Below are positions 1 through 64,000 of a stretch of DNA of 64,000 bases, one piece after another. The stretch covers positions 5,753 to 69,752 of the forward strand of contig CAZEAB010000001.1 in NCBI GenBank assembly GCA_964510085.1, given 5' to 3'. Every line of letters begins with the position of its first letter. The stretch's first letter is position 1. The position numbers and the translations under genes were made by a program. The notes under the pieces are model-generated. The model saw only the letters and a program-made list of their open reading frames with translations. It made no database searches and was not told where the DNA came from. This stretch comes from an uncultured Methanosarcinales archaeon (GTDB lineage: Archaea > Nanobdellota > Nanobdellia > Woesearchaeales > GW2011-AR9).

Positions 1-1
1 T

Positions 2-2425
2 GTATCGTTTTCATCCATCATAGGAAAAGAATCAAAGAGTGATGATAAAACAATCATTTCAACAAAAGCTAACACTCTTAAAACATTACAACCTCTTTTA
101 CACAAATCCAAAATTGAAACACCTTTCATTATTTCAACAAGTGAATGGAAAACACAAAAAGAATTGGTTATTGATAAAATTCATAAACAATTCGTAAGTC
201 AAAAGATTGTTGTACGGAGTTCTGCGGTTTCAGAAGATACAGAGAATTGCTCAATGGCAGGATATTTTGAAAGTGTTTTAAATATTGATTCTTCATCAAA
301 AGAAGAAATTGAAAAAAGTATTACTACTGTGTTTAATTCTTATAAAGAAAAAAATGCAAATAGCTCATTTAATCAAGTTCTTATTCAGAAACAAACAACC
401 AATTCTGTAATAAGTGGAGTTGTTTTTACAAGAACTCTAGAAAAAAATGCACCTTATTATGTTATTAATTATGATGATTCTACCGGAAGTACGGATTCCG
501 TAACTTCTGGGAAAGAGAATAAATCAATGATGATATTACATAATGCTTCAACAATTCCGGATTCGATGAAACCTCTTATTGAGTCAATAAAAGAAATTGA
601 AGATTTAATCCCATTCATGCCGTTAGATATTGAATTCTCAATTAATAGTGAGGGTGTTGTAACCATCTTTCAAGTAAGACCTCTTGCAACAAATAAAGGA
701 ATTGAGATTAAAGATGAAGAATTTTATGATTTAACAAAAGGGATTAATAGTAAAGTGAGAGACTTAATGCAACCTGTTTCACATTTACAAGGCCAGAGTA
801 ATATTCTTGCCGACATGCCTGATTGGAACCCGGCTGAGATTATTGGTGATAAACCAAACCTTTTAGATTATTCTTTATATGACTACATTATAACAAACAC
901 GGCTTGGCATGAGGCGCGAACGTCTCAAGGATATTATAATGTGGCTCCAGCAAAATTAGTTGAGAGAATTGGCAATAAACCGTTTGTAAATGTAAGAAAC
1001 ACATTCAATTCTTTTATTATTTCTTCTATTCCACAGGAGTTACATACAAAATTGGTTGAGTTTTCAATTAATAAGTTAAAGAATAACCCTCATCTTCAAG
1101 ATAAAGTTGAGTTTGAAATTCTATTTACTTGTTATGATCTTACTTTCAATCAACGAGCTGACGAATTACGAAAAAATGAGTTTTCTGAAGAAGAAATCTC
1201 TATTTTAAGAGAAAAACTTCATGAATTTACCAACAATACTATTCAAAAAAGTTCATCTTCTATTGTAAGAGACTTAAATGAAATTAAGAGTTTGGAAGAA
1301 ATAAGAATTTCTATAAATAATACAAATCTAAACACAATTGAAGAGAAAATACGTGCTGTTCAAACACTCCTTGACTCTTGCAAAGAAAAGGGAACAGTCC
1401 AATTTTCAAGGCTAGCTAGGTTAGGATTTATTGCTAAAACCCTTCTTCGAGGATTTGTTCATCAGAAGGTTATTTCTTCTGAAGAGTTTAATGTCATTTA
1501 TAATTCAATTAATACCGTTGCAACAGAAATAAGTGAAGATTTCAAGAAAATTGGAAGACAAGAAATTTCAAAAGATATGTTCCTTAAAAAATATGGGCAT
1601 CTCAGACCAGGAACGTATAATATAACCTCCCCGCGATATGATAAAAATCCAAATTTGTTAGCACAAAGTCAATGGGTGGGTGATAGAAGTAATAACAATC
1701 AACCAATACTTACTACGTTTGAAGAAAAGTTTGATAGAATCTTGAAAGAAGAGAAGTTTGCAATTTCCGGAAAGGAATTTATTGAATTTGTTCAGAAAGC
1801 AACAGAAGCAAGAGAGAAAGCAAAATTTGAGTTCACAAAAAACCTTAGTGATGCTTTAGAGCTACTTGCAGATGCAGGACATTCATTAGGATTTACAAGA
1901 GAAGAGATTTCTAAATTAGACATTAATGATATACTTGAATCGAAAGAAGTGTCTGCGGAGGAAATAATAACAAACTGGAAACAGTTAATTTCGGAAGAAG
2001 AGAAAAGACAAAAAATTGGTCATCTTATTGAACTTCCTTCTATCATCAAAGATGTTTCTTCATTAGAAACAATACAACATTACATTGCAAGACCAAATTA
2101 TATTACTCAGAAAAAGATTCATGGAAAAGCTATCAACATAACACAAATGGACAATAAGAACATTCCAGAAATTGAGGGGAACATAGTAGTGTTAGAGAAT
2201 GGAGATCCTGGATTTGATTGGATTTTTACTCGAAATCCGGCAGGGCTTATTACAAAATATGGGGGGATTGCATCACATATGTCTATTAGATGTGCAGAAT
2301 TTGGAATACCTGCAGCCATAGGTTGTGGGGAAACAATATTTAGCAAAATCAAAGATGCAGAAAAAATTTTATTAGATTGTAGTGAAAGGAAAATTATGAG
2401 AGATGAAAACATAAAATGTTTGTAG
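2..2425 (+). CDS. PEP-utilising / pyruvate-phosphate-dikinase-like phosphotransferase (candidate L-glutamine kinase, Cj1418-like); 5' end probably outside the window
   Basis: The frame is open from base 2, with no stop and no ATG before the TTG at 164. The upstream residues (..TKANTLKTLQPLL..) already resemble the start of a PPDK_N ATP-grasp domain. 'VVRSSAVSEDTENCSMAGYFES' nucleotide-binding motif; C-terminal swivelling phosphohistidine motif 'GGIASHMSIRCAEFGIPAAIGCG'. Confidence 0.8.
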   Translation, partial: VSFSSIIGKESKSDDKTIISTKANTLKTLQPLLHKSKIETPFIISTSEWKTQKELVIDKIHKQFVSQKIVVRSSAVSEDTENCSMAGYFESVLNIDSSSKEEIEKSITTVFNSYKEKNANSSFNQVLIQKQTTNSVISGVVFTRTLEKNAPYYVINYDDSTGSTDSVTSGKENKSMMILHNASTIPDSMKPLIESIKEIEDLIPFMPLDIEFSINSEGVVTIFQVRPLATNKGIEIKDEEFYDLTKGINSKVRDLMQPVSHLQGQSNILADMPDWNPAEIIGDKPNLLDYSLYDYIITNTAWHEARTSQGYYNVAPAKLVERIGNKPFVNVRNTFNSFIISSIPQELHTKLVEFSINKLKNNPHLQDKVEFEILFTCYDLTFNQRADELRKNEFSEEEISILREKLHEFTNNTIQKSSSSIVRDLNEIKSLEEIRISINNTNLNTIEEKIRAVQTLLDSCKEKGTVQFSRLARLGFIAKTLLRGFVHQKVISSEEFNVIYNSINTVATEISEDFKKIGRQEISKDMFLKKYGHLRPGTYNITSPRYDKNPNLLAQSQWVGDRSNNNQPILTTFEEKFDRILKEEKFAISGKEFIEFVQKATEAREKAKFEFTKNLSDALELLADAGHSLGFTREEISKLDINDILESKEVSAEEIITNWKQLISEEEKRQKIGHLIELPSIIKDVSSLETIQHYIARPNYITQKKIHGKAINITQMDNKNIPEIEGNIVVLENGDPGFDWIFTRNPAGLITKYGGIASHMSIRCAEFGIPAAIGCGETIFSKIKDAEKILLDCSERKIMRDENIKCL

Positions 2426-3075
2426 CAATCTCCTTACGGCAAGAAAAGAATAAACATGGCAATTCCGTAGATGTGCTTGAATCAGCCTACACCACATTCT
2501 TCAATAATATGGGGATTACATTAATTCCAATCCCTAACGATACTCAAAATGTGAAAAAACTTTTAGAATCAATTCCTATTAAGGGCATTATTCTTTCTGG
2601 TGGGAACGATATTAACCCGACATCCTTTGGAGAAGAAGTTCAAGAAGGTCTTTCGCTTTCACTGAGAAGAGATCTAGTTGAAACAGAATTATTAAACATT
2701 GCAATTGAAAAAAAGTTGCCGGTTCTTGGAATCTGTCGAGGTATGCAATTTATTAATACGTTTTTTGGAGGAAAAGTAACCGATTTGCGAAAAAGGTATT
2801 CCCACTTGCCTAGTAAAAATCATCAAATTACAATAACAGCAAAGCAAGACCTTTTTGGAACAGAATCTTCAGTAAATTCTTATCATAACTGGGGAATTAC
2901 TCAGACTGAATTAGCAGAACCTCTCAAGATATTTGCAAAAAATGGAGAGATTATAGAGGGAATTTATCATCCTACTCTCCCGATTATAGGAATTCAATGG
3001 CATCCTGAACGTACTAGCCCAGATGAAGAATTAAATAAGAAAATAATAAAGTTTATTGTCGAGCATAATGCTTAA
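2416..3075 (+). CDS. Peptidase C26 / class-I glutamine-amidotransferase-like gamma-glutamyl hydrolase (Cj1417-like candidate)
   Basis: Nucleophile-elbow motif 'GICRGMQFIN' and 'IQWHPE' His/Glu motif. The start overlaps the preceding stop by 10 nt. Confidence 0.8.
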   Translation: MFVAISLRQEKNKHGNSVDVLESAYTTFFNNMGITLIPIPNDTQNVKKLLESIPIKGIILSGGNDINPTSFGEEVQEGLSLSLRRDLVETELLNIAIEKKLPVLGICRGMQFINTFFGGKVTDLRKRYSHLPSKNHQITITAKQDLFGTESSVNSYHNWGITQTELAEPLKIFAKNGEIIEGIYHPTLPIIGIQWHPERTSPDEELNKKIIKFIVEHNA

Positions 3076-3922
3076 GTGTGTCCATATTAAGATCCATTTG
3101 AGTTAAGTCTAATGAACCATTATCTTGCCTTGAGAACACTGCAGATTTGATTTTTTCATTATCTGTGTAAACATGCAACATTACACCACCGCCCATCCCA
3201 TAAGCACCACCTGCATTCTCAAAAAGCTCATTGGCATCTTTGCCTAAACCTTTTGCTAAAATAGCTGTAATTATCTCTAAATTTGGTTGATGTGTCGCTG
3301 AAAGAACAACATCATATTGTAATAAAGCTGGAATCAATTGTTGTAATGCTCTGTCTGCAACTGTTTTAGGATGTTCAGATCTTGAATCTCCTTCAAAACC
3401 TTTTTGGACCATCCACCTATAACCTGGAAAATCAGGATTAACTGTCTTAGAATATGCTTGCCCAACTAATTCATTAGCCCCATCTGGTTCTCCTTGTGAA
3501 TTAAGATATATAGTTTCAGCTAAACCACTAGCATGCTCAAAATCTGTGATAGCATGTAGACCATCTTCTGATAAGATTCTCTTTCCATCATGTGTAAGGT
3601 TATCTAAATCTACTCCTAAAACTGTCCTAGCATGTTCTCTCGCCATCCCTAAAAACATGTGTCGTGCAGTTTCATCTGCTCTTGCTAAAGGTGATGGGGC
3701 AATTAAAACTGAAGAAACACTATCAGGTAGATATAATTCTGAACCCATTTGTTCTGCCTTAGCATATTCACTTGCAACAAGATGAGCCTTCTTATCTGGG
3801 TGAACTCCATTTCCTAAAAAAGCACGTTCACCTTCTCCACCTAAAACTGCTGTAAATGGACCAACTAATAAAGAATCTCTTGCTGCTAAATGTCTTCTTA
3901 AATGTAATACGTGTTCTCTCAT
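3053..3922 (-). CDS. Histidine-phosphatase (phosphoglycerate-mutase-like) superfamily protein
   Basis: N-terminal 'LRRH', 'SPLARADETA' (SPLxRAxxTA-like) and 'SATHQPNLE' second-His motif. Amino-acid composition (G/A/H/L-rich, few K/N/I) differs from neighbouring genes. Confidence 0.55.
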   Translation of the reverse strand: MREHVLHLRRHLAARDSLLVGPFTAVLGGEGERAFLGNGVHPDKKAHLVASEYAKAEQMGSELYLPDSVSSVLIAPSPLARADETARHMFLGMAREHARTVLGVDLDNLTHDGKRILSEDGLHAITDFEHASGLAETIYLNSQGEPDGANELVGQAYSKTVNPDFPGYRWMVQKGFEGDSRSEHPKTVADRALQQLIPALLQYDVVLSATHQPNLEIITAILAKGLGKDANELFENAGGAYGMGGGVMLHVYTDNEKIKSAVFSRQDNGSLDLTQMDLNMDTLKHYARQ

Positions 3923-4005
3923 ATTACCTTATTTCGTAACTTTCTTTAAAAAGACTTCTGCTATTTTCATAAACAATTTAAACTCAAGTTTAAATCAAAC
4001 AACCC

Positions 4006-4791
4006 ATGAAAGCAATAATCCTTGCAGCAGGCATGGGAACTCGATTAGGGAAATACACTGAAAATCTTCCTAAATGTATGCTAAATTTTGCTGGAAAAAC
4101 TATTCTTGAAAGACAAGTGGAAACTCTTAGAAATGCTGGTATTACAGATATCACAATTGTAAAAGGATATATGCCAGAGGAAATAAATATTTTCGGAACA
4201 AAAACGTACATTAACAATGATTACAAGAATACAAACATGGTAGAAACACTTTTTTGTGCTGAGGAAGAGATGAATGAAGATATTCTTGTATGTTATGCCG
4301 ATATTATTTACGAACCAAAAGTGTTACAAAAAGTAATAGAAAGTACTGCAAAAGTTGGAGTTGTGGTTGACACAGATTATTGGGATTATTGGAGCGCAAG
4401 AGCTGACAATCCTGAAGAAGATATGGAGAGTCTTGTTATAGAAAACAACAAGATTATTGATCTTGGTAACACTACATGTTCAAAAGAAGAAGCAGAAGTG
4501 AGATATGTTGGATTAATTAAATTCTCTAAAGAGGGAATAGATGTATTAAAACGAGTATATCATGAGAATAAAGTAAGACATTTTCATGTAAATGAACCTT
4601 GGTTACGTTCAAAATCATTTAAGAAAGCATATATGACTTGTATGATACAAGCAATAATTAATTCTGGACAAGATGTAACACCAATCACTACTCAAAGAGG
4701 TTGGTTAGAGTTTGATACTGTTGAAGATTACGAAAGATATTCTTCTTGGAAAGAACAGAATACCTTAAATCGTTTTATTGGTGGTATTTAA
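4006..4791 (+). CDS. Nucleotidyltransferase (LicC / cytidylyltransferase-like; Cj1416-like candidate)
   Basis: N-terminal 'MKAIILAAGMGTRLG' NTP-transferase signature; about 260 aa, single domain. Confidence 0.8.
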   Translation: MKAIILAAGMGTRLGKYTENLPKCMLNFAGKTILERQVETLRNAGITDITIVKGYMPEEINIFGTKTYINNDYKNTNMVETLFCAEEEMNEDILVCYADIIYEPKVLQKVIESTAKVGVVVDTDYWDYWSARADNPEEDMESLVIENNKIIDLGNTTCSKEEAEVRYVGLIKFSKEGIDVLKRVYHENKVRHFHVNEPWLRSKSFKKAYMTCMIQAIINSGQDVTPITTQRGWLEFDTVEDYERYSSWKEQNTLNRFIGGI

Positions 4792-4877
4792 ACTTCTTTT
4801 TCACAACGTTTTTAAACGTTTTAAATCAAAAAATGAAATATTGTAATTGAAAAAATAACAGAGGAGTTATAAAAAAA

Positions 4878-7124
4878 GTGGCGAAAAAAACTGAAATAAT
4901 TGTTACTCTTGGTCCATCAACTAATAAGGAAGAAGATCTTCGAAAATTAAAGGATAAAGGAGTAAATTTTGTAAGAGTCAATATGTCTCATTCTTCTTTA
5001 GAAGATATGGAGTATTTTATGAAATTAGCTAAAAAGGTAGGTATACCTTTTGTAGTTGATTCACAAGGATCACAAGTAAGAACAGGAGATTTAAAAGAAA
5101 ATCAAATTAAACTTCAAGAAAATGATGTTGTTAAGATATATACAACTGAAATTGTTGGAGATAAAGAAGGAATGTGTCTCAAACCTGTTTCAGTAGTTCC
5201 CCAATTAGAAATTGGAGACTTAATTCATATTGATTTTGATTCAGTCACATTAAGAATTTCTGATATTTCAACAATTAATGAAGGTTATATTATAGCAAGA
5301 ACTATTACTGGTGGAACTTTAGGGAAAAACAAAGCAATTATCGTTGATACCTCTTCTCAGAAACCAATTGTGTTACCAACATTGTCAGAGAAGGATTATG
5401 GTGCAATCCAACTTGGTTTGAAGTATGGTGTAGGACACATTGCAGCATCTTTTATGAGATCAGGGAAAGCTGTTGATGAAGTCAGAAACGCAACTCAGAA
5501 TACTATGAAGATTATTTCTAAAGTAGAATGCATAGATGGACTAGAAAATCTTAATGAAATAATTGATAGATCTGATTATTTACTTATTGATAGAGGTGAT
5601 TTAAGTAAAGAGATTCCTATTGAAAAAATTCCTTTTACTCAAAAAATTATTCTTAACAGAGCTAGAAAAAAAAATACTGGGGTATTTGTTGCTACAAATT
5701 TGTTAGAATCTATGACAAATAATAGAATGCCTACTAGAGCTGAAGTTCATGATGTCATTAATACAATTATTGATGGTGCTACTGGATTGGCCTTAGCTGG
5801 AGAAACAGCTATAGGAAAATATCCTTTATCTTGTGTAAATATGATTAACAAATTAATAAAACATGCACAACTAGCTATTGATGTTGATGAAATAAGAGAG
5901 AAAGAAGATGCATTTGTAAATAAATTGGAAGAGAATAATTATCTCTTAGATTTTAATATGTCTTCTTCGTTAATCCCACCTCATGGAGGTAAATTAGTAA
6001 GTCGGGTTGCGAAGAAAGAATATGACACCTCAAACATGCCTACAGTTGTTTTAGATGACAACAGACAGAGAGATGTTGAACAGATTGGTATTGGAACCTA
6101 TAGTCCTATTGAAGGTTTCATGAATAAAAATGCATTTCAATCTGTTGTAAATGACATGCGATTACCAAATGGATTGCCTTGGCCTTTACCGATATATTTA
6201 GACGTGCCTGAGAACAAAGCAGATGAATTATCAATTGGACAGGATGTTGCTTTGTTAGATCATTCTGGTAACACTATGGCTATACTTCATTTAAGTGAAA
6301 AATACACCATAGATAAAGAAGATACATACAACAAAATGTATGGGACTAATGACTCTTCGCACCCAGGTGTAAGGAATATTATGAACATACATCCGATTAT
6401 TCTTGGAGGAAAAGTAACTCTTCTTCAAAGAAAAAAGAATGAAAACAAAGAATATGAAATAACACCAAAACAATCAAGAAGATTATTTGAAGAGAGGGGT
6501 TGGTCAAAAGTTGTTGGTTTCCACACTCGAAATGTCATTCATAAAGGGCATGAATTTATTCAAATAAATGCAATGGAAGAGAACAATTGTGATGGGTTAT
6601 TTGTACATCCTGTTGTTGGGAAGAAGAAAACGGGAGATTTTAATGCAAAATATATCATCAAATCTTATGAATTGATGAATAAAAATCATTACCCTAAAAA
6701 TAGAGTTCTATTTGGAACGTTCTCTACATATTCTCGTTATGCAGGTCCAAGAGAAGCTCTTTTCACAGCACTTTGTCGTAAGAATTTTGGGTGTAGCCAT
6801 TTTATCGTTGGAAGAGACCACACGGGCGTAGGTAGTTTTTACCATCCAAAAGCATCACACAATATCTTTGATAGATTTCCAGATTTAGGAATTACTCCAG
6901 TTAAATTTGACAATGTATTTTATTCTGAGAAATCACAATCACATGTGCATGAAATGGATGACGACACTCATGAAGAAACAGAGAAATTACATGTAAGTGG
7001 AACTCAAGCTAGGAAAATGTTTGAATCTGGAGAAAAACCCCCTGAATGGTTCATGAGACCGGAGATTTCTGAGATGATAGTGGGTTATGTTAATAAAGGC
7101 GAAGAGGTCTTTGTAAAAGAATGA
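4878..7124 (+). CDS. Fusion protein: pyruvate-kinase barrel domain (N) + sulfate adenylyltransferase / ATP sulfurylase (C)
   Basis: N-terminal half has PK motifs: 'IVTLGPS', 'VRVNMSHSS', 'SQGSQVRTG', 'ISKVECIDGLENL', 'IDRGDLSKEIP', 'MPTRAEVHDV', 'AGETAIGKYP'. C-terminal half has ATP-sulfurylase motifs: 'GFHTRNVIHKGHEF', 'YAGPREALFTALCRKNFGCSHFIVGRDHTGVG'. GTG start. Confidence 0.85.
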   Translation: MAKKTEIIVTLGPSTNKEEDLRKLKDKGVNFVRVNMSHSSLEDMEYFMKLAKKVGIPFVVDSQGSQVRTGDLKENQIKLQENDVVKIYTTEIVGDKEGMCLKPVSVVPQLEIGDLIHIDFDSVTLRISDISTINEGYIIARTITGGTLGKNKAIIVDTSSQKPIVLPTLSEKDYGAIQLGLKYGVGHIAASFMRSGKAVDEVRNATQNTMKIISKVECIDGLENLNEIIDRSDYLLIDRGDLSKEIPIEKIPFTQKIILNRARKKNTGVFVATNLLESMTNNRMPTRAEVHDVINTIIDGATGLALAGETAIGKYPLSCVNMINKLIKHAQLAIDVDEIREKEDAFVNKLEENNYLLDFNMSSSLIPPHGGKLVSRVAKKEYDTSNMPTVVLDDNRQRDVEQIGIGTYSPIEGFMNKNAFQSVVNDMRLPNGLPWPLPIYLDVPENKADELSIGQDVALLDHSGNTMAILHLSEKYTIDKEDTYNKMYGTNDSSHPGVRNIMNIHPIILGGKVTLLQRKKNENKEYEITPKQSRRLFEERGWSKVVGFHTRNVIHKGHEFIQINAMEENNCDGLFVHPVVGKKKTGDFNAKYIIKSYELMNKNHYPKNRVLFGTFSTYSRYAGPREALFTALCRKNFGCSHFIVGRDHTGVGSFYHPKASHNIFDRFPDLGITPVKFDNVFYSEKSQSHVHEMDDDTHEETEKLHVSGTQARKMFESGEKPPEWFMRPEISEMIVGYVNKGEEVFVKE

Positions 7125-7639
7125 ATAATGGAAGAGTGTTGTGGTTTACCGGATTAAGTGGGTCTGGAAAGACCACTATCTCTTTAAAATTACGTGAAGA
7201 ACTTGAGAATAAAGGACATAGTGTTTCTATATTAGACGGAGACGTTCTTAGAGAAGAGTTTGAGGAAAAACTTGGTTTCTCTCGAGAAGACATTAAAAAA
7301 AATAATGAACGAATTTCTCAACTTGCTCGTAAACATGCAGAATCACATGATATAGTTCTTGTTCCAATTATTTCTCCGTATCAAGAAGATAGAAAGAATG
7401 CTAGAGATGTTATTGGTTCAAATTTTATGGAAGTGTTCATTAATTCATCACTTAACGAATGCATTAAAAGAGATGTTAAAGGACTTTACAAAAAAGCGTT
7501 AGGTGGGGAGATAGATAATTTTATTGGAATTGCTGAATCTAATCCCTACGAAATACCGCTTAATCCTGAAATTGAAGTGACAACAGAAGGAAAAGAAGTT
7601 GAAGAAAGTGTTCAAGATATACTAAAAAGATTATCTTAG
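7121..7639 (+). CDS. cysC: Adenylylsulfate (APS) kinase family protein
   Basis: P-loop 'WFTGLSGSGKTTIS', 'LDGD' and 'ISPY' motifs; 4-nt ATGA overlap with the sulfurylase fusion. The family also includes the cytidine diphosphoramidate kinase Cj1415. Confidence 0.85.
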   Translation: MNNGRVLWFTGLSGSGKTTISLKLREELENKGHSVSILDGDVLREEFEEKLGFSREDIKKNNERISQLARKHAESHDIVLVPIISPYQEDRKNARDVIGSNFMEVFINSSLNECIKRDVKGLYKKALGGEIDNFIGIAESNPYEIPLNPEIEVTTEGKEVEESVQDILKRLS

Positions 7640-7657
7640 GATAGCTATTAAGATAAA

Positions 7658-8565
7658 TTATTCTTTACGTGCAAGAATTACTGTGCTATTTCCAATTTTT
7701 CGAAGTAATCGCCCTTTGCCAGAATCAACCTTCTTTTGAAGATATCTATCTAAAGCATGAAAAAATGAATAAAATATCTTGCTTTTTTTACTTAAGTATC
7801 CTGCACCTTGTGCACTAATAACATTAAGATGTCTTCCTAGTAATGTGTTAAGCCTCTTATATGACCATGCATTTTTCTTTACAAAACCAACAGATTTGTG
7901 ATCTTTATAGTACTTATATTTTTTTGTGATGAATTTTGAAAAAGGACTTAATGAAAATGTTATAAGAAGTGCTGGTTGCAATAAAATTGTGTCTTGCCAT
8001 CTGAATTCATAACGTCGGTTTGAAAGAACATAATAAAGAGACCTAGCCAGCTTAAGTGGTCCATCTAAACTACTAATACCAAACATATTACGTTGACCAA
8101 GAATAAAATGGCCCTTTTTCTTAAGAACGCGAGTAGATTCTAAAACACAACGCCCTGGTTTTTCAAGATATTGCATGAAGCCAAGTCCAATTACACAATC
8201 AAAACTTTCGTCAGGAAATGGTAATTCTTCAACATTTCCTTCAACAAATTTATAGGTCCCTTCTGATTTGATTGAAGCACAGTTTATTCGAGCAATATCA
8301 AGAAGTTTTTGTGATACATCTATACCAACAACAGAATATCCTCTTTGTAAAATTTTTGCCGAAGTAACTCCTGCACCACAACCAAGGTCTAATATTTTTG
8401 CTCCTTTTGGTAATGAAAGGGAATCGAAATACTGAAGTAATTTATTTCACGAGCTCTTAATCTGTTTCCATTATAATTATCTTGCTGATAAAAGTAATCC
8501 CATTGATTCAAATTAATTTCATTGTTCCACTTGTAAACAGAACGATCTAATTGGTTATACCCCAT
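7658..8565 (-). pseudogene. Class-I SAM-dependent methyltransferase interrupted by a 1-nt frameshift near 8447
   Basis: My translation upstream of the listed ORF gives '..KLLQYFDSLSLPKGAKILDLGCGAGVTS..VEELPFPDESFDCVIGLGFMQYLEKPG..', in frame with ORF 7658..8176. That stretch has no ATG and is closed by a TGA at 8447-8449. The natural N-terminus 'MGYNQLDRSVYKWN..RAREI' (ATG at 8565) lies in another frame. Confidence 0.7.
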
Positions 8566-8636
8566 ATTGCATTTTATTAAGGGGTGATATTTAAAGGTTA
8601 TCGAATTAAAGGCTACGTCTGGAATAGAGCGTTTTG

Positions 8637-8707
8637 GTATACTAGCGCCCTGTCGTAGACGAGGCGGGTACTCTGTAAGGGTACGAATCCGCCGTGCTCT
8701 AGTATAC
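8637..8707. other. GC-rich 71-nt imperfect hairpin / multi-stem element in a divergent intergenic region
   Basis: GTATACTAG(8637-8645) pairs with CTAGTATAC(8699-8707). Inner GGCGG/CCGCC and GTAC/GTAC stems. Locally far more GC-rich than the surroundings. Confidence 0.4.
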
Positions 8708-8788
8708 AAATTAGTGTTATTCCGGATGAAGCCTGAATTGAAGATAAAGATACATAACATTTAAAAGAGAAAATGTTAAAGCAAACTG

Positions 8789-9601
8789 ATGATGAATTGG
8801 AAAGAGCTAAAGTATGCATTTAGGGTGTACACACCAAAAAGTATCCTTTTTAACATGGCTTCAATAATTACAAGTGATTTTGTAATTGTATCCTTTCAAA
8901 AATGTGGAAAAACATGGGTACGAGTTATGCTTTCAAAGATTCTTCAGGAAAAATATAACATTAAGAATATTAAACTAAATCTTCAAGAAATGACTTGGTT
9001 TACAAAAGCACCAAACATTCTTATCTCTCATGGCGGAAGTACAAAAGATAATAATAAAATTAAGTTTGAGAAAATATTTAGAAACAAGAAAAAAATTCTT
9101 CTTTGTAGAGATCCACGAGATATTGTAGTTTCATTATTTCATGGTTCTAGAACTAGAGATAAAGTATATGATGGTGACAATATCTCTACATTTATACGAG
9201 ACCCTGCATGTGGTTTTCCAAAAATTATTGCCTTTATGAACAAATGGGCAGAAGAATATCAAAAAAGACCACAAGATTTTATTAGAGTAAGATATGAAGA
9301 TCTCAAAATTGATACAAAAAGTGAATTACAAAAAATGACACAATTTATGGGTATTAACGCGTCAGAAGAACTCTTACATAAAACGGTAGAGTTTGGTTCC
9401 TTTCAGAATATGAGAAAAATGGAAATGAAAGAAGAAATTAATGATTATAGAATGAAATCAGGGGACAAAAATGATCCAAACTCATTCAGAACACGTAAAG
9501 GAAAAGTAGGAGGATATAAGGACGAACTTTCACAAGAAGATCAAGATTATATTAATAATCAAGTGAAAGAAAACCTTGACAGATTTTATGGATATCACTA
9601 A
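8789..9601 (+). CDS. Sulfotransferase-fold protein (PAPS-dependent family)
   Basis: 5'-phosphosulfate-binding loop 'QKCGKTWVRVMLS' (PKSGTTW-like) and 3'-phosphate-binding 'RDPRDIVVSLFH' motif. Confidence 0.8.
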   Translation: MMNWKELKYAFRVYTPKSILFNMASIITSDFVIVSFQKCGKTWVRVMLSKILQEKYNIKNIKLNLQEMTWFTKAPNILISHGGSTKDNNKIKFEKIFRNKKKILLCRDPRDIVVSLFHGSRTRDKVYDGDNISTFIRDPACGFPKIIAFMNKWAEEYQKRPQDFIRVRYEDLKIDTKSELQKMTQFMGINASEELLHKTVEFGSFQNMRKMEMKEEINDYRMKSGDKNDPNSFRTRKGKVGGYKDELSQEDQDYINNQVKENLDRFYGYH

Positions 9602-9615
9602 ATTTTAAAGCCAGA

Positions 9616-11067
9616 TTATTTTTTACTTACTACGTTCGCATTTTTATTAAATATGCTCAGCAAGGTCTTTTTGTCTTCAGATGAAATCTCTTTAATCAAA
9701 AACAATATTCCAAAGTAAAGAATTAAGTAGAGAGCCATTCCAAGAATTACATTATTTAAACTAAAATAATGAGACATAATACCTATAATAACGCAGCTAA
9801 ACAATATATTTCTCAAAGATTTTTGTGGGATTATTCTTCCAAAGAAACGATAGATTACAACAATTGAAATTAAAAGACTGATTAAAGATCCAATTAACAA
9901 AGAAATTCCTGCTCCAATCATCCCTTGCATTGGAATTATAGTATAACTTATCAACACGGTAAAGATTAGAGACACTATGGATATTTTCATTGCTGTTCCT
10001 GGTTTTCCCACCGCAATAAAAAATGAGGCAAAAACCATAACGACAGAAAAAATAAAAAATGCCAAAACTAAGTAAGGAAGTACAGAAGATGCTGGCTGGA
10101 ATACATTAGAATAAAGCAATTCTATTATTGATTTTGAGTTTGTTATAGTAAGAATCACAAACGGTGCTAAAACAAGAAACATATAACGAAAAGATTTTTT
10201 AATATATTTTCTAACTAAGGGCATGTTTTTTGCTTCAAATGCGCTAGAGATAGAAGGGATCATAGTAAATACCAATGCTGAAGCAAGAGTAAAACTTACT
10301 CTTGCTAACGTCGTTGCTGAAGTATAATACCCAATAAGTGCATCATCTACCCAATAATGTTTTAAGAGGAACAATGGAATTTCCAGATTAACTGTGTTGA
10401 AAACATAAAATAAAGAAATAGGTACAGAGAAAAGAAACAGTTTTTTAGTATTTAATGCTAGCGGAGATTTATTCCTTCTAATTCTAAATATATAATATAT
10501 GGCTACAATCGTAGCTAGTAAAGGACCTAAAGCATATCCTGTTAATGCGCCAAGTATCCCATATCCAAAGTAAACTAGTAAAAGAGCAATAATTAATTTC
10601 ATTATAGAATGAAATGCTTCTAATAATGCTTGAGTTCTAAACCTTCTCTTACCTCCAAGATAACCCTTAGTAATAACTACATATGCACTCAAAGGTATCA
10701 AAATAAATGAAGAATAAAACATATTATTTGTTAAACTTGGGTCATTGAAATATCCACTTAACAAACCAGAAAAAAGATAGTAAAGAGCGATACAGATTGC
10801 TGTTAAGATGAACTGTAAATGTAAACCTGATTTCAGAATACCAACATCATTCCATTTTCCTTCTGAAACATATTTTGATACCGACCTGTTTACTCCTGTA
10901 GCAAAAATTGTCTTTGCGATTAGAAAAAAAGATAGTATTAAACCAAAATCACCATAAATAGAAGGCCCCATTAACCTTGCTAAGGCTATATGTACCCCAT
11001 AACCAGATAAAGAGGTTACAAACTGTGCAAGCATAAGAAAAAAAGTACCCCTAACAACAACCCCCAT
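9616..11067 (-). CDS. Polysaccharide/oligosaccharide flippase (MOP/Wzx-like)
   Basis: 483 aa, about 12-14 hydrophobic segments, typical Wzx-like N-terminus; lies in the glycan operon. Confidence 0.7.
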   Translation of the reverse strand: MGVVVRGTFFLMLAQFVTSLSGYGVHIALARLMGPSIYGDFGLILSFFLIAKTIFATGVNRSVSKYVSEGKWNDVGILKSGLHLQFILTAICIALYYLFSGLLSGYFNDPSLTNNMFYSSFILIPLSAYVVITKGYLGGKRRFRTQALLEAFHSIMKLIIALLLVYFGYGILGALTGYALGPLLATIVAIYYIFRIRRNKSPLALNTKKLFLFSVPISLFYVFNTVNLEIPLFLLKHYWVDDALIGYYTSATTLARVSFTLASALVFTMIPSISSAFEAKNMPLVRKYIKKSFRYMFLVLAPFVILTITNSKSIIELLYSNVFQPASSVLPYLVLAFFIFSVVMVFASFFIAVGKPGTAMKISIVSLIFTVLISYTIIPMQGMIGAGISLLIGSLISLLISIVVIYRFFGRIIPQKSLRNILFSCVIIGIMSHYFSLNNVILGMALYLILYFGILFLIKEISSEDKKTLLSIFNKNANVVSKK

Positions 11068-11766
11068 TTATACAATCTCCGTGTTTTTTCTTAGTTGACG
11101 ATAAAATTTTAGAATTAAATCTCCTGGCAGTGCAACCAAATACACCCACAACGAATAATGGGGAAACCCTAACAAAGATGCCCAAAATAAAAAATTAAAC
11201 AAATACTCAATCCTAAGAACCATATACACCACTTTTTTCCACGATGATATATGCTGAGACTTTATTGAAAAATTCATGAAGTTATGGCGACTTTTCTCCG
11301 AATACCAAAGAGGATTTAAGGTAATTGCTTTATTTAGAAGAAAAAAAAATGCACAAGCTATACCAATAACAATGTAAATCAAGTCAGAAGTATATCTGGC
11401 ACAACCAATACCCAACATTATAAACATCAAAGGGTTTGCAACATAATGGCCAACATAGTCTAAGTATACTCCTAAATTGCTTTGTTGTTTACGAAACCTA
11501 GCCATGATCCCATCCGTACAATCTAGCACGAAAAACAATTGAAACAATAATACTGAAAGAAATATTGATTTTTTTGTTCCAAAAATAGAAATACAAGAGG
11601 ATAAAATTTGTCCAATTATCCATATTACTGTTACTTGATTTGCAGTTATATTTGTAAATAAAAATATTTTTGCAGGGTAATATGCCAAGTAATCAACTAG
11701 AGAGTATAATAAATCTCCTCTTTTAACATATGTTTTTTCTTTAATTTCTTGTATTGAAAAAGTCAT
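11068..11766 (-). CDS. CDP-alcohol phosphatidyltransferase family membrane protein
   Basis: 'LDCTDGIMARF...GVYLDYVGH' matches DxxDGxxAR...GxxxD; the last Asp position reads His. Multi-pass membrane protein. Confidence 0.7.
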   Translation of the reverse strand: MTFSIQEIKEKTYVKRGDLLYSLVDYLAYYPAKIFLFTNITANQVTVIWIIGQILSSCISIFGTKKSIFLSVLLFQLFFVLDCTDGIMARFRKQQSNLGVYLDYVGHYVANPLMFIMLGIGCARYTSDLIYIVIGIACAFFFLLNKAITLNPLWYSEKSRHNFMNFSIKSQHISSWKKVVYMVLRIEYLFNFLFWASLLGFPHYSLWVYLVALPGDLILKFYRQLRKNTEIV

Positions 11767-11767
11767 T

Positions 11768-12433
11768 TTATCCTCTCATTACTAGATTTTTTACTAAGCC
11801 CATATATTTCTTTTCAAAACCAATAGTACAATTTCCTTGCTCTAGGTGGAATTGAACTGCTAAAATTTTTTTATTCAAATTAAAAATGCCTTCAATTTCT
11901 CCATCATCTGAAAAAATGAATGGGGTTAACCCACTTCCCAAAACATCAATTACTTTTCTGTGGTAACTATTAACGCTAGCTTTATTTATTCCTAACAAAC
12001 CTGTGATAGTTACATTATGTATATTAATATGTTTTCTAAAGACAAACCTCTTTGCTAGTGCAGATGTTAGAAATTTAATATTTCGCTTGCTATGGTTCTC
12101 ATTCCATTTAAGAGTACCTCCAAAAAATCCGTTTATACTCCACATCCCACAACAAACACCAAATAGTGGGAGGTTATTTTTAATAGCAAAGTCTATTGCT
12201 TTTAATTCAAATTTTCTAATTTCTTTAGTATAATATTGGTAACCTCCTGAGATTAGTAGTGCTTTAATACCAAGACTCTTAAAGAAATTATTAAAATCAA
12301 TATCTTCATGAAATGGGATCATTATTAATTCATAGCCATAACGTTTCCAAAAATCAACATATTTCTTTTCAATACAAAAAAAAGAACCGTCCTTATTAGA
12401 CATGTGCCTTGGAGTTATTGCTATCTTAATCAT
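11768..12433 (-). CDS. Second peptidase C26 / class-I GATase-like hydrolase
   Basis: 'GVCCGMWSINGFFGG' nucleophile elbow and 'VQFHLE'. I prefer the ATG at 12433 (MIKIAITP..), which removes the overlap with the upstream gene. Confidence 0.7.
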   Translation of the reverse strand: MIKIAITPRHMSNKDGSFFCIEKKYVDFWKRYGYELIMIPFHEDIDFNNFFKSLGIKALLISGGYQYYTKEIRKFELKAIDFAIKNNLPLFGVCCGMWSINGFFGGTLKWNENHSKRNIKFLTSALAKRFVFRKHINIHNVTITGLLGINKASVNSYHRKVIDVLGSGLTPFIFSDDGEIEGIFNLNKKILAVQFHLEQGNCTIGFEKKYMGLVKNLVMRG

Positions 12434-12965
12434 TTTTTTTACATATAAATAAAAGGTTATTTGCAAAATAGTGTCTAAAAATATTGTTAATAAAATTTTT
12501 TGACTTACGCATCCCCTTAAATTTTTTTATAATTCTATAATTATAACATGAAATTAAATAACTTAATGTATGCTCACAATACCAACAGGTGTGAAATTTA
12601 TTACATTTAAACGGGAGATAGCCAATTGATCTTGCATTTGGAGTTACAATAACCAATAACCCATCTTTTTTTAGATGACGAGACATATTTTCTAAGAATT
12701 TCCCTGGGTTGTGGATATGTTCAATTACATCTCCTGCAATAATAACATCAAATCTTTTTTTAAATGAAATGTTCTCTGCATTTCCTTTAATAATCTCTGG
12801 AGAGTTGCTTTCAATATCAACACCAACTACAGAATTTGCTCTCATTTTTATTTTTGAGTACAATGTCTTTGGTTTTATCAATGAGCCTTGCTCAGCACAA
12901 CTTCCAATATCTAAAACATTTTTTCCTTTTACAATATTTAGTATATAGTCTTCACAACTTTTCAT
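12426..12965 (-). CDS. Class-I SAM-dependent methyltransferase
   Basis: 'VLDIGSC' motif I-like, 'VIIAGDVIEHIHNP' motif, 'GLLVIVTPN'. Confidence 0.7.
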   Translation of the reverse strand: MKSCEDYILNIVKGKNVLDIGSCAEQGSLIKPKTLYSKIKMRANSVVGVDIESNSPEIIKGNAENISFKKRFDVIIAGDVIEHIHNPGKFLENMSRHLKKDGLLVIVTPNARSIGYLPFKCNKFHTCWYCEHTLSYLISCYNYRIIKKFKGMRKSKNFINNIFRHYFANNLLFICKKND

Positions 12966-14676
12966 TTTGTTGCCTCCAATATCCTAATTTTTGTGTAAAA
13001 AAACTTAACCCCAATAGAGGAATCATAATAAATAATTTAGGACTTCTCCAATATTTTTTAATCATATTTTTCGTACTCCACACACGGAGTTTGTAAAATG
13101 AACCAAGTGAACTTACATGTTGTTTAAAAAAATAACTTCCCCTCCCCCGTGTGTAATGCCAGTGTAAGAACGTCTTTAAATCTTTTCTGGGTTTATGATA
13201 CATAATCATTTGTGAGTTATATTTTATTTTAAGTCCATTTTCAAGAACTTTCATTGAAAGATATACATCATCCCCTGTAATTGTTAATTTCTCATTAAAC
13301 GCACCAAAACCAAGGATTGTTTCCTTTTTGAAAGCACAATTACCACCGGCTAAATGGTCTGTGTAACCTTCTTTACTAACATGCCACATATTTTCAAAAC
13401 CAAGATGGGCACCCCCAGGATATCCTAATCCAGAGATACAATCCCCAAGAAATGTTGAATGAGGTATTTTGGTATTTCCCGTAACAACAGTTTCTCCTTT
13501 TGTGTGTATTTGATTGTAAATTTCCTCAACCCAATTTGGTGATGCATAACAATCCGCATCAATAATTGCAACAATGTCTGCTTTGGAATTTGTAATTCCT
13601 ACATTTCTCGCTGCTGATAATCCTTGATGTTCCATGTCAATGACACGAGCTCCGTTCTTTCTTGCTATCTCTGCAGTCGCATCGGTAGAACCATCATTAG
13701 CTACTACAATTTCAAAGTCTGTAAATGATTGTTTTTTAAGAGAATCAAAAATTTTTTGTATACAACTTGCTGCATTATATGCACAAATTACTACTGAAAC
13801 CTTTGGTCGTTGCATACTAACTATTGTTTTCTGTAACCCTTGTTGTAACGTTGTTGTTGGCTTCCAATCTAGTTCTTTACTAATTTTTTCAATAGAGAAT
13901 ACACTTCTTTCTATGTCTCCTTCACGTTCTTCTTCATGCTTTGGTTTTATTTTAGTTCCAATGTTTGATTGAATTTTGTTAAATAGTTCTACTATGGTTA
14001 TTTCTTCTCCAGAGCCTACATTATATTGCCCCTCTCCCTTTTCTAAAGCCAAGACTATTACTCTCACAACATCACTTACATACACAAAATCCCTTGTTTG
14101 ATTCCCAGAACCAAAAATAAGAGGTGTTTTATTCTGTAACAACGCATGTGTAAATATTGCGACAACGCCACCCTCTCCAGAAAAATCCTGACCAGGACCA
14201 TAAACATTAGCTAAACGAAGTGAGATGTATGGAACCGTTGACTTTTTAAGTAATTGATAAAACTTATTTTTATTTGTACCATAAGGAGATACTGGATTAC
14301 ACGGATGTTCTTCATTTATAGGAAACTGGTATGGTTGACCAATTTCAGCTGCTGTATTTGTATAAATAAATTTCTTTACATTATATTTTTCTGCTAATCT
14401 TAACACATTAAGACTTCCTTCAAGATTTGTCTTTCTATCAAAATCTGGGTCTAATACTGAATTTGGAACACTTGTTTGAGCTGCAAGATGTATTACAGAA
14501 TCTACAGGAAATAGTCTTTCAATTTCTGGTGAGATTATGTCTTGAATAAAATATTTTGCTCTTTTATTATTACCTGTAAATAAATCTACTACTATTACCT
14601 CATGACCTTGCTGAACTAACTTGTTAACTACATGAGTTCCAATAAACCCGGCTCCTCCGGTTACAAGGATTCTCAT
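12952..14676 (-). CDS. Fusion: NAD-dependent nucleotide-sugar epimerase/dehydratase (N) + family-2 glycosyltransferase (C)
   Basis: 'MRILVTGGAGFIGTH' Rossmann motif, 'YGTNK' YxxxK; the C-terminal half has 'VSVVICAYNAA..', 'VANDGSTD', 'IIDADCY' GT2 motifs. Confidence 0.85.
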   Translation of the reverse strand: MRILVTGGAGFIGTHVVNKLVQQGHEVIVVDLFTGNNKRAKYFIQDIISPEIERLFPVDSVIHLAAQTSVPNSVLDPDFDRKTNLEGSLNVLRLAEKYNVKKFIYTNTAAEIGQPYQFPINEEHPCNPVSPYGTNKNKFYQLLKKSTVPYISLRLANVYGPGQDFSGEGGVVAIFTHALLQNKTPLIFGSGNQTRDFVYVSDVVRVIVLALEKGEGQYNVGSGEEITIVELFNKIQSNIGTKIKPKHEEEREGDIERSVFSIEKISKELDWKPTTTLQQGLQKTIVSMQRPKVSVVICAYNAASCIQKIFDSLKKQSFTDFEIVVANDGSTDATAEIARKNGARVIDMEHQGLSAARNVGITNSKADIVAIIDADCYASPNWVEEIYNQIHTKGETVVTGNTKIPHSTFLGDCISGLGYPGGAHLGFENMWHVSKEGYTDHLAGGNCAFKKETILGFGAFNEKLTITGDDVYLSMKVLENGLKIKYNSQMIMYHKPRKDLKTFLHWHYTRGRGSYFFKQHVSSLGSFYKLRVWSTKNMIKKYWRSPKLFIMIPLLGLSFFTQKLGYWRQQNEKL

Positions 14677-15947
14677 CTACCCACCCCATAATAGGTAAAT
14701 CCATTTGTTTGATTTTTGTGGTATATATTTCTGCCATCAAATAATACTTTATCTACCATGGTGTTACTTAATTCTGCAAAATTTATGTTTCTAAATTCAT
14801 CCCATTCCGTTGCAAGAATAATTGCGGATGCTCCGTTGGCCGCCTCTTGTGGTGAAGAATGATGAATAATTCTATCCCCAAATGATGTATTTGAAACAAT
14901 TGGATCATATACATTAACTCTAGCTCCATTATCTAATAGCCATTGAATTAAAAGAAATGAAGGTGCTTCTCGTACATCACTTGTCTTTGGTTTAAAACTT
15001 AAACCCCATACGGCAAAAGTCTTTCCTTGAATATGGCCAAAATGGTTTTGTATCTTTGTTGCAAGTATCTGTTTTTGTCGTTTGTTTAAATAATCTACTT
15101 CATGTAGTAATTTTGCTTCATAGCCCTTATTCTTTGCTACTGTTACTAACGCCCTAATATCCTTTGGGAAACAGCTTCCTCCATATCCAATACCTGCATT
15201 TAAAAATTTTGGACTTATTCTATAATCATTTCCCATCGCTTTTGATACCGTTTTAATATCGGCTCCAACAGTATCACAAATATTTGCAATTTCATTAATG
15301 AAACTAATCTTTGTTGCAAGAAATGAGTTGTTTGCATACTTTATCATTTCACTTGTTTCCCAATTTGTTTCAATTACTGGTAAATAAGGTCTTGCTAATC
15401 CAGAATACATCTTTCTAACAAGTTGAGTTGCTTCTTGGTTCTGTGAACCAATTACAATCATATCTGGATGTGTAAAATCATGAACGGCATTCCCCTCTTT
15501 AAGAAATTCTGGATTTGAAATAATATGTGTTTCAGAAGTTGGATTAATTTGTCTTATTCGTTCCTGGCAGTGATTAGCAGTTCCGGGAGGCACAGTACTT
15601 TTGTTAATAAGAACTTTAAATCCGCTTGACTTTGCAACAGTGTCAACTACAGATAAGACATATTGCAGATTAGCACTTCCATCTTCTGCCATTGGTGTTC
15701 CAACACAATTGAAAATAATTGGTTTAAGTGCTAAAGAAGTATCTGTAGAAAAATGTAATCTCCCCTTATTCTTATTTCTTTGAACTAACTCTTTCAGCCC
15801 AGGTTCATAGAATGGAATTTGTCCATTTTGAAGAGATTCAATCTTATTTTGATCAATATCTACACAATATACGGAGTGCCCAAGGTCTGCTAAACATGCA
15901 CCTGTTACAAGACCAACGTATCCAGTACCAAAAATACCTATTTCCAT
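14673..15947 (-). CDS. ugd: UDP-glucose 6-dehydrogenase
   Basis: 'IGIFGTGYVGLVTGACLA' and catalytic 'GGSCFPKD' motif; 424 aa. Confidence 0.9.
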   Translation of the reverse strand: MEIGIFGTGYVGLVTGACLADLGHSVYCVDIDQNKIESLQNGQIPFYEPGLKELVQRNKNKGRLHFSTDTSLALKPIIFNCVGTPMAEDGSANLQYVLSVVDTVAKSSGFKVLINKSTVPPGTANHCQERIRQINPTSETHIISNPEFLKEGNAVHDFTHPDMIVIGSQNQEATQLVRKMYSGLARPYLPVIETNWETSEMIKYANNSFLATKISFINEIANICDTVGADIKTVSKAMGNDYRISPKFLNAGIGYGGSCFPKDIRALVTVAKNKGYEAKLLHEVDYLNKRQKQILATKIQNHFGHIQGKTFAVWGLSFKPKTSDVREAPSFLLIQWLLDNGARVNVYDPIVSNTSFGDRIIHHSSPQEAANGASAIILATEWDEFRNINFAELSNTMVDKVLFDGRNIYHKNQTNGFTYYGVGR

Positions 15948-16001
15948 AGGTAAAATTGACTATAACGAGGTTAAAAAGGTTATGCAAAACAAGGAGTACT
16001 A

Positions 16002-16739
16002 TTATTCTTCCAAATACTCTATTTCTTCCTCAGAAACTCGTCTCACGGGCTTCTCAAACTTCAGTTCTTCATATGCCTGTGCTACTAATCCTGGAGTTCT
16101 TCCTATAATAAAAATACCTTTACCTAAAAGAGGGTCAAATCCCCAGTCAGATAATAAAATGGCAATTAATCCATCAACATTCATGTGAATTTTCTTACCC
16201 TTAACTTCTTCAAATGCTTGCTCTATTGCATCTTTGAAATGCAGATTCTGAGATGCATATCCTATTTCATTCATGGTTTTTAACAGCCATTGAACTCGAG
16301 GATCTCCTTGTTTGTAATGTTTATGACCAATCCCATAAATAACTTCACGATTGGTTAACATTTCTTTAAATTTTGATAATAGTTCATCTTTTGATACATC
16401 TTTAAGGGACGCAATCATCTTCATAGCATTTTCCATAGCACCACCATGATAATTTCCAATGCTTAATATCCCACCACCTACAGCTGTATTAAGTGAATTT
16501 CCACCAGAAGCTACAAATCGTGTAGCCATGCTTGAAGTCGTACCCATTCCATGATCAATAACACATGTAAGAATTTTTTCAAATAAGATACTCTCCTTTT
16601 CATTCGGCTTCCTTCCAGATAACTCTAAGAAAACTGCGTCTGTAAACCTACCTTGAATTAAACTAGACAATTTCTCTCCTCGAATGTCTACATCATTCTC
16701 TTCTATCTTTGATATTCTTGTTTTAAATTGCATTTTCAA
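16002..16739 (-). CDS. Citrate-synthase-fold protein of the citryl-CoA lyase / ATP-citrate-lyase C-terminal type
   Basis: 'HGGAMENA', 'GIGHKHYKQGDPRV', 'NVDGLIAILL', 'GRTPGLVAQAYEE'. At 245 aa it is shorter than a true citrate synthase. Confidence 0.65.
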   Translation of the reverse strand: MKMQFKTRISKIEENDVDIRGEKLSSLIQGRFTDAVFLELSGRKPNEKESILFEKILTCVIDHGMGTTSSMATRFVASGGNSLNTAVGGGILSIGNYHGGAMENAMKMIASLKDVSKDELLSKFKEMLTNREVIYGIGHKHYKQGDPRVQWLLKTMNEIGYASQNLHFKDAIEQAFEEVKGKKIHMNVDGLIAILLSDWGFDPLLGKGIFIIGRTPGLVAQAYEELKFEKPVRRVSEEEIEYLEE

Positions 16740-17619
16740 GCGCTTCTTTCATTAACTTACCAACATTGTGATGTACTTCTGCTATAATAACCCCTGCTTC
16801 TTTAAGAAGTTTTACTTTATTTTTTCGAGTTCCTTTATCTCCCTCAATAATAGCGCCAGCATGTCCCAAGGAAACATTATGAATTTTATACTTCTCAACA
16901 AATACTCCTGAGATAAAAGCCACAATAGGTTTTGTAAATTTTTTCTTCATCAAATACGCTGCAAGTTCTTCTTCAGCAGTTCCACCAATTTCCCCAAATA
17001 AAACTATCCCTTTCGTTTCTGGATCTTGTTCAAATTCATCCATTAATTCAGCAAACGTTGTTCCCATAATAATATCTGCACCAATCCCTAATACAGTAGA
17101 TTGTCCTAACCCTGCTTGTTTCAAAACAAGTGATGTTTCACACGCCATTCCACCACTTCGTGAAATCACTCCAATTGAACCAGGAGTAAACGCAATCTTT
17201 GACTTCCCACCTGCAATGGCACCACATTTTGATTTTCCAACGGAATAAATACCAACAGATGTTGCACCAATAATCCTACTTTCTTTCTGCTCTGCTAATG
17301 CAAAACAATATGCCATATCATGAACTGGAATATTTTCAGTAATAATATTAATTAACTTGATACCTGCTTCAATTGCTTCAACAATTGCCCCTTTTGCAAA
17401 TTTTGGTGGTACTAAAATAACTGTTGCATCAACTTCTGGAGCTTCTGAAATACTGTTAAATACAGGAACACCAAACACTTCCTGCCCACCTTTCCCGGGG
17501 GTTACTCCTGCAATAACCTTTGAACCTGCTTGTAACATCTCATCGCACGTTCTCTGTCCTTGCTTTCCAGTAATTCCCTGAATAAGGAATCTTGTATTTT
17601 CATTAATCAGTATTGCCAT
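16723..17619 (-). CDS. Succinyl-CoA synthetase alpha / citryl-CoA synthetase small-subunit-like (CoA-binding, phosphohistidine)
   Basis: 'FLIQGITGKQG', 'GVTPGKGG', 'SRSGGMA', and the phosphohistidine loop 'LGHAGAII'. Confidence 0.8.
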   Translation of the reverse strand: MAILINENTRFLIQGITGKQGQRTCDEMLQAGSKVIAGVTPGKGGQEVFGVPVFNSISEAPEVDATVILVPPKFAKGAIVEAIEAGIKLINIITENIPVHDMAYCFALAEQKESRIIGATSVGIYSVGKSKCGAIAGGKSKIAFTPGSIGVISRSGGMACETSLVLKQAGLGQSTVLGIGADIIMGTTFAELMDEFEQDPETKGIVLFGEIGGTAEEELAAYLMKKKFTKPIVAFISGVFVEKYKIHNVSLGHAGAIIEGDKGTRKNKVKLLKEAGVIIAEVHHNVGKLMKEALENAI

Positions 17620-19579
17620 AATTAATCCCTTTATAGTTCTTATATTTTTTTATTATTTCACTATGAATAAAGCCATTTGTTACAACTATACCATTTTTAT
17701 GAGATACATCTTTTGTATTGTACAATAATTCATTGCCTTCTAAATCAGTTATCATACCTCCTGCTTCTGTAATTATAATAGATGAAGCAGCAGTATCCCA
17801 TTGATTCATTTTATCAGTAGTTGTTAAATATAATTCGGCATCTCCTTCTGAAACTGCAATTACCTTAACGCTACTCCCTTTTGGACTCCATTCCTTAAGG
17901 GATAAATTTTGAAAAAATTGTTTTTCATATTCTATTAAATGACTTCTACTAACAACGGCTTTAGAATCAGATATGTCATTTATATCGCTAACCTTAAGAT
18001 GCCTCCATCTTCCATCTTTATATTGATATGCCCCCTTACCTTTTTGTGCTACACAAATACGATTTACAGCCGGTTGATATATTACTCCTAGAAAACACCT
18101 TCCTTCCTCAATTAGTCCAATCATAATAGTAAATTCATCATTCTTTTTTATAAAATCAGAAGTGCCATCAAGAGGATCAATTATCCAAATTCTACTATGA
18201 TTTAATCTATTTCCGTCATCCTTTATTTCTTCTGAAAGAATGGGGTAATTTGTTTTAGAGAGATGATTTATTAATATGGTGTTACTAGCAATGTCCGCTT
18301 CAGTTAAAGGTTCTTTTTTATCCTTGTAGGACACAGAAAATCCTTCATGGTATATCTTCATCATTGCATTACCTGCTTCTAAAGCTGCATCTACTGCAAT
18401 AGATGCTTCGGCAGATAATTGAGGCATTTCTGAATTTATTTTATAATTGTTTGATAATTCTACCATTTCTTTTGCTGTTTCTGTTAATGGAGTTTTATCA
18501 TCAAAGTAATGTATATCTAATCCGTGCTCTTCTTTTGCTTTCATCATAGCGTCTCGAGCTTTTTCCCATTCAACTCCAACTCTTCTTATTAAAATTGGAA
18601 ACGTAGGTTTCTTTTCAATTAAGACATTCAGAACCCCTTGTAATGTTTCATAAATATTAGTGAAATTAGCAACAACTCCTGCAACCAGTAAACCTTTTAA
18701 TCCTTCTTTCTCTAATACAATTCTTGTTAACTTTTCAACTTTCTCTTGGGGAGGATTTCCACTATATTCAGTTAAATTTGCTGGTTTACCCCCAAATTCT
18801 ATTAACGCATCCATCAAAGTCATAGTAGCGCCACCACCAGATGTAAGAATTGCAATATCACCATCCAAATCAATAAATGTCTTACCAGCAACACCTCTAT
18901 GATCATCTTTATCAATTAATCTCGCTCTAATTTCTCTATCTGTTGCTTTTCTATTATCAGTTCTTTCTTCAAATGGAATCTTCCATCGATGTTTTGCATC
19001 ATCATCTAATACAACAACTGCATCAACAGCAATGTACGAATTGTGAGATTGTACTAATGGGTTTATTTCAATCATACGACAATCATTCTCAATAAAACAA
19101 GTGTATAGTTTCTTCATCAATTCAATTAATTGAGGGTTCTCTGTTGGAAATTCTGTTAGACCTTTCAAATAATCAATTTCAATAGTCTTAATCTTACCTG
19201 TTTCACGAAGTTCTTCAATATCCACTCCACCTTCTTCACTAAAAATAAGAACTGGTTTTCGTGTACTGGTATCAAACATCATTCCTAAATACAGTTCATT
19301 TTCAATATTGATTTTTTCGTCGAGAAGTATTTCGGAGATTTCTTCGTTAAGAAAAGTATTTCCTAAGAATTGTTCTGCAACATGTTTTGCTTGTCCTTTG
19401 CTTGATACAGGGATTATTCCTCCAGCTTTTCCCCTACCACCAGCAAGAGTTTGCACTTTGAGGATTTTTTCTTCTGAGAATTCTGATATTTCAGAACTGT
19501 TTTTTATTAATATTCCCTTACTTATTGGAATACCTGCTGAAGAAATAACTTGTTTTGATTCAAATTCCTTTAGTTTCAT
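17603..19579 (-). CDS. Fusion: SucC / citryl-CoA synthetase large-subunit-like ATP-grasp (N) + CysQ/inositol-monophosphatase-family 3'(2'),5'-bisphosphate nucleotidase domain (C)
   Basis: N-terminal half: 'MKLKEFESKQ', 'QTLAGGRGKAGG', 'TSGGGATMTLMDAL..GGKPANLTEYSG'. C-terminal 260 aa: 'LSEE', 'WIIDPLDGTSDF', 'WDTAASSIIITEAGG' IMPase/CysQ metal-binding motifs. Confidence 0.8.
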   Translation of the reverse strand: MKLKEFESKQVISSAGIPISKGILIKNSSEISEFSEEKILKVQTLAGGRGKAGGIIPVSSKGQAKHVAEQFLGNTFLNEEISEILLDEKINIENELYLGMMFDTSTRKPVLIFSEEGGVDIEELRETGKIKTIEIDYLKGLTEFPTENPQLIELMKKLYTCFIENDCRMIEINPLVQSHNSYIAVDAVVVLDDDAKHRWKIPFEERTDNRKATDREIRARLIDKDDHRGVAGKTFIDLDGDIAILTSGGGATMTLMDALIEFGGKPANLTEYSGNPPQEKVEKLTRIVLEKEGLKGLLVAGVVANFTNIYETLQGVLNVLIEKKPTFPILIRRVGVEWEKARDAMMKAKEEHGLDIHYFDDKTPLTETAKEMVELSNNYKINSEMPQLSAEASIAVDAALEAGNAMMKIYHEGFSVSYKDKKEPLTEADIASNTILINHLSKTNYPILSEEIKDDGNRLNHSRIWIIDPLDGTSDFIKKNDEFTIMIGLIEEGRCFLGVIYQPAVNRICVAQKGKGAYQYKDGRWRHLKVSDINDISDSKAVVSRSHLIEYEKQFFQNLSLKEWSPKGSSVKVIAVSEGDAELYLTTTDKMNQWDTAASSIIITEAGGMITDLEGNELLYNTKDVSHKNGIVVTNGFIHSEIIKKYKNYKGINYGNTD

Positions 19580-20285
19580 AATATCTCCTTGATTCCTCTA
19601 ATTGGTCTATGCTTCCAATATCAAACCACTTTCCAATAACGTTCTTTCCATAAACAGTTTCCCTTTCAGATAAAAAGCTTATGAAATTACCCGGACTATC
19701 CCACTTATTTTCCTTAAGAGCTTCTGAGAACATGCAAAGATGATCTTTTGTTAAACCATAAACTAATGTAGAAGCTAAAGTTGATTCCGGTTGTTCTGGT
19801 TTCTCAACAAAATTAGATATTTGATTCTGTTCATTTAATGATACAATCCCCAACTTTTTTGCTAATTCTATATCTTTAACATCATTAAGTAATATTGAAG
19901 AACCTTTCTCTTGGAAAAATTGAATGAACTCTGTAAGATTATCTTCAAACAAATTATCCCCTCCTATAACCAATAAATCATCTTGAATATTATGTTGTTT
20001 TACAACAAATTCCATGTCCCCAATAGAACCTAATCTGTCTTCATTTGAATTAGTATTATCATTTACTAATGTAATGTTTTGATATGGATTCTTTTGTAAC
20101 CATTCACTAAATTGTGGGTAGAAAAAGTTATTTGTTACCACAAATATTTCATCCACCATTTGTAACTTATCTAAGATATGTCCTAAGATTGCCTTTCCAC
20201 CTACTTCCAGAAGCGGTTTAGGGGTGTTTAATGTTAATGGATATAGCCTAGTTGCGTATCCTGCACAAAGGATTAGTGCTTTCAT
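19560..20285 (-). CDS. Sugar-1-phosphate nucleotidyltransferase
   Basis: 'MKALILCAGYATRLYPLTLNTPKPLL' signature; first gene of the long minus-strand operon. Confidence 0.8.
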   Translation of the reverse strand: MKALILCAGYATRLYPLTLNTPKPLLEVGGKAILGHILDKLQMVDEIFVVTNNFFYPQFSEWLQKNPYQNITLVNDNTNSNEDRLGSIGDMEFVVKQHNIQDDLLVIGGDNLFEDNLTEFIQFFQEKGSSILLNDVKDIELAKKLGIVSLNEQNQISNFVEKPEQPESTLASTLVYGLTKDHLCMFSEALKENKWDSPGNFISFLSERETVYGKNVIGKWFDIGSIDQLEESRRYYETKGI

Positions 20286-20371
20286 GTACAGAAGTACTTT
20301 TATCTTGTTTAAAAGATTTGTGTAAAAGAATATACAATATAATTTTAATAACTATGTAATTAATAGTAGTT

Positions 20372-21034
20372 ATGAGAACAATATTTGTTATATTAGTATT
20401 CTTATTACTTTCTCTAAATGTGTCCACCTCTAGCGAATTTGATGTCATTCTTATTCCAGGACAGGGTTTGGATAAACATGGTGAAGTTCCAAGCGGAAAA
20501 GCAGGAGTTGATGTCAAAGATAGGTTACATTTAGCACTATATTTGTTTGAAATGCAAGAAGAAAAACCAGTTATTATAGTTTCAGGATATGGAAAGAGAT
20601 TTCTCCCTATAAAAAGAACTGAAGCTGAAGTAATGTATGAGTATATTAAAGAGAATGTGTCACAATTAGGCTATGATCCTAATGAGTATGTTGTTAAGGA
20701 AATGTCAAGTCACCAATCTATAGAAAATATATATTTCTCTAAAAAGTTACTTGATAAGGATAGTAAAGTATTAATTTTACCTGCAGCACGTTCTTTTCTA
20801 AGAGTAAAATATATTTCTAACCATTTCTTGTATGATTATGATATTTCATTCTATTCTTTAACCACTCAAACTGTGTCTGAAGTGATACATGATATCCCAG
20901 TAACCCTTTTTACTATTGCTGTTTTACAAGCTCCAACCGAGTATGGTAAATTTCTTGCTGCTCGAGGAGCTTTGATAATAATTGATAAAGTTGTAAATGG
21001 TAATATTCATTATGATTATCATTATAAAGAATAA
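20372..21034 (+). CDS. DUF218 (YdcF/SanA/ElyC-like) protein with N-terminal signal/anchor
   Basis: 'VILIPGQGL..', 'IIVSGYG' pattern typical of DUF218; hydrophobic N-terminus. Confidence 0.55.
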   Translation: MRTIFVILVFLLLSLNVSTSSEFDVILIPGQGLDKHGEVPSGKAGVDVKDRLHLALYLFEMQEEKPVIIVSGYGKRFLPIKRTEAEVMYEYIKENVSQLGYDPNEYVVKEMSSHQSIENIYFSKKLLDKDSKVLILPAARSFLRVKYISNHFLYDYDISFYSLTTQTVSEVIHDIPVTLFTIAVLQAPTEYGKFLAARGALIIIDKVVNGNIHYDYHYKE

Positions 21035-21035
21035 A

Positions 21036-21082
21036 GAAAAAAGAGTGGACAGCTTACCAACATTTCCTGACGCAGATGTCAC
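21036..21082 (-). repeat. Partial, diverged copy of the 3' end of the 5S rRNA gene plus its T-rich downstream flank
   Basis: AATAA(A)GAAAAAAGAGTGGACAGCTTACCAA at 21031-21062 recurs at 21117-21147, with weaker similarity continuing through 'ACGCAG'. It lacks the 5' half and the helix-I partner. Confidence 0.6.
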
Positions 21083-21129
21083 GCCATCTGAGAGGCGGAC
21101 ACTCATTTCATTCGTGAATAAGAAAAAAG

Positions 21130-21243
21130 AGTGGACAGCTTACCAATTTTCCCGCGAAACGCAGTACACATTGATACGGAAACGGTCTTAACTGCCAGGT
21201 TCGAGATGTGTCTGGGTGAACCCCGCCCCTATGGCCGTCCGAT
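21130..21243 (-). rRNA. rrf: 5S ribosomal RNA
   Basis: The minus strand reads GGACGGCCATAGGGGCGGGGTTCACCCAGACACATCTCGAACCTGGCAGTTAAGACCGTTTCCGTATCAATGTGTACTGCGTTTCGCGGGAAAATTGGTAAGCTGTCC. It carries archaeal 5S hallmarks (GGCCATAG, CATCTCGAAC, AGTTAAG, GTACTG, GGGAAA). Helix I is GGACGGC/GCTGTCC. It is followed by a T-run, ends are +/- 3 nt. Confidence 0.85.
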
Positions 21244-21262
21244 ATGCTTTGTAAAGAGGGAG

Positions 21263-21269
21263 TTTATAA
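21263..21269 (-). promoter_or_regulatory. Candidate TATA box for the 5S rRNA gene
   Basis: TTATAAA on the minus strand, about 22-25 nt upstream of the inferred 5S 5' end. Confidence 0.45.
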
Positions 21270-21335
21270 GGTTTTTGGTTGAATTTGGCATTCACAATCC
21301 TTATAAACCACAATTAAAGGATTCTACGAAAGAGA

Positions 21336-22781
21336 ATGGTTGATACAGCAATTATCTTAGCAGGTGGATTAGGTACAAGACTTAGACCGTTAACAAATAC
21401 TATTCCAAAACCTTTAGTTCCCATTTTAGGAAAACCACTTCTTCATCATATCATTACCAATCTAAAAAAACATAATGTAAAAAACATTATTCTCTCAATC
21501 GGATATAAGGCAGACATAATCCAAAATTATTTCGGAGATGGTTCTCAACTTGGTGTAAACATTTCTTATTGTGTTGAAAACGAACCATTAGGAACAGGAG
21601 GAGCTATTAAAGAAGCTGCTAAGAATCTAACAGAACCGTTCATCGCATTAAATGGGGATAACCTCTCTGATTTTAATTATACAGAATTAATACAGCAACA
21701 CAAAGAGAATCAAACCCCTATCACATTAACCCTATTTCCAGTAGAAGATGTAACTCAATTTGGTATTGCCGATCTCAACAACAACATCATCAAACAATTT
21801 ATTGAAAAACCAACCGTTGAAGAAGCTCCAACTAATTTAAACAACGCGGGAGGATACATAATTCATCCGGAGGCGCTCAAGATTCTCCCAGAAGGAAAAT
21901 CCTCAATAGAAAGAGATTGTTTTGAGAAACTTGCTCTAGAAGGAAAGTTAGGAGCATATACACATGAAAGCCAATGGTTCCCTACAGATAATATGGAACG
22001 ATACAGGAAGGCGTGTGAAGAGTTTACTCCAAATATAAACCTAAATAACAAAAGGGTAATAATTGCAGATGTTGATGAAACTATCTGTGAAACATGTCAA
22101 GAAATTTCTCCAGAAATGGCAAGTACAATTAATTCGTTGATACAAAAAGGATATCAGTTTGCATTTATTTCTGGAACAGGTGTAGGAGAATTACAACGAA
22201 TGTTATCTTCAAAATTACACCAAGAACACCACATTCTTGGTACTACAGGAACAAATTACACCCACATGAGATATAATCTAGGAAATGAAAAATATAATTA
22301 TTCTTTCACAGTAGAAGAAAAAGAAGAAATAATTACTGCATTCAATAAATTAATTTCCCACTTTAAGATAGAATCTATGACAACTAAAGAGGACCAATTA
22401 CAAGATAGAGATTCACAAATTACTTTGTCTGCTATTGGAAGAAAAGCGCCAATTGAACTAAAGAAACAATATGATCCTGATGGGAATAAACGCCAAGTAT
22501 GGGCGGAGTTTATGAGATGTGAACTAGGAGAAGACAAATATGATTTTAAAATTGGTGGAACAACATCATTAGATGTTACAAAGAAAGGGTTAGATAAAGA
22601 ATGGGGCATAAAGAAATTTGCAGAACACCATAACATTCCACTAAATTCTATATTATTCTTTGGAGATAAGATATATCCTGGAGGCAACGATTTCCCTGCT
22701 TCAAAAATAGTAGATTGTGTTTCTGTAAAATCTCCACAAGATACTTTAAAACATTTACAGCAATTAGACAATATGGATTAA
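21336..22781 (+). CDS. Fusion: sugar-1-phosphate (mannose-1-P-type) nucleotidyltransferase (N) + HAD-type phosphomannomutase-like domain (C)
   Basis: 'AIILAGGLGTRLRPLTNTIPKPLVPI'. C-terminal half: 'IIADVDETI' (DxDxT), 'GGTTSLDVTKKGLDK', 'FFGDKIYPGGNDFP', resembling eukaryote-type PMM. Confidence 0.8.
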   Translation: MVDTAIILAGGLGTRLRPLTNTIPKPLVPILGKPLLHHIITNLKKHNVKNIILSIGYKADIIQNYFGDGSQLGVNISYCVENEPLGTGGAIKEAAKNLTEPFIALNGDNLSDFNYTELIQQHKENQTPITLTLFPVEDVTQFGIADLNNNIIKQFIEKPTVEEAPTNLNNAGGYIIHPEALKILPEGKSSIERDCFEKLALEGKLGAYTHESQWFPTDNMERYRKACEEFTPNINLNNKRVIIADVDETICETCQEISPEMASTINSLIQKGYQFAFISGTGVGELQRMLSSKLHQEHHILGTTGTNYTHMRYNLGNEKYNYSFTVEEKEEIITAFNKLISHFKIESMTTKEDQLQDRDSQITLSAIGRKAPIELKKQYDPDGNKRQVWAEFMRCELGEDKYDFKIGGTTSLDVTKKGLDKEWGIKKFAEHHNIPLNSILFFGDKIYPGGNDFPASKIVDCVSVKSPQDTLKHLQQLDNMD

Positions 22782-22819
22782 CACAAACTATTTATACATC
22801 GTCTTCACCATTATACGAG

Positions 22820-23728
22820 ATGGATGAAAATACTTTAAACAAAATTAAGCGAATCGGTAAAATCGCAGCACAAGTTAGAAGAGAAGGTGCTGCCAAGTTT
22901 GTACCTGGTGCATCTGCTCTAGAGATAATGGATTTCTGTGAAGATAAGATTAAATCTTTAGGTGGGCAAATTGCATGGGCACAAATGGCTTTAAACGAAA
23001 CAGCTGCCCATTATTGTCCTGAAGAAGATGATACTACAACACTTAAAGAAGGAGATTTAGTAAAAATTGATATTGGAGTTCATGAAGATGGTATTATTGC
23101 AGATAATGCGATGACTGTTGAAGTTGGAAACACAAATAAGTACAAAGATATGATCAAAGCATCACAAAATGCGCTAAAAGCAGCAATTAAACTTGTTGAA
23201 CCCGGAAGACAATTATGGGAGATAGGAGAAGCACAATCGTCTGAAGCTGAAGCACTTGGATTTAAAACTGTTAAAAATCTTTGTGGGCATACTCTTGGCC
23301 CTTATCAAGTACATGCAGGAGTTTCAATACCCTCTTACAATAATAAAGATAAAACAGAATTACAAGAAGATTGGCAAATTGCAATTGAACCATTCGTTAC
23401 AGATGGAAGAGGTATGATTAAGGGAAAAGGAAAATCTACCGTTTGGATGGTGGAAAAAGAAAAGGGAACAAGGTCCCCATATGCAAAGAAAATTCTTGAA
23501 GAAGTAAAACCCTTAAATGGACTTCCTTTTACAAACAGGTGGCTTACCAGGAAGTTTGGAAAAGCTCCAACTGCACTTGGATTACGAGAATTGGAACGAT
23601 CTAACATTATTAATTCATTTCCACCTTTAGTTGAAGTAGATAAAGGGATGGTTGCACAGTTTGAACATTCTATGATTGTGAAGAGCAAGCCTCTTGTGTA
23701 TACAAGACATAAAGACGACAGTTGGTAA
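22820..23728 (+). CDS. map: Methionine aminopeptidase, type 2 (archaeal)
   Basis: 'KIDIGVHEDGIIAD', 'CGHTLG', 'IAIEPF', 'AQFEHSM' metal ligands. I prefer the start at 'MDENTLNKI', downstream of the previous gene's stop. Confidence 0.85.
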   Translation: MDENTLNKIKRIGKIAAQVRREGAAKFVPGASALEIMDFCEDKIKSLGGQIAWAQMALNETAAHYCPEEDDTTTLKEGDLVKIDIGVHEDGIIADNAMTVEVGNTNKYKDMIKASQNALKAAIKLVEPGRQLWEIGEAQSSEAEALGFKTVKNLCGHTLGPYQVHAGVSIPSYNNKDKTELQEDWQIAIEPFVTDGRGMIKGKGKSTVWMVEKEKGTRSPYAKKILEEVKPLNGLPFTNRWLTRKFGKAPTALGLRELERSNIINSFPPLVEVDKGMVAQFEHSMIVKSKPLVYTRHKDDSW

Positions 23729-23760
23729 AAGTTTAAATAGACATTAATCATTAAAATTAC

Positions 23761-24381
23761 ATGAATCTACGTTCTAGTCTAGCAGCTATTGTTCTTGCGG
23801 CAGCTATGTTGTATCCTTCTACATCTAATGGAAAAGAGAATCCAGGATATGCATCTGCAGAAGCAGGATATTTTGTTAGATCTGGAAGATGGTATACTAC
23901 AAAAGCAATTAATTTACAAACTACTAATTTTTGGGGAGGTCTTAGGTTCAGAGAAACATTAACCCCCCGATTTTCAGAAGATGAAAGAGATTTAGTTTTA
24001 GAAGATGTTCCAACAGAAGAAAAAACAGAAATCTTCCAAATTGCTGCTGTATTAGGAAGAGAAGAAGATAGGTTACGATTTATCAAAAAATATGTAGAAG
24101 GTGGTGTAACCATATACTTAAGTGGAGGAGTTAACTTCACATGGAATGTAGCAAATCCAGATGGCATAGATATTCGAATTACTGAACCAAACATGAGGTT
24201 TTTTACAGGAGGAGGTTTACGTGGCCATGCACATCATTCTTTACGATATCTTCCTTTTCCACTTAGTAGATTAGGTATTGGTTCAACACTTCTATTAGAA
24301 TACCAAGTTCCTTTTGGTGAAGGAAAGAGTGGTTTAGCATACTCATTAAATGCAACTATTTCGTATGGACACGGGGAATAA
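23761..24381 (+). CDS. Hypothetical secreted protein (signal peptide, beta-rich)
   Basis: 'MNLRSSLAAIVLAAAMLYPSTSNG' signal-like N-terminus; alternating hydrophobic/polar Gly/aromatic-rich segments; no recognisable motif. Confidence 0.45.
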   Translation: MNLRSSLAAIVLAAAMLYPSTSNGKENPGYASAEAGYFVRSGRWYTTKAINLQTTNFWGGLRFRETLTPRFSEDERDLVLEDVPTEEKTEIFQIAAVLGREEDRLRFIKKYVEGGVTIYLSGGVNFTWNVANPDGIDIRITEPNMRFFTGGGLRGHAHHSLRYLPFPLSRLGIGSTLLLEYQVPFGEGKSGLAYSLNATISYGHGE

Positions 24382-24511
24382 TCCAATACGCTACTACTGC
24401 TGAAAAAACTATCACTGCCCAGAATATACCGCTCCCAATAACTCTAAAAGAGAATAATAAAATATTTGCCACCATTATTACAATAAATATCCAAGATATT
24501 ATTTTTTTCAT
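24356..24511 (-). CDS. Possible 51-aa small membrane protein coupled to hisS
   Basis: My translation: MKKIISWIFIVIMVANILLFSFRVIGSGIFWAVIVFSAVVAYWIIPRVHTK. Its ATG overlaps the hisS TGA as ATGA. Two hydrophobic helices. Below the ORF-track size cutoff. Confidence 0.3.
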   Translation of the reverse strand: MKKIISWIFIVIMVANILLFSFRVIGSGIFWAVIVFSAVVAYWIIPRVHTK

Positions 24512-25770
24512 AATTTCTTCACCGCTTGTGAGACTGAAAGCAATTGTTCGTCTCCTGTTTTCATGTCTCGTAAAAGAACTTTCTTTTTCGCTAATTCTTT
24601 TTCGCCAATAATTGCAACGAAAGGAATACCTAAAGAATCTGCATATTGTAAATTCTTACTAACTCCCTTCTTTCCCATCGCAAAGTCAGTTTCTATTCCT
24701 TTAGACCTAAATTCTTCTGCAATTTGTAAAGATTCTTTTACAGTATTAATTGGAAGAACAAGTAACCTCGCTGGAGTCTTTATTCCTTCCTTATTCAAAG
24801 ATTCAATTATAGGAACTAAACCGAATGAAATCCCTACTGCAGGGATAACTCTTCCACCGCCCATAAAGTTACCAACCATATCATCATATCTTCCACCTGC
24901 AGCGATTGAAGAAGTTATTTCCCCCTTCTTGAGAAATACTTCAAAAACAGTTCCAGTATAATATGCAAGACCTCTTGCTAATGATACATCGTATTGAATT
25001 GATTTTATCCCCATACTCTTACAGTACAAAATAACATCTTGCATTTCTGCAATACCTTCCTTTCCTAAATCTGTTGTAATTTTCTTCTTTAAGTCTGAAA
25101 ATGTAACTTTTTCTGTAATAATTGAAAAGATTGATTTAATTTGTTTTGAAGAATATCCTCGTTCCCGTAATTCTTTTTCAACACCTTTCTTTCCAATCTT
25201 AGCAAGTTTATCTATTGCAATAATTGCATTTTCTTTCTTTTTTATTCCTGCTTGTTCTAAAATGCCGTTCAAGATTTTTCTATTGTTTACTTTAATTACT
25301 ACATTCATTCCTAATTTAGAAAAAGCAGTATTTGCTAATGCCAATAGTTCAGCTTCAGCAATCATGGATTTTGTTCCAACAGTATCTACATCCATTTGCC
25401 AGAACTCTCTTGTTCTTCCTAACTTAATTGGGCCGTCTCGATATACTCTTCCAACTTGAGACCGTTTAAATGGTAACTTTAGTGCTGGGTTCATTGCAAC
25501 ATATCTTGCTAAAGGCACAGTAAGATCAAAGCGCAATCCTAATTTCCTCTTACCTTGATCTGTTAATTTAAACACCTCTTTCATGACATCGCTTTCCTCA
25601 CCTGCAGCTTCTTTTGCAGATAAAGTTTCAATTCTTTCAATTAAAGGTGTTTCTAATGGTGCAAACCCATATAGATTGAATACTTCTTGTAGCGTATTCA
25701 CTACATTATTCTTCATTATTTTCTCTTCTGGTGTGAGGTCTTTTACTCCTCTTGCTGTTTGTAATTTCAT
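24508..25770 (-). CDS. hisS: Histidyl-tRNA synthetase
   Basis: Class-II motifs 'FRYERPQ-like: QVGRVYRDGPIKLGRTREFWQMDVD', 'AAGGRYDDM', 'GISFG'; 420 aa. Confidence 0.9.
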   Translation of the reverse strand: MKLQTARGVKDLTPEEKIMKNNVVNTLQEVFNLYGFAPLETPLIERIETLSAKEAAGEESDVMKEVFKLTDQGKRKLGLRFDLTVPLARYVAMNPALKLPFKRSQVGRVYRDGPIKLGRTREFWQMDVDTVGTKSMIAEAELLALANTAFSKLGMNVVIKVNNRKILNGILEQAGIKKKENAIIAIDKLAKIGKKGVEKELRERGYSSKQIKSIFSIITEKVTFSDLKKKITTDLGKEGIAEMQDVILYCKSMGIKSIQYDVSLARGLAYYTGTVFEVFLKKGEITSSIAAGGRYDDMVGNFMGGGRVIPAVGISFGLVPIIESLNKEGIKTPARLLVLPINTVKESLQIAEEFRSKGIETDFAMGKKGVSKNLQYADSLGIPFVAIIGEKELAKKKVLLRDMKTGDEQLLSVSQAVKKL

Positions 25771-25822
25771 TTTGTTTATCTCCTTGATTATTTTTTTATT
25801 TTATATATCTTACTTAAAAAAG

Positions 25823-25913
25823 GCCTGTTATCGAGAATTGAACTCGAACTTCTAGAGGGCTGTATAGAAATAAATATCACAGTCTAGCGTGCTACCTTTA
25901 CACTATAACAAGC
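25823..25913 (-). tRNA. tRNA-His(GUG), AU-rich acceptor stem, 19-nt intron at 37/38, no encoded CCA
   Basis: Manual fold. G-1; acceptor CUUGUUA/UAACAGG (U2-G71); U8; D arm GUGU/GCAC with GG. Anticodon stem CUAGA/UCUAG, loop CU-GUG-A|intron|C. 4-nt variable loop. T arm UCGAG-UUCAAUU-CUCGA; C73. Intron segment TATACAG pairs with the anticodon loop. Confidence 0.75.
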
Positions 25914-26070
25914 AAGAAATTATGTGGGCCTTACGGCTTATGATGATGATTTTTAATAGAAGTATAACTAGCGAAACTAACAGTGAATACAATCACTTCT
26001 GGTTTGTGCTATCATAATAGTTAGGAGACAAGCTAGTATATAAAACTTGCTACTGATTAGAAGTTAAAAA

Positions 26071-26187
26071 TGGGGCGACCGCCGAGAATTGAACTCGGAT
26101 CTCAAGCTTTCCGCAGGAAAGTTCCAAAAGTTAATGGACTTTTGATATTCCACAGGCTTGAATACTAACCGTTATACCACGGTCGCC
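26071..26187 (-). tRNA. tRNA-His(GUG), GC-rich acceptor stem, 41-nt intron at 37/38, encoded CCA
   Basis: Manual fold. G-1; acceptor GCGACCG/CGGUCGC; U8; D loop AACGGUUA. Anticodon stem CAAGC/GCUUG, loop CU-GUG-G|intron|A. 4-nt variable loop. T arm CCGAG-UUCAAUU-CUCGG; C73-CCA, followed by a T5 run. Confidence 0.8.
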
Positions 26188-26212
26188 ATAATAAATACTA
26201 AAACGATAACCC

Positions 26213-26221
26213 ATTTAAAAA
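26213..26221 (-). promoter_or_regulatory. Candidate TATA box for the tRNA-His (26071..26187) gene
   Basis: TTTTTAAAT on the minus strand, about 26 nt upstream of G-1. Confidence 0.4.
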
Positions 26222-26227
26222 GATTAC

Positions 26228-27655
26228 CTAAATCATCAATACTTTCTGACGTCTTCCCATAGTTACTTTAATTTTATGGGTATACCCTAAGAATTCTCCA
26301 GCAACTTGTAAAGGAAATTTGTTGTCGCATTCTATGATTAATTCGCTTGCTTTAAATGCTTTAAGAGGTGGTTTATACATACCAATTAAACCCATAAAGA
26401 AACTCATTAATCTCACAACTTTATTTGACCTCATTGAATGAACATTAATTGTAGCTAAACCAAGAAACTTTTTATCATCAGATTCTATAGATCCTAAAAG
26501 AGCACGCATTCCAAAACCCAAGTAAGGAATTTTACCTGCAGTTATTGTGACCACATTATCCCACTTTTGTTCTCTACCATCTATCTTTAATGAAAGGTCA
26601 TACCTAGATGGTTTTGATGCAAACATCTTTATTGTTGCAGAAACATAATCAGAAAAACCACCACCTACTGTTCGTTCTTGTTCATTAAATTTTACGACAT
26701 CAGCATCCATACCTAAACTAAGAAGGGTTGTTTCAACTGTACCTTTATCCCATTCTAAATTTAGTGCATCTAATTCAACTTCATCAAATGTAAATCTGTT
26801 CCTTAGATATTCGAACTTCTTACCTCGATAAAAATAGGAGTAAAACGCATTTCCAGCACCTAAAGGAAAGAATCCTAACGATTTATTATTGAAAATGGTA
26901 TGATTTAATGCAGCTTCAAAAGAACCATCTCCTCCTGCAATAATAACGTGGTCATACTCCTTAATCTTTGGACCAATTCCTGCAAACATATCTCCCTTCT
27001 TTGATAAAATAATTGTTTTTGCTTTTCTTTTTTTTGCAAATTTTCGTAATAACCGTCTTCGATATCTGTGTGCATATCCTCTCGATTTTGTATTTACTAA
27101 AATAACCATATTCTCATGTTCTACTTTTCTACCAGTTTTCCTTCTACGACGTAATTTCATTGTATAGACAAACGCATGATGAACGATTGATAGTACTGCC
27201 ATGACTGACGAGAAAAGTATGAAAATGATCTTCAAATTTGGGAAAACGAATAATGATAAATCAGTAAATAGAATACTAAATATAATCCCAAACTGTAAAT
27301 AAGTCATTACCTTGCTAAAGATATCAAACCTAACAATGGCATCATCTCGTGCTCCCATCCATTTAATCCACGTAACTACAATATCCCTTGCTACGAACAA
27401 TAAAAGAAATCCCCCATGAAATTCATTTTGTAAGTAAAATACCACCAGCAATCCAATGATAAATATTTTATGTGAGAACGGATCTAAGATTGACCGTATT
27501 TCACCTTTCTTATGAAGGTATTCATGAAGAAATTCTGATAGGAATGCAAGCACTAATAATGAAGTTGCTAACACAATTCTTCCTTGATTAAGGAAGTAAA
27601 TTATCACTGGTAATAGAAGAATCCTTACTATTGCGATTGTACTTGCTATACTCAT
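26228..27655 (-). CDS. Membrane-anchored lipid kinase: degenerate CDP-alcohol-phosphatidyltransferase-like N-domain + diacylglycerol-kinase catalytic (DAGK_cat/YegS-like) domain
   Basis: N-terminal TM region resembles PgsA-type proteins, but the DxxDGxxAR..D motif reads 'SEFLHEYLHKK...LDPFSHK'. The C-terminal half carries 'VIIAGGDGSFEAAL' (GGDG lipid-kinase signature). Confidence 0.6.
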   Translation of the reverse strand: MSIASTIAIVRILLLPVIIYFLNQGRIVLATSLLVLAFLSEFLHEYLHKKGEIRSILDPFSHKIFIIGLLVVFYLQNEFHGGFLLLFVARDIVVTWIKWMGARDDAIVRFDIFSKVMTYLQFGIIFSILFTDLSLFVFPNLKIIFILFSSVMAVLSIVHHAFVYTMKLRRRRKTGRKVEHENMVILVNTKSRGYAHRYRRRLLRKFAKKRKAKTIILSKKGDMFAGIGPKIKEYDHVIIAGGDGSFEAALNHTIFNNKSLGFFPLGAGNAFYSYFYRGKKFEYLRNRFTFDEVELDALNLEWDKGTVETTLLSLGMDADVVKFNEQERTVGGGFSDYVSATIKMFASKPSRYDLSLKIDGREQKWDNVVTITAGKIPYLGFGMRALLGSIESDDKKFLGLATINVHSMRSNKVVRLMSFFMGLIGMYKPPLKAFKASELIIECDNKFPLQVAGEFLGYTHKIKVTMGRRQKVLMI

Positions 27656-27694
27656 TTATGTAAAAAAGACGATTTTGTTTAAAAAACCTACCAC

Positions 27695-29236
27695 TCATTT
27701 CTTCCCAGCCAGTATAACATCATCTATCCGAAGAATCATTTCTGCGACATCTGTTGCTGATGTTAATGCCTGCGTTTTTACCTTCAACGGTTCCAAGATT
27801 CCTTTAGACCAAGCATCTATCATCTCTCCTGTAAAGACATCTATACCTATCCAAGACTTTTCAGAATGTGCTGAACGTAACTTTGTTATTACATCTATTG
27901 GATCTAATCCACCATTCTCTGCGAGAGTTCGAGGAATCATTTCTAATGTCTCTGCATATGCTTCTACAGCTAATTGCTCTCTTCCAGACAAACTACGTGC
28001 ATACAAACGTAACCCTTTTGCTACTTCCATTTCTACAGAACCTGCACCTGCAACTATCTTTCCATCTTTAATTGCAGATGAAACATCTCCAAGAGCGTCT
28101 GTTACAGCTCTTTTAATCTCCTCAGCAACATGTTCTGTACTTCCATTTAATAACAAGGTAACAGCTTTTGGGTTTGAACATTGTTCAATAAGAACCATTT
28201 CTTCTTCAGCGATTTTAACTTGCCTTACCATCCCAGCTTTTCCTAAATCACTAGCAGTAACTTCCTTCCAATTATTCACAATCTTTCCACCAGTTGCTCT
28301 TGCTAATCTTTCCATGTCACTTTTCTTGATACGTCTACACGCCATTATTCCCATTTTTGAAAGGAAATGTTGAGCTAGTTCATCTATACCCTTCTGAGAA
28401 CATACTACTCTCGCACCAGTTGATGCAATTGTATCAACCATCTGTCGTAACGATTTTTCTTCCTGTTCCAAAAATTGATTTAATTGAGAAGGGTCTGTGA
28501 TTTGTATCTTAGCATCTATTTCAGTATTTCGAATTTCTAAAGGCGAATTTAATAATACGATTGAAGCATGTTCAACAGAAGTAGGCATTTCTGGATGTAC
28601 CCGTTCTTTATCTAATACAATTCCCTCAACTAGTTGATGAGAACCTTCTCCAACAACGTACTCTACTTTAATGTCATCTAATTCAATATTTCGTTGTAAT
28701 GCTTTTACTACCAATTCAGCTAATGGCCCTTTACGAACTTCTGTTCCTTTTCCGGTCATTGCCGTCATTGCAATGTTTTGTAATAATTGCGTATCTTGAG
28801 AAGAAACTGGTTGTGCTAATGAACGCAAAATTCTCTGTGCTTCTGCTTCAGCTAACCTATAGCCTTTTGCAAGTACGGTTGGGTGAATTTTTTGATCTAA
28901 CAATAATTCTGCTTTCGTAAGCAATTCACCTGCAATAATAACTGCAGTAGTAGTTCCGTCACCTACCGCTGTTTCTTGCGTCTTTGCAACTTCTACCACC
29001 ATTTTCGCTGCAGGATGTTCTATATGCATTTCATTAAGGATAGTCACACCATCATTTGTAACAGTCACATCTCCTGCAGAATCTACTAACATTTTATCCA
29101 TTCCTTTAGGGCCAAGAGTAGTACGAACTGTTTGCGCTACAGCCTTCGCAGCCATTATGTTATTTCGTTGAGCGTCTTTCCCTGTTTCCCTCTTCGTATC
29201 TTCAGGAAGGATATAGATTGGTTGTGGTTCTGACAT
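27695..29236 (-). CDS. thsA: Thermosome subunit (group II chaperonin)
   Basis: '[13 protein letters not shown]', '[11 protein letters not shown]', '[10 protein letters not shown]', '[10 protein letters not shown]'. Confidence 0.95.
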
Positions 29237-29348
29237 AGTATTTTCGGGATATTTTAGTTATATAAAGATTGTGGATACACAAAATATCAATAGAACTACT
29301 ACATCCGATTACAACAATCTTTATTAACAAGAAAACGTAAAAAAATCC

Positions 29349-30155
29349 ATGTCTCGTATTATATTCTTAGGTACATCTGGAAGTATGGCTGTAACGTCTA
29401 AAGGATTACGTAAATCTGGAGGGATTATAATCCAAGCAAATGATGTTCAACTTCATATAGATCCAGGGCCAGGTTCTTTACAATCAGCAAAAGATTTTGG
29501 AGTTAACCCAAGCCATACACATGGCATATTAGTATCTCATAACCACATTAACCATTGTAATGATCTTAATGCTATGATTGATACCATTACTCATTCTGGA
29601 ATAGAACAACGAGGAGTTGTATTAGCAGCAAAGTCTGTTGTAAAGTCAACTGATGAGAGTATTCCATTTATTACTAAATATCATAAAAATCTTGTAGAGA
29701 AAATAATTCCTCTAGAAAAGAGCCATAAAGTTGGTATCGAACTAGTAGAAATTCATGCACTTCCTGCAGAACATTCAGACCCAAGCGCTATTGGGTTTAA
29801 GATACATTGTCCTAAATTTACAGTAAGTTATACTGGTGATACAAAATTAACAGATGATTTGTTACAAAGTTTGGCTGGAAGTGATTTTGTGATATTAAAC
29901 GTTCCATATCCTCGAGGAAGAGAATCTGAAAAGAGTCTTAATACAGATGATGCTATTAAAATAATCTCCCATGTACGTCCTAGATTAGCTATCATAACTC
30001 ATTTTGGATTAGAGATGATAAAAGCAGATCCGTTACAAGAAGCAAGAGATATTCAACGTATTACTGGCGTGCAAACCATTGCAGCGAAAGATGGATTAGC
30101 AATAGCACCTCAAGGGTATGGGGAATATAAAAGTCCTATTAAGGGATATGATTGA
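29349..30155 (+). CDS. MBL-fold metallo-hydrolase
   Basis: 'ILVSHNHINHCND' (HxHxDH-like), 'YTGDT', 'IITHF'. Confidence 0.65.
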   Translation: MSRIIFLGTSGSMAVTSKGLRKSGGIIIQANDVQLHIDPGPGSLQSAKDFGVNPSHTHGILVSHNHINHCNDLNAMIDTITHSGIEQRGVVLAAKSVVKSTDESIPFITKYHKNLVEKIIPLEKSHKVGIELVEIHALPAEHSDPSAIGFKIHCPKFTVSYTGDTKLTDDLLQSLAGSDFVILNVPYPRGRESEKSLNTDDAIKIISHVRPRLAIITHFGLEMIKADPLQEARDIQRITGVQTIAAKDGLAIAPQGYGEYKSPIKGYD

Positions 30156-30208
30156 GTAAGATTGTAAGCCGCTCCAATATGTGAGCGTTTCTAAGATTAA
30201 ACTTTAAT

Positions 30209-30243
30209 TGTGACAGGGGGAAGGCCCCTCCGGGGATGTCACA
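30209..30243. terminator. GC-rich hairpin between convergent genes
   Basis: TGTGACA-GGGGGAAGGCCCCTCCGGGGA-TGTCACA. The inner sequence can form either GGGG/CCCC or CCCC/GGGG. Confidence 0.4.
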
Positions 30244-30293
30244 TTAGAATTCCACCATACTGAAAGTGAACCGGAACTGCTTACAAAAGTAAG

Positions 30294-31160
30294 TTAAATC
30301 AACATCTGCAATATCCAAACAACTCCTAACCCAACAAAACAACCCACTCCAATAAAAGGCATAGCTGGATAAAATTTCTTCTCACTTCCAAACCATAAAA
30401 GATATGCTAAACCGCCCATTGCAAATAACGGAATAAGTAACGATTGCCATAAACCAACATCTTTCATAACAATACCTGCAAAGATTAACGGGAACGCTAT
30501 ATCTCCCCCACCAAGCATTGCTACTCTTACCTTTACTGGTGGACCTTTTCTCTTTACTTTCTTTTTTCTTTTAATAGAATACGGAACAAGTAAACCAGCA
30601 AAGACCTTTGCCTTAGATTGAGATTTCGCTAACGTAATCATATGTTTAGATTTCCAGACAGCGTATGCATCATAAATTGCGATTAGTATTAAAAGAATTG
30701 AAACCGATTGAAGATTAAACCACGGAAATACTAACGTAGCAATACCCCCATAAATAAATAATTCTGTTCCAGTATGAACCCAGAAGTTATCTCTAAACAC
30801 CTTCCAAATTGCAAATACTAACGCTATTAGAAATGCAATACCTTCTCCTACAAATGGTGCAAATGCAAACGTTAACGCACCAAGAACCGCTAACAGAAAC
30901 CAAATTCTCCAAATCCAATTAAGATTAAACTTGATGATAAGTAAAGCGATACCTGTTCCAATTAATATTAATATAATAAAGAAGAACGGCATGTTAGTAT
31001 CTGAAACAGGAGCTTCTACATCTGGTTCTAGGAATACTAAATTATCTGCAGAACTTTCTTGAAGATTTACATGATCATAATATACGATACCTAGACCAAT
31101 AAATTGTGCTAATAAGAATATAGCAAGCATGATTCCTACAATCTTCTTAGAATGTTTCAT
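30294..31160 (-). CDS. Presenilin / signal-peptide-peptidase homolog (A22 intramembrane aspartyl protease)
   Basis: 'AIYDAYAVW' (YD), 'MLGGGDIAFP' (GxGD), 'YPAMPFI' (PAL-like); about 9 TM segments. Confidence 0.8.
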   Translation of the reverse strand: MKHSKKIVGIMLAIFLLAQFIGLGIVYYDHVNLQESSADNLVFLEPDVEAPVSDTNMPFFFIILILIGTGIALLIIKFNLNWIWRIWFLLAVLGALTFAFAPFVGEGIAFLIALVFAIWKVFRDNFWVHTGTELFIYGGIATLVFPWFNLQSVSILLILIAIYDAYAVWKSKHMITLAKSQSKAKVFAGLLVPYSIKRKKKVKRKGPPVKVRVAMLGGGDIAFPLIFAGIVMKDVGLWQSLLIPLFAMGGLAYLLWFGSEKKFYPAMPFIGVGCFVGLGVVWILQMLI

Positions 31161-31190
31161 GAAGGAAGGAAGTTGGAGGGGGTTATAAAA

Positions 31191-32699
31191 TTATCCAAAA
31201 TAACTTCCATCCATTTCAAACGATTCCTTCTCAATCTTAGCATACTCCTTAAACAAGGGTATCTTAATCGGAACAGCAAACCGAGTAAAAGTACTAGAAA
31301 CTAACGCTTCACCTTTATCCAGCGATGCTATATTACGATTATCTGCACTTAAATCTTGTGGTGCTGATTCAATAATGGCTTGCCGTTCTGTATTCATTTC
31401 CATTCCTAAAATAATCTTCGTATTCATATTTGCTAAAATGTTCTTAGGAATTTCTGAAGGAATCTGTGTAATGGCAATTAACCCAACTTTAAACTTTCTA
31501 CCTTCTCGTGCTATGGAATCAAACACATTACTGCCTCTCTCCAACACTTTCTTACCCAATACTCGGGGGGCTTCTTCTAATACAACACTTACCACAGGTT
31601 TTTCATCTAACTGACCAATTCTTTTGTAATATTTATACTTATCAAAAATTTCTCCCGTAATTAAACTGCCAACTAAAACTTCAACAGCTCCAGAAAAGAA
31701 ACTAGTATCAATAATTACAATTTTACCCTCTTCTAAATCCTTACAAATATTTGAAATAGTATTCTCTCCAGCAATTGTATCAAATATTCCCGTACATTGC
31801 ATCTGCCCGTTTACAAAATCTAAACCTAATAAACCAATCAACTTTCTCTTCACAACAGCTAGTGTATCTTCATGGAATCGAACATTCTCTATTTTCTCTT
31901 CTCGTAATAACGCATCTATCCACTCTTCTCCAAATTTCTTGTAATAAACATGAAAACATTGACGTTGTGGGTCTGATAACGAAATAGCGCCAGCAAAATG
32001 TTCCGGTTTTAATCTCCGAACATTTATTTTCAAGCTCATAGCACCAGGAGGTGGATTAACAGGAGTATAATATCTAACATTTTCTTTCTTAAGATGGTCC
32101 TTCAACCCAAATCCCGTACGACCATAATATTCGTCATGAGGATCTAATACTAACATGCCAGTATAATTTTTATCAATCAAATTCCATAAAATACAACTCA
32201 TTAAATTACTCTTTCCTTTTCCAGTAGATGCTGGAATTAATACGTGATGACTTAATACTTCCTTCCCTGGAATAAAAATGTCGAAATCCATTTCCTTACT
32301 TCCACTTCGTAACTTTCCTAAATAAAAAGGATCTTGAGGTTTTGTAATAAATGCTAAATCTTCCTTTGTAATTTCCCGTACTTTTCTGAAGAATCCTGGT
32401 AATTTCTTACATGTTTTATTACCTTTCAAGTTTAAGATTGGTTTTAGAAACGCCAATTGATAATTACGTAAAGAAGAATCCATTATAGAGAAATCTCCTT
32501 CCTCAAGATTCATTCCAGCAACCATCTCCAGATTTTGAGAAGATATTTGACTCCCATATTCAAGGTCATACACTTGCAGAATGAATTTGTCTTGATTATC
32601 TTCAATAACAACTAACTCTCCCAGTTCAATACTATTTTCTTGCTTTACTCGCATGACAATCTTACTAAAATCTCCCGCAACTACTTGGCCTTTAATCAT
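31191..32699 (-). CDS. HerA/DUF87-type P-loop ATPase
   Basis: N-terminal barrel-like domain, Walker A '[11 protein letters not shown]', Walker B '[11 protein letters not shown]', 'VVLEEAP', '[11 protein letters not shown]'. Confidence 0.75.
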
Positions 32700-32775
32700 A
32701 GTGAAATTGAATTGATTTTGTTTTTAAGAATTTAGATAGTGAAGAGTTATAAAGTGACTAAAGAAAAATGAGATA

Positions 32776-33529
32776 ATGAGAACAGATCAAGAACAACTTG
32801 AAATTTACAGACAAATTGCGAAGGAAACATGGAGAAGTCCAGAAACATTTGTGTTACATTTAGGTAAATTTGGACATTTCTGGTATCCCGGACATAAAGG
32901 AAGGAAATTTACTGATGAAGATCACCCTCACTTTGGAAAATGTTTAGGTGGTATTACAGATCCTGGTGGAAGAATTTATTTTTGGAGATGATTCCCCAGA
33001 AAGAGAAGAAGCACGAGCAAATCTTGCAAAGGAGTATAAAATTCATTTAATGCCTCAACCAGAGTATACCTTTGCAGTGACAAGAAGAATATGTGAACAT
33101 TTGCGAGATGATTCAACGTTAAATGATGCAGTTGCGGGTTTTAAAGTCAAATTAAATCCTGACACAATTCAACATGGTGACCAAGTACTTCCAGTCGTTG
33201 TCATATATTCAATGTTAGGGAGAGATAATGCACAAGTAGTATTAGACAGAATATATCATGCATTCCCAGAACATAGAAGAATTGGGCGAAATGTAACACC
33301 GCGAGATAACAGACGGATTAATAATTTGATATATTGGGCTCAATCAGGTGGAGATTTAAAACATAAGTATCGTGGATTTAAGAAAAGAAACACACAATTT
33401 TCTGATACAGGAAGCCATTTTCGAGGCGAGGAAAATAGATTACGACATCCTGGAACAAAAGCAGAATGGTTAGTCCAAACCATTGTTGGGAGAATGTCAA
33501 GTGTATTTGCACAAACTTCACCAGAATAG
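32776..33529 (+). pseudogene. Hypothetical about 250-aa protein split by a +1 frameshift in a T5 run (32979-32983); weakly HopA1/phospholyase-like
   Basis: ORF 32776..32991 ends '..GGRIYFWR*'. ORF 32948..33529 continues as '..IFGDDSPEREE..'. Removing one T joins them as '..GGRIYFGDDSPE..'. Composition is less AT-rich than the neighbours. Confidence 0.5.
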
Positions 33530-33579
33530 GTATTGTTAAGAATATAAATTGTTATTAATCAAAATCTTTCATTTAGTGT

Positions 33580-33849
33580 ATGTTCAATAAGAAAATTGAC
33601 TTATTTCTAATGGGGTTGGTTTACTCAATAATTTTAGGATCATTAGTTTATATTTGGAAAGATTATAGAGATTTGTTTCTTTTTTTACAAATTATAACTC
33701 TTCCTGCAATATATTACATTGGTTATGAAATTTTAATGGAAAAGCAAAAGAAAAATTTTAAGAGTGGTTATAATAAAGTTAAAAAAGAGTTACAAATAAT
33801 TAATTTAAAACAAGAGTTATTGAAAGAAAAAACCAAAAAAATTAAATAA
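33580..33849 (+). CDS. Small membrane protein (2 TM + K-rich tail)
   Basis: Two hydrophobic helices followed by a lysine-rich helix; no recognisable motif. Confidence 0.4.
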   Translation: MFNKKIDLFLMGLVYSIILGSLVYIWKDYRDLFLFLQIITLPAIYYIGYEILMEKQKKNFKSGYNKVKKELQIINLKQELLKEKTKKIK

Positions 33850-34041
33850 ACTTTTATCTTCAATTATTAAAATGGTCCAAAAAACAAAAAAGAGAAGTAC
33901 TTTACGTGAAGATGTTCTGAAATTTCTTAGTGAAACGTCTGATTCTATGAAAACTATAAATAAAGAGATGGATAAACTTGGTCATTTAATCTCAAAATTA
34001 TAACCGTTACTTTTATAAAGAACTGCTAAACCTAGCTTTGT

Positions 34042-34299
34042 ATGAGTGAAGCAATCGTAATGCATTTCAGGCAAGGACGCCACCATGTTAATCCACATCA
34101 GATGATTCTAAAGGTAGCAGATACACCAGAAGAAGCTGAAAAAACTATTGGGAAAACTGTAACATGGACTTCTCCTGCTGGAAAAGTTATTACAGGTAAA
34201 ATTTCTGCTTTACATGGCCGAAAAGGTAATGTTCGAGCAATTTTCGCTGAAAAAGGTTTGCCTGGACAAGCTCTTGGCAAAAAAGTTACAGTTAATTAA
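34042..34299 (+). CDS. rpl35ae: Ribosomal protein eL33 (L35Ae)
   Basis: 'GKISALHGRKGNVRAIFAEKGLPGQALGKKV' is characteristic of the L35Ae C-terminus; 85 aa. Confidence 0.8.
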   Translation: MSEAIVMHFRQGRHHVNPHQMILKVADTPEEAEKTIGKTVTWTSPAGKVITGKISALHGRKGNVRAIFAEKGLPGQALGKKVTVN

Positions 34300-34358
34300 T
34301 TGTTTTTTATAGTGCATAAACTTATATACCTTAATTCTTTTTCTACAAGTGGTAATAG

Positions 34359-35984
34359 ATGGCAAAAAAGAGCCAAACGATATTCATCGTCCTAGTAGTA
34401 CTAGCAGTAATTGCAGTGGGAGCTCTCCAAATAAAGAACTTACCAAGCGGAGAACTACAAACTTTGCTCAATCTTGCTTCTTCAGGAACATTCTGGATAA
34501 ACTTTGCAATTATTGGAGTTTTAGCTTACGCATTTGCTAATTTCATACCACCATTAAACAAGAATAAAGAAACGAAGACGCAAGTAATAATTGGGATTAT
34601 TGTTGTTGGTTTTTCATTATTTATGGCATATTACCTTGGAAAATCTGAACCAAGCACGCTTGTATATAATTCTCAACACGTGAAATGGATTTTATTTGAT
34701 AGTAACGGAGATTTCACAATAAAACAGATTGCAAATATAGCATTCTTCTGGGGATTGTTTACAATTGCGGGTCCGTTTTTCTTTGACAAATTAAAACAAC
34801 TTAAAGATCAATCAAACGGAACGACAAATCTTGTATTTATAATTGTCATGATTGGATTAAGTATAGGAATGGCATCAAATATAGCACCAAATGCATTCTG
34901 GGAAGAACCTACATTTCTTGAAGCAGAACATTATTTGCTTGGAGCAAGACAAAGTGGTGCATTTCTAGGACATTCTGGGACATATACTGATGATGGAAAA
35001 ACAAAATTTGGAATTCTGTATCCAATGAAGATTACTGTAACAGAAAAAGGATTTTTTACTGATAGCACAAGTACCACAAGACCTATTGGAACATTCTTCT
35101 TAGGCCTTATTTCATTTGGTCTCATTTTTATGTTCATTAGTGCAAAATTTAACCTTGGAAATATGGGTGGGTTTCAAAAATTTGTTATTACCGTTGTTGC
35201 TGCAGAGTATGCAAATACAGGTTCGTCCTTTGGATTACTTTTCTGGATGGTGTGGTTAGGGATTGCGCTATCTGTGGGATTTGCTATTCAGAAATCTATC
35301 AAGATAAAATTAATAGCAACATGGGTTGGTTTAATGGCTGCAGACTTTGCATTTGAATTAATTCCATTTGATCTTGGAGTTGGATGGATTCCCCCAATAT
35401 TCCCAGAAAATCTTATTGCAAAGGCAGTCGTTTCGTTTATTGTAGCAATGGTTCTTACCGTTGCAATGGACACAGCAAAGTTTGGATATAAAGCAATAGC
35501 TAAAATTAGAATTTGTAAAGAATGTGGTCAGAAGGTTGAGAACAGAAAAATTAATGGTAAGTATGTTTGTTCTAAATGTAGTTATGAATGTCAAACATGT
35601 GGAGAAAGAGGAACATTACAAGTAACGCAAGGAAGAATTTGTGTTAATAGCAATTGTAACTTACATGGAAAAAATGTAAATCAAGCAACATGTCCTACGT
35701 GTGGTGTAGCAACGACACAACAAAATCAAGAACGTATTTGGTGTAACAAATGTAATAAGGCCATTATCAATGACATTGAAACAACCGAAGTAGAAGGGTT
35801 AGAAGTACTTGGAGCACAATGGGGAATGAAACTAGGTCCGGCAGCAGCAAGTGGAATTGTAAAAGGGGCGAAAAGTGCTGGAGGATTTTTTAAGAAGAAA
35901 GCTGCAAGTTTATGGAGTAAATTAAGAAAGAATAAAAATGCGCAAAGTGATGCTCTTACTAATATGCGGGGTGGTGTTGCATGA
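34359..35984 (+). CDS. Polytopic membrane protein with C-terminal cluster of zinc-ribbon (CxxC) motifs
   Basis: About 9 hydrophobic segments, then 'CKECG..CSKCSYECQTCG..CVNSNCNLHG..CPTCG..WCNKCNK' and a K-rich tail. Confidence 0.6.
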   Translation: MAKKSQTIFIVLVVLAVIAVGALQIKNLPSGELQTLLNLASSGTFWINFAIIGVLAYAFANFIPPLNKNKETKTQVIIGIIVVGFSLFMAYYLGKSEPSTLVYNSQHVKWILFDSNGDFTIKQIANIAFFWGLFTIAGPFFFDKLKQLKDQSNGTTNLVFIIVMIGLSIGMASNIAPNAFWEEPTFLEAEHYLLGARQSGAFLGHSGTYTDDGKTKFGILYPMKITVTEKGFFTDSTSTTRPIGTFFLGLISFGLIFMFISAKFNLGNMGGFQKFVITVVAAEYANTGSSFGLLFWMVWLGIALSVGFAIQKSIKIKLIATWVGLMAADFAFELIPFDLGVGWIPPIFPENLIAKAVVSFIVAMVLTVAMDTAKFGYKAIAKIRICKECGQKVENRKINGKYVCSKCSYECQTCGERGTLQVTQGRICVNSNCNLHGKNVNQATCPTCGVATTQQNQERIWCNKCNKAIINDIETTEVEGLEVLGAQWGMKLGPAAASGIVKGAKSAGGFFKKKAASLWSKLRKNKNAQSDALTNMRGGVA

Positions 35985-37219
35985 ACATCCCTGTAATATT
36001 AGAAAATGCAAAAGTACTTCAAACAGATATACAAAATAAAATTGACATTATCATCAACGAAACAGATAACGCAAGTGATATCCTATCACGATTACCAAAT
36101 AGAGAAGCGGATTATTTCCGTGGATTTAAGAAAGCAAGTCCTGAAGAACCAAATCCAACTCTCGCAAAAGCACGATATGCAGTAAATTTCAAACATTACC
36201 TGACAGAATTACTTCAAGGATTAGAAGATGATCCAGAGCAATGGATTCTTTCTTTTGAAAAAAATCAAGAGACTATTGGGAACATTATCAAAGAAAACGG
36301 GAAAATTGCTCCAATATTCTGGAAGAAAGTTAATTTACCAAAGATGAAAGCATTAGTTGCCGATATAACTGCGTTAGAAGATGCTCTTGAAAGTGCACAA
36401 CGAGCGGGAACACAATCAGCATTAGAAAAAGCAATAGAACCCGCTCTTGCAATAATCAAGGATATTAAAATTAGATCTGATTTACATCTTACAACAAAAC
36501 AACATGAAGAAGAGATTGCATTGTTTACAAACTTGTATAATCAATTAGCTGTTCTTGTACAACAATATAGAGATCCAAACACACCTGGACAACCAGAACA
36601 AGAAGTGTCTAAGATTAAAAAATATATGCGAGATGAACTTCCTTCTCAATTACAAGAATATGGTGATGAGGAATTACCAGGAAAATTAAAGAATTTCTTC
36701 AAGAAAAGTAAGAAAGTTCCATTATTACGTCCAGCTCCAATGTTAGCATTTGTAGAACGAGCATTACAATACTTAAAACAAGAAAATACAACACAATCTC
36801 GGTTTACTAAAACTCGAGAGAAGATTGTTGCCAAGATTCAATCTCATTTTAATGATAAAAAGAAAGATTTTACAAAAGAAATTGATAGATTACGAAGGTC
36901 TATTAGGTCTGTTATTAACATTGTAACAGAATTTGAAAACGTTGCGCATGATACTCTTGAAGCAACTATGAATAAAGATGAAATCATTGCCCATTTGTTA
37001 GAAAATTATTTTCATTGTTTGGAACTTATTTCAAAAATATCTGATGAATGTGCTAATGAGGGGAGATCCGAAGTTGTTCTTGCAGCCATTGCACAATATG
37101 AAAAATTAATAAAAGAACAAGATACACTAATTAAACAAGGTGAAAAAATAGATTCAGTAATTGGAACGTGGACAACAATTGCTGTTAAGAAATTAGAAAA
37201 AGTGAGGTTGCGTGCATGA
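35981..37219 (+). CDS. Hypothetical all-helical soluble protein
   Basis: ATGA overlap with the upstream gene; charged, helical composition; no recognisable motif. Confidence 0.55.
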   Translation: MNIPVILENAKVLQTDIQNKIDIIINETDNASDILSRLPNREADYFRGFKKASPEEPNPTLAKARYAVNFKHYLTELLQGLEDDPEQWILSFEKNQETIGNIIKENGKIAPIFWKKVNLPKMKALVADITALEDALESAQRAGTQSALEKAIEPALAIIKDIKIRSDLHLTTKQHEEEIALFTNLYNQLAVLVQQYRDPNTPGQPEQEVSKIKKYMRDELPSQLQEYGDEELPGKLKNFFKKSKKVPLLRPAPMLAFVERALQYLKQENTTQSRFTKTREKIVAKIQSHFNDKKKDFTKEIDRLRRSIRSVINIVTEFENVAHDTLEATMNKDEIIAHLLENYFHCLELISKISDECANEGRSEVVLAAIAQYEKLIKEQDTLIKQGEKIDSVIGTWTTIAVKKLEKVRLRA

Positions 37220-38514
37220 ACATTAAAAAAATTCTAAGTATATTACTATTATTCACCCTACTTAGTTTTTCTGTAACCGCTGATTTTGGAGACATCTTAA
37301 CTTCTGTGCAGAATGCATCAACTGGTCTTGATTTATATGATGATCACAAAGAAGCAATTGATATTGGTTTATTATTCCTATTTTTTACATCATTTTTCTG
37401 GGTAGGATTTCAACGTATGTTTAAAGATGCACAACAACAAAGTGGTGTAAAAGTTATGGCATTAGTGTTAGGAATCAGTTTTGCACTATCTTCATTTGTG
37501 GCAGGAATTAGTCCGTTATCTCCTGGACCGTTTATGAAAGCCTTCTTCTTTTTGTTTTTAACTGGAGCCATCTGGTGGATGTTAGTTAAAGTTTTCAAAG
37601 TTGAGAGTAGATGGGGACGTTTTTGGATGTTACCTATTGCGGGTTTATTAGCTCTCTTATTAGTCGCGGCTGTTGACAGCACTCTATTAGATGATGCACA
37701 CGATTTCCCTGGAAAAGAATATGTGGATAGAGCAATTGATTGGGTGAAAGATGTATGGAATAAGGCAGCTAGTTCTGTTCCTTCATTACCAGTAATTCCT
37801 ACTGACCAAGACGATGATGAGGGTGGTGTTGGTTTACCTGATGATCCAACATCCACAGATGGCGAAGGAGATGTAGAAGAAGCTGGTGGATATAGTTTTG
37901 TTTTACTAATACTCGGAATACTTGCTATTGTTCTTGTTATGGTGATTGTTGCAAGAAAGGCCATAGCCAGTAGACGTGGAAGACCTGCACCACCAAGTTC
38001 ACCTCCTTCTGAACCTCCGAGTACTCCTCCTAGTTCGCCCCCTAGCTCTCCGCCGCCACCTGATGAACCTTCTAGACCAACTCCTACTCCTGATAGACCA
38101 ATTGTAGCTGAAACTCCATCTACAACAACTGCTCGTGAAGCTGTAAGACGTGCAGAAGAACCAGTTAGAGAATATGAAGAACGTGCTGCTGAGATTGAAA
38201 GGACCGGTCCATCAAAAGAAACAATGTGGAGTGATGAAGCAAAAGAAGATAGAAAAGCAAGAGCTAAAGAAAGGAAGAAAAGAGAAAGAAAAAAAGGTCG
38301 TGGAACAAGATTTAAAGCAAATTTATTAGGAAAATCAAAACCCAAGAAAGGAATATTCTCAAAATTAAAATTTTGGGAGAAGGATGACGATGAAGAAGAT
38401 AGGCCTTCATTCTCTGAATCAAGAGCACATTTCAAAAAATTATCTGACCCGGTAGAAATGAAAAGAGTACAAGAATTCGATGCATTCGAAGATAACTTGC
38501 GGAGATTACCATGA
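37216..38514 (+). CDS. Membrane protein with acidic loop, Pro/Ser-rich linker and K/R/E-rich tail
   Basis: Signal-like N-terminus, 4-5 TM, 'DQDDDEGG..DGEGDVEE', another TM, 'PPSSPPSEPPSTPPSSPPSSPPPPDEPSRPTPTPDRP', then 'KERKKRERKKGRG'. ATGA overlap on both sides. Confidence 0.6.
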   Translation: MNIKKILSILLLFTLLSFSVTADFGDILTSVQNASTGLDLYDDHKEAIDIGLLFLFFTSFFWVGFQRMFKDAQQQSGVKVMALVLGISFALSSFVAGISPLSPGPFMKAFFFLFLTGAIWWMLVKVFKVESRWGRFWMLPIAGLLALLLVAAVDSTLLDDAHDFPGKEYVDRAIDWVKDVWNKAASSVPSLPVIPTDQDDDEGGVGLPDDPTSTDGEGDVEEAGGYSFVLLILGILAIVLVMVIVARKAIASRRGRPAPPSSPPSEPPSTPPSSPPSSPPPPDEPSRPTPTPDRPIVAETPSTTTAREAVRRAEEPVREYEERAAEIERTGPSKETMWSDEAKEDRKARAKERKKRERKKGRGTRFKANLLGKSKPKKGIFSKLKFWEKDDDEEDRPSFSESRAHFKKLSDPVEMKRVQEFDAFEDNLRRLP

Positions 38515-39872
38515 GCGAAGAGCCAACAAAAAAGTTTCCTGCAAAACATATGCTAGAACTACATTATGTTGTAAAAAGAAAACATTTCCATAGAATTGAA
38601 GAGATTGCATCAGATTATGAAGACGAATTAGCTTCAATTGGTTTAACTCCAGCACAATATGTTACATTAGTTAAAGAATACAAAGCATGGCATGATGGCA
38701 TGATTAGACATTTGCCTAGTTTAATTGACTATTTTGAAAGGAATAACTTTAACCCATTCGAAGATGAAAGAGGGTTTGAAATATCAAACGTCCAAATATT
38801 ATCGTGGCTTCATGCATTACAGAATAAAATTAGAGACGGAAGTGACCCAAATACATATGAAAAATTGATGAAAAAAGTACAAGAGTTTTTAGATAATTAT
38901 GAAAAACACCTTTATTCACTTCCAATGGCAGAAGAGCCAAAAGAAGATAAGGAGATGGAAGAGTATTGGAAGAGAGTACATGATGTCTTGGGCAAAGATT
39001 ATCCATCTTATGAATTAAAAGAAGTAGATACTGTAGAAGAAGCATTACAAGGGTTACAAAGTCTAATTAATGCCCTATTAAATCCACTATGGTTAGAAGC
39101 ACTTCCAGTTCTTCAAGAATTTGAACAGAATTTAGTTGTTCACATTCCAAGAATGGAAGCACCCATAAATTGGACACAAACATACATCACAAGCGTTATT
39201 AGAAAATTAGATGGGTTAATCGACGAGAATACCACTAAGAGTGCAATGTTATTATTTCATTCCTGGTATGCCCAACTTAGCTGGATAATAAAGTATGACG
39301 ATATTTTCAACAAAGAGTTTGAAGGTTATATGGGGATTAGTGAAATGTACAATCAAATCGGATTAGTTTCTGACCACCTGAATTACGCTCCAGATTATGA
39401 AAGAACAGTAGAAGGATTACGTGCATTATTACATTATATTGGTGAAGTGAAGAAACAAAAAACAATTGAAGAAACAGAAGAGTACAAGAGAGTTGTTGCA
39501 TTAGCAAAAGAAACAGAAATAATTGATACTCAACAAATACATGAGTTTTTCAACATTAGTATTGGAGATCAGTTTTCAGCAATGGGTTATTTTGAAGCAC
39601 TAGTTAAAAATAAGATTTTAATTGAAATTAGGAGAGACCAATTTAGTGCTATTGGTTCTACTAAAGCAGTGAAAGATACTAACTTATACGCACAAGCTGT
39701 TGCCATTTATGAAAAAGATAAAAAACAAAAGGAAAAATCATACCAAGGAGACTATTCTGGAATTAGTAGTTACCAACTTACTAAATTAGATATTCCTTAT
39801 CAAATAAAAGACATTCTTTTAGAAGAACTTGAAAGAAATGGAATGAAAGTTCAAGCTAAAAGCCAATTTTAA
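38511..39872 (+). CDS. Hypothetical helical soluble protein
   Basis: ATGA overlap with the upstream gene; 453 aa; no recognisable motif. Confidence 0.55.
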   Translation: MSEEPTKKFPAKHMLELHYVVKRKHFHRIEEIASDYEDELASIGLTPAQYVTLVKEYKAWHDGMIRHLPSLIDYFERNNFNPFEDERGFEISNVQILSWLHALQNKIRDGSDPNTYEKLMKKVQEFLDNYEKHLYSLPMAEEPKEDKEMEEYWKRVHDVLGKDYPSYELKEVDTVEEALQGLQSLINALLNPLWLEALPVLQEFEQNLVVHIPRMEAPINWTQTYITSVIRKLDGLIDENTTKSAMLLFHSWYAQLSWIIKYDDIFNKEFEGYMGISEMYNQIGLVSDHLNYAPDYERTVEGLRALLHYIGEVKKQKTIEETEEYKRVVALAKETEIIDTQQIHEFFNISIGDQFSAMGYFEALVKNKILIEIRRDQFSAIGSTKAVKDTNLYAQAVAIYEKDKKQKEKSYQGDYSGISSYQLTKLDIPYQIKDILLEELERNGMKVQAKSQF

Positions 39873-39888
39873 ATAAATACCAAGAAGT

Positions 39889-40422
39889 CTAAAGAGTTTC
39901 CAAATATTTCAAAAAATCAATGTACTTCTCCTCTTCTACTTCAGTACCCCAAACCATTCTAAGAATGTAATCAATATCTTTGACAGTTGCATCTGCCTTA
40001 GCACGAGCACCTGCGTTATCCTTTGCTTTAAACAGCTTTTTAGCTTCATCAATATCTTGCCGTAACTTTCCTCTTGATCGAGATAATCCTTTAACAAGTG
40101 TATTCAAACCTACATGAATTTTTGTATCAATATCCTTTAAGACTTTTACTAATTTAGCTGGAAGACAACTTTCTAATTCTTTAATATCTTCTTCTTCTTT
40201 CTTTTCTTCACGATTAACATATCGTTCAGTTCTTCCAAGACTTCGACGAACTATCTTCTCTTCGTGTTTCAAGTCTTTTTCTGCTTTATCAAATAAACCG
40301 TGGTCTAAATCATAAATTTCTTTGAGAACTTCTTTCTTCAAATCATCTAGATATTTACTCTCAGCAGCTAATTGACCTAATAGCTTCTCTGCGTGAGCTT
40401 GCATATCTTTTATCTCAGTCAT
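39889..40422 (-). CDS. Hypothetical coiled-coil protein
   Basis: 177 aa, heptad-like K/E-rich composition; convergent with the four-gene operon. Confidence 0.5.
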   Translation of the reverse strand: MTEIKDMQAHAEKLLGQLAAESKYLDDLKKEVLKEIYDLDHGLFDKAEKDLKHEEKIVRRSLGRTERYVNREEKKEEEDIKELESCLPAKLVKVLKDIDTKIHVGLNTLVKGLSRSRGKLRQDIDEAKKLFKAKDNAGARAKADATVKDIDYILRMVWGTEVEEEKYIDFLKYLETL

Positions 40423-40529
40423 ACATTAAACAATCAAAATGCCATATATAAAGTTAACGTGAATTGACTATCTAATTCGTAGAATATAAGCGTAAGCTTT
40501 ATAAACACACCCAATCCCAAACCTACAAA

Positions 40530-40967
40530 ATGACACATATATTAGTCGCTGACCCTCAAGAGCTTATTACCAAAGCTGCTGTAGAGTTAAAGAAGCAAAA
40601 GCTCGTAGAACCTCTTGAATGGGCACAATTTGTAAAAACTGGATCACATAAAGAGAGACTTCCAGATAGTCCAGATTGGTGGTATGCACGATCTGCAGCT
40701 ATATTACGAGCAATAGCAAGACTTGGTCCAATCGGAACACAGAAATTACGTACTAAGTACGGTGGGAAGAAAGATAGAGGACACAAACCAGAAAGATTTC
40801 AAAAAGCATCAGGTTCAATCATTAGAAAAATTTTACAACAACTTGAAAAAGCAGAATTAATCAAACAAACAGAAAAAGGAGTTCACAAAGGAAGAGTATT
40901 AACACCAAAAGGAACTTCATTCTTAGATAAAATTGCTGTACAAGTTGTAAAAGCAAACAAAGAGTAA
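40530..40967 (+). CDS. rps19e: Ribosomal protein eS19
   Basis: 'PDWWYARSAAILRAIARLGPIG', 'KYGG..RG..P', 'GSIIRKILQQLE'. Confidence 0.9.
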   Translation: MTHILVADPQELITKAAVELKKQKLVEPLEWAQFVKTGSHKERLPDSPDWWYARSAAILRAIARLGPIGTQKLRTKYGGKKDRGHKPERFQKASGSIIRKILQQLEKAELIKQTEKGVHKGRVLTPKGTSFLDKIAVQVVKANKE

Positions 40968-40971
40968 GACA

Positions 40972-41145
40972 ATGGCACGACACAAACATCCTTCAAAAAA
41001 GAAACGATTAATTAAGTTAAACAAACAGACAAAGTGGGCTCCTTTTTGGACTGTATTCAAGATTTATGGAAAAGGACAGAGAGTACATCCTTCTCGACAT
41101 ACTGAAGTAAAACGTTCATGGAGACGAACTAAAACTAAAGCATAA
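40972..41145 (+). CDS. rpl39e: Ribosomal protein eL39
   Basis: My translation: MARHKHPSKKKRLIKLNKQTKWAPFWTVFKIYGKGQRVHPSRHTEVKRSWRRTKTKA (57 aa). Not in the ORF track because of its size. TAATG overlap with L31e. Confidence 0.85.
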   Translation: MARHKHPSKKKRLIKLNKQTKWAPFWTVFKIYGKGQRVHPSRHTEVKRSWRRTKTKA

Positions 41146-41552
41146 TGGCAGCAGCAAAAGAAATTGAGAGAACATATAATGTACCTTTACGAAAAGAGTA
41201 CAGAAAAGTACCTCGATGGAGAAAAACTAAGAAAGCTGCTAAAGCATTACGTGAATTTCTTGTAAAACATATGAAATCAGACAATGTTAAGTTAGGAATT
41301 GATGTAAATGATGAATTATGGAAACATGGTATTCGAAATCCACCACACCACATTAAAGTTATTGCAAAGAAAGATGATAAAGGCGAAGTTAAAGTATCAT
41401 TATTTGCTCCAAATAAATCTTTAAAAGTTCCTAAAGCAAAAAAAACAGAACCAAAGAAAGCTTCTGAAAAGAAAGAAGAAGTAAAAGCTGAAGAGAAAAA
41501 GGAAGAAAACAAACCCGAAGCAAAACCTGCTGAAGAACCTAAAACCAAATAA
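41145..41552 (+). CDS. rpl31e: Ribosomal protein eL31 with K/E-rich C-terminal extension
   Basis: 'ERTYNVPLRKEY..PRWRKTKKAAKALREF', 'NDELWKHGIRNPPHHIKV'. Confidence 0.9.
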   Translation: MAAAKEIERTYNVPLRKEYRKVPRWRKTKKAAKALREFLVKHMKSDNVKLGIDVNDELWKHGIRNPPHHIKVIAKKDDKGEVKVSLFAPNKSLKVPKAKKTEPKKASEKKEEVKAEEKKEENKPEAKPAEEPKTK

Positions 41553-41595
41553 TTCTCACAAACTTTTTTAATGTATTACTCTTATTCAAATTCTC

Positions 41596-42528
41596 ATGAA
41601 ACAAATCTTTGTAAAAAAAGAAGAACAAGGAACCTTTGGCAAATTGCCAGAAGAACGTACTACAGAAGAACTTATCAATTATGGAATTGTTAATATTGAT
41701 AAACCAAGAGGACAGACTTCCCATCAGACTTCTGATTATGTAAAGAAAATCCTCAATATATCAAAAGCAGGACACTCTGGAACATTAGACCCTAATGTAA
41801 CCGGCGTACAACCGGTTGCCCTAGGAAATGCGACAAGAATTACTCAATTTCTCTTAACAGCTCCAAAAGAGTATATCTGTCTAATGCATATTCATAAACC
41901 TGTTGAAAAAAAAGATATAGAAGAGATGTTCGAAAAATTTAAAGGAAAAATACGCCAAAGACCTCCAGTAAAGAGCGCAGTAAAACGTGTTGAAAGAACA
42001 AGGGAAGTATATGAATTAGAAATTCTAGAGATTGTCAATCAAGATGTGTTATTTAGAGTTAAATGTCAAGCCGGAACGTACATTCGAGTATTATGCCATA
42101 AAATGGGAGAAGAACTGAAAGTTGGCGCACATATGGCTGAATTACGAAGAACGCAAGCAGGCCCATTTACCGAAGAAGATAATCTTGTTACATTACATGA
42201 ATTACAAGATGCATTTCATTATTATAAAGAAGAGAAACAAGAAAAATTTTTACGGCATTGTATTCAACCTATTGAAAAAGCATTACGACACATCTCAAAA
42301 TGTTGGGTATTTGATACAACTATTGCAAGTGTAAGCCACGGAAGAGATGTCGCAATTCCCGGAATTAGTAAATTAGAGAATTTTAAGAAGGGAGAATATG
42401 TTGCCATCATGACTTTAAAAGAAGAATTAGTTGCAATTGGTGAAGCAGTAATATCTGCTGTTGAGATTAATTCAAAAGAAAAAGGAATCGCTATTACTAC
42501 AAAGAAAGTTTTTATAGAGGCTCAGTAG
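41596..42528 (+). CDS. cbf5: H/ACA RNP pseudouridine synthase Cbf5 (TruB family with PUA domain)
   Basis: 'GHSGTLDPNVTGVQPVALGNATR', 'GTYIRVLCHKMG', C-terminal PUA-like region. Confidence 0.9.
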   Translation: MKQIFVKKEEQGTFGKLPEERTTEELINYGIVNIDKPRGQTSHQTSDYVKKILNISKAGHSGTLDPNVTGVQPVALGNATRITQFLLTAPKEYICLMHIHKPVEKKDIEEMFEKFKGKIRQRPPVKSAVKRVERTREVYELEILEIVNQDVLFRVKCQAGTYIRVLCHKMGEELKVGAHMAELRRTQAGPFTEEDNLVTLHELQDAFHYYKEEKQEKFLRHCIQPIEKALRHISKCWVFDTTIASVSHGRDVAIPGISKLENFKKGEYVAIMTLKEELVAIGEAVISAVEINSKEKGIAITTKKVFIEAQ

Positions 42529-42811
42529 GTTTTACTGTATAACCACAACATACAGCTCTCCATCGATCTACTCCTTCTAAATTTTCAGCAACATTACTTG
42601 GTTCTATATAGAATGAAGATATAACAAGAGCTGAATAGCCTTTTTGTTCTCCTATTTGGTGAAGTGATGCGCGTAAATCTGCTTCCGTACATTGAGATGT
42701 TGGAATTGTTCTAACAAATACTGTAGGAACATATCGTAAACCCTCTTCTAGTGAAGGCAATCTATCTTTTACAGTTTCATGTTCATTAAGATCTTCTATA
42801 ATTAGTACCAT
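42512..42811 (-). CDS. Hypothetical protein
   Basis: 99-aa ORF abutting the metallophosphoesterase gene; no recognisable motif. Confidence 0.35.
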   Translation of the reverse strand: MVLIIEDLNEHETVKDRLPSLEEGLRYVPTVFVRTIPTSQCTEADLRASLHQIGEQKGYSALVISSFYIEPSNVAENLEGVDRWRAVCCGYTVKPTEPL

Positions 42812-43408
42812 TTACTTCAACTCAATAACCTTCCCATCCCATCCAGGATTGACAAGAACTGTTTTTCCTACCTTATCAAAAACTCCAACGGTTTCGTGTA
42901 AATGGCCTGAGACAGAAACCTTTGGTTTTATTCTTTCAATAAATTTACGATAATCAATATTCCCAACATGTCTTTCATCAATTTTATCCAACTTTGTACC
43001 TGCGGGAGGTCCGTGAGTTACTAAAAGAATTTTTTTATCTTTATACTTTCCATACCAACCACGGGCTACTTTTCTAAATGAAGGATCTTCAACTGAGAAA
43101 CCATCTCCACCATATCCTAACATCATGTACTCTCCAATTTTAATTGCTTTTTTATGAAAATTGGTACAGTATTCATAATCTTTTACAATACCATCAAATG
43201 AAGCACCCTCCTCATGATTCCCAGGAATTACATAGAATGGTTTCTTTATGTCATTAAATGACTTAAGAACGTAACGAAGACCTCTACCAAATGTTGATAA
43301 ATCTCCACAACATATCACAAAATCAATGTCTTTCTCCTTTGCTCGAGAAACTAGTTTTTTGATTGCCGATTTATCTTCATGAATATCTGTAAATGCCAGA
43401 AATTTCAT
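42812..43408 (-). CDS. Calcineurin-like metallophosphoesterase
   Basis: 'FLAFTDIHED', 'CCGDLS', 'IPGNHEE', 'LLVTHGPP', 'SGHLHE'. Confidence 0.8.
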   Translation of the reverse strand: MKFLAFTDIHEDKSAIKKLVSRAKEKDIDFVICCGDLSTFGRGLRYVLKSFNDIKKPFYVIPGNHEEGASFDGIVKDYEYCTNFHKKAIKIGEYMMLGYGGDGFSVEDPSFRKVARGWYGKYKDKKILLVTHGPPAGTKLDKIDERHVGNIDYRKFIERIKPKVSVSGHLHETVGVFDKVGKTVLVNPGWDGKVIELK

Positions 43409-44124
43409 TATTCCTCAGCTGACTCTTCCTTAGTTTCTTCAACTTCCGGTTCAGCTTCCTTTTGAACATCTTCCTCTTCAGTAGCTGTTTCAACAACCTT
43501 CTCAGCTTTAGGGCTTTTAACATCATCAAGTTTTTCTGCCTTCTCATCAGATTGTAACTGTAAAAATCGAACTGCAACTTCCTTAACTGGATGAATTTTC
43601 TGCAACTTTTTCTTTGCTGCTGATTGAATTTTCTTATTCACAAGAGTACTTACGAAAGTGCTAAAATCTGTTTTTGATAATTCTTCCTGTAAAAATGATT
43701 CTAAAGCTACACGTAACGCACTTCGTGTTGATCTTTGTGTTCTTCCAAGAGTTACCATAAGAGTCTTAAGAACTACTTTATTTCCGTTCTGAAGAGATAA
43801 TTCAAAGTAATCATCTAACCTGTTTGTATTCTTCCGAACCATTCGTTTAATGTACGTTGGCAATAATCTGTATCCAATTGTAGATGTTTGAAGTGTTGAA
43901 CCTTGAACACCAGAAATTTTGAAAGTGATGTACACATTCTGATCCCGAATGCTTCCTGATAAATTACGTAAATTTACACCCATTGTTCTTCCTACAGCCG
44001 CATCAGCTGCTGGTAAGTATGATTCACCAATTTCTTTTGAACCAAACAATTTAGGTGCAACTATTTTAAACCATGATTTTTTCTTAATTTTGATTTTACT
44101 TACTTTTCTCTTAACTTTTGCCAT
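43408..44124 (-). CDS. rps3ae: Ribosomal protein eS1 (S3Ae) with acidic C-terminal tail
   Basis: 'KKKSWFKIVAPKLFG', 'VGRTMGVNLRNLSG', 'YIKRMVRK'. Confidence 0.9.
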   Translation of the reverse strand: MAKVKRKVSKIKIKKKSWFKIVAPKLFGSKEIGESYLPAADAAVGRTMGVNLRNLSGSIRDQNVYITFKISGVQGSTLQTSTIGYRLLPTYIKRMVRKNTNRLDDYFELSLQNGNKVVLKTLMVTLGRTQRSTRSALRVALESFLQEELSKTDFSTFVSTLVNKKIQSAAKKKLQKIHPVKEVAVRFLQLQSDEKAEKLDDVKSPKAEKVVETATEEEDVQKEAEPEVEETKEESAEE

Positions 44125-44445
44125 TATGTGCTCCTAGATACCCTATTGTGCTTGTGGAGATAGGGTGTTTATAAATGTTACGGGTAAAAACTAATACCTA
44201 TGACGTTCCAAAAAATCTTTGTTTTTTTATAGGTTTTTTAAAAAATACTACTTTTAACTAAAACAAAATAACTCAATTTCTTGCTTCTTTTTAAAATAAA
44301 TAACTAAAAAGCACCTAAAAACAGGAATCAACATTATTTTATTGCCCCACATTACTAAAAAAAGAGAGAAATATTAATTCAAATAAACAAAAACAGGAAC
44401 TTTTGTAGAAACATTTTTATAAACCAAGACATTTACAAAAATAAG

Positions 44446-44967
44446 ATGGAGTATCAACTTAGAAAAACAGGGATCGGGAGCGAGGGTGGTAGAAACTTTT
44501 TTCTAGCTAGATCAGGAAGAAATTTGGAATATGGTCCAGACATAGTCCACGTTTTACACGATGTTTTTAATGGATCTCCTGCACAGTTAAAAATTGACGA
44601 TAAAAGCCATGTTTCGGGAACATATAAAGCAGTGGTGGGATTAATTGAAGAGGGACACCAATTAAGTCTATCAGGTACACACCACCAAAGGACAGCAGGC
44701 ACAGAGTATACAATAAAAAGAGTTGACCCAGATGAAAGCCCAGCATATTTAGCACAAAGTTCAAAGAACATACACGTTCGTCACGATTTCATGCAGGTCT
44801 TAGGAGATGTTTTCAAAGCTAACCAAACTACACCAGTTTATATTAAAGCAGACACATTACCTGCAAAATATGCACGAGTTGCTCAACTTGCACAAAGAGG
44901 ACATAACGCACGAGTTTTAGGAGGGATTGAAATGATTGTTAGTGAGGAAGCAGAACAAGTACATTAG
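44446..44967 (+). CDS. Hypothetical protein with internal two-fold repeat
   Basis: The two halves share a pattern ('HVLHDVFNG..LKID..' versus 'MQVLGDVFKAN..YIKAD..'). More GC-rich than the flanks. Confidence 0.45.
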   Translation: MEYQLRKTGIGSEGGRNFFLARSGRNLEYGPDIVHVLHDVFNGSPAQLKIDDKSHVSGTYKAVVGLIEEGHQLSLSGTHHQRTAGTEYTIKRVDPDESPAYLAQSSKNIHVRHDFMQVLGDVFKANQTTPVYIKADTLPAKYARVAQLAQRGHNARVLGGIEMIVSEEAEQVH

Positions 44968-45026
44968 TTTCTTTTTAATTACACAAACTCACAAAACTTT
45001 ATTAACCATAATCCTATACCAACAAT

Positions 45027-45623
45027 ATGCAACCATACACACCAACAACAGACCACACAACCGCAGTCTGTTCATTAATGTCAATTATTAATTTCTTTAA
45101 TCCCAATTTCAAACTAAACCAAGATAACGAGTTTAAAATATGGAAAAATACAGTAAATGTCCCCACAAAAGGTGCGTCTGTTTACGGCCTTGCAATTCAA
45201 GCAAAAGAACAGGGACTAAAACCAATAATAATAGTCGAAGATACAGAATACGAATTTCCAGACTATAGGTTTTACCGTTACACAAAAAAAGATATTGAAG
45301 ACGCATCATTCTCAGAGAAACAATATGTTAAACAAGCCAATAAAGAACAGATAGAAATCATAACGAGAGACATTACATTAAATGAAATTAAACCCCTTCT
45401 TGAAAAAGCAATCATTCTTTTACGAATTAACATAAAACCTTTCACAAATGACAAAAATTCTTCACAGTATATTGTGATAGAGAAATATGAGAACCAAGAA
45501 TACACCATAATAGAACCTTCTCAAGGCAAACTCCAAGTAACTGAAGAACAGTTTGAAGAAGCATTTGAATCTCTTGAAACCAAGAAACACAGAGGTTATA
45601 GAATGGTCATATTTGAAAAGTAG
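45027..45623 (+). CDS. Papain-fold peptidase C39-like protein
   Basis: N-terminal 'TTAVCSLMSIINFF' resembles the catalytic-Cys region of C39-like domains; size about 200 aa. Assignment is tentative. Confidence 0.4.
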   Translation: MQPYTPTTDHTTAVCSLMSIINFFNPNFKLNQDNEFKIWKNTVNVPTKGASVYGLAIQAKEQGLKPIIIVEDTEYEFPDYRFYRYTKKDIEDASFSEKQYVKQANKEQIEIITRDITLNEIKPLLEKAIILLRINIKPFTNDKNSSQYIVIEKYENQEYTIIEPSQGKLQVTEEQFEEAFESLETKKHRGYRMVIFEK

Positions 45624-45839
45624 GTTTTTGTATACTGATACCTTTTTCTGCAAAGTGAGACAAATAAATAAACAACAAAATAGTTGGGAAACTCAAAATA
45701 AATGCAAAAATAAGCCCCATTTATAAAACCACAACCATAGACTGCCCCCAAAAACAACAAAATGACAAATACTTCCAAAAATCGCAACATTTAAATAGTT
45801 TTACCATTTACTTTTTCATGAAAAGAGGTTTTTCATTCT

Positions 45840-47087
45840 ATGACACAACGACAAACACACACTACTGCAGGCGATGAACTGGAATTAATGCTTACAACTC
45901 CAGAGGGAGTTATCACAAATCGTGCTCCAGAAATTCTTAATGCAATAAAAGGAACGCCAATGGAAAAATGGATAGTAAAGGAGTTACTAGATTCACAATT
46001 AGAAGTTATCACAGACCCCCATACAACCATAACAGGGCTCTACAATGACCTTGCATTTCGATTACAGGCATTAGAAGAACTTTGTGCACCTTATGGAGTT
46101 GTTCCAGTTCCTGTAAGTGAAATGGGTGCAGGAAGAGGTGCTATAAATAAAGAACACCTAAGAGGACCAATGTATAATGTGGTTCTTGGAAGCGACGCAC
46201 CGCCAATTTTCTCTTTCAGTGGAACACATACAAACCATGGTTGGCCCGTAGATCCAAAATTAAGACACCATTTTTACAACATCCAACAAGCCATTGATTC
46301 AGCATACGCATTCACCTCGACATCACCAATCTCTCCTGAAGGACTTACAGGAATGAATTCATGGAGAGTATTTACTTTTCGACACGGAGCCCAGAGCCCG
46401 TATGGAGACGATGTTTTAGGAAACAGATTACAAGAATATGTAACATCAATGGAAGAAGTAAATCAACGAGCGTTAGCAAAATGGATACAATGGAGAGAGA
46501 TTGCACAAAAACAAGGAAAATCAACATCATTCGAAAAGCTATTTCAACCAGAGAATACAGGATACATTCCTGTTCGTAAAAAAGAAGCATGGAACGAGAG
46601 TAGAGGAAACGACACCACAACATTTCCTCTAACAATAGCTGCTACCGCATATGTAAAAGGAGTTCTTGACCACGTCCTGAGAGAGGGCATTCCAATAACC
46701 TATGCAACAGAAGATAACGCCTGGCAGTTTCAAACTGGTAAAAGAATAATCCTTCCTAATTACACAACAAGAGTAGCACTAGACCAACAAGCAATGAAAT
46801 ACGGGATGGAAAAGAGGGGAGATCCAAGGTTACGAGATTTTCATGCAGAAGTTTTAGCATTTGCAAAGGCAGGATTGAAAGATGAAGCACATTATCTAAA
46901 TCCATTTCAACATATTTACAATACTGGAGAAAATCCTTCAACAAGGGTAATGAAAGAACTTAGAAGTGAAACATATATAAATGGAAGCGCTTCACATGTT
47001 GATGCGGCGAAGGCAAATAGACTTCTACGCCGCGACTATCGGAACAGTTTACCTGTTCAGAGAGACATTCAACGATGTGCCGCATGA
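45840..47087 (+). CDS. Carboxylate-amine ligase, GCS2 (YbdK / glutamate-cysteine ligase family 2)
   Basis: 'GDELELMLT', 'SQLEVITDPHT', 'SGTHTNHG', 'AFTSTSPISPEGLTGMNSWRVFTF', matching the GCS2 pattern. Confidence 0.65.
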   Translation: MTQRQTHTTAGDELELMLTTPEGVITNRAPEILNAIKGTPMEKWIVKELLDSQLEVITDPHTTITGLYNDLAFRLQALEELCAPYGVVPVPVSEMGAGRGAINKEHLRGPMYNVVLGSDAPPIFSFSGTHTNHGWPVDPKLRHHFYNIQQAIDSAYAFTSTSPISPEGLTGMNSWRVFTFRHGAQSPYGDDVLGNRLQEYVTSMEEVNQRALAKWIQWREIAQKQGKSTSFEKLFQPENTGYIPVRKKEAWNESRGNDTTTFPLTIAATAYVKGVLDHVLREGIPITYATEDNAWQFQTGKRIILPNYTTRVALDQQAMKYGMEKRGDPRLRDFHAEVLAFAKAGLKDEAHYLNPFQHIYNTGENPSTRVMKELRSETYINGSASHVDAAKANRLLRRDYRNSLPVQRDIQRCAA

Positions 47088-47842
47088 TTTTAGTTGTAGG
47101 GAAAATGAACCTTGGTCCAGTAATAGATAGTTTAATTCTTATGGCAAAAGACGACACCAAATCGCATGAATTAAATACTGAACGAGGAAAAGGGAGTTGG
47201 GTTCATCCCGATGGATGGGGAATCGCATATCTCCGAGATGGAAAATTTGTTATTAAGAAATCAATCAAACCAATTTGGGAAGATCCAGAAATAGAAAATT
47301 ATAAAGAACTCAACACACCCATTGCAATATTACACGTACGAAGAAAAACAATGGGCACACCCCATATTGAGAATACACACCCATTCATAGTCAATAACGA
47401 AGAAGAATTTGTATTTTGCCATAATGGAACAGTAGAAGACGAAATTCCATTCTCTCCACTTTTTACACCAACGGGTTCAACAGATTCTGAAAGACTTTTT
47501 TATTCTATAATGACAGATATTAAAAATCATTCGACACCACATTTTATTACAAATAAAATAAAGGCGTTTACAATTAGTAGTGGTTCAAATATTGTTCTTG
47601 TAAATAAAGAAAAATCTGTTGTGGGAGTTAATTACAATAGATACGAAAATTACTATAAGATGTCTCTGGCAAAACTTCCAGAAGGAGTTGTAGTTAGTTC
47701 TGAAGAACTCCCTTATTTAACCGATGTAGAATGGACTAAAGTAGATGATAGCATGATAGTTACAATTAACAACAATTCACAAGAATATAATATTGAAACT
47801 GTAAAAGAACCTATCCTTGAACAACAAAACCTTTCGCATTGA
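47075..47842 (+). CDS. Class-II (Ntn) glutamine amidotransferase-like protein (YafJ/EgtC type)
   Basis: 'MCRMILVVG' with Cys2 nucleophile, 'HPDGWGIAY', 'ILHVRRKTMG..ENTHPF', 'FCHNGTV'. 13-nt overlap with the ligase gene. Confidence 0.7.
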   Translation: MCRMILVVGKMNLGPVIDSLILMAKDDTKSHELNTERGKGSWVHPDGWGIAYLRDGKFVIKKSIKPIWEDPEIENYKELNTPIAILHVRRKTMGTPHIENTHPFIVNNEEEFVFCHNGTVEDEIPFSPLFTPTGSTDSERLFYSIMTDIKNHSTPHFITNKIKAFTISSGSNIVLVNKEKSVVGVNYNRYENYYKMSLAKLPEGVVVSSEELPYLTDVEWTKVDDSMIVTINNNSQEYNIETVKEPILEQQNLSH

Positions 47843-48902
47843 AAATTCTTCGTAAAGAATCATCTATTTGTTCTTCAGAAATTTTTCCTTCTTCAACCGC
47901 TTTTGCAACTACTTTAATCATCCGGTATACTTCATTAGGATCTCTGTCAAAATTTAATACAATATCATTTCCTGCATTAAATACGGCAACATACATCTCA
48001 TCAACAGTATCAAAAAATGTTTTTAACCCAAGCATGTGAATTTCATCCGAAATTAAAAGCCCATTATACCCTTCACGCAATTGGTTAAATACTGGTTTAG
48101 AAACTACTGCAGGAACTCCTTGGGAATCAACTTCTCCGGTGCTTATAACATGACTCACCATAATTGCTTGAACCTCGTCGTTCATAAACCGATAAGGATA
48201 TACATCCTCTTTCCCAATTTCTGCTGCAACAAGGAATTTATGGGGATCTTTAACAACTAACGTTTTTCCAGGATAATGTTTTGCTGTCGCAATAACATTG
48301 TGAGATTGTAATCCCTTTACATAAGATGTAGCTAATTCCCCAATTCTCTTTTCGTCACCTTGAAAACTTCGACATTTCCATATAGAATCTTCTAAATCTA
48401 CAACTGGAGCAAAGTTAAGGTTAAATCCCAACTTCTTAAGATATGCTCCATCATTAACACCTTTTTCAAACGCTTCTGTTTGCGTAGTTATGTCTGAAAC
48501 TGAAATAAAATCTCGAAGATGCGAAAATGGACCAACACAACCCTCTAAATCTGCCGTAATAAAATAAGGTATGTCAACAGTTTTCTGAAACTCGGCTATT
48601 TGAGTAGAAAAAACATCTTCAGTTTGTCGAGCAAAAAAATGGACTCCACCAAGATGCATTTTACTCCAAATATCAATATATGTTGGTTCTGCCTGAACTA
48701 CAACCATCTGAGATATTTTCTGGTCAAGTGTTAACCCATTTAAGTTAATTACACCATCTTCAACAAATATTGGTTCTTGATCTGGAATAAATAAACCTCT
48801 TGCTTGTGCTACATTTAATGAAGCAAGAAATAAGACAACAGTAAGTAAGAAAAGAAATAAATGTTCTTGAGTCACTTTACCACTTTTCTTTTTTTGTTTC
48901 AT
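47811..48902 (-). CDS. Glycoside hydrolase family 3 (beta-N-acetylhexosaminidase/NagZ-like), membrane-anchored/secreted
   Basis: 'ITADLEG', 'KHYPGKT', 'MVSHV', 'LISDEIHMLG'. Start chosen at 'MKQKKKSGK' (TAATG coupling to the upstream ORF). Confidence 0.7.
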   Translation of the reverse strand: MKQKKKSGKVTQEHLFLFLLTVVLFLASLNVAQARGLFIPDQEPIFVEDGVINLNGLTLDQKISQMVVVQAEPTYIDIWSKMHLGGVHFFARQTEDVFSTQIAEFQKTVDIPYFITADLEGCVGPFSHLRDFISVSDITTQTEAFEKGVNDGAYLKKLGFNLNFAPVVDLEDSIWKCRSFQGDEKRIGELATSYVKGLQSHNVIATAKHYPGKTLVVKDPHKFLVAAEIGKEDVYPYRFMNDEVQAIMVSHVISTGEVDSQGVPAVVSKPVFNQLREGYNGLLISDEIHMLGLKTFFDTVDEMYVAVFNAGNDIVLNFDRDPNEVYRMIKVVAKAVEEGKISEEQIDDSLRRIFNAKGFVVQG

Positions 48903-49234
48903 TATTTGCTCCAATACGGTTGCTGTGTACAATACGAGTATGCATCATTATTTAACCAAATTTTTATTTTGTCTGTTGAAGAACAGACTTTAGTGAAATC
49001 TTCCATCCTTTCAGAATTACAATCTAATTGTTGAGTTGCTTGCAAACAACATCTATCAATATCTGGCCATAAGGATACTTCACCATTAGATTCCACCGCA
49101 CAAATAAGGTTATCACCAGAAATTATCGCCTGACCTAAAGAAGGCACGTTAACATGAAACAAATTTAGTGTTAATAATAAGACAATTCCTAGTAATGAAG
49201 CATTGATAACAACCCATTGCCGTTCTGAGACCAT
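48902..49234 (-). CDS. Small Cys-rich exported protein
   Basis: N-terminal TM/signal, 6 Cys in 80 aa; coupled to the GH3 gene. Confidence 0.4.
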   Translation of the reverse strand: MVSERQWVVINASLLGIVLLLTLNLFHVNVPSLGQAIISGDNLICAVESNGEVSLWPDIDRCCLQATQQLDCNSERMEDFTKVCSSTDKIKIWLNNDAYSYCTQQPYWSK

Positions 49235-49283
49235 GCAAAAATAAATGAAAAAGTATATATAAAACTATTCTTATTAAGCAAGA

Positions 49284-49526
49284 ATGGTCAGGAAAAAAGT
49301 AAAGATGTATATGACACCAAAATGCGAATGGTGCAAGAAAGCTAAAATTTGGTTTAAGAAAAAAAGAATCAAAGTAGAAGATTTAGATATCGTTGAACCA
49401 CAACATCAACCATTACGAGATGAAATTCTTCACAAAACAGGACAATTTATCACACCAACGTTCGATATTGAAGGAAAAATAATTGTTGGGTTTGATGAAG
49501 AAGAATTAGAAAAAGCGTTGGCATAA
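49284..49526 (+). CDS. Glutaredoxin/NrdH-like thioredoxin-fold protein
   Basis: 'YMTPKCEWCKKAK' CxxC active site; 80 aa; 'TPTFDIEGKIIVGF'. Confidence 0.75.
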   Translation: MVRKKVKMYMTPKCEWCKKAKIWFKKKRIKVEDLDIVEPQHQPLRDEILHKTGQFITPTFDIEGKIIVGFDEEELEKALA

Positions 49527-50393
49527 TCACTTCGTCAACGTAATCGACTTTTTCTTAGTAAATACATAATCGTAACTAAAATCTAATGCAACAGTAGTCA
49601 CATAAGGGCTTCGAGAATCAATTAAAGCTCTACATACGAGAGTTGCATCTTTATTATCCTCAAAATCAAACAATTTATCGTTGTCTGCACTATTTTGAAA
49701 TTTACAACCCATATCCTTACTTCCCATACGAGCAATTCCTAAAGCAACTTTACCAACCTCTCCTTTCCCTCTATTTTTAAGAGTAAACCTAAATTCCACT
49801 TCCGCACCCTCACCTGGGAATGTAATCTGTTCTAATTTAGTTACAGCTAATGGAGACCCTTGTCCAGAATAACTTTTTGTATCATCTACACGACAACTCT
49901 CTTTTTTTCCAATAGTATAAATTCCAGGATGAATACAGACAGTATCAAAATAATCTGAAGTGGACTTATATGAGGCAGTAAGAATAAAATTGTCTTTAAT
50001 TTCCTTTTCATTATCATTTAACGTGCCGGTTCGTACATCAAAAGAAACGAGTTGTCTATCGCCCACAGGGTTTGTAACACTTCTTCCTTGTAATCTATCA
50101 ATTTCTTGTTTTGAATCTGCAATAAAAAAGTGAGTTTCATCTAATCCAATAAGCCTCATATCTACATCAAAAACATCATACGCTGCTTCGTTCTCAACAT
50201 CAATTATTAATTTAAGTGGAGAATCTTGAAATACTTTTGATGGAGGAGATCCTTTAACAAAATCAAATGAGACTTCTTTTACACCTCTTTGATAATTCAC
50301 ATCAGAAACACTCCTACTACCTCCACTAGTACAACCAACTATAATAATAACTAGCATCAATAATAGTACTGTAAATAAAAACTTCCTATTCAT
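49527..50393 (-). CDS. Putative surface lipoprotein
   Basis: 'MNRKFLFTVLLLMLVIIIVGC' signal plus lipobox-like Cys; beta-rich remainder. Confidence 0.5.
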   Translation of the reverse strand: MNRKFLFTVLLLMLVIIIVGCTSGGSRSVSDVNYQRGVKEVSFDFVKGSPPSKVFQDSPLKLIIDVENEAAYDVFDVDMRLIGLDETHFFIADSKQEIDRLQGRSVTNPVGDRQLVSFDVRTGTLNDNEKEIKDNFILTASYKSTSDYFDTVCIHPGIYTIGKKESCRVDDTKSYSGQGSPLAVTKLEQITFPGEGAEVEFRFTLKNRGKGEVGKVALGIARMGSKDMGCKFQNSADNDKLFDFEDNKDATLVCRALIDSRSPYVTTVALDFSYDYVFTKKKSITLTK

Positions 50394-52053
50394 CTTGAAA
50401 CACCGTTATTGCTTTTTTAGCATGTAGTTCATAATCATATAATAAAGTGCCTTCTATTTTGGATTCAATGTAGTCTTCTTCTGGCTCTTCTAAATGATAA
50501 GGCAAATTACTCACTCCACAAGAAGCAAACTGAACCACATCTGTTTTAAGTTTCTTTGAAGAAATATCTATATCTCCTCCTGACGAACATGGTGCACCAA
50601 AACTTTCCATGTTTGAAGTGAATTGTGAAAGTCTAAGCAGTTTTCCTTTTCCCTTATTCTCAGCATAAAAAATTAATTTTAATTTTTCTGTGCCAGCGAT
50701 TACAGTATTTGATGTTGATCCCTGTCCCAAACCAATTCCAAGAGTAACATAATCTTTAGGAACGTCAGCAGAACCAAATTTAGATGTTAATTTTTCTTCC
50801 ATACGAACTAATGAATCATCTTTTGAAGCACGGCTTGCTTCACTTTCTAAGATCCGTTCCAATATTGGGCGAGTTCTTTCTTTAATGAAAAAACGAGTTA
50901 ATGTCGCATCTGTTTTCATTCCATGAAGGGTTACATTAAAAATAAGGTCATATTTTCCCTCTAATTCCTCTGATGTTGTACATTCAAAAGTATCAGATTC
51001 TTCTTCTACTCGTCCATCTCGTTTAGGTATAATTAATTGCTCTGGAGAGATTGTACCAGTAATTGTTTCTTTCTTTCCTTTAAATTGGCATACGGCGGTC
51101 ATCCCAATATCTGCATCCGTTGGATTCTTATATGTGATTCGTATAGGAAATTCTTGATTTCCTAAGAATGAACCTTTATACCATGCTTTATCAAAATCTA
51201 ATTCTACTTTAATCGGTTCCTTTCGTGACGTTTTTTTAACAGTAAGAGGGATATTACCTTGAGTTCTTGTTTTGATACATTCCTTTTGTAATATTTCATC
51301 ATCTTTAAATTTCTCTTTACAATACCTTTGTGCCTTCTTTTCCTCTAAACATTCTCCAGAACTAGAATCGCCATAATTGGATAAGACAATTCCGCACGTA
51401 ATTAAATCGCCAAACGTGTTTTTTGTTTCTTCATACCCCTTTTGCACTTGTTGAATCCCTTTTTCAGTGGTTTCTTTATATTCTTGAAAAGCTTGATCTT
51501 GATATGTATCTGCAAATGCATCCGTGCCTGCAACCAATGACATAAGGAGGAAGAATATAATTGAAAGAAATATAACCAATAATATTTTAGCTGGCCACCC
51601 TAAAGGCTTCTGCTGTTTTAAATTGTCTATTACACCTAAAATAAATAAGCTTAATGCAAGAATAACCCACACAAAGATATGTAAATTTAAGATAACAGAT
51701 TGCATAGCGTCTGGAATAATGCCTAATTTGAAAAATGGAAGTAGATCTACAATTATAGCTAATACAACAACCCATATGCCAAAACTTTTTTCAGGTGTAC
51801 TTTTTACTGCTACAAAAAATATAAACCCTACAACAAGTGAAATAACTATTGAGATTGATTTTGGGAATCCAATAAATCCCTTTACAAAAAATGCTGCTCC
51901 TGCTAATAATAAAAGTAAGATGTATAACCCCATACCTGCTGCATTTGGTGTTGATGAACTTGATGTAGAACCAGAACCAAGAGATATTGAAATGTTTCTT
52001 TTAGATTTACTCTTACCACTACCTTTATCGTCTTTTGTATCTGCCATCATCAA
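50386..52053 (-). CDS. Membrane protein with Ser-rich N-terminus, about 5 TM and large extracellular domain
   Basis: Hydrophobicity pattern. The extracellular part is Cys-containing and beta-rich. 8-nt overlap with the downstream lipoprotein gene. Confidence 0.5.
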   Translation of the reverse strand: MMMADTKDDKGSGKSKSKRNISISLGSGSTSSSSTPNAAGMGLYILLLLLAGAAFFVKGFIGFPKSISIVISLVVGFIFFVAVKSTPEKSFGIWVVVLAIIVDLLPFFKLGIIPDAMQSVILNLHIFVWVILALSLFILGVIDNLKQQKPLGWPAKILLVIFLSIIFFLLMSLVAGTDAFADTYQDQAFQEYKETTEKGIQQVQKGYEETKNTFGDLITCGIVLSNYGDSSSGECLEEKKAQRYCKEKFKDDEILQKECIKTRTQGNIPLTVKKTSRKEPIKVELDFDKAWYKGSFLGNQEFPIRITYKNPTDADIGMTAVCQFKGKKETITGTISPEQLIIPKRDGRVEEESDTFECTTSEELEGKYDLIFNVTLHGMKTDATLTRFFIKERTRPILERILESEASRASKDDSLVRMEEKLTSKFGSADVPKDYVTLGIGLGQGSTSNTVIAGTEKLKLIFYAENKGKGKLLRLSQFTSNMESFGAPCSSGGDIDISSKKLKTDVVQFASCGVSNLPYHLEEPEEDYIESKIEGTLLYDYELHAKKAITVFQDE

Positions 52054-52116
52054 CTCTTTTTACAGTATTAAAGAAGAAGTGTATAAAAAGGTTTTCTCTA
52101 TATTAGGCCTCTACTA

Positions 52117-53310
52117 TTAATCCTCAATTAATTCAACTGTTAATTCACGAACTTCAAGAGTTCTTCGAGGTTTAATCTTAACCGCATTATTACCCTTAAC
52201 AATATCATCACTTAAATCAATTCTATACCTATACTTATCTGTATCAAAACTAGACATATGCCCATTGAATAAAATATCTCCCTGTTGGTTCTCAGAAACA
52301 TCAACAAAGTTAAGTTCTAATTCTAAATTTTTATCTCCATCATCAACTGAATCAAACTGTTCTTGAGATAATTCAAAGTAATATGTTGGGAAGTCTACTT
52401 CATTAAGTTCTGATTCTATTGTAATCCCATTTAATTGATATGTTCCTTTCGCTGTAATAAATTCTAATTGGTTATTCCCCTCATATAACTGGTCTGGTGA
52501 AAATTCGATTGGAACCATCTTAAGAGCACAATCGGGGATTGCATTGTAAATCTCTTTTGCGTTTAATAAGATACGTAACTTCCCCACTTCAGTTAATTTA
52601 CAATCTGGTTGAAATCGTAATCGTGTTTCTTTTAAATTTCGTTTTTCTGTAGTTCCTACAATAAATACATTTCTAGACGATTGTGCACCTATATCTGTAA
52701 TATCTGCGACTAAAAGAACATTTTCAAGAGTTGCGCTATTTGTATGCCAAAATGCTGCACCAGGAGATGCAGACATAAACACAATAATATTGTCCTTTTG
52801 CAACTGATTTCGAGGGATTATTACTGGAGAAGTTTGCTCTTCAGATCTTTCTGCAATTTGTTCTCCATTCAAGTAAATGAATAATCCTCCCTCAATATCT
52901 TTAATATCAAAACCTAAAACTGCATTCTCTGTATTTTTTAAATCTTCAACAATAAATGGAAGTTCTCCCATTTTTTCTTCAAAAGCACCTTTCTTAATTG
53001 AAATAAAAGATTTTTCTGCAAGAATTTTACTCTCGTCTTTTGTATATATAGTTACAACAGGAATTTGGTGTTCCAACTTCTTTTGGGCAAGATAATCAAT
53101 TCTTCCTGGTTTTGCTTCAAGTAACACTTCATCAGGAACTGTTGTAGATTTTGAAACTGATGTTGATGAAGAACTTGTACTTATATTCTCATCTAATAAT
53201 TCAGCTCGTTCTCCAGGAGGGATGAGAATAATAAATAGAACTAACATGCCTGCAATTATCGCAAGTAGAATCGCTGCACCTGCCGCCGCCTGCCCTTTTT
53301 TTCGTTCCAT
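52117..53310 (-). CDS. Surface protein with archaeal class-III (type IV pilin-like) signal peptide
   Basis: 'MERKKG|QAAAGAAILLAIIAGMLVLFIILI': basic residues, Gly at -1, Gln at +1, and a roughly 22-residue hydrophobic helix. Confidence 0.5.
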   Translation of the reverse strand: MERKKGQAAAGAAILLAIIAGMLVLFIILIPPGERAELLDENISTSSSSTSVSKSTTVPDEVLLEAKPGRIDYLAQKKLEHQIPVVTIYTKDESKILAEKSFISIKKGAFEEKMGELPFIVEDLKNTENAVLGFDIKDIEGGLFIYLNGEQIAERSEEQTSPVIIPRNQLQKDNIIVFMSASPGAAFWHTNSATLENVLLVADITDIGAQSSRNVFIVGTTEKRNLKETRLRFQPDCKLTEVGKLRILLNAKEIYNAIPDCALKMVPIEFSPDQLYEGNNQLEFITAKGTYQLNGITIESELNEVDFPTYYFELSQEQFDSVDDGDKNLELELNFVDVSENQQGDILFNGHMSSFDTDKYRYRIDLSDDIVKGNNAVKIKPRRTLEVRELTVELIED

Positions 53311-53447
53311 CTACTTCTAAGAAATATTTGTCATATATAAATTATACTGTTGCTAGGTACAATTGTTAGAGATAATTATAAAAAATTAGTTTAATTTATA
53401 ATTGAAGTTATAACAATGTTTAAATAAGTGCTTATTTTATTTTAATC

Positions 53448-53837
53448 ATGATAAAGAAAATGCTCATTGTGATTTTTTTAATATTTTTAGTTCCTACAGC
53501 ACTAGCTGAAATTTCTCCTCGTTACATTGCAATGGAATTTTGTGAAGCTCAAGGATTTGTTGTTGAGCAAGGGAATGAGATACCTGATGAGAACTATAAT
53601 TTTTATGATTTATGTGTTTTTGATAATGGAAATAAATGTAACACCTATGAATTTCAATCTGGGGAGTGTGGAGAAGAACATAAAAAAGAATTATCTTGTG
53701 CTAAAGAGGGAGAAAGTCCAAGATTTAGAGGATGTTGCTTTGGTTTATACTCTCCTCCCATTATTGGTCCACCTGCTGCTTGTGAAAAAGTTGGATTCTT
53801 TCAAAGCATTATAAACTGGTTATTTTCTATATTATGA
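53448..53837 (+). CDS. Small secreted Cys-rich protein (DUF333-like N-terminal half)
   Basis: Signal peptide, then 'FCEAQGFVVEQ..YDLCVFDNGNKCNTYEFQSGECG'. Confidence 0.4.
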   Translation: MIKKMLIVIFLIFLVPTALAEISPRYIAMEFCEAQGFVVEQGNEIPDENYNFYDLCVFDNGNKCNTYEFQSGECGEEHKKELSCAKEGESPRFRGCCFGLYSPPIIGPPAACEKVGFFQSIINWLFSIL

Positions 53838-53883
53838 ACATCACACACTAATCTTTTTATAGTCAACCACTCTAACCAATAAA

Positions 53884-54930
53884 ATGCACATCGTAAAGAA
53901 AGACTTTCGAAAGGGAACAATCAAAATACGTATTGATGACCCAGACGACCTTTGGTACCTAAACACTATAATAGAAACAGGAGATTTAGTTAAAGGGAAA
54001 ACCACGCGAAAAGTTCGTATTGGAGATGGAGATAATGCAAAAGTTACCAAAAAGACTCTTACTTTACAGATTGAAGTAGAAACTGTAGAATTTACATCAA
54101 CTTCATTACGAGTTAATGGAAAAATTAAAGAGGGGCCAGAAGATATCCCACGAGACAGTTACCATGCTATTTCATTAGAAATTAAAGGAGAATACACAAT
54201 CCACAAAGATAACTGGTTTTCATATCATAAACAAAAACTTGAAGAAGCTACATCAAAAAAGTATAATTACCTTCTTTGTCTTCTAGATAGAGAAGAAGCA
54301 ATTTTTGCAATAACAAAAAAATATGGGTATAAAGTATTAACAAAACTAAAAGGAACTGTTCCAAAGAAAAGTAGAGAAATTTCTGGAACAAAAGATTTCC
54401 AAAAAGAAATTATTACACAAATTGAAGAATACAACACGAGATTTACTCCAGATGCTATTATTATTGCGTCTCCAGCTTTCTATAAAGATGAAATTTCAAA
54501 GCGAATTTCCAATAAAGAAATTAAAAAGAAGATTGTTCTTGCGATATCTTCATCCGTTACAGAAAGGGCGTTGGACGAAGTAATAAAACGTCCAGAATTG
54601 GCATCAATCTTAAAGGACAGTAGAGCAAGACAAGAACAGATGTTGGTTGAAGAGCTGTTAAGCGCAATCAAAAAAGGGAACCTTGCATCGTATGGTTTTG
54701 AACATGTTACTGAAGCTGTAGAAGCTGGTGCAATAAGCACATTATTATTTACAGATAAATTTATACAAAAAAGAAAAGAAAGTGGTGAATTTGTCGACGT
54801 AGAAGAACTTCTTAAAAAAATAGATTCATTGCAAGGAAACATTCACATTATTTCTTCTGAACACGAAGGTGGAAAAAAGCTAGATGGTCTTGGTGGAATT
54901 GCCGCGTTACTTCGTTTCAAGATACATTGA
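53884..54930 (+). CDS. pelA: Pelota (Dom34 homolog), mRNA surveillance factor
   Basis: 'GTIKIRIDDPDDLWYLNTIIETGDLV' N-domain and eRF1-like C-terminal domains ('GAISTLLFTD'). Confidence 0.85.
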   Translation: MHIVKKDFRKGTIKIRIDDPDDLWYLNTIIETGDLVKGKTTRKVRIGDGDNAKVTKKTLTLQIEVETVEFTSTSLRVNGKIKEGPEDIPRDSYHAISLEIKGEYTIHKDNWFSYHKQKLEEATSKKYNYLLCLLDREEAIFAITKKYGYKVLTKLKGTVPKKSREISGTKDFQKEIITQIEEYNTRFTPDAIIIASPAFYKDEISKRISNKEIKKKIVLAISSSVTERALDEVIKRPELASILKDSRARQEQMLVEELLSAIKKGNLASYGFEHVTEAVEAGAISTLLFTDKFIQKRKESGEFVDVEELLKKIDSLQGNIHIISSEHEGGKKLDGLGGIAALLRFKIH

Positions 54931-55014
54931 GTTGCTATTTTGGAAAACCACAACCTTTTAATAGTAGTTGACTTTACTGATGTATTAGTAACAAAAAGAG
55001 GGAGGGTGTTAAAA

Positions 55015-55809
55015 ATGATAGTAAAAGATGATTTGTTAAGCCAACTACGAAGATATTTTGATTTGAATTTATATGAAGTAAAGTTATGGACAGCACTATT
55101 AAGCCGAGGTGTTTCTACTGCAGGAGAATTGTCCGATATTGCAGACGTTCCACGAAGTAGGAGTTATGATGTTCTTGAATCTTTAGAGAAGAAAGGATTT
55201 GTTGTAATGAAATTGGGAAAACCAATAAAATATATTGCAATTCCTCCAACAGAAGTTGTTTCTAGAGTAAAAAAGAATATGCACGAAGTTGCACAAGAAA
55301 AAGTTAAGAGATTAGAAAGTGTAAAAGATTCAGAATTAATGAATGAGCTTACCACACTACATACTCAAGGAGTAGCATTAATTGATCCGGCAGATATTAG
55401 TGGATGTTTACGAGGAAGAAACAATCTTTACAACCATATGGATTTGTTAATTAAAGAAGCGAAAAGTTCCGTTAACATTATTACCTCTGATAAAGGATTT
55501 ATGAGAAAAGCAGAAGGATTAAAGCCAGCTCTTACAAAAGCAAATAAAAGAGGAGTAAAAGTAAGAATTTTAGCACCCCTTACAAAAGAGAACAAGAAGA
55601 TGGCAGAACAACTTAAGAATATTGCCGAAGTTAAACATCACAACAAGTTAAATTCTCGATTTATAACTGTTGATAGTAAAGACTTAGTGTTTATGGCTTT
55701 AAATGATAAAGAAGTTCACCCTTCATACGATTTAGGTATTTGGGTAAAGACACCGTACTTTACAAGTGCTATGGATCATATGTTCAATAATGTATGGGGA
55801 ATGAAGTAA
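55015..55809 (+). CDS. TrmB-family transcriptional regulator
   Basis: 'LNLYEVKLWTALLSRGVSTAGELSDIADVPRSRSYDVLESLEKKGFV' wHTH. ATG at 55015 is preceded by GGAGGGTG. The upstream TTG start in the ORF track is unlikely. Confidence 0.75.
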   Translation: MIVKDDLLSQLRRYFDLNLYEVKLWTALLSRGVSTAGELSDIADVPRSRSYDVLESLEKKGFVVMKLGKPIKYIAIPPTEVVSRVKKNMHEVAQEKVKRLESVKDSELMNELTTLHTQGVALIDPADISGCLRGRNNLYNHMDLLIKEAKSSVNIITSDKGFMRKAEGLKPALTKANKRGVKVRILAPLTKENKKMAEQLKNIAEVKHHNKLNSRFITVDSKDLVFMALNDKEVHPSYDLGIWVKTPYFTSAMDHMFNNVWGMK

Positions 55810-55902
55810 TTCGTTCCTAAATATTTATTTTTTCTTAATATTTTCTATTAATACATAATATTTCTCGTTAATTTTATAAATGAATTCTCTTTGAAGATGT
55901 AA

Positions 55903-57414
55903 ATGGATTTATCTAATCTTATAGCAAAATTACATCCACTTGAAAGACAAGTGTTACCACATTTGCTAGAGAATAGTACTCTTCCAACCATTATTTCTGC
56001 TTCTGGGATGAAAGAAATCGAAATTACTCGGGCATTACAATGGCTTGAGAACAAAGAAGCGCTTAAAATTCATGTTAACAAAAGAAAGGTAGTATCATTA
56101 GATACAAACGGATTTCGATATCAAAGAGAAGGGTTACCTGAAAAGAAATTTTTAGAAGTACTTGAAGACGAGTTTAAAGGATTAAATGTAATTACAAAAA
56201 AATCAAGATTATCTCGAGAGGAAATTAATGCATGTATTGGTTTATTAAAACGAAAGAATGCAATTGATGTACAGAAAGAAGAGATATTACAAATTAAAAT
56301 TACTGAAGATGGGAAGAAACTATTACAAGACACATCACCAGAAGAAACTTTTCTTAAAAATGAATTCCCCGCAGATATTGAAAAACTTGACAACAACATA
56401 TTAAACGAACTTAAGAAACGTAAAAACTTTGTTAAAGTAGATGAAATCAAAGATGTTTCAATCACCTTAACTGAGTTAGGAAAAGAATTATCAAAAGCTG
56501 ATTTAAAAGCGCCAGTTGTCAACAGATTAACAACAGCAATGCTAAAAGATGGGTCTTGGAAAGACAAGGTTTTTCGTGCGTATGATGTAGAAATCAATGT
56601 ACCTGCAAAGTTTGGTGGGAAAAAACATTTTGTTAATGAAGCTCTGGAATATGTTAAAAAAATATGGCTTGAGATGGGTTTCAAAGAAGTTACAGGTAAT
56701 TATGTTCAATCCGCTTTTTGGGATTTAGATGCATTATTTGTTCCACAAGATCATCCAGCAAGAGAAATGCAAGACACATATTACATTCCTGGAAAAGCAA
56801 AACTTCCTGAAGTATGGAAAAAAATTAAAGATGTTCATGAAAATGGGGGAGATACTGGAAGTACTGGATGGAAATATGAATTTTCTGAAGATGAAACTTC
56901 TAAAATCTTATTGCGAACACATACAACCGTACTCTCAGCTCAAGTTCTCTCTAAACTAACAAAAGAAGATCTTCCTGCAAAATTCTTTTTTGTAGATAAA
57001 GTATTTAGAAACGAGGCACTTGATTGGAAACATCTCTTCGAATTTTATCAAGTAGATGGAATTGTAGTGGACCCAAATGCAAATTTAACTCACTTAAAAG
57101 GATACTTAACACAATTTTATAAGAAAATGGGGTATGAAAAAGTAAGAATGAGACCTGCACATTTCCCATATACTGAACCAAGTTTAGAGGTAGATGTATT
57201 TCATCCTGTCAAAAAAGAATGGATTGAATTAGGCGGTGCGGGTATTTTTAGGCCAGAAGTTGTGAAACCATTACTTGGATTTGAATGTCCAGTACTTGCG
57301 TGGGGACAAGGAATGGGAAGAATTATTTCAGAATATTGGAACATTACAGACATTCGAGATTTGTATAGGAATGACATTAAACAACTACGAGAAATGAGGG
57401 TGTGGTTAAAATGA
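55903..57414 (+). CDS. pheS: Phenylalanyl-tRNA synthetase alpha subunit (archaeal type)
   Basis: 'HPAREMQDTYY', 'LLRTHTT', 'FRNE', 'FPYTEPS', 'GAGIFRPEV'. Confidence 0.9.
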   Translation: MDLSNLIAKLHPLERQVLPHLLENSTLPTIISASGMKEIEITRALQWLENKEALKIHVNKRKVVSLDTNGFRYQREGLPEKKFLEVLEDEFKGLNVITKKSRLSREEINACIGLLKRKNAIDVQKEEILQIKITEDGKKLLQDTSPEETFLKNEFPADIEKLDNNILNELKKRKNFVKVDEIKDVSITLTELGKELSKADLKAPVVNRLTTAMLKDGSWKDKVFRAYDVEINVPAKFGGKKHFVNEALEYVKKIWLEMGFKEVTGNYVQSAFWDLDALFVPQDHPAREMQDTYYIPGKAKLPEVWKKIKDVHENGGDTGSTGWKYEFSEDETSKILLRTHTTVLSAQVLSKLTKEDLPAKFFFVDKVFRNEALDWKHLFEFYQVDGIVVDPNANLTHLKGYLTQFYKKMGYEKVRMRPAHFPYTEPSLEVDVFHPVKKEWIELGGAGIFRPEVVKPLLGFECPVLAWGQGMGRIISEYWNITDIRDLYRNDIKQLREMRVWLK

Positions 57415-57423
57415 ATATGTTAA

Positions 57424-59079
57424 ATGGAGGAACAATATAAATTGCCAACTGTAACATTAAACAAAACTGTATTTGAAAAATTAGTTGGAAAAGAACTTCC
57501 TCTTGAAGAATTGAAAGATCGTATTAGTATGCTTGGGACGGATCTTGAAAGTATTGAAAATGATGAGATTCATGTAGAAATATTCCCAAATAGGCCAGAT
57601 TTATTATCGGAACAAGGATTCGCACGTGCGTTCTCATCTTTTATTGGAGTTCAGCCAGGATTAAGAAATTATAAAGTACAATCAAGCGGACAAAAAGTTA
57701 TTGTTGACTCTTCCGTCACCATGAGACCTTATACAGCATGTGCAATAGTTAGAAATCTTTCATTAAATGATGAACGTATTAGAGAGTTAATGCAAGTACA
57801 AGAGAAATTAGCAACAACACACGGAAGAAATAGAAAAAAATCTGCATACGGGGTTTATCCATTAAACCCTATTGTATTTCCTATTAATTACATTGCAAAA
57901 AAACCAAAAGAGGTTACGTTCAGGCCCTTAGGGTTTGAACAAGAAGTTGTTGCATCAGACGTTCCAGAAAATCATCCAAAAGGAAAAACCTTTGCCCATT
58001 TAACCAAAGATTGGAACGAGTATCCTTTTTTTATTGATGGAGCTGATAACGTAATGTGCATGCTTCCATTTACAAACTCCCATGATACTGGAAAGGTAGA
58101 TGAAACAACAAAGGATGTATTTGTAGAATGTACAGGAAATGATTTAGATAACGTTCAAGTTGCATTAAACATACTTGTTACCACATTAGCTGACATGGGT
58201 GGTGAGATTTATTCTCTCGAAATTGAATATCCTGATAAAAAAATTACAACACCTAACTTAGAACCAAGAATAATGAAATTTGATATAGATTACATTAACA
58301 AACGCTTAGGATTAACATTATCTGATAATGAGGCAAAAAAACTTCTTGAAAAAATGGGTTTTGGATATGAGCAAGGTAATGTACTTATACCTGCATATAG
58401 AGCAGACATTCTTCATCAAGTTGATTTTGCGGAAGATATTGCAATTGCATATGGATATGAAAACTTTCACGCAGAGATTCCACAAGTTGCAACAATAGGA
58501 GAAAGTGATCCTCTTGAAAATTTTGTGGACAAATTACGGGAAATTCTTGTTGGAGCAAAGTTATTAGAAGCAAAAAATTATCATATAACTACTACACATG
58601 ATTTGAATGAGAAAATGTTGCAAGAAAATAAAGTAATAGAATTACTAAATGCAGTTGGTGAACATAATACCCTACGTAATTCCATCATCCCAGGATTACT
58701 CAAAAATCTCTCACAAAATCAACATCACGAATATCCTCAAAACTTATTTGAAGTTGGGAAAATATTTACATCAGGTGATACAGAAACTGGAGTACAAGAA
58801 ACCCACAAATTAGGACTCGTATTGTGCCATGAAAAAACTGACTTCACTGAAATAAAACAAATTTTGGGTATTCTCTGTGAATCTTTGGGATTACAATACA
58901 GTGTTACAGAACATGAACAAAGCTCTTGCATTATGGGAAGGTCTGGTCAGATTATAATTAATAATAAGAAAATTGGTTTTATTGGAGAGATACATCCACA
59001 AGTTCTTACAAATTGGGAGTTGATAGTACCAGTAGTTGTTTTAGAATTAAATGTTGAAAAATTATTAATAAAAAAATAA
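57424..59079 (+). CDS. pheT: Phenylalanyl-tRNA synthetase beta subunit (archaeal type)
   Basis: B3/4-B5 architecture, 'IPAYRADILHQVDFAEDIAIAYGY'; immediately follows pheS. Confidence 0.9.
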   Translation: MEEQYKLPTVTLNKTVFEKLVGKELPLEELKDRISMLGTDLESIENDEIHVEIFPNRPDLLSEQGFARAFSSFIGVQPGLRNYKVQSSGQKVIVDSSVTMRPYTACAIVRNLSLNDERIRELMQVQEKLATTHGRNRKKSAYGVYPLNPIVFPINYIAKKPKEVTFRPLGFEQEVVASDVPENHPKGKTFAHLTKDWNEYPFFIDGADNVMCMLPFTNSHDTGKVDETTKDVFVECTGNDLDNVQVALNILVTTLADMGGEIYSLEIEYPDKKITTPNLEPRIMKFDIDYINKRLGLTLSDNEAKKLLEKMGFGYEQGNVLIPAYRADILHQVDFAEDIAIAYGYENFHAEIPQVATIGESDPLENFVDKLREILVGAKLLEAKNYHITTTHDLNEKMLQENKVIELLNAVGEHNTLRNSIIPGLLKNLSQNQHHEYPQNLFEVGKIFTSGDTETGVQETHKLGLVLCHEKTDFTEIKQILGILCESLGLQYSVTEHEQSSCIMGRSGQIIINNKKIGFIGEIHPQVLTNWELIVPVVVLELNVEKLLIKK

Positions 59080-59083
59080 AAAA

Positions 59084-59992
59084 TTATTCCTTCTTTTCTT
59101 CTTCAAACAAACTTTCTGCAAAAGGTGTTTCTTTAATTAAATCGCCCTTTTTATCAAACGCTTCTTTAGTTGCTTTGATTAAATCTGCTGCAGTAGGAAG
59201 GTCTTCGTCTGATTCTTCTTTAACCGGTTCCTTTGGTTTCTCTTCTTCAGCAGGTGCGTCTTCCTTTGGCCGTTCTTCAACAGGTTCTGCAGGTTCTTGT
59301 GTTGATTCTTCAACAGGAGCTTCTGGTTCAGCTACTGGAGCTTCCTCTGCTGGAGCTGCTTCCGGGCATACGTGATCTGGAGTTAATTCTCCACCACATT
59401 TCTCGCATGTAGCTGGTTCCTCGCTTGGTTCTACTACTGAAACTTCTTTAGGTTCCGCTGGGGATTCTTCAACTGATCCAGTAGTTTCTTCTTTTTGTTC
59501 TTCAGCAACCTCTACAGCTTCCTCAGCTTTATCAAGAACAGTTTCTTCATTCTCAGCTACAGGGACCTTTTCTTCCTTCTTTTCTTGTGCCTTAGCTTCT
59601 TCTACCAAATCTTCTACTTTCTTCTCAACAGCTTTCTCTTCCTTCTTTTCTTCCTTCTTAGGTTTAGAAATTTTCTTTTGCTTTTCTGCTGGTTTCTTAT
59701 CTGAAGATTTTGCTTTCTGCTTCTTAGGTCTCTCTGTTGGCTTTTTTGCTTTTGTTTCCCACATTGGCAAATTTAATTTATCAAAAGCTTTCTTCACATC
59801 TGAATGGCTTGCACCTGATTTAATATCAACGGTTTGAGAAAGAGGTTCAAGATGTTTTACATTAACTTTCTTTCGTCGAACGTTTCCATCAATTGTTACA
59901 AAACCTTTGTCTCCTGATTCCACAACCACACATTTTCGTCCTGCATCTCGTCCTGCGATTTTCACACAAAGTCTTCCTACATCAAAAATCAT
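59084..59992 (-). CDS. rpl14e: Ribosomal protein eL14 (KOW) with about 200-aa low-complexity K/E/A/P-rich C-terminal extension containing a CxxC...C element
   Basis: 'GRLCVKIAGRDAGRKCVVVE' KOW/L14e core in the first about 95 aa. Then EKK/EEK repeats, 'TCEKCGGELTPDHVCPE', and AP/EP repeats. Confidence 0.8.
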   Translation of the reverse strand: MIFDVGRLCVKIAGRDAGRKCVVVESGDKGFVTIDGNVRRKKVNVKHLEPLSQTVDIKSGASHSDVKKAFDKLNLPMWETKAKKPTERPKKQKAKSSDKKPAEKQKKISKPKKEEKKEEKAVEKKVEDLVEEAKAQEKKEEKVPVAENEETVLDKAEEAVEVAEEQKEETTGSVEESPAEPKEVSVVEPSEEPATCEKCGGELTPDHVCPEAAPAEEAPVAEPEAPVEESTQEPAEPVEERPKEDAPAEEEKPKEPVKEESDEDLPTAADLIKATKEAFDKKGDLIKETPFAESLFEEEKKE

Positions 59993-60264
59993 TGTGATTC
60001 ACCTCGTGCTTTCTCACGTAACAATTCTCGTGTACACTTTGAACATAGAACTCCACCGTATGGCCTATCTGGCCTTTTCTGGGTTTTTGGCATGTTAACC
60101 ATCTTAGCTGGTCGCTCCCGTGGAACTCCTGCTAATTGTGTCTTACATCGTCCGCAAGCTGCTTTGCTTGGTTTTCTCTCTCGAAAGTGGACGTTAGTCT
60201 TACTTCCGGGAGTTTTGACAAATATTTTTCTATATCTTCCTGATTTATGTTTTCCTGCTGGCAT
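59989..60264 (-). CDS. rpl34e: Ribosomal protein eL34
   Basis: 'GRYRKIFVKTPG', 'CGRCKTQLAGVP', 'RPYGGVLCSKC'. Start at 'MPAGKHKS'; ATGA overlap with L14e. Confidence 0.85.
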   Translation of the reverse strand: MPAGKHKSGRYRKIFVKTPGSKTNVHFRERKPSKAACGRCKTQLAGVPRERPAKMVNMPKTQKRPDRPYGGVLCSKCTRELLREKARGESQ

Positions 60265-60404
60265 CTTATTTATTCTCCAGACAACGTTAGAATAAGCGAT
60301 TAATAATCTCACTTGATTCGAGTTGCCTCAAAATCTATCCCAATGGGATATAAAGTGTTAGAATGTGGTTTGTTTATAAAGTTTACTAGGAAAAATGTAA
60401 GAAA

Positions 60405-61172
60405 TCAATACACCTTAAACCATTTCCGTAACACTATACTAAAAATTATTGAGAAAATAATATATGTCCCTAACCACCCTGGTTTCCAACCAAAAAAGCT
60501 ACCATCCCATACTTCTGAAAATGGCTCAAACTTATCATGCTTTACAATGATTTTTGTGATATCAGATTTATCAAATTCAGATACTGGTTCAATATATTTC
60601 TGTTCTGTTGTTACAAGAACTTCCCTGCTTCTTTCATCACCGGGTGTTTTTACTATGAGTGTATGCAACCCTTCTGTTCCCGTCAACCTCCAAGTAGCTT
60701 TACTATTAATCTTTTGCTCAGACGTTGCAACTACTTTCTCTCCTGTTTTTATTTCTAATGTTGCCATTCCTGTTATTCCTTCAGCAAATTCTGCCTGAAC
60801 TTCATATTTATCGCCGGGCATTATTGGGTCGTATACTAAATGAGCTGACATCCAGCCAAAGATTAAGATTATTGGAATAAATGTATAAATCATTGCTTTA
60901 AATGAATGCTTCATATATTCCATGTTAGCACCCATTGCTTCTTTTTGAACCTTCATCATTTGTTCAGGTTCACTTCGAAGTGTTTTCATTCGTTTTTGAT
61001 ATTCTTTTTGCCGTTCTTTAAGACGTTTCATTTCATCTTGATTTGTTGCATATTTATACACTAATGTAATAATAAGAGAAATAATAAGAGCCAAGATAAC
61101 TAATCCCCAAAATGGACTAAAGTTTAGTAAAGGTTGAAATAATGGATTTAATATTGGATCTAATAATGCCAT
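60405..61172 (-). CDS. DUF106 / EMC3-TMCO1-like (archaeal YidC/Oxa1-like) membrane protein with an inserted about 110-aa beta-rich domain
   Basis: TM1 plus 'DEMKRLKERQKEYQKRMKTLR' coiled coil plus TM2, typical of DUF106. A long hydrophilic insert precedes the last TM. Its position between secY and L34e is the conserved one. Confidence 0.65.
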   Translation of the reverse strand: MALLDPILNPLFQPLLNFSPFWGLVILALIISLIITLVYKYATNQDEMKRLKERQKEYQKRMKTLRSEPEQMMKVQKEAMGANMEYMKHSFKAMIYTFIPIILIFGWMSAHLVYDPIMPGDKYEVQAEFAEGITGMATLEIKTGEKVVATSEQKINSKATWRLTGTEGLHTLIVKTPGDERSREVLVTTEQKYIEPVSEFDKSDITKIIVKHDKFEPFSEVWDGSFFGWKPGWLGTYIIFSIIFSIVLRKWFKVY

Positions 61173-61219
61173 TTTACAGTTACCTTATCCTTCATTTATA
61201 AATTTGTTGTTTCATTCTT

Positions 61220-61408
61220 CTATACTCTTTCTTTACTTGTTTCTTGAACATTATGAATATCTTCCTTATCAACTTCAATAAAAAATGTGTTTATATGCCC
61301 ACAAGAAGAACATTCGTATTTTGGTGGTAATCCATATCCCCATACTGCGTGGTTTGAGAAATCTACATGTACATCCTCTGATTTGCACTTTGGACAAATC
61401 TTAACCAT
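61220..61408 (-). CDS. Small zinc-ribbon protein
   Basis: 'CPKCKS...CSSCGH' two CxxC pairs; 62 aa. Confidence 0.5.
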   Translation of the reverse strand: MVKICPKCKSEDVHVDFSNHAVWGYGLPPKYECSSCGHINTFFIEVDKEDIHNVQETSKERV

Positions 61409-61410
61409 TT

Positions 61411-62799
61411 TTATTCCATAAACTTTCTCATAGCAGGATGCATGTCCATCATATGTTGTTTTGCAATTTCTTCATATAATTTGTATACAATCATAACTGC
61501 TAATAAAATACCGGTTCCATTACTCAATGTGCCTGTAAGATCTGCTATTGCTGCTAATAAACCAACTGCTGCCCCACCAACAATTGTTAGAGGCCATATG
61601 TATCTACTTAAAATTTTCTCTAAAACTCGTTCATCCCGTCTAAAACCAGGAATTTGTAATCCTGAAGACATAATTTGTTTTGCTTGACTTTTAGCATCCA
61701 TACCAGCAGTTTGCATCCAAAAAATACTAAATACAACTGAACCAATAATAAAAAGAAGAGAATATGTAGCTGCCTGGCCTAATTGAATCAATGTAAAACT
61801 TCCCTGAATAAAACTTTCTACAACATTCGGAGGAGTTGTCCAAAATACTAACCCACTTACAGGAGTTGTGTTTGAAAAAGTTCCTAAAAGAGGATATCCC
61901 CAATTTTCTAATAATCGTGCAAATAATTGAATGTTTGCCATTAATGCTGCAACTAAAATAACTGGGATGTTTGATGTATAAAAGAAATTCAGAGGCCATC
62001 TCATTCCATATCCTCTTACTCGTCCAAATGATAATGGTATTTCAACCTTCATTGCTTGACCAAATACACAAATGGCAAAAACAGCAACTGTGGCCACTAC
62101 TGCAGCAAATTGTAAACTAGCACCAGTAACATTTCCTAATGCGAATGATTGGAATAATGCGGGAATTGCTCCTGCTGAAATATCTGGGTTACTCGGACTT
62201 GGCAAGAAATTTAATGCTCTTATAAAAATTTGCTGAGATACTCCTGCTGCAATAAAAAGGCTTATACCTGAACCAAAACCCCATTTACTAACTACTTCAT
62301 CCATAAACATAATCAAAATACCACCTAAAATCAACTGAAAAATTAAAACTCCTTGTAATTGTGCATATACTGGTGTTCCTATTAATCCTTGTGATGGAGC
62401 TAGACCCCCCATAATAACATAAATAATTCCCTCTAAAACAATAAAGAAAACTGAAGAAACTTTTTGAAGCCCTTGGAACTTCTTCTTTCCTTCTGCTGTG
62501 GTCATATCCATATTAAGGATACCTGTTCCCGACAATAATTGTAATACAATAGATGCTGTTACAATAGGACCAATACCTAAACTAATAATGCTTCCAAACG
62601 ATGCCCCTAAAATGATTGAAAGAAATTCAAACTGTTGTAATGCGTTCTCACCAAGACCAAATAAAGGTACAAAACCAAGAACATAGAATAATACAAGAAT
62701 TACTAATGTCCACTTTAACTTCTCCTTAAAAGGTAACCTCTTCTGTTGTGGACCTCTTACTTCAGGAAAGTAAGAAGTGATGGTCTCAAGTAATCCCAT
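61411..62799 (-). CDS. secY: Preprotein translocase subunit SecY
   Basis: 10-TM pattern, 'LGIGPIVTASIVLQLL', 'ISLFIAAGV'. Start at 'MGLLETI' avoids overlap with L15. Confidence 0.9.
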   Translation of the reverse strand: MGLLETITSYFPEVRGPQQKRLPFKEKLKWTLVILVLFYVLGFVPLFGLGENALQQFEFLSIILGASFGSIISLGIGPIVTASIVLQLLSGTGILNMDMTTAEGKKKFQGLQKVSSVFFIVLEGIIYVIMGGLAPSQGLIGTPVYAQLQGVLIFQLILGGILIMFMDEVVSKWGFGSGISLFIAAGVSQQIFIRALNFLPSPSNPDISAGAIPALFQSFALGNVTGASLQFAAVVATVAVFAICVFGQAMKVEIPLSFGRVRGYGMRWPLNFFYTSNIPVILVAALMANIQLFARLLENWGYPLLGTFSNTTPVSGLVFWTTPPNVVESFIQGSFTLIQLGQAATYSLLFIIGSVVFSIFWMQTAGMDAKSQAKQIMSSGLQIPGFRRDERVLEKILSRYIWPLTIVGGAAVGLLAAIADLTGTLSNGTGILLAVMIVYKLYEEIAKQHMMDMHPAMRKFME

Positions 62800-62803
62800 T
62801 TTG

Positions 62804-63280
62804 TTAGTTTTCCGATGGAGCTTGTGCGTCTGCAACTGTTTCTGCTACAGCAAGTTCAACAACTTGCCCGCCCGCTTCTTTAATTTTTGCTGCTGCAGTA
62901 TCACTACATGCACCAACTAATTTAAGCTTTACGGAAAGTGTACCAGCGCCAAGTACTTTTTGAATACGTAATTTTGCTAAATCTATCACAAATAAATCTC
63001 CTTCCTTAGAGACTTTTCCTTTTTGTTCAAGTAAGGTTAATTTTGTAAGGGTAAAATGTCCAACATTTAATGAAGTTGTCTTTGAAGTATGTCTTCCTCG
63101 AGGTTTAAATCCGCTTCTACCAAGAACAACGCCTCTTCTCTTATGGCCCGCTCGTTTTCCTGTTCCTGCATTTCCTCTTCCTCCTCGCGAACCTGCTCCT
63201 CGACGTTTCTTTCGATGACCGCCACCATGCGTTGTGTGAGATCTGTACTTCCCAACTTTTTTCTTTCGATGAACTACCAT
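62804..63280 (-). CDS. rpl15: Ribosomal protein uL15
   Basis: 'HGGGHRKKRRGAGSRGGRGNAGTGK' Gly/Arg-rich N-terminus; lies upstream of secY. Confidence 0.9.
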   Translation of the reverse strand: MVVHRKKKVGKYRSHTTHGGGHRKKRRGAGSRGGRGNAGTGKRAGHKRRGVVLGRSGFKPRGRHTSKTTSLNVGHFTLTKLTLLEQKGKVSKEGDLFVIDLAKLRIQKVLGAGTLSVKLKLVGACSDTAAAKIKEAGGQVVELAVAETVADAQAPSEN

Positions 63281-63711
63281 TATAGCATCCTCTTAATCAA
63301 ATCATCCATTTTATCAGCTCGATCACCAAGACCGCCACCTAATTTGAAAGGCATTTTGATACCTTTTCTTCCAAATCCTTTTCGTGGAGGATTTAACCTA
63401 AAATATCTTTTATACTTTTTTCCATCTACTTCAAGAGATTTGTAAGTATATTTTTTCTTAGAATCTTCTACACGACCTTTCCATTCCTCACCACGTTTTG
63501 CAACAAGTTCTTTGAAAACTTCTTCACTTATAGGTCCCCAGGTAATGTAATCTTTTGCTTTCTTAATCATACCTACATTAATTGGATTATTTGGAATAAC
63601 AACACAATGATTCTTCCTAGTTAGACCTAACATACTAAGAGTATCTTTTACATCTTGACGAACTCCTACAAGTCCACGTACTAAGATGATTGCTATTTTT
63701 TCATTTGCCAT
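63280..63711 (-). CDS. rpl30: Ribosomal protein uL30
   Basis: 'IAIILVRGLVGVRQDVKDTLSMLGL'; conserved S5-L30-L15 order. Confidence 0.9.
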   Translation of the reverse strand: MANEKIAIILVRGLVGVRQDVKDTLSMLGLTRKNHCVVIPNNPINVGMIKKAKDYITWGPISEEVFKELVAKRGEEWKGRVEDSKKKYTYKSLEVDGKKYKRYFRLNPPRKGFGRKGIKMPFKLGGGLGDRADKMDDLIKRML

Positions 63712-64000
63712 TATGATTCTGCCTCTGTAGGAATATCTCGAAGTTTTCCTTCTACAATTCCAAGTTGCTCAACATGATGAGGTAATACTTTTACTTCAGA
63801 AAGTTTTCGTAATGCATCTAATAACGCACTTATTAAATTTAATTTGGTTTTAGTTTGACCTTTAGTTGTACTCCAAATATCTTTAATTCCTGCTAATTCT
63901 AATATTTTTGCACATTCTTTTTCAATACATAAACCCTTGCCTCTCGGTGCAGGCATTAGTTTAATTATTACTGAACCACATTTTCCTTCTACCGCAAATG
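63711..64000 (-). CDS. rps5: Ribosomal protein uS5 (C-terminal part; gene continues beyond the window)
   Basis: 'PAPRGKGL..AGIKDIWSTTKGQTKTKLNLISA'. The frame stays open to the window edge. Confidence 0.85.
   Translation of the reverse strand, partial: FAVEGKCGSVIIKLMPAPRGKGLCIEKECAKILELAGIKDIWSTTKGQTKTKLNLISALLDALRKLSEVKVLPHHVEQLGIVEGKLRDIPTEAES

Follow-up and report, generated by a model that had tools for sequence, protein, structure and literature searches.

The genes g1 to g4 and the adjoining gene cc of the analysed window (the whole stretch of 64,000 nucleotides) constitute a vertically conserved, lineage-restricted module of Woesearchaeota with a fixed position between the ribosomal protein genes eL33 and eS19. 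The invariant core of this module is the membrane pair g1 and g3. The gene set is conserved yet fast-evolving, and confined to some tiny DPANN archaea. We know of no cultured Woesearchaeon. The most likely role of the module, which we propose tentatively, is to bring the surface of a predicted symbiont into contact with partner or host cells, or to attach it to them, with uptake possibly coupled to this. The orphan operon put forward in a sequence-only reading of this DNA withstood the analysis, its synteny proved to be conserved, and the envelope role put forward with it gained indirect support; a wHTH and nucleic-acid binding, put forward in the same reading, found no support, and the link to HerA is only positional.

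The four ORFs g1 to g4 lie on the plus strand at 34359-39872 (Table 1) and overlap by 4 nt (ATGA) at each of the three junctions g1/g2, g2/g3, and g3/g4, reproducing the ORF coordinates and junctions of the earlier layout. SD-like motifs (ggggtggtg, gtgaggt, and gcggag) precede the starts of g2, g3, and g4, respectively, by 5 to 12 nt. The eL33 gene (PF01247) ends at 34299, and the 59-nt gap between it and g1 is A/T-rich, with TATA-like stretches (ttttttata and cttatata) and a GGTG-like motif just 5' of the g1 ATG. This gap probably supplies g1 with its own ribosome-binding site and a putative promoter; a scan of it for bacterial-type promoters is uninformative for archaea. Coding sequence makes up 93% of the window, and 18 of its 46 same-strand neighbouring pairs overlap (39%), six of them by exactly 4 nt. 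Overlap itself is therefore common in the window. Three of the six 4-nt overlaps fall inside the cluster, and such a run of three ATGA junctions is unusual. Homologous loci also show tight junctions.

Table 1 Features of the eL33-g1 gap and the five-gene module, in window coordinates
Feature	Position	Strand	Description or basis
eL33-g1 intergenic region	34300..34358	+	sequence read directly
g1	34359..35984	+	ORF; 541-aa polytopic membrane protein
g1 residues 176-241, conserved loop	34884..35081	+	invariant or near-invariant alignment columns
g1 residues 381-478, zinc ribbons	35499..35792	+	12 invariant Cys in a four-sequence alignment
g1 residues 479-541, tail	35793..35981	+	composition; Ala/Gly/Lys-rich, basic, net charge +9
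g2	35981..37219	+	ORF; 412-aa soluble protein, no predicted TM
g3	37216..38514	+	ORF; 432 aa
g3 residues 1-153, g3N anchor domain	37216..37674	+	next to g1 in every readable locus
g3 residues 154-225, acidic loop	37675..37890	+	composition and topology; predicted outside
g3 residues 226-432	37891..38514	+	final TM, P/S-rich linker, K/R/E-rich cytoplasmic tail, C-terminal helix
g4	38511..39872	+	ORF; 453-aa acidic soluble protein
cc	39889..40422	-	convergent 177-aa helical protein; invariant GRTERY motif

Ten further loci with readable context keep the order eL33, g1, g2, g3, and variable helical genes, and eS19 closes the locus wherever the contig extends that far. Across these type 1 loci g1 identity drops to about 21-28%. 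Since gene order survives such deep divergence, g1 to g4 are not lineage-specific singletons, the outcome that would have counted against the earlier reading. Pairing of g1 with g3N was found in 12 of 12 loci with readable downstream context; g2 is present in all type 1 loci and cc in seven of the eight complete ones (the window, L001, L003, L002, L025, L031, and L033). Although cc had been regarded as a flanking convergent coiled-coil gene, it thus accompanies the operon and is part of the set. Three more distant clusters (type 2) begin with an AAA ATPase and also contain a g1 lacking zinc ribbons and a g3-like gene. Sister loci without g1 hold none of the operon families (g1, g2, g3N, g4, and cc). 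The interval from eL33 to eS19 forms a variable island, in which close Woesearchaeota lacking the module have other cassettes. These alternative membrane-protein cassettes appear to have the g3N fold in common, as suggested by a distant match (hhalign 89%, E 2.3e-6) of g3N to a 5-TM family that Woesearchaeota without g1 carry at this locus.

None of the five proteins matched Pfam or NCBIfam at curated thresholds, and PADLOC, PHROGs, and PDB sequences yielded nothing credible for any of them; together with the ATGA overlaps and SD-like motifs, this bears out the proposal of a real operon of orphan proteins. The g1 profile recovered only 25 relatives (E<=1e-3) in 1.84 billion representative proteins, and g1 is the founding member of this very small family of orphans. 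Its AlphaFold (AF2) model is of moderate quality (pLDDT 71.7, pTM 0.46) and contains 10 predicted TM helices where about 9 had been reported. Foldseek searches with this model returned no match in PDB or BFVD, which, given the pTM of 0.46, counts as weak negative evidence. Conserved Asn residues lie inside the membrane helices. The loop at residues 176-241, modelled as one helix and four beta strands, is conserved at W181, E183, E190, G195, R197, H205, G207, Y209, and G218-I-L, and is predicted to face outwards from the positive-inside rule, with which the topology is consistent.

The cytoplasmic zinc-ribbon array reported for g1 is present, but its Cys pairs number six (five CxxC and one CxxxxC) and form three Cys4 ribbons (C386/389/404/407, C411/414/428/433, and C445/448/462/465). 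The ribbon beta strands are modelled with a pLDDT of 68-87, the region gave weak generic zinc-ribbon matches only, and the conserved motif DIETxEVEGLE follows directly. The basic tail is predicted to be disordered (pLDDT below 50) and is fast-evolving, with 52% identity to L001 compared with 87% for TM1-5. Distant g1 relatives have two ribbons or none, with helical tails in their place, an exchange expected of an interaction module and not of a catalytic one.

The sequence of g3 agrees with the architecture described earlier (signal peptide, four TM segments, acidic loop, TM, P/S linker, and K/R/E tail). The g3N domain consists of the signal peptide, a conserved outside segment of 24 aa, and the 4-TM bundle. 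The conserved C-terminal helix of g3 (residues 396-432) is 89% identical to that of L001, compared with 23% for the P/S linker. The acidic loop comprises 72 aa with 20 D/E versus 4 K/R, and Pfam detected no recognisable adhesion or hydrolase domain in the window's g3. The loop occupies a hypervariable slot, in which g3 homologues carry large variable ectodomains: a PAN domain in L025 (45.8 bits, cut-off 21.4), a glucosaminidase in L028 (56.4 bits, cut-off 30.2), a sub-threshold OmpA-like segment in L002 (17.1 bits), Cys-rich domains in L026, L027, and L031, and in L033 an acidic low-complexity stretch of about 300 aa. The PAN and glucosaminidase ectodomains point indirectly to the envelope or surface role proposed before; together with the OmpA match, which is below threshold, they amount to evidence from only three homologues.

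The remaining products are probably helical, as suggested for g2 and g4 only by composition. Residues 1-63 of g2 (35981-36169) match, by N-terminus alignment, an ORF of 35-50 aa that stands by itself in other loci, which indicates fusion in some loci or fission in others. The N-terminal module of g4 (g4N, about residues 1-130, 38511-38900) occurs in one to three copies within the variable helical genes of related clusters, namely in L001, L002 (twice), L026 (two genes), L031, and L033, and weakly in L025. A domain of about 180 aa in the g4 of L001 and L033 is missing from that of the window, and the g4 C-terminus is poorly conserved. The cc protein is 92% identical to that of L001.

All five genes are real and under purifying selection, with dN/dS against the L001 orthologues of 0.17 (g1), 0.08 (g2), 0.21 (g3), 0.35 (g4), and 0.07 (cc); housekeeping genes on the flanks give 0.03-0.07. 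The proteins g1, g3, and g4 evolve three to eight times faster than their neighbours. Changes between the window and L001 concentrate in linkers and cytoplasmic tails and not in outward-facing parts, contrary to the prediction of a surface arms race.

We infer that the five products are expressed stoichiometrically and form one complex, which would be embedded in the membrane. In this complex g1 would be the conserved membrane core, possibly providing a binding or translocation path, and g3 would display a lineage-specific surface module, such as an adhesin-like PAN, Cys-rich repeats, or a wall-binding or wall-cutting domain; in the window this module would be the acidic loop. The g2, g4, and cc proteins would act as a cytoplasmic helical scaffold, docking on the ribbon and DIETxEVEGLE tail of g1 and on the C-terminal helix of g3.

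Alternatively, the module may build or maintain the cell's own envelope instead of making contact with other cells, which we consider unlikely. Here a surface glycan or lipid would be handled by g1, acting as a novel polytopic transporter, flippase, or polymerase; g3 would be an anchor or surface-layer protein, with the helical proteins as assembly factors. The conserved polar TM residues of g1 and its E/E/R/H/Y loop, which recall the periplasm-facing active sites of polytopic enzymes, are consistent with this, as are the fixed position among ribosomal-protein genes and the acidic or Cys-rich g3 ectodomains, which could be wall components. However, Wzy, WaaL, GT-C, MurJ, and flippase families had no Pfam match in any of 20 g1 members, and Foldseek matched the g1 model to none of the solved polytopic enzymes (TM-scores about 0.1). 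The absence of the module from closely related Woesearchaeota would not be expected of a core envelope function, and the glucosaminidase and PAN domains suggest foreign surfaces as the target.

Two further explanations are improbable, and to the same degree. The genes could be neighbours in a compact genome, with g1 and g3 independent, g2, g4, and cc unrelated, and the overlaps due to compaction. The frequency of overlaps in the window fits this, as does the high variability of g4, whose place in L003 is taken by an unassigned gene of 142 aa. Against it stand type 1 order and co-occurrence at such low g1 identity, the g1-g3 pairing in type 2 clusters, the lack of all the families from g1-less sister loci, and the small ORF that is fused with g2 in only some loci. 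The other explanation is a conflict system, for virus defence or exclusion or contact-dependent antagonism, placed in a hypervariable island and with the variable ectodomain as decoy, receptor, or weapon. The alternative cassettes in close relatives, the fast evolution of g1, g3, and g4, the glucosaminidase in one homologue, and the AAA ATPase that opens type 2 clusters, as in many defence systems, would suit it. Yet the best PADLOC matches (18-21 bits) fall on low-complexity or helical stretches, and nuclease, toxin, and abortive-infection domains were not found in the operon proteins. The dN/dS values are well below 1, divergence is mostly in disordered linkers, and the stability of position and gene order sets the module apart from typical mobile defence islands.

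A role in division, membrane remodelling, or chromosome-membrane tethering with HerA, in which the ribbons, basic tails, and a g4 wHTH would hold DNA, is very unlikely. HerA (PF01935, 92 bits; 31191-32699, minus strand) lies 1.66 kb upstream of g1 and precedes eL33 in all type 1 loci with sufficient contig, and both g1 and g3 have basic tails. However, HerA adjoins eL33, with SPP also adjacent, in the examined Woesearchaeal loci whether the operon is present or not, so the suggested HerA connection is positional. Among the genome-scan loci HerA identity stays at 71-79%, against as little as 24% for g1, and the two therefore do not evolve together. Neither Pfam nor NCBIfam matched wHTH, ESCRT, PspA, Cdv, or FtsK-gamma; the segment read as a C-terminal wHTH in g4 is only 29% identical between the close relatives window and L001. 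Nothing was found in support of nucleic-acid binding, the ribbons are dispensable in distant g1 members, and the patchy presence of the module argues against a core cell-cycle role. The orphan genes at a variable locus could also be left over from an integrated virus or a mobile element, but this is scarcely credible given no PHROG match, no relatives on IMG/VR contigs, no BFVD Foldseek match, no integrase or flanking tRNA in the window, a GC content equal to the surroundings, and purifying selection at the same chromosomal position across deep divergence.

Surface contact remains our preferred reading, and several known systems resemble it in part. Castelle et al. (2021, PMC8204110) proposed that Woesearchaeota and Pacearchaeota use extracellular proteins that degrade murein to attach to the cell walls of bacteria. 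These proteins share with the module the lineage, surface exposure, and domains that target bacterial cell walls (the glucosaminidase of L028 g3 and the sub-threshold OmpA-like segment of L002 g3). They differ in being large, secreted or extracellular, and defined by a murein transglycosylase domain, whereas in the module a 4-TM anchor always paired with g1 takes up the wall-targeting domain as an optional insert, which the window's g3 lacks. MotA/MotB and TolQ/TolR-Pal are likewise pairs of a polytopic membrane protein and a cell-wall-anchored partner. The likeness lies in a multi-TM protein whose gene accompanies that of a membrane protein able to carry an OmpA-like wall-binding domain, here a sub-threshold match in one homologue (L002); sequence and fold are not similar, and TM numbers and topology differ. 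SPEARE-type proteins of Nanohaloarchaeota are single giant surface polypeptides with protease and nuclease domains. To our knowledge they are DPANN-specific, lack homologues elsewhere, and have been proposed to make host contact through variable extracellular modules. The present system shares these traits, but it is spread over several genes, with a small conserved core in the membrane and helical partners in the cytoplasm. Closest in position are undescribed gene pairs of other Woesearchaeota, encoding 5-TM and 1-TM helical proteins, which occupy the same eL33-eS19 slot and are similarly built, with a signal peptide or lipobox, a TM bundle, a TM helix, and then a charged cytoplasmic helical region. 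These pairs differ in lying on the strand opposite eL33, often as tandem duplicates, and in lacking g1, g2, g4, cc, and a large ectodomain.

The four open reading frames of the sequence-only reading are present exactly as it stated, with successive genes (g1 to g4) joined by ATGA overlaps. SD-like motifs lie 5 to 12 nt upstream of the starts of g2, g3, and g4, and 59 nt separate the end of the eL33 gene (PF01247) from g1. The genome is compact, with 93% of the window coding; 18 of the 46 same-strand neighbour pairs in the window overlap, and 6 of the 46 do so by exactly 4 nt, three of these six within the operon. A bacterial promoter/terminator scan has no informative value for an archaeon. 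No paralogues of the g1 to g4 families, or of the convergent gene cc that lies 3' of g4, were found elsewhere in the window. All five genes are under purifying selection, with dN/dS values against the orthologues in L001, a locus from another genome, of 0.17 (g1), 0.08 (g2), 0.21 (g3), 0.35 (g4), and 0.07 (cc); flanking housekeeping genes have values of 0.03 to 0.07 in the same comparison.

Coordinates of the operon, of related clusters and genes in other loci (L numbers), and of further features in the window
Feature	Locus	Position	Strand	Size or description
g1	window	34359-35984	+	541-aa ORF
g2	window	35981-37219	+	412-aa ORF
g3	window	37216-38514	+	432-aa ORF
g4	window	38511-39872	+	453-aa ORF
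cc	window	39889-40422	-	177 aa, converges on g4
HerA (PF01935)	window	1.66 kb upstream of operon	opposite	
g4	L001	14066-15955		629 aa
g4	L033	13698-16613		971 aa
Type 2 cluster	L028	8901-14004		
Type 2 cluster	L029	6838-14169		
Type 2 cluster	L030	5314-11474		
HerA	L019	7922-11032		1036-aa ORF
Split gene	window	32776-33529	+	71-aa and 193-aa ORFs
Single-TM ORF	window	33580-33849		89 aa
Gene with faint Pribosyltran match	L001	2268-3839	-	523 aa
tRNA (Rfam)	window	25823-25912	-	90 nt
tRNA (Rfam)	window	26074-26186	-	113 nt
5S rRNA gene	window	21130-21242	-	

Pfam and NCBIfam gave no match above a curated threshold for any of the five proteins. PADLOC and PHROGs gave no credible match for any of them, nor did sequence and profile searches of the PDB with g1, g2, g4, and cc. 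Compared with 1.84 billion representative proteins, a g1 profile recovered 25 relatives at E<=1e-3, of which 11 scored E<=1e-30. Weak zinc-ribbon signals were the sole recurrent match when 20 members of this family were searched against Pfam, and close homologues, where their sources name them, are called 'hypothetical protein'. Word-indexed homology searches with g1 and g2 returned close relatives, one distant relative, and nothing else. A concatenated alignment of g1, g2, g3N (the conserved N-terminal signal-peptide/4-TM anchor domain of g3), g4, and cc found no match as a search query; scanning metagenome contigs gave no match for g1 and a single 1.7-kb contig for g3N. The divergence among ten aligned g3N sequences is too great for pattern building. 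In everything tested, no component could be assigned to a described family beyond generic zinc ribbons, and by homology and gene content the module is a new kind of system, for which any function is a hypothesis.

The module recurs in other genomes. Besides the window, ten further loci of the same cluster type (type 1) were read (L001, L003, L002, L025, L026, L027, L031, L033, L034, and L024), L034 being short and L024 too short to be informative. The type 1 order is eL33, g1, g2, g3, and then variable helical or Cys-rich genes, followed by the convergent cc and eS19 wherever the contig extends that far. The operon order is kept in the window, L001, L003, L002, L025, L026, L027, L031, and L033, and partly in L034. 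When family occurrences were scored with purpose-built HMMs, g1 was accompanied by g3N in 12 of 12 loci with readable downstream context, including the ATPase-linked clusters (type 2). The g2 gene occurs in every type 1 locus, cc in 7 of 8 complete ones, and the N-terminal module of g4 (g4N) in seven loci, in one to three copies; none of these families was found in loci without g1. Order and co-occurrence are conserved across divergent genomes in the manner of a multi-subunit complex encoded by one operon. The module's proteins lose identity sharply where neighbouring genes are retained: between L002 and the window, identities are 77% for HerA but 24% for g1, 21% for g2, and 38% for cc. Selection constrains the module, which is conserved and co-inherited and has a membrane pair at its core. 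The sequence-only reading is partly supported: its orphan, conserved, envelope-associated operon is upheld, and its link to HerA, its winged helix-turn-helix (wHTH), and its nucleic-acid binding are not.

Type 2 clusters begin with an AAA ATPase gene (PF01637/AAA_16-like, 37% to 51% identity among L028 to L030) with a 4-nt overlap into the following gene. Next come a g1-like gene without the zinc ribbons and with a terminal helical tail, a gene for a soluble protein of 378 to 546 aa, and, further downstream, a g3N-type gene. In L028 and L030 the cluster again adjoins eL33.

A HerA-anchored scan of one genome per species gave 21 loci, nearly all from MAGs with Woesearchaeota or Nanoarchaeota in the title. 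There, SPP, HerA, and eL33 adjoin one another, followed by a variable interval of 1.3 to 5.6 kb and then by eS19, eL31, and Cbf5. The g1 cluster occupies the eL33-eS19 interval in some of these genomes only; the others have between one and three tandem gene pairs there, or fusions, encoded opposite to eL33. A pair consists of genes for a signal-peptide/lipobox 5-TM protein and a 1-TM protein with a K/E-rich helical region, and neither family has a Pfam match. Such pairs are present in L004 to L008, L010, L011, L013, L014, L016, and L017, with 5-TM proteins of about 180 aa, partner helical regions of 210 to 290 aa, and fused forms of 390 to 466 aa; the fetched loci contain 24 members of the 5-TM family and 12 of the 1-TM family. 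In a HerA tree (a single gene, no support values), operon-bearing genomes fall into two groups with a g1-less group beside one of them, a topology compatible with cassette replacement at the locus. These findings point to the eL33-eS19 interval as a hotspot at which membrane-protein cassettes are exchanged.

Several further observations were made on these contigs. L003, L005, L006, L011, and L021 are titled 'uncultured Methanosarcinales archaeon', and their HerA proteins are 62% to 78% identical to those of Woesearchaeota/Nanoarchaeota MAGs; together with the SPP-HerA-eL33 synteny, this suggests that the bins are probably mislabelled. Only the C-terminal part of the HerA ORF of L019 matches window HerA (residues 164-502), and it may contain an insertion (possibly an intein) or be a fusion. 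One gene in the window is split by a +1 frameshift near 32966 (ggtggaAgaattt); it is intact in L001 (255 aa) and L003 (256 aa) and has no Pfam match. A pseudogene, an indel in the assembly, or programmed frameshifting could explain the split. The single-TM ORF of the window is absent from L001. Conversely, the window (~27655-27695) lacks the L001 gene with the faint Pribosyltran match: the two genes that flank it in L001, a CDP-alcohol phosphatidyltransferase/DAGK gene and Cpn60, are adjacent here. The lengths of the two window tRNAs suggest that introns are probably present; ARAGORN reported the first only, with a 4-base anticodon.

The structure of g1 was predicted with AF2 from a 20-sequence alignment (pLDDT 71.7, pTM 0.46); a 3-sequence run reached a pLDDT of only 39. 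About nine TM segments and an array of CxxC pairs had been read from the sequence; the model has ten TM helices, a beta-rich ribbon region, and a disordered tail, and the array resolves into three Cys4 ribbons. Their 12 Cys (residues 381-478) are invariant in a four-sequence g1 alignment (A1) as 3 x (CxxC ... CxxC/CxxxxC) and are modelled in beta strands (pLDDT 68 to 87), giving the conserved paired knuckles and beta hairpins of Cys4 zinc ribbons. No curated zinc-ribbon family scores above threshold in this region; weak matches are to DUF7573 (E 0.046), RpoM-2 in the PDB (E 0.037), and, in 2 of 20 family members, Zn_Ribbon_TF (best E 0.0028). The positive-inside rule predicts an N-in/C-in topology. 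Conserved Asn residues lie inside TM helices (N48, N126, N157, and N286), and the TM5-TM6 loop, modelled as one helix and four strands and predicted to face outward, conserves W181, E183, E190, G195, R197, H205, G207, Y209, and G218-I-L. At the cytoplasmic end, the three ribbons precede a DIETxEVEGLE motif, which is conserved, and a basic tail that evolves fast. Since ribbon number differs across the family and type 2 members have helical tails instead, the tail has the look of a module for interactions, not for catalysis or DNA binding. The proposed nucleic-acid-binding role finds no support. In Foldseek searches, the g1 model, itself of pTM 0.46, had a best PDB match at E 0.24 with a TM-score of ~0.1 and no match in BFVD.

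The g3 protein begins with a signal peptide and a conserved outside segment, followed by four TM helices, an outside slot, and one more TM helix; its cytoplasmic tail ends in a conserved helix, 89% identical to that of L001. The slot holds 72 acidic residues in the window, about 300 aa of acidic low complexity in L033, and Cys-rich repeats in L026, L027, and L031. It is Cys-rich and about 1000 aa long in L025, where it includes a PAN_1 domain (45.8 bits, cut-off 21.4); in L028 it contains a Glucosaminidase domain (56.4 bits, cut-off 30.2), and in L002 a sub-threshold OmpA-like segment (17.1 bits, cut-off 27.2). Adhesion or wall-targeting ectodomains thus score above cut-off in the homologues of L025 and L028, while no domain is recognised in window g3. 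The TM anchor is distantly related to the 5-TM family of the tandem pairs (hhalign probability 89%, E 2.3e-6, 105 columns). Two candidate assignments were rejected: exosortase/archaeosortase-type sorting, because the TM-plus-basic-cluster of g3 is not C-terminal and no exosortase match was obtained, and a MotAB-like stator, for which there was no match and the OmpA-like segment is confined to one homologue.

The g2, g4, and cc proteins have no predicted TM helix; they contain little Pro or Gly and much E, K, Q, L, A, and R, and may be helical scaffolds. An ORF of 35 to 50 aa precedes g2 in some loci and is fused to it in the window, L001, and L003. Snf7, PspA_IM30, and CdvA profiles gave no match to the three proteins at E<=1, and PDB profile searches were empty. 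In hhalign comparisons, the 1-TM partner family showed no relationship to g2, cc, or g4N, nor did these three to one another, and phmmer found no match of g2, g4, cc, or the g3 tail to type 2 cluster proteins. The wHTH suggested at the C-terminus of g4 matches no HTH family in Pfam at E<=1 and no PDB sequence, and over this segment the window and L001 share 29% identity, with 16 gaps; an FtsK-gamma-like wHTH had no profile support and was rejected. Window g4 lacks a C-terminal domain of ~180 aa, running from '..AIRAIDPKG..ELWD..' to '..KVVVSK', that is common to g4 of L001 and L033.

The most likely role, which we propose tentatively, is contact at the cell surface or attachment, perhaps coupled to uptake. 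The five products would assemble into one complex in which g1 forms the conserved membrane core, g3 displays a lineage-specific surface module, and g2, g4, and cc scaffold the cytoplasmic face via the g1 tail and the C-terminal helix of g3. Four considerations place this role first: the range of ectodomains among g3 homologues, the patchy occurrence of the module in the manner of a cassette, the symbiotic way of life predicted for the lineage, and an earlier proposal that Woese- and Pacearchaeota use wall-degrading extracellular proteins to attach to hosts (PMC8204110). However, window g3 has no recognisable binding domain, and recent divergence sits in linkers and tails rather than in exposed loops. 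A more specific version, which we regard as doubtful, is that the module represents a contact/uptake machine of a new type, spanning the envelope and specific to a Woesearchaeota clade, and the physical basis of host attachment or feeding in these uncultured symbionts. Here g1 would be a membrane core or translocator of new fold, g3 would carry an exchangeable surface 'warhead' that binds or cuts the partner's wall, and the helical proteins g2, g4, and cc would serve as a scaffold in the cytoplasm; the sister 5-TM/1-TM pairs and type 2 clusters would be other forms of this one device.

Biogenesis of the cell's own envelope is an unlikely alternative for this membrane module: an enzyme or flippase signal was not found (Wzy, WaaL, GT-C, MurJ, and similar polytopic enzymes or flippases have no Pfam/NCBIfam match in g1 or 20 family members), and close relatives lack the module. 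That the genes are independent neighbours is improbable, being contradicted by their deep co-occurrence and by the g2 fusion. We give as little credence to a conflict or defence module, since defence signatures were not found and dN/dS is well below 1; PADLOC defence models matched the operon only at 18 to 21 bits, in helical or low-complexity stretches, and strongly matched HerA alone, outside it. A HerA-linked role in division or DNA tethering is very unlikely, as HerA adjoins eL33 in Woesearchaeal loci both with and without the operon and the association is one of position only. Neither a NurA-like gene in the interval nor the specific co-occurrence or co-evolution of a HerA-NurA or FtsK/HerA-coupled system was found (HerA 77% vs g1 24%). 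A mobile element is hardly credible, because viral and mobile hallmarks were not found (no PHROG match, nearby tRNA, or relatives in IMG/VR or BFVD) and operon GC is 0.34 to 0.35, like the flanks.

Woesearchaeota are abundant and uncultured, and how DPANN archaea attach to their partners and exploit them is known only from a few cultured Nano- and Nanohaloarchaeota. The module offers concrete candidates: five families without relatives among those described, all conserved at one fixed locus, a core membrane pair that stays linked across deep divergence, and exchangeable extracellular domains on one component, including a peptidoglycan hydrolase and PAN. Even if a role in contact is wrong, g1 is a well-defined new polytopic family whose predicted fold is unmatched by solved structures. 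From comparative inference, the module is a well-delimited candidate for Woesearchaeota surface biology. Its closest analogies are functional rather than homologous and lie with the extracellular wall-targeting proteins of DPANN archaea, the giant surface proteins of Nanohaloarchaeota, and the bacterial pairs of a polytopic protein with an OmpA-anchored partner.
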